Part shown: one piece after another, positions 1 through 9,100 of the stretch
Position numbering within the stretch: the first letter of the stretch is position 1
Layout of the letters: every line of letters starts with the position of its first letter
Source: a virus
Lineage: Duplodnaviria > Heunggongvirae > Uroviricota > Caudoviricetes
Virus record (IMG/VR): IMGVR_UViG_2684622620_000015
Coordinates: 1-9,100 of that record
Strand: one strand, 5' to 3'
Length of the DNA: 9,100 nt
Notes under the pieces: model-generated
Databases searched by the model: none
What the model saw: only the letters and a program-made list of their open reading frames with translations
Told to the model about the DNA's origin: nothing
Made by a program: the position numbers and the translations under genes

Positions 1-405
1 ATGGATCAGGTCGTTGTTTTTCAAAAGATGTTTGAGCAAGTGAGAAAAGAGCAAAACTTCTCCTGGTTTTATTCAGAATTAAAACATCACCGTATTGCAC
101 ATTACATTTATTATCTGGCTACGGATAACATCAGAATTATTACTCACGATGACACGGTTTTGTTATTAAGAGGAACCAGGAACCTGTTAAAAATTAGTAC
201 GACCAAGAACCCTGCTAAAATAAAAGAGGCCGCATTGCTTCATATTTGCGGAAAATCTACATTTCGGGAATACTGTTCAACACTAGCAGGCGCGGGCGTT
301 TTCCGGTGGGTTACTGATGTTAATCATAACAAACGCAGTTACTACGCCATTGATAATACGCTTTTATATATTGAAGATGTAGAAAATAATAAACCATTAA
401 TCTAG
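1..405 (+). CDS. ycgX: YcgX-like small protein of unknown function (DUF1398-type), 134 aa, apparently complete
   Basis: ORF starts with ATG at window position 1 and ends with TAG at 403-405. Length and N-terminus (MDQVVVFQKMFEQVRK...) match my recollection of E. coli YcgX, which lies next to iraM in K-12. AT-rich, host side of the prophage junction. Recognition is from memory only. Confidence 0.65.
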   Translation: MDQVVVFQKMFEQVRKEQNFSWFYSELKHHRIAHYIYYLATDNIRIITHDDTVLLLRGTRNLLKISTTKNPAKIKEAALLHICGKSTFREYCSTLAGAGVFRWVTDVNHNKRSYYAIDNTLLYIEDVENNKPLI

Positions 406-615
406 CTAAAGTTGGATGCTTAAGAAATGCTTCATAATTCAGTAAGGCATTAGCATAATGGGAATAAAAGTACAGAGACTATCCCTATGGATGATAAATA
501 CTGTCCTTTTATTGCTACCCATAAATAATCACCATGCCAATACTATCAAATTGATATTTGAAATGTGATCACTTGACTTTCTATACGTTATTTTATAACG
601 GTTAATATATTTATA

Positions 616-664
616 AAAACAACGGGTGTGCCATACGCCCGTTTCAATACTTAACGCACATGTG
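616..664. repeat. About 48-bp hairpin-containing element, copy 1 (degenerate copy of the icd terminator region)
   Basis: Roughly 85% identical by eye, in direct orientation, to 1476-1521. Contains the palindrome AACGGGTG-tgccata-CGCCCGTT (621-643), which has a G.U wobble as + strand RNA and a C.A mismatch as - strand RNA. A T-run follows on the minus strand (rc of 611-620 is GTTTTTATAA). Confidence 0.6.
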
Positions 665-1100
665 TTTTGGTTTAGTCATCATCCAGTTATATGTATTTTA
701 GCCAGGAACAGGTTAAACCTTTCCTATATAACTCAAAAATTGAAACCTTATTCTCATGTCATGCTTATATTCATTATTATCGTTATATAAAAAGGCAACC
801 ATAATGTTTAGCAAATTGGCACAAAGTAGCATAAAGGCTATGTTTTAATTACAGGATGTTCAGTCATTTGAATGTATAACATTATAGCTAAACAAATCTA
901 AAACGAAGTGAATAATTTATTGTTTTCACTAAATCTCATTTTGTTTAACATCCATTGAGATTCCTTGCTTTAAATTTTGTTTTATATAAGCAATCGTTTT
1001 AATTAATTTATTTTTTGAAGGGGTAATATACTCATATGCAAAATAAAGAAATGAACATCCAAATGAACTATATTAAATACCGTGGGATAAGACATAACAA

Positions 1101-1424
1101 ATGAAGTGGATAGTAATTGACACGATAATTCAACCTTCATGCGGCATATCTTTTTCAGCCATATGGGGTAATATGAAAATGATCATCTGGTATCAATCTA
1201 CTATATTTCTCCCTCCTGGCAGTATATTTACACCGGTTAAATCTGGAATTATCCTTAAAGATAAAGAATATCCTATTACTATTTATAACATCGCACCATT
1301 CAACAAGGATTTATGGAGTCTACTCAAAAGCAGTCAAGAGTGTCCTCCAGGAGAAAGCAAAATAACAAATAAATGTTTGCATAATAGTTGCATTATAAAA
1401 ATATGCCCATATGGGCTCAAGTAA
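1101..1424 (+). CDS. iraM: Anti-adaptor protein IraM (RssB inhibitor that stabilises RpoS), 107 aa
   Basis: 107-aa [35 protein letters not shown]...ICPYGLK matches recalled K-12 IraM (YcgW/ElbA) in length and sequence with a few substitutions. Very AT-rich gene in an AT-rich intergenic context, in the expected position between ycgX and the icd 3' fragment. Confidence 0.8.
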
Positions 1425-1470
1425 AGGGTTTTATATAAATATGCTCGATATGCTATTAATAATACCTACA

Positions 1471-1503
1471 TAAATAAAACAACGGGCGTGTTATACGCCC
1501 GTT
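1471..1503 (-). terminator. Rho-independent terminator of icd (hairpin plus U-tract on the minus strand)
   Basis: Perfect 8-bp stem AACGGGCG (1481-1488) / CGCCCGTT (1496-1503) with a 7-nt loop. On the minus strand it is followed by GTTTTATTTA (rc of 1471-1480). It sits 24 bp downstream of the icd-fragment stop codon at 1527-1529. The + strand side lacks a U-tract, so it is a weak terminator at best for iraM. Confidence 0.75.
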
Positions 1504-1521
1504 GCAATATTAAACACATGT
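1476..1521. repeat. About 48-bp hairpin-containing element, copy 2 (includes the functional icd terminator)
   Basis: Direct repeat of 616-664; see that feature. The two copies bracket the roughly 810-bp AT-rich segment that carries iraM. Confidence 0.6.
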
Positions 1522-1526
1522 AGTGA

Positions 1527-1691
1527 TTACATGTTCTTGATGATCGCATCACCAAATTCTGAACATTTCAGCAGTTTAGCGCCTTCCATCAGACGCTCGA
1601 AGTCATAGGTTACGGTCTTCGCATTGATTGCGCCTTCCATACCTTTAACAATCAGGTCTGCGGCTTCAGTCCAGCCCATATGGCGCAGCAT
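1527..1691 (-). pseudogene. icdC: 3' fragment of isocitrate dehydrogenase gene (icdC), displaced by prophage integration; last 54 codons plus stop
   Basis: Reverse-complement translation of 1530-1691 gives [54 protein letters not shown] followed by TAA (rc of 1527-1529). I recognise this as the Icd C-terminus. An in-frame stop lies immediately upstream, so no Icd N-terminal part is present and this is a fragment. Confidence 0.85.
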
Positions 1692-1700
1692 TAGTTAGAT
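1686..1700. other. Approximate host/prophage junction (attR core region) at the end of icd homology
   Basis: Icd-like coding homology on the minus strand stops at about 1688-1692 (an in-frame TAA precedes it at 1695-1697). Sequence to the right is non-icd, AT-rich prophage DNA. The exact core cannot be defined without the attL copy. Confidence 0.5.
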
Positions 1701-1924
1701 GATTAAATCGTAACTATTTGACATAGCAACATAATTTTACTAATTTGCATATAACTCATTAGCTCTTAGCATTTCCATAACTCATTGATTATCAACATGT
1801 GTTTTTGAGTTTTGATAACCATTTTTAGCATAAAAATAGCAGTTAACATTTGCAGAAGTTAAGATCAGAGAAAATTTTTACCCTGTAAGGTATTACGTCT
1901 TAAATGTGACTTTAATAAACAATT

Positions 1925-2758
1925 TTATTTCTGTAATCGGTTTATATTAACGTAAAGCATCTCGATTAGCTCTTTTGCATTTTTACTATAGTGCAATTCT
2001 CTATGGCAATTCGGACAAAGGGCAACACAGTTATCTGTTGTATCAGCACCACCTGAAGACAGGGGAATTACATGATGCACTTCCAAGTATGGGCTTCCAT
2101 CATTTAAATAAAACGGAGCATTTTTACCACAGTTTTCACATATACCTTTACTTTGCTGTAAAATCCAAGCTTTTACCATCGGGTCTCGGAGATAAACTTT
2201 TTGTAGTCTTTCTACCTCAACTGGTTTTCTGGAGCCCTCGGGTTGACTCAACGTTTTCTTAATTAATTTACTAACCCTCATATTCAGAAGCGATTCATCA
2301 TCTGTAGGCTGTGAAAGCTCTGATAGATCTCCACGTATTATAGACGCCCAAAAACTGTCACTATAAATACCTGGAACATTTATCAATATTCGTTTCGTTC
2401 TATTGCCGGAAGGAATTTCCTTTCTCCCCGTACGACTAAAATAAGCCTGATAACCACACATCTTCAAGCGTATATCGCGGGGGCTATTACCAATCAAAGT
2501 AAAATATTCACCAGGATGGATTTTTCTTTCATCCAAAGAATGCATATGTTTTCTGACTGATGATGACGCCAGATATACTACGATTTGGGATACACCAGAA
2601 TCAACCAACCGTTCAATGATATAATCAAGAGCGATATTGTAATCTTTGTTTCTGTCACCCGGCCCCCACGACTCAAGGATTAGACCATAAACGCCATCCT
2701 CTTCACCTATCGAACACTCAGCTTTTAGTTCAATTCCATTATTATCAAAAACATGCAT
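1925..2758 (-). CDS. mcrA: McrA, HNH-family type IV (modified-cytosine-dependent) restriction endonuclease, 277 aa
   Basis: 277-aa ORF with a C-terminal HNH/zinc-finger nuclease motif visible in the translation (CENCGKNAPF...LEVHHVIPLSSGGADTTDNCVALCPNCHRELH). Length and N-terminus (MHVFDNNGIELKAE...) match recalled K-12 McrA. Located between pinE and the att junction as in e14. Confidence 0.9.
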   Translation of the reverse strand: MHVFDNNGIELKAECSIGEEDGVYGLILESWGPGDRNKDYNIALDYIIERLVDSGVSQIVVYLASSSVRKHMHSLDERKIHPGEYFTLIGNSPRDIRLKMCGYQAYFSRTGRKEIPSGNRTKRILINVPGIYSDSFWASIIRGDLSELSQPTDDESLLNMRVSKLIKKTLSQPEGSRKPVEVERLQKVYLRDPMVKAWILQQSKGICENCGKNAPFYLNDGSPYLEVHHVIPLSSGGADTTDNCVALCPNCHRELHYSKNAKELIEMLYVNINRLQK

Positions 2759-2859
2759 AGCATTAATCTTTAATCAATTTTTTACGACAATACTACTTTT
2801 ATTGATAAAATTGCAACAAGTTGCTGTTGTTTTATTTTGTACACAAAGTGTCTTTAACT

Positions 2860-3414
2860 TTATTTATCCCCTGCAGGAAACCTCTTATACAAAGTTGACA
2901 CACCAACATCATAGATAATCGCCACCTTCTGGCGAGGAATGCCTGATGCAATTAATCGCCCGGCCTGCGCCCATTGTTCTAGTGTAAGTTTGGGACGACG
3001 TCCCCCAATTCGTCCCTGTGCGCGAGCAGCTTCCAGTCCAGCTTTTGTTCGTTCAACAATCAGTTCTCGTTCCATTTCAGCTAGGGCACCCATCACATGA
3101 AAGAAAAAACGCCCCATCGGTGTGCTGGTATCAATAGCATCCGTCAGGCTGCGAAAATTAACGCCACGTTCGCGCAACTCCTCAACCAGAATGACCAGAT
3201 GCCGCATACTACGCCCCAGCCGATCCAGCTTCCAGACAACCAGAGTGTCACCTGCCGATAATGTCCTGAGCAGTTTTTTCAGTCCAGGCCTTTCGGACTT
3301 TGTACCGCTTATCTTGTCTTCAAAAATCAGCTCGCATCCTGCACAGTTCAGCGCATTACGTTGTAGATCTGTGTTCTGGTCATTTGTTGACACACGTACA
3401 TAGCCAATAAGCAT
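2860..3414 (-). CDS. pinE: Serine-recombinase DNA invertase (Pin; Hin/Gin/Cin family), 184 aa
   Basis: Translation MLIGYVRVSTNDQNTDLQRNAL...GRLIASGIPRQKVAIIYDVGVSTLYKRFPAGDK has the catalytic-Ser N-terminal motif and a C-terminal HTH typical of DNA invertases. I place the start at the ATG at 3414-3412, which is preceded by AGGGGG 7 nt upstream. The 196-aa ORF in the track adds 12 codons with no RBS and runs into the recombination-site region. Confidence 0.9.
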   Translation of the reverse strand: MLIGYVRVSTNDQNTDLQRNALNCAGCELIFEDKISGTKSERPGLKKLLRTLSAGDTLVVWKLDRLGRSMRHLVILVEELRERGVNFRSLTDAIDTSTPMGRFFFHVMGALAEMERELIVERTKAGLEAARAQGRIGGRRPKLTLEQWAQAGRLIASGIPRQKVAIIYDVGVSTLYKRFPAGDK

Positions 3415-3468
3415 GTTAAATCCCCCTGGTAAAAGCAGGAATGATGCCATTTGCTTGTTATTTCTTCA

Positions 3469-3494
3469 TTTTCATAAACATTGGTTTGGGAGAA
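3469..3494. other. Left inversion crossover site (pix/gix/hix-like 26-bp site)
   Basis: 'TTTTCATAAACATTGGTTTGGGAGAA' resembles the recalled gix/hix pattern (TTATCnAAAACC-nn-GGTTTnnnGATAA). It is 21/26 identical to the reverse complement of 5353-5378, with the inner 12-bp half-site plus central dinucleotide identical. It lies about 55 bp upstream of the pinE start. Confidence 0.8.
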
Positions 3495-3989
3495 GGTTCA
3501 GCATTACCTGTTGGTGCACCTGTTCCGTGGCCTTCAGAGACACCTCCAACAGGCTGGCTGAAATGCAACGGAGCAGCTTTTTCTGCTGAAGAATACCCGG
3601 AACTGGCAAAGGCTTACCCGACAAATAAATTGCCTGATTTACGTGGTGAGTTTATTCGTGGCTGGGATGATTCTAGAGGGATTGATACGGGGCGTTCATT
3701 GCTAAGTGGTCAGGCTGCAACATTTATTCGTACAGCTTTGCAGGATTATTACGGTTACGATCTGAATACTAATGTCAAAGTAGGTATCGCTTTTGCTACT
3801 GCTGATTCTGTTATAACTGTTGGAAACCCAGCTAATCCTAAAGCAGGAAATAATAGCGTTTATGTTCCTGCATCAGCAGATAACTCCATAACGGGTACTC
3901 AAAGGACAGCGGAGGATAATTTTACCGGGGCATGGATATCAATGCGCCCTCGTAACCTTTCATTTAATTACATCGTGAGGGCTGCATAA
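3483..3989 (+). CDS. stfE: Alternative tail-fibre C-terminal receptor-binding segment (StfE variable part); silent in this orientation
   Basis: The in-frame ORF (track 3441-3989) carries a tail-collar-type motif (LPVGAPVPWPSETPPTGWLKCNGAAFSAEEYPELAKAY...LPDLRGEFIRGW). Meaningful coding begins at the crossover site; the first 14 codons (MMPFACYFFIFINI) are an ORF-finder extension across the pin-proximal region. It would be fused to the constant N-terminus only after inversion. Confidence 0.75.
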   Translation, partial: GLGEGSALPVGAPVPWPSETPPTGWLKCNGAAFSAEEYPELAKAYPTNKLPDLRGEFIRGWDDSRGIDTGRSLLSGQAATFIRTALQDYYGYDLNTNVKVGIAFATADSVITVGNPANPKAGNNSVYVPASADNSITGTQRTAEDNFTGAWISMRPRNLSFNYIVRAA

Positions 3990-4591
3990 TGGATAATGCC
4001 GTATTAAATAGCGAGTTTATTGCCACGAAGGCGGGGGATATTACTGTCTATAATTATAATGGTGAAACACGAGAATATATTTCCACATCAACTGAATATC
4101 TTGCTGTTGGTGTCGGTATTCCGGCATGTTCCTGTTTAGATGCACCAGGAACATATAAAGCTGGTTATGCCATCTGCCGCTCTGCGGATTTAAACTCATG
4201 GGAATATGTGCCAGACCATCGCGGAGAAATCGTCTATAACACCGAAACGGGAGACGCCAAAGAAATCACAACTCCGGGTGATTACCCCGAAAATACAACC
4301 ACTATCGCCCCATTAACGCCATACGATAAATGGGATGGTGAGAAATGGGTGACCGATACTGAGGCACAGCATCACGCCGCAGTAGACGCGGCAGAAGCAC
4401 AGCGTCAGTCACTGATTGATACTGCAATGGCTTCCATTAGTCTGATTCAACTGAAATTACAGGCTGGGCGGAAGCTGATGCAGGCAGAGACCTCCCGACT
4501 TAACACTGTGCTGGATTACATTGACGCGGTGACGGCAACAGATACCAGCACCGCGCCGGATGTCATCTGGCCTGAACTGCCGGAGGAGTAG
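3989..4591 (+). CDS. tfaE: Tail-fibre assembly protein (Tfa/U family), 200 aa
   Basis: The start ATG overlaps the stfE-v stop (TAATG). The C-terminus ...DTSTAPDVIWPELPEE is the conserved Tfa C-terminal motif. Length matches recalled TfaE (200 aa). Confidence 0.8.
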   Translation: MDNAVLNSEFIATKAGDITVYNYNGETREYISTSTEYLAVGVGIPACSCLDAPGTYKAGYAICRSADLNSWEYVPDHRGEIVYNTETGDAKEITTPGDYPENTTTIAPLTPYDKWDGEKWVTDTEAQHHAAVDAAEAQRQSLIDTAMASISLIQLKLQAGRKLMQAETSRLNTVLDYIDAVTATDTSTAPDVIWPELPEE

Positions 4592-5006
4592 GCCATTCAA
4601 TATCTGGCGCACTGGAAGTATCGACCAGCTCCAGTGCGTCCAGATAATCCAGCCACAAATTATATTGCGCCAGTTCCTCACCTTTCAGGCGACCAATCGC
4701 CGCTTTACCAGGCCATTGCTTACTGTTCATGTTAGAGTTGGCCTGTTCAATAAGAATCTGCCTCTTGCGTTCTGCTGCTGCTACCTGCTCATCATGAGTT
4801 AGTGCTGGTAGTTCACCCCATTCCGGATAACCATCTTTTCCAGCGATGCGGACCTTCCCAGTTGGCGGTTCCTTTGTATATTCTGTAAATATATCTTCGT
4901 CACATTCAACACCATCAGTAGGCCAGCAATTTCCAGAAATATAATCTTCTTTCATTGATGTTGGATAGAAAGCGTTATTTATTGCACTGTACACATATTT
5001 TTTCAT
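4563..5006 (-). CDS. tfaP: Tail-fibre assembly protein (Tfa/U family) partnered with StfP
   Basis: The start ATG (5006-5004) is 1 nt after the stfP stop and is preceded by AGGT. The C-terminus ...VDTSSAPDIEWPTPPAVQAR carries the Tfa motif. The start could be the internal Met at codon 18; I recall K-12 TfaP as somewhat shorter than this 147-aa ORF. Confidence 0.75.
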   Translation of the reverse strand: MKKYVYSAINNAFYPTSMKEDYISGNCWPTDGVECDEDIFTEYTKEPPTGKVRIAGKDGYPEWGELPALTHDEQVAAAERKRQILIEQANSNMNSKQWPGKAAIGRLKGEELAQYNLWLDYLDALELVDTSSAPDIEWPTPPAVQAR

Positions 5007-5007
5007 T

Positions 5008-5655
5008 TTATTTACCTATAGCTATCCATCGACAATAAGTTGTATTGCTACCTGATGGCTGGGAACCCATTAAGCTAAAACCAAGACCGGTACTAACGGG
5101 TGTAGCAGCAAAAGAAGGAATTGAATTTACTGCAGATTCCGCATTATCATACGACACAACAATTTGCACGGTTGAGTAGTTGGTAAATGCAATGGGGAAA
5201 TTTATAAAAGTGGGAGATCCAATCGCTCCTGCCACTGAAACACCACGTTGAAAGATAGTTCCATCAGGGTAACGACACCAGCCATTTCCACTTGTAAAGC
5301 TAGACATGTCAGGAATTTGATTGGTGCCGGTCCCTACATTTCTTTTAGCCGCTTCTCCCAAACCAAGGTTTTCGAGAGCTATTTTCACCGTGCCATCCGA
5401 TTTGATATCGCCAAACGGATTCTTGCGGCTTAACAGCAGCGCGCGAAGTGCGGTAAGCAACTGATCGTGCCGCCCCTTCTCCAGGCTGGCACCGGATGCC
5501 TCCACAACGCTGCAAAGCTCCTCCTGCAACATGTCAAAGTAGTCATCATCCAGATCGGTGGCAGGCGTGCCAGTCTGGGGGTTACCACGGGTAAAACCGT
5601 TTTTACCCGCGCCGAACTTATCCTTCTGCGCGGTTTTCGTGTCTATACGATGCAT
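5008..5655 (-). CDS. stfP: Side tail-fibre protein: constant N-terminal part (outside the invertible segment) fused in frame to the StfP variable C-terminal domain
   Basis: 215-aa ORF whose ATG (5655-5653) is preceded by GGAG at 6 nt and lies 3 nt after the ymfQ stop. The crossover site sits in codons ...ENLGLGE..., about 96 codons in. The N-terminus [21 protein letters not shown]... matches recalled StfP. Confidence 0.8.
5353..5378. other. Right inversion crossover site (pix/gix/hix-like 26-bp site), inside stfP
   Basis: 'TTCTCCCAAACCAAGGTTTTCGAGAG' is the inverted partner of 3469-3494. It lies within the stfP reading frame at the constant/variable boundary. Confidence 0.8.
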
Positions 5656-5658
5656 GGA

Positions 5659-6243
5659 TTACTCCGGATATTTAAAAATTACGCAGGTATGCGACGGGCA
5701 GAGTTTGTTAAGAACACACTCGACAACGGTGTCCCCCCAGATACGCAGTGCGGAATCACAGGGATCGCCACATGTCATCCAGGTGGTGTTGGCGGCGGCT
5801 GGCATGTTGACCTGCCAGTAATACCGCCATTCCGGCGCATTCACAGCGTCAGTACAGGCCGATGAGCAGGTGAACGTGCTTTTGTCGTATCGCGTGATGG
5901 TGGCATCTGGTCTGCCCAGGGCAGCAAGCTGTGCAAGATAAAAATCCTCGTTGATGCCGCCCGCCAGGTTAACCTTCGCATCCAGCCGTTGCTGACGCTG
6001 GCGAAGGGTCTGTGTCCCTGCGGGAATACATTCATCCGGCAGGCCGCACAGACGCTCCCAGCGATTTATCAGTTCGGTGGTGGTGCGCGGATCCAGCTCC
6101 CGCATCAGGGCATCCGCACGCTGATGAACACGGGTTAATGACGGTGCTGCACCGGCAATCGCCGGATCGCTGACTGACCACGCCGGACCGGGCGGCAACA
6201 GTGCCGACAACAGACGGATATAATCATCGTTTGTCACGTCCAT
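5659..6243 (-). CDS. ymfQ: Phage baseplate/tail protein YmfQ (Mu gp48-like, DUF2313-type), 194 aa
   Basis: 194-aa ORF immediately upstream of stfP; its start overlaps the stop of the J-like gene by 10 nt. Length and sequence match recalled e14 YmfQ. Position corresponds to Mu gene R (gp48) in the P-Q-V-W-R-S-U order. Confidence 0.75.
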
Positions 6244-7292
6244 GAAATCGTCCCCAGAACTGCCAGCTCATTTTTTGCAATGGAGATATTGTCCGCCGGT
6301 GCAAGCAACTGATGGCTATATTCCCCGTTCGCACCGGAAATCGCTTCACTGATACGTGACACCTTCAGTTCTCCCTGCGGATAACCATCACGCAGCAGGA
6401 ACGAACGCAACTCCGCGGTAATGGCAGCCCGTATTTCTGGTGTGTCCGGCGTCACGCGGATATGAAAATCCACCGTATGTGCCACCGGCCTGAATACATA
6501 CAAATCAGAGCCTGCCACCGGGGCCAGTGGCCCGATATGTTGTCTTGCTGCCGTTTCCGTTGATTCTTCCGGAATGGGATTAATCAGGTCACTGCCGGCA
6601 ATCATCACACCGACAGTTCCCGTTCCCATCCAGTGACGGTATGTCCATGCGCGGGTAATGCCGGGCACTTCTTTAGCCCAGACGACATAGTCCCCGTCAG
6701 CCCCGCCCTGCGGCGTCCAGTAATACCGCTCAATGACGCGGGCGCGCCACGTTTCCAGATCTTCTGTATCAAATCCGCCTGTCAGGGTGTCAGTCACACC
6801 GGAAGACGGCAGACCATTCACCGGCGTGACCAGGATTAATGCCGTACCATCGTCAGCGTTACCGACCGCGCCTGCAGTTGAGCAGGCGATCGGCACGCGC
6901 AGGACACCACCGGAGCTGGTTGCATCGGCAGTTGCCGTGTACTGAACCAGGTCATCGCGCTGAATAACACTCCCGGCAGTCACCTTCAGGCCATCGCTGA
7001 CACCTTCCCAGCGCATATACCCGCTGGCAGCAGTGGCCCCCTTGCGCGGACACCGTTTCATCGCAGCATGTCGCGCCAGCCAGGACTCATCGCACAGGTC
7101 AGGCAGCATGTTCATTGCCAGATAATCGATGTAACCGTAAACCGTATGCAGCGCCGCCGCATACACCTTTGCCCGCACGTCTTCATCCATGCGCCGGAGC
7201 GTGTCGCTGACGTCCAGCCTGGCGAATAAATCGTTACGGAGCATACTGATATTTTCTGCCAGCGTCGGGCGCTGAAATTCACTGTCCGCCAT
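6234..7292 (-). CDS. jayE: Baseplate J-like protein (Mu gp47 / P2 gpJ family), 352 aa
   Basis: Size and position between the gp46-like gene and ymfQ; start overlaps the upstream gene by 14 nt, indicating translational coupling. Family assignment is by synteny and general resemblance, not a computed alignment. The symbol is given because this is the position of jayE in e14. Confidence 0.6.
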
Positions 7293-7707
7293 GCGTTATC
7301 GCACTCCACAGATCATCAAAAGAAATCATTACCGGTCCGTCACGACGCCAGAGAGTGATACTGTTACCCAGTTCATTAATCCCGGTGCGGCGGATATCCA
7401 GATCAATACGGGACACCACGCCGTCATCAATCATCCATTGCAGGCATTCGCGGATATACCCCCTTACCGTCTGCACCAGCTGATTGGTCAGTTTGCTGCG
7501 CTGAAGCAGCCACAGTCGGGAGCCGTAACGGTCATTCTGTACCGCAGGCCAGGTATCCCCCCACCATCCCATCGGGACGTCGGCGTTGTCATCAGGCTCC
7601 GCCCGTCGCCAGGTAAACAGGGAAATCACCACGGCGCGGGTCAGCGGATCCAGCGGTGCGCTGGCGCAGGTGCGTTTACCGTTCACCGTCAGCCACAGTT
7701 CCATCAT
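7279..7707 (-). CDS. Mu gp46-like baseplate protein (P2 gpW / T4 gp25-like family), 142 aa
   Basis: 142-aa ORF whose start codon overlaps the stop of the upstream ORF (ATGA). The small size and its position immediately 5' of the J-like gene are typical of gp46/gpW. Confidence 0.6.
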   Translation of the reverse strand: MMELWLTVNGKRTCASAPLDPLTRAVVISLFTWRRAEPDDNADVPMGWWGDTWPAVQNDRYGSRLWLLQRSKLTNQLVQTVRGYIRECLQWMIDDGVVSRIDLDIRRTGINELGNSITLWRRDGPVMISFDDLWSAITHGGQ

Positions 7708-8252
7708 GCCTCCATCGCTTTATCAGGTTTGTCGGTGTTACTGCCCTGACCGTTCTCTCTGTGACGATGCCCGTTATAGGCAAGCCGCATCGCTGACATG
7801 GTAGTGCCGCTGGAGTCGCACAGGTCTTTCACCTGTCCTGTCACTTCCAGGTCCATTTCAAAACGTGCTTTAGGTGAATTGCGAAACGTGATCGTTTTAC
7901 CTGCACCGTCCACCACGATCCCCTCCCGGGTCAGCGTCACGGACTGCCCCTGATCGTCATAGACAGCCACCTCACCCGTCTGCAGCCCTTTCAGGCGGTA
8001 GCGCCGGTCCGACACCGTAACAACCACCGCATGAGAACGGTCGCCATCCGGAAACAACACCACCGCTTCCGCACCGCTGTTTGCCCTTGCGGTAAAACCG
8101 TAGGGTTCAAGATGTTCAACCCCGGCTTTGGGTTCACCGGCAATCAGGGACACATCCACGGTCTGACATTTCGTGGCGGCACTGATGCTTTTCACCACGG
8201 CCCGCCCAATCAGGCCGAGGAGTTGTCGCTGCATGGCTTCAATCGCCCTCAT
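7704..8252 (-). CDS. Mu gp45-like baseplate assembly/spike protein (gpV family), 182 aa
   Basis: 182-aa ORF whose ATG (8252-8250) overlaps the TGA of the upstream gene by 1 nt (TGATG on the coding strand). Position and size match gpV/gp45 in a Mu-like baseplate operon. Confidence 0.6.
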   Translation of the reverse strand: MRAIEAMQRQLLGLIGRAVVKSISAATKCQTVDVSLIAGEPKAGVEHLEPYGFTARANSGAEAVVLFPDGDRSHAVVVTVSDRRYRLKGLQTGEVAVYDDQGQSVTLTREGIVVDGAGKTITFRNSPKARFEMDLEVTGQVKDLCDSSGTTMSAMRLAYNGHRHRENGQGSNTDKPDKAMEA

Positions 8253-9100
8253 CAGAACGGGTCCTCCTGTACTCTGGCTTTTTTCTTTTTCCGCGCGCCG
8301 GGATCTTCGGGTTCAGGCAGATAAGCATCAGGCGGGCCGACACGGATTTCCGTCAGGGTGCCGTTCTGGTCCTGAGTAAACGTGACTTCCGAAACAAGCA
8401 GTTCGGTATTGTCGAAACCACAGACCGGATCGAAGACAATCACCCGCTGGTTGGGCTGCCACAGCGTACCGTTACCCTGTCGCCAGCCCTGCACCACATA
8501 AGTGGTTTCATCCGTCCGCGCCGCCCGTTGTCGGGCTTCAAAGTCAGCACGCGCAATACAGCCTGCCCCCGTGGCCTGCCCTGTCTGCCTGATATACATC
8601 GGACGGTAACGGGCAATAAATGCGTCCTCTGTGCGGGCCCGCAGCGCAGTTGTGGTGGCCTCACCGAAATCATCGTCGTTTCCGGCACGCTGCCCCGCCA
8701 CCTGGTAAACAGAAAACCGCTCCCGGATACTCTTCTCCGTATCGCAGGAAAGGATGTTTTCCCCAAGTACCAGCGCGGTATGTGCCCGCGTTGAGCCAAT
8801 ACCGCCAATCACCAGCCTGCCGTGCGGGTCGTCGTAAGCCAGTGCCTGCTGCTGACCGAGTATTTTGTTGATTACCTCAATCACCGTTTCACCGTGATCA
8901 GGCTGGACATCAGGAATAACACCCGACGGCGCACCGCTGTTCACCACCTCAATGCCGAAAGGCGCAGCAAGCGCCTGCGCAATCTGTACCAGCGATCGTC
9001 CGTTAAACTGTGTCGGTTCGGCTGCACAGTCAATCAGGTCAGCGGTCAGACTGCGTCCGGCAATACCGGTGCTGACCGAACGGGCATCGTAACGAACGGG
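8252..9100 (-). CDS. Mu gp44 / P2 gpD-like baseplate hub protein, partial (5' end lies beyond the window)
   Basis: The track ORF begins at a GTG at 8947, but I translated the same frame from 8948 to about 9067 and found no stop, so the gene very likely extends past 9100. The C-terminus ends ...GARKKKKARVQEDPF. Assignment rests on synteny upstream of the gpV-like gene. Confidence 0.55.
   Translation of the reverse strand, partial: PVRYDARSVSTGIAGRSLTADLIDCAAEPTQFNGRSLVQIAQALAAPFGIEVVNSGAPSGVIPDVQPDHGETVIEVINKILGQQQALAYDDPHGRLVIGGIGSTRAHTALVLGENILSCDTEKSIRERFSVYQVAGQRAGNDDDFGEATTTALRARTEDAFIARYRPMYIRQTGQATGAGCIARADFEARQRAARTDETTYVVQGWRQGNGTLWQPNQRVIVFDPVCGFDNTELLVSEVTFTQDQNGTLTEIRVGPPDAYLPEPEDPGARKKKKARVQEDPF

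Follow-up and report, generated by a model that had tools for sequence, protein, structure and literature searches.

The iraM segment of Escherichia coli lies between two copies of an icd-type terminator: a probable record of successive integrations at icd

Elements that integrate at icd

Integration of the prophage e14 in E. coli K-12 duplicates the 3' end of icd, giving icd and icdC (Hill et al. 1989, as cited in PMC6379469). At its attL and attR the element lies inside icd and supplies a substitute 3' end with a terminator; those originally present end up on its far side, so that direct repeats flank the element. Across attL of K-12 the live icd is followed by a hairpin with a re-paired stem (AACGGGAGCGTTACGCTCCCGTT), a flank that we designate Lc, and ymfD; approximately 480 further genomes matched the query at its Lc end only. 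Phage 21 and lambda-like phages carry the last ~53 codons of icd and the same terminator hairpin next to int. Their homology to the DNA described here begins at position 1474, a region annotated in phage 21 as "terminator" and "ICDH-like protein." These are intact phages without iraM, and their arm extends only as far as the A-run in front of the hairpin. A prophage integrase gene (int) in O157:H7 SS52 is directly followed by the terminator and the icd end, and an integrase is present in the intact comparator elements. Displacement of the icd 3' end is, then, a known mechanism; what is added here concerns the origin and the patchy presence of iraM.

Two other systems invite comparison. Islands at tRNA genes and tandem accretion likewise involve serial use of one site, which gives nested direct repeats and makes precise loss of a segment possible. 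Here, unlike those islands, the target is a protein-coding gene with an intrinsic terminator, and the repeats are terminator hairpins rather than tRNA ends. Phage accessory genes ("morons") are the other case. An example is iraL on the potB island of CFT073 (PMC4045071), which belongs to the same protein family as iraM; the iraM cassette shares the moron layout, that is, an AT-rich upstream region, an ORF and, in one rare allele, its own terminator. Unlike these genes, iraM at the icd locus has no recognisable prophage around it any more. The same paper (PMC4045071) places iraM on the e14 prophage and reports that CFT073 lacks iraM while possessing iraL. The assignment of iraM to e14 does not hold, as the gene lies outside the icd end displaced by e14 and is present, adjoining intact icd, in genomes without a prophage there.

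The window and its two hairpins

The stretch of DNA analysed, hereafter the window, is 9,100 nucleotides long. From position 1692 onward (1692–9100) it consists of the right end of an e14-like prophage; before that lie ycgX, iraM and a 3' fragment of icd. Positions 1–1700 are 99.8% identical to E. coli RM10466 and 95.8% identical to K-12, and the corresponding, 99.8% identical region of RM10466 contains a full-length prophage. The prophage part of the window includes mcrA (1925–2758, minus strand; a 277-aa ORF with an HNH domain) and, following the RM10466 annotation, pin (2860–3450, minus strand) as well as tail-fibre and baseplate genes. The full ycgX–iraM–icd order occurs in about 71% of E. 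coli genomes (3,843 of a set of 5,426).

The left neighbour, ycgX (1–405, plus strand), encodes a DUF1398 protein (Pfam PF07166, E = 1.7e-47) and is annotated under this name in matching genomes. It is followed by a small ORF of 36 aa, ymgL (458–568, plus strand), which is also annotated in matching genomes and whose K-12 counterpart is described in PMC6001520. The anti-adaptor protein IraM (107 aa) is specified by 1101–1424 on the plus strand, the ORF being annotated iraM. A first-pass annotation of this DNA had named iraM as the only gene between the two repeats discussed below, which overlooks ymgK (804–848, plus strand; 14 aa); the K-12 counterparts of ymgL and ymgK were detected as tagged proteins (PMC6001520). 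On the minus strand, 1527–1691 holds the last 54 codons and stop codon of icd, displaced by the e14-like prophage. The fragment is 100% identical to the Icd C-terminus at other loci, its counterpart in RM10466 is annotated as an incomplete dehydrogenase with its N-terminus missing, and the alignment of genomes with intact icd to the window stops at 1685–1691.

A repeat search of the window returned an ungapped direct repeat of 43 nt (616–658 vs. 1476–1518, 84% identity), and gapped blastn extended this to 616–663 vs. 1476–1521 (85.4% identity over 48 columns). Local alignment of the two intergenic stretches gave a best score of 32.5, as compared with 12.9 ± 1.7 (maximum 18.5) in 300 dinucleotide-preserving shuffles. 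Each copy includes the palindrome AACGGG(T/C)GTG...ACGCCCGTT, at 621–643 and 1481–1503. The first-pass description of palindrome-bearing direct repeats of about 48 nt and about 85% identity is thus borne out, the score being far above that of the shuffles. We refer to the repeats, with their immediate edges, as copy 1 (612–663) and copy 2 (1473–1521), both read on the minus strand; the segment between them has a G+C content of 25–34%. A longer repeat (579–663 vs. 1444–1521) that emerged from gapped alignment, and the attP-like model built upon it, were dropped. Its leftward extension alone (579–615 vs. 1444–1475) scored 7.5 against 9.2 ± 1.7 in shuffles, which is not significant, and the stretch following iraM is really the native 3' flank of that gene (L', 1425–1475, plus strand), conserved after iraM in the divergent alleles L071 and L072. 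The similarity between L' and the flank of copy 1 (L, 566–615) was likewise not significant. An Rfam search yielded sub-threshold matches only and no family.

On the minus (icd) strand copy 2 folds into an 11-bp G+C-rich stem with seven G-C pairs, followed by UUUUAUUUAUG (-26.2 kcal/mol, z = -5.4), and it was the sole strong terminator-like site in a scan of positions 1–2000. It is separated by 5 nt from the preceding stop codon of the icd fragment, and the same element is found 3' of the icd stop in all related loci. As the first-pass annotation had it, copy 2 is predicted to be a good, intact intrinsic terminator of the icd type. The part of that claim which needs amendment is its attachment to icd, since the adjoining "icd" in the window is the displaced 54-codon fragment only; in genomes without a prophage at icd copy 2 adjoins the intact gene.

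Copy 1 begins 210 nt beyond the ycgX stop codon, and among the ORFs of the window no minus-strand gene ends upstream of it. On the minus strand its stem contains an A.C mismatch (-11.4 kcal/mol, z = +0.2) and the U-run is present, being the A-run inside flank L; on the plus strand the same position pairs as G.U (-17.6 kcal/mol) and there is no U-run. The earlier view of copy 1 as an orphan with a mismatched stem some 215 bp past ycgX is correct as to position and mismatch, except that the mismatch is lineage-specific. Three lineages (L058, L059 and L060) have kept a perfect stem and the U-run, and L058 and L059 fold at -17 kcal/mol. There is one stem change in the window and there are three in the K-12 type, none of them compensatory. 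This state fits relaxed constraint, with probable decay in some lineages, and we infer that copy 1, which now follows no gene, has no present function. The presumed ancestral form of copy 1 is unlike copy 2 at approximately 4 of 48 positions (loop TT to CC, one T to C, and one added G), and the palindrome shows other template-switch-like changes, for example a loop inversion.

The divergent allele and the edges of the iraM segment

For flank L (566–615), the flank of copy 1, matches were found in the DNA that lies beyond the icd terminator of Citrobacter braakii and in the arm of a Shigella flexneri element; a shorter part of it, starting at 581 or 591, also matches E. whittamii and Escherichia sp. 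E1V33. The stretch flanking copy 2, which is the 3' flank of iraM itself, gave no alignment to the icd-downstream flank of Citrobacter or E. whittamii. Because it is copy 1, and not copy 2, which keeps the native flank, copy 1 would mark the ancestral position of the terminator. Among the other relatives, a prophage occupies icd in E. albertii and Escherichia sp. MOD1-EC7003; ycgX is absent from the icd locus of E. whittamii, and this species and E1V33 have other genes there. The YcgX relatives of Escherichia sp. E10V10 and E. albertii are at unrelated loci or in prophages. Judged by match position within the contig only, the 26 matches of the copy 2 flank in viral contigs look like prophage calls that include chromosomal flank, and their reading as free phages was rejected on this basis.

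A divergent block, represented by the alleles L072 and L073, is carried by 19 of the 5,426 E. coli genomes. Compared with the mainstream allele it is ~79% identical from ycgX through copy 1 (window 1–654) and 79% identical in iraM; in the AT-rich iraM upstream region (S, 660–1100, plus strand; 25–32% G+C), which includes ymgK, L071–L073 show ~72–73%. In L072 the block begins with bluR, ycgX and the flank, and copy 1 leads in register into the stop codon and last codons of icd. After ~215 nt of unmatched sequence come the iraM upstream region and a ymgB-like gene, then iraM, accompanied by its 3' flank and a terminator of its own (GCCCCTTCGTAGAGGGGC and a T-run). A gene annotated trkG, an IS remnant, an ORF of 455 aa, Lc, the terminator and intact icd complete the order. 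Here 6.3 kb separate the two copies. In the related allele L071 copy 1 has been lost by a further deletion of ~460 nt.

An ungapped alignment of 66 nt, with 78.8% identity, pairs copy 1 of L072 with window 1476–1541, in other words with copy 2 and the end of icd. The part downstream of the hairpin taken alone scored 15 against 10.3 ± 1.5 in shuffles (p ~0.009), and by manual count 13 of 16 positions of the stop-codon/last-codon stretch match in register. The icd coding remnant beside copy 1 amounts to ~16–20 nt, stop codon included, and is confined to the rare allele L072/L073; none was found beside copy 1 of the window (11.5 vs. 10.6 ± 1.5 in shuffles). A copy 1 that is joined to the end of icd bears the signature of a displaced icd 3' end, as seen with e14, phage 21 and other prophages. 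It had been proposed that the iraM segment was inserted at or beside the icd terminator with duplication of the target. That inserted DNA lies between two terminator copies still stands; the duplication is not supported, in view of the ancestral flank kept by copy 1 and its in-register junction with icd codons in L072.

Both edges of the iraM segment in the window look like microhomology deletion joints, not insertion joints, when set beside L072. Positions 660–706 are homologous to L072 6489–6534 (score 19.5 vs. 8.6 ± 1.4, reached by 0 of 1000 shuffles). At the left joint an ATG (660–662) is common to the tail of copy 1 and to the start of the iraM upstream region, and relative to L072 the icd remnant and the ~215 nt are missing. 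On the right, the iraM flank ends in AAAAC (1471–1475), a motif that is also found in front of the incoming terminator of L072, and a deletion from one AAAAC to the other would yield the sequence of the window. Deletion joints at its edges would explain why the repeat does not reach the icd stop codon but ends 5 nt away from it.

Neither window 664–1475 nor the 6.3 kb of L072 contains an integrase, the latter possessing only an IS5/IS1182 remnant, and no att core or phage structural gene was found between the copies in either. The 290 nt beside the icd remnant in L072 had no phage match, the 455-aa ORF belongs to no Pfam family, and the L072 cargo was found in the same 19 genomes only. L072 has an incoming arm of the e14 type (Lc), and its cargo could come from more than one element.

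A mobile origin for this cargo is indicated by the relatives of iraM, to which L072 adds the gene annotated trkG and the IS remnant. All of its homologues with 57–75% identity are in Stx or other lambdoid prophages, between Q/stx (or lpxR) and nanS-p and antisense to the late genes. At the DNA level the similarity to phages covers the coding region only (72% nt), for which reason phages were rejected as a source of the iraM flanks; nor were repeats of the copy 1/copy 2 kind found around the phage iraM-like gene. In Stx phage 1717 the iraM-like gene is followed by a terminator (GCCCCTCCGGAGAGGGGC) similar to that of iraM in L072. In E. albertii prophages, relatives of ycgX (69% identity) occur as accessory genes, placed between those for lysis and terminase. 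A circular iraM element was also considered and rejected, the expected junction occurring among the 5,426 genomes only as the normal arrangement in two pieces.

Genomes without iraM

In 488 genomes (9%) ycgX, a single copy and icd follow one another with nothing between. The first-pass annotation had suggested that precisely this arrangement in genomes lacking iraM would support insertion. The arrangement was found; some of the sites, though, are not pristine. The singleton L001 has a 2 kb left flank that is 0.0% different from that of L005, an S. flexneri iraM+ allele which is itself 99.8% identical to the window, and its single copy carries the lineage's private copy 2 bases. On this evidence L001 is a recent deletion, the crossover falling in AAAACAACGGG. 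In strain 28Eco12 (L077) an IS200C lies beside both copies, at the same spot (AAAAAC|AACGGG) and in the same orientation; MMC-J-0078 (L076), 99.96% identical to it, has one IS200C and no iraM. Judged from these sequences, at least two iraM-less lineages (L001 and L076) are clearly secondary losses.

The remaining iraM-less genomes that were sampled form one clade with a sit island at icd, 2.6–3.9% different from iraM+ alleles and sister to all mainstream iraM+ alleles when L072/L073 are taken as the outgroup. In L072/L073 copy 1 and iraM are already present and arranged alike, and the divergence is about equal in ycgX and iraM. With an iraM+ outgroup of the same architecture, one loss is more parsimonious than two gains, and the large iraM-less clade is probably a loss too. 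Diversity within the iraM segment reaches 6.8%, vs. 3.9% in its flanks. Because single-copy sites include losses, the comparison with iraM-less genomes could not by itself separate insertion from deletion; finding a clean empty site is no proof that occupation is the derived condition.

Origin of the two copies

We think it likely that copies 1 and 2 represent successive generations of the icd terminator and that the iraM segment is the remnant of an element which displaced the 3' end of icd. The segment is flanked by repeats derived from the icd 3' end, the native downstream flank is kept at one of them, and cargo of mobile origin lies between. An element using icd as its attachment site would carry a substitute icd 3' end and terminator; on integration icd would be restored by the element's copy, and the old 3' end and terminator pushed to the far end of the element. 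Copy 1 with flank L would then be the terminator displaced by an old integration and copy 2 the one brought in. The old element may have been whittled down to a single cargo cassette, made up of iraM, the region upstream of it and its 3' flank. Two microhomology deletions could have produced the present spacing of 860 bp: one would have removed the old icd coding remnant, with its joint at the ATG, and the other the terminator of iraM together with whatever remained of the element as far as the incoming terminator, with its joint at the AAAAC. In the window an e14-like prophage has repeated the process, and copy 2 is now attached to a dead icd fragment. The pair of copies serves as a substrate for recombination and offers two identical targets for IS200C; both features permit clean loss of iraM. 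In short, we read iraM as stranded cargo of an old element that integrated in icd with its own icd end and terminator. The layout of the locus, the differences between alleles, the distribution of copies and the losses are observed, whereas the sequence in which things happened and the nature of the old element are inferred.

The comparison with e14 extends to the window itself, where copy 2 and the old icd end (1476–1691) lie at the far end of the e14-like prophage exactly as in K-12. It differs for the older pair, in which the displaced coding part is gone (window) or reduced to the short remnant of L072, and the iraM element is an 810-nt cargo remnant without integrase.

Of the other explanations, a small dispersed intergenic repeat family of the REP/BIME or ERIC type, which the first-pass annotation had listed, has nothing in its favour beyond the two copies of the window, and its probability is close to nil. 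One genome from each of 185,579 species was scanned with AACGGGYGTGNNATACGCCCGTT. Of the 15 loci obtained, 14 adjoin the icd 3' end, either chromosomal or prophage-borne, in Escherichia, Shigella, Citrobacter or otherwise-labelled contigs with E. coli-like DNA, and the other is a lone similar hairpin in an Aeromonadaceae MAG. In the 5,426 E. coli genomes (59-nt query, word size 11, E <= 0.1) the element occupies a median of two and at most five places per genome. These counts, with the lack of an Rfam family at threshold, refute a generic repeat at unrelated loci. Direct insertion at or beside the icd terminator is a more serious alternative, albeit an unlikely one. It supposes a local duplication, by staggered breaks or template switching at the hairpin, of the terminator and perhaps also a few icd codons, the copies then diverging in place. 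The direct repeats, the empty sites with one copy, the closeness of ancestral copy 1 to copy 2 and the template-switch-like changes in the palindrome would all agree with it. The duplicated unit in L072, however, would have to comprise flank, terminator and icd codons (at least 130 nt); the flanks of the two copies there (L* and Lc) are very different, which suggests two sources rather than a single duplication, and Lc is the arm carried by e14. Furthermore, the repeat edges in the window look like deletion joints relative to L072. A target-site duplication of the transposon type is also at odds with repeats of 48 nt that are 84–85% identical, and with the absence of a transposase ORF, terminal inverted repeats and a short identical target duplication.

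Selection may instead have kept copy 1, either as a second icd-sense terminator shielding ycgX/ymgL from antisense read-through or as a 3' stabilising hairpin that acts on ycgX–ymgL transcripts and insulates the iraM promoter. We hold this to be improbable to about the same degree as direct insertion; it is compatible with an origin of copy 1 as a displaced terminator. The perfect stem and U-run in several deep lineages speak for such a role, as does the G.U pairing of the window change on the plus strand. Against it are two lineages with stem-breaking changes, none compensatory, the want of a U-run on the plus strand, and the absence of copy 1 from L071 and all iraM-less genomes. Slightly less probable still is that the single-copy, iraM-less state of the sit-island clade is ancestral in E. 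coli, iraM having been gained later within the species. The basal split of this clade from the mainstream alleles, its single copy being entirely of the copy 2 type, and the absence of iraM from CFT073 (PMC4045071) would suit this. The block with copy 1 and iraM, however, is present in the L072/L073 outgroup and so predates the split, ycgX of the clade is only ~3% from iraM+ alleles, the iraM segment is as diverse as its flanks or more so, and clean secondary losses were seen twice. We give a similarly small chance to the idea that the terminator hairpin and A-run are a recurrent site of recombination and insertion, with the pair of copies acting as an on/off module for iraM. Loss would proceed through copy-to-copy or IS200C-to-IS200C recombination and regain through homologous exchange. 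If this were true, lineages would switch the link from PhoPQ to RpoS, and copy 1 would be retained as an iraM insulator and as the enabler of the switch.

Displacement of the icd terminator by an old element would explain the site of iraM, a studied regulator of RpoS stability, as phage-type cargo stranded between two generations of the icd terminator. It would also explain why iraM is cleanly absent from about one in ten E. coli genomes, CFT073 among them (PMC4045071). The 3' end of icd may accordingly be regarded as a layered record of integration, with presumably three terminator generations in K-12-type strains, which could be used for ordering events at this locus.

Variant forms of the icd terminator hairpin

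Terminators of the icd type occur in several forms among the loci compared. Alignment of copy 2 (the second of the two direct repeats flanking iraM) in locus L059, the haplotype of TOE51 and 28Eco12, revealed that the loop of the palindrome is inverted, from GTGTTATAC to GTATAACAC; this looks like a change of the template-switch type within the hairpin. The terminator which e14 supplies to the live icd gene of K-12 (1640–1665 of the K-12 locus, L078) represents a further, third form of this element, its inner stem differing while pairing is still full (AACGGGAGCG TTA CGCTCCCGTT). Copy 2 also showed, over window 1452–1522 (minus strand), a sub-threshold match to Rfam tpke11 (26.4 bits against a gathering score of 43, E = 0.006), a resemblance which is probably generic to terminators.

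Insertion sequences and other DNA near iraM and icd

Strain 28Eco12 (L077) carries an IS200C beside both terminator copies, at about 2130–2830 and 3700–4410, the pair sharing an identical insertion point (AAAAAC|AACGGG) and the same orientation. The near-identical strain MMC-J-0078 (L076) possesses a single IS200C and is devoid of iraM. In some strains (L055 and L006) the iraM region is abutted or truncated by IS1, and in 2017-19-1CC the upstream region of iraM is joined to hlyE and ycgN through IS1 copies, the whole ycgX-to-ycgM stretch being deleted.

A divergent ycgX–iraM block lies between ycgX and icd in 19 E. coli genomes; it additionally carries a gene of the YmgB/AriR family and one with the annotation trkG (L072 6902–7129 and 8435–9892). 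At the icd-proximal end of the integrated element of S. flexneri SFBU0723 (L009 2106–4369) there is an AAA_21 ATPase and HNH nuclease gene pair, which we take to resemble a Septu-type defence pair. E. coli icd and flanking DNA were also found in contigs of metagenome-assembled genomes (MAGs) that bear the labels Sutterella and Veillonella parvula (L010 and L011); these are 93–95% identical in nucleotide sequence to window 1474–1693, and probably represent bin contamination.

In the window prophage a 20-nt inverted repeat (3476–3495 and 5352–5371; 95% complementary, arms 1856 nt apart) adjoins pin, with opposed tail-fibre ORFs between its arms. The intervening segment is probably the Pin-invertible segment of this prophage.

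IraM and its relatives in Stx phages

Hmmscan assigned no Pfam family to IraM (window 1101–1424) at E ≤ 0.01; in precomputed tables PF11183 (PmrD) is assigned to all members of the IraM family. An IraM-like protein of 63–71% identity occurs in phages of the Stx2a and Stx2c types (L019 4004–4327, L020 4004–4327, and L021–L024). Its gene, which in most cases is without annotation, lies antisense in the interval from stx2B to nanS-p, directly downstream of the former. This neighbour of the Stx toxin genes is a possible candidate for an RpoS-stabilising function.

Follow-up and report, generated by a model that had tools for sequence, protein, structure and literature searches.

A P-segment inversion switch between two tail-fibre tips in an e14-type prophage of Escherichia coli

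The window analysed in this study is a stretch of 9,100 bp (positions 1 to 9,100 of IMG/VR record IMGVR_UViG_2684622620_000015), in which a baseplate operon is followed by a tail-fibre gene, a second fibre cassette lying in the opposite direction, and the gene of a serine recombinase. Two fibre tips, each with its own assembly chaperone, lie between a pair of short inverted sites. The features are, in order of position:

2860–3414, minus strand: pin (pinE-type), serine DNA invertase of 184 aa (Pfam Resolvase, E 8e-52, and HTH_7)
3329–3396, minus strand: putative Fis-dependent recombinational enhancer inside pin (pin nt 19–86), proposed by homology only
3441–3482, plus strand: 14-codon leader (MMPFACYFFIFINI), which puts the "parked" cassette on the pin side in a predicted ORF and is in frame with either cassette
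3469–3494: pin-proximal recombination site of pixR type, TTTTCATAAACA TT GGTTTGGGAGAA (25/26 to pixR)
3483–3989, plus strand: StfE-type variable cassette (collar domain and tip), now on the pin side (Pfam Collar, E 6e-16)
3989–4591, plus strand: tfaE, tail-fibre assembly chaperone of the StfE cassette (Pfam Caudo_TAP, E 4e-31; PHROG 105, tail fiber assembly)
4563–5006, minus strand: tfaP, tail-fibre assembly chaperone of the StfP tip (Pfam Caudo_TAP, E 2e-31)
5008–5364, minus strand: variable part of StfP, a gp53-like C-terminal tip, now joined to the constant N-terminus (Pfam Gp53-like_C, E 2e-9)
5353–5378: distal recombination site, pixL, TTCTCCCAAACC AA GGTTTTCGAGAG (26/26 to published pixL)
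5365–5655, minus strand: constant N-terminal part of the fibre gene, 96 codons and 1 nt, followed by the core dinucleotide (98% identical to K-12)
5659–9100, minus strand: Mu-type baseplate operon with homologues of gp48, gp47, gp46, gp45 and gp44 (Pfam Phage_Mu_Gp48, Baseplate_J, GP46 and Phage_Mu_Gp45)

Comparison of the open reading frames with their annotated counterparts places these genes in an e14-type prophage, at its end nearest to icd, next to mcrA and the icdC remnant. The source strain is identical to contig LECG01000080.1 of GCA_001309675.1. The locus order ycgX-iraM-icdC-mcrA-pinE-stf/tfa-ymfQ is that of the annotated e14 of strain K-12 and of related genomes, and one contig (L021), 100% identical to the window, has the same neighbours. 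Moreover, the gene order within the window is the same as that of Mu genes 44–48, S, U, U', S' and gin, and the same layout is found in phages Mu and P7 and in the complete phage SKA5. We regard the region, with near certainty, as the inversion switch of the P segment in a prophage of e14 type that is integrated at icd in E. coli; the best explanation also makes this prophage lambdoid, with a Mu/SfV-like tail. The baseplate genes are intact here, unlike those of K-12 e14, in which jayE is a pseudogene and the gp44–46 homologues are absent; the operon, located upstream, probably provides the transcription that enters the fibre gene. That e14 has an invertible P segment has reportedly been known since 1985.

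In comparisons with PHROG, the constant part of the fibre matches tail-fibre families over their N-terminal region, and it joins in frame to either of the two C-terminal parts. The locus differs from K-12 e14 in the StfP tip, which shares 40% identity with that of K-12, in TfaP (51% identical, the C-terminus being conserved and the N-terminal half divergent), and in the StfE cassette, where the central ~80 aa are replaced; TfaE is 88% identical to its K-12 counterpart. Sequence matches of the StfE cassette in the PDB are the tip of T4 gp37 (2xgf), T4 gp12 (1ocy, 1pdi) and a short tail fibre (9cuy). The start of tfaE coincides with the last base of the stop codon of the cassette (3989), so that after inversion tfaE would come directly behind the fused gene. 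A megablast search of 5,426 complete E. coli genomes gave no match to the StfP tip; the best match of the tip in the phage collection has 73.5% amino-acid identity, and its best match among species-representative genomes reaches 60% over part of the tip. The exact tip protein is nevertheless present in E. coli draft assemblies (58 contigs). These tip alleles, which are uncommon fibre-tip variants, are the only local features of note.

The gene next to the cassettes is identified by its sequence as a Gin/Cin/Pin-type serine invertase of the Din group. Its product matches the crystal structure of Gin (3uj3) with an E value of 1e-93 and with the catalytic Ser9 aligned, the alignment to Gin structures 3uj3 and 4m6f extending over residues 1–181, and it is 96% identical to K-12 PinE, 82% to Cin and 78% to Gin. 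In Hin, residues K47, R48, K51, Q151, R154 and L155 contact Fis and the enhancer, and they are conserved in invertases and not in resolvases (PMC3798978); Pin keeps them as K46, K47, R50 and the Q-A-G-R-L motif. Furthermore, nt 19–86 of pin align with the annotated enhancer of P7 cin, also at nt 19–86, and G-N13-C cores at pin nt 22–36 and 71–85 are common to gin. Identity of pin, gin and cin at third codon positions is 6/18 in this interval and 27/108 in the rest of the gene (p = 0.32), no significant difference in a comparison of three sequences that has little power. Hin acts through a Fis/enhancer-dependent invertasome (PMC3798978), and the alignments suggest that Pin may depend on Fis and on the putative enhancer in the same manner.

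The original prediction placed two 26-bp sites in inverted orientation, with an identical inner half-site and a TT core, on either side of the cassettes, and this was confirmed at 3469–3494 and 5353–5378. Read as its reverse complement the right site is CTCTCGAAAACC TT GGTTTGGGAGAA, which agrees with the left site at 21/26 positions, with no difference in the core TT or in GGTTTGGGAGAA, the inner half-site. Both sites have a 12-2-12 architecture, the core being TT in the left site and AA in the right. A repeat search returned as the strongest inverted repeat of the region a 20-nt pair that is 95% complementary (3476–3495 / 5352–5371); there are exactly two copies of the 15-mer TTGGTTTGGGAGAAG, one per strand, against a chance expectation of 0.01, and none of 200 shuffles contained two or more matches to it. 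The two 26-mers were also expected to align to known invertase sites. With the reference sequences of PMC3241671 (Table 3), the right site is pixL at all 26 positions and the left site matches pixR at 25/26, while hix, gix and cix give 16–20/26; the single difference from K-12 pixR is at the base adjoining the core (AAACA for AAACG). The centre of the left site is 67 bp upstream of the start of pin, the distance from gixR to gin in Mu being 66 bp. Extra Min-like sites were sought with AAACCNNGGTTT at up to two mismatches, which gave 6 matches where 4.4 were expected; the good ones were only the two known sites, and further sites of this kind were rejected.

Over the left site the plus-strand frame reads AAC ATT GGT TTG GGA GAA (NIGLGE), and over the right site the minus-strand frame reads AAC CTT GGT TTG GGA GAA (NLGLGE). 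The core dinucleotide thus occupies codon positions 2–3 in each frame, which bears out the proposal that both sites interrupt a coding frame at the same phase. Inversion in silico of 3483–5364, or of 3481–5366, which gives the same sequence, yields a 265-aa open frame with neither frameshift nor stop, composed of the 96-codon constant part and the collar-type cassette and followed by tfaE; the predicted fusion of a constant N-terminus of about 96 aa to the collar domain and tfaE is therefore found in the inverted sequence. This common phase is not peculiar to the window: K-12 e14, Mu S and P7 S conserve it too.

The alternative state that had been predicted at the nucleotide level exists in public isolates. 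Proteins identical to the 265-aa fusion and to its 132-aa reciprocal product have been deposited at NCBI from E. coli isolates, and three contigs (L022, L023 and L025) are collinear with the inverted window, with zero mismatches in the segment or at the junctions. In these inverted isolates the junctions fall exactly at the sites, and the same AAACA variant of the left site is present. The isolates compared are identical over window positions 1–3495 and over the whole segment and differ only in its orientation, the two orientations coming from different isolates. Among the 5,426 complete E. coli genomes, 854 have a pin/collar junction of the type seen in the window and 514 a fused constant/collar junction. 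Thus the segment inverts at its sites, both orientations of the same alleles being found in sequenced isolates.

These observations bear on whether the repeats are a matter of chance, or serve only as substrates for general homologous recombination unrelated to the neighbouring recombinase. The perfect repeat is indeed short (15–20 bp), and this is the only point in favour of such an origin, which the shuffles, the matches to curated Pin sites, the 12-2-12 architecture and codon phase common to Mu and P7, and the position of the junctions effectively refute, leaving it hardly any probability.

Site-specific inversion by Pin could also be a thing of the past, the sites and pin having persisted in a frozen relic in which inversion no longer proceeds at a meaningful rate, so that the orientations of the relatives would record old events. 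The origin of the two orientations in different isolates, the substitution beside the core of the left site, and the frequent defectiveness of e14-type elements, as in the K-12 annotation, would fit such a relic. We consider it very improbable, however: Pin has its full length and retains the catalytic residues and those that contact Fis, the otherwise identical isolates that differ only in orientation suggest recent inversion, and K-12, whose sites are near-identical, switches readily (PMC4272514, PMC12529663). In MG1655-derived clonal cultures both orientations were shown in 2014 to coexist, with inversion joining stfE to ycfK (PMC4272514), and PinE and PinQ were both found to invert the segment (PMC12529663). 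K-12 is the only strain in which orientation is documented to vary within a culture (PMC4272514, PMC12529663), and by analogy with that strain Pin-dependent inversion and mixed populations within cultures would be expected here.

Under active inversion, Pin, which belongs with Gin, Hin and Cin to the Din group of small serine recombinases, would bind the two 26-bp pix sites as dimers, cut both at the central TT/AA dinucleotide and exchange strands, which would invert the 1,882 bp between the sites. The crossover would fall at codon positions 2–3 of the Leu codon in the N-L-G-L-G-E motif. Because the inner half-sites are identical, both orientations would be in frame and the sites would be regenerated unchanged, and the switch would thus be fully reversible. 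In the present orientation the tail operon would read from the constant part into the gp53-like tip (StfP, 215 aa) and then TfaP; in the inverted orientation it would read into the collar-type tip (265 aa) and then TfaE. Such a swap of tips may affect receptor specificity.

The present state had been described as StfP-ON and StfE-OFF, a description that stands provided that OFF is taken as relative, since a 14-codon leader gives the pin-side cassette an ORF of its own. After inversion, this leader and the StfP tip form the 132-aa product, which is annotated in E. coli isolates. An AGGA motif upstream of the leader is 0–3 nt from two ATG codons, a poor spacing for a ribosome-binding site. A promoter scan of positions 2700–5800 gave 8 promoter-like and 5 terminator-like signals, where 4.9 and 3.1 were expected; none of them fits expression of either cassette, and none is a promoter for the leader ORF. 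An Rfam scan of the window found no family.

A phage-defence role of the K-12 segment was reported in 2025, the K-12 reciprocal product StfE2 being active when made from a plasmid (PMC12529663). By extension, the segment here might be a device that serves the host, in which the 132-aa ORF that lies on the pin side after inversion, corresponding to K-12 StfE2, keeps other phages from adsorbing, while variation of the prophage's own host range is secondary or lost. Inversion in K-12 is reported to give StfE2, which blocks adsorption of T2, and PinQ and PinR to act on the K-12 segment in trans (PMC12529663); in addition, the in-frame leader ORF and the exact 132-aa product annotated in isolates would suit such a device, as would the loci with a truncated pin that are still found in both orientations. 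On the other hand, the K-12 phenotype is not transferable to a gp53-like tip that is only 40% identical, the AGGA spacing is poor and the scan gave the leader ORF no promoter, the intact baseplate genes, unlike those of K-12, make a genuine phage function plausible, and the K-12 evidence consists of plasmid over-production and docking models. We hold this host-serving role to be rather unlikely; it concerns the biological role of the switch and not its mechanism, and is compatible with Pin-mediated inversion as the main explanation. A bolder proposal, in our view quite unlikely, is that the pin-side position is not silent, that the switch, the leader being in frame with either cassette, toggles four proteins in place of two (215/182 aa against 265/132 aa), and that the 132-aa product with its rare tip (40% to K-12) could be a host-protective adsorption blocker with a specificity unlike that reported for K-12 StfE2, and could be driven in trans by other Pin paralogues.

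The switch conforms to known systems in most respects. The K-12 e14 P segment (stfP/ycfK, tfaP, tfaE, stfE) lies at the same chromosomal site by icdC and mcrA, in the same gene order, and has its crossover at codon 97 in the same phase, its length being 1,813 bp against 1,882 bp here by the same counting. In the Mu G segment, gp44–48, S, U, U', S' and the invertase gene are collinear with the window, the invertase is likewise transcribed away from the segment, the crossover core is at codon positions 2–3 of Leu in N-L-G-L, and each alternative tip is paired with its own chaperone. Mu differs in its constant part (169 codons against 96), in its core dinucleotide (TC/GA against TT/AA), in its gix sites, which match those here at 17–18/26, and in its tips, which are unrelated apart from weak N-terminal similarity. 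The C segment of P1/P7 with Cin has the same TT/AA core and crossover codon phase, a constant and a variable fibre part with a chaperone, and an enhancer inside the invertase gene (putative here); unlike here, cin points towards the segment, cixL is at the 3' end of cin, the constant part has 453 codons and the segment is about 4 kb long. The Min system of p15B also has Din-type sites with the same inner consensus (18–21/26) and varies fibre C-termini, but with six sites and several overlapping segments in place of two sites. The original prediction spoke of a Gin/Hin/Cin/Pin host-range switch, of which the kinship with Gin, Cin and Pin holds. Hin belongs to the same recombinase group, and hixL matches the sites here at 20/26, but Hin is no host-range switch: it flips a promoter for flagellin genes in the Salmonella H segment, fuses no coding segments and is unconnected with tail fibres. 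The proper analogues are therefore the Mu G, P1/P7 C and e14 P segments.

The description given in the original prediction is correct, including its statement that the system is known and not new (PMC4272514, PMC12529663). As a discovery the locus carries little weight, the P segment being long known; it is a worked example in which a prediction of the alternative state, made at the nucleotide level, is matched exactly by public isolates. Differences in orientation explain apparent differences in "gene content" between annotations, such as fragments annotated as "phage tail protein" and fusion proteins. The uncommon tip alleles could be of interest to those who catalogue receptor-binding modules, and could help to test the defence effect of StfE2 beyond K-12.

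Between the pin recombinase gene and a Mu-type baseplate operon, the window carries a 1.9-kb block with two genes on the plus strand and two on the minus strand, in the following layout.

Genes and domains of the window
1-405, plus strand, ycgX (open reading frame)
1101-1424, plus strand, iraM (open reading frame)
1527-1691, minus strand, icdC, a 54-codon icd remnant from the icd C-terminus (open reading frame)
1925-2758, minus strand, mcrA (open reading frame)
2860-3414, minus strand, pin recombinase, 184 aa (Pfam Resolvase and HTH_7)
3483-3989, plus strand, StfE collar cassette (Pfam Collar)
3989-4591, plus strand, tfaE (Pfam Caudo_TAP)
4563-5006, minus strand, tfaP (Pfam Caudo_TAP)
5008-5655, minus strand, StfP, 215 aa (Pfam Gp53-like_C)
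5659-9100, minus strand, Mu-type baseplate operon (Pfam Phage_Mu_Gp48, Baseplate_J, GP46 and Phage_Mu_Gp45)

The gene order is that of the annotated K-12 'cryptic prophage e14' (ymfQ, ycfK (StfP), tfaP, tfaE, stfE (pseudogene), pinE, mcrA, icdC, iraM), and the E. coli contig LECG01000080.1 (L021; GCA_001309675.1) matches window positions 63-9100 at 100% identity, thus the window comes from E. coli. Unlike K-12 e14, in which only a jayE pseudogene adjoins beeE, the window element has intact homologues of Mu gp44, gp45, gp46 and gp47, and is therefore a less decayed prophage than the reference. icdC marks the e14 attachment-site end, and chromosomal genes start to its left. An element of 46-48 nt that contains a hairpin, reading AAAACAACGGG(T/C)GTG..ATACGCCCGTT.CAATA, is present twice, with about 85% identity between the copies, at 616-663, between ycgX and iraM, and at 1476-1521, just past the icd remnant; the pair probably represents related terminator or REP-like elements. 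The genes tfaE and tfaP converge and share 29 bp at their 3' ends (4563-4591), and an 18-nt inverted repeat (4510-4527 / 4636-4653, 83% complementary) is explained by homologous C-terminal LDYIDA/LDYLDA motifs on opposite strands.

Direct comparison bears out the two inverted 26-bp sites of the original prediction: the left one (3469-3494) reads TTTTCATAAACA TT GGTTTGGGAGAA and the right one (5353-5378, minus strand) CTCTCGAAAACC TT GGTTTGGGAGAA, with identical inner half and core and agreement at 21/26 positions. The pair is the top inverted repeat of the region (20 nt, 95% complementarity), and its common 15-mer has exactly two occurrences, one on each strand, against 0.01 expected by chance; none of 200 shuffles contained two matches. 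When aligned with the curated invertase sites in Table 3 of PMC3241671, as had been proposed, the right site matches pixL at 26/26 positions and the left site pixR at 25/26, the sole mismatch being the base adjoining the core, while both score lower with hixL, cixL and cixR (19-20/26), gix (17-18/26) and hixR (16/26). The window contains only these two sites, and hence the switch has two states. The interrupted frames read NIGLGE and NLGLGE as originally stated, and the core dinucleotide occupies codon positions 2-3 in both. Since the core falls at positions 2-3 of a Leu codon within an N/Y-L-G-L motif in the window, in K-12 e14 and in the S genes of Mu (codon 170) and P7 (codon 454), this phase is a conserved property of the class and no local peculiarity.

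Pin aligns with Gin crystal structures over residues 1-181 (E 1e-93), catalytic serine included, and shares 78% identity with Gin and 82% with Cin. Pin also has counterparts (K46, K47, R50 and Q-A-G-R-L) of the residues that are conserved in Fis/enhancer-dependent invertases alone (Hin K47, R48, K51, Q151, R154 and L155; PMC3798978). Nucleotides 19-86 of pin align with the annotated enhancer of P7 cin, which points to a putative enhancer inside pin; synonymous-site conservation in this interval versus the rest of pin, gin and cin (three sequences) showed no significant excess (p = 0.32).

Inversion of 3483-5364 in silico yields, with no frameshift or stop, the predicted fusion: an open frame of 265 aa in which the collar cassette follows the constant N-terminus of 96 codons. 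The start of tfaE is the last base of the cassette stop codon, so that tfaE comes directly behind the fused gene, also as anticipated. Because the inner half-sites are equal, inverting 3481-5366 gives an identical sequence; recombination thus restores both sites exactly, which makes the switch reversible.

The most informative step is the look-up of this alternative state in public isolates. The exact 265-aa protein is deposited from E. coli in NCBI under the name 'phage tail protein' (e.g. EJU9822756.1), as is the 132-aa reciprocal product composed of the pin-side leader and the StfP tip (EJU9822759.1), and the two accessions flank the exact TfaP (EJU9822758.1). Contigs with this TfaP at the icd-side location fall into two orientation groups, that of the window (L021, L024) and the opposite one (L022, L023, L025). 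Each of the latter three aligns with the inverted window as a single ungapped block, with all mismatches in the baseplate genes and none in the segment or either junction. Of 5,426 complete E. coli genomes, 854 have the pin|collar junction of the window and 514 the constant|collar fusion junction; FHI_NMBU_10 and JNEC-KY176, for example, have identical Tfa proteins in opposite orientations.

In the loci L019 (5956-6489) and L020, the same module adjoins an autotransporter gene, and pin is truncated to a frame of 177 aa without the HTH domain, which is lost after ...ARAQG. The two nevertheless differ in orientation, which may reflect either the action of other Pin paralogues in trans or an inversion older than the decay of pin. 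In the partial genome of phage vB_EcoM-689R6, whose Pin is 100% identical to that of the window, pin-mcrA runs straight into a truncated constant|collar fusion without the remainder of the invertible segment, likely an assembly collapse across the inverting repeat and not a real structure.

Transcription would enter from the upstream tail operon, and would then cover the constant part and whichever cassette and chaperone faces it; no internal promoter stood out in a promoter scan. The state of the window had been called StfE-OFF. For this pin-side cassette 'OFF' holds only in a relative sense: it lies in an open reading frame whose 14-codon leader (3441-3482) is in frame with either cassette. 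For this leader the promoter scan found no promoter, and the only Shine-Dalgarno-like sequence is AGGA, 0-3 nt from the start codons. The description as a Gin/Hin/Cin/Pin host-range switch is right as to the known system and wrong for Hin, which acts in flagellar phase variation by promoter flip.

Mu has a collinear layout (gp44-48, S, U, U', S', gin), with the invertase-proximal site centred, as in the window, 66-67 bp upstream of where the invertase gene starts. The complete phage genome SKA5 carries the same invertase-fibre-baseplate module, and SfI, SfII, SfIV and SfV have the baseplate genes and constant fibre part in common with the window. In E. coli TUM11352 the pin/fibre/baseplate module, 95-97% identical, lies in a prophage adjoining ssrA (tmRNA) and not icd, and the module therefore moves between prophages with different integration sites.

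The observation is thus confirmed and its interpretation supported, and the system, as originally stated, is already known. Sequencing and PCR showed the two orientations side by side in clonal cultures derived from MG1655, with inversion joining stfE to ycfK (PMC4272514, citing Plasterk & van de Putte 1985 and Mehta et al. 2004). Inversion reaches about 30% in wild-type BW25113, PinE, PinQ and PinR each invert the segment, the inverted state is found in 33% of 562 database genomes, and the chimeras are named StfP2 and StfE2, the latter reported to block T2 adsorption (PMC12529663). StfP2 is the fusion predicted here and StfE2 the leader with the gp53-like tip. Together, these two studies make the system, both products and their natural heterogeneity known.

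Both tips of the window are, in turn, uncommon alleles. Identity to K-12 is high for McrA (99%), the constant N-terminus (98%), YmfQ (97%), Pin (96%) and TfaE (88%), and falls to 51% for TfaP, with its C-terminal half conserved, and 40% for the StfP tip; the StfE cassette retains the collar and last ~14 residues around a replaced centre of ~80 residues. Megablast against the 5,426 complete E. coli genomes returned no near-identical DNA for the StfP tip and TfaP N-terminus (~4870-5294), the best phage-collection match to the tip has 73.5% amino acid identity (phage HeidiAbel_Bas97), and the exact protein occurs on 58 draft contigs. In comparison with K-12 and with the nearest complete genomes, 4870-5294 and 3670-3945 are replaced between flanks 88-98% identical, and the blocks track module boundaries, namely the StfP tip with the chaperone N-terminus and the insert at the centre of the collar cassette. 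As these tip blocks differ from K-12, it would be unsafe to take the K-12 defence phenotype as given for the window. The replaced blocks look as though receptor-binding modules had been exchanged as cassettes within the invertible segment, and replacement at module boundaries is in keeping with the way receptor-binding proteins commonly swap cassettes.
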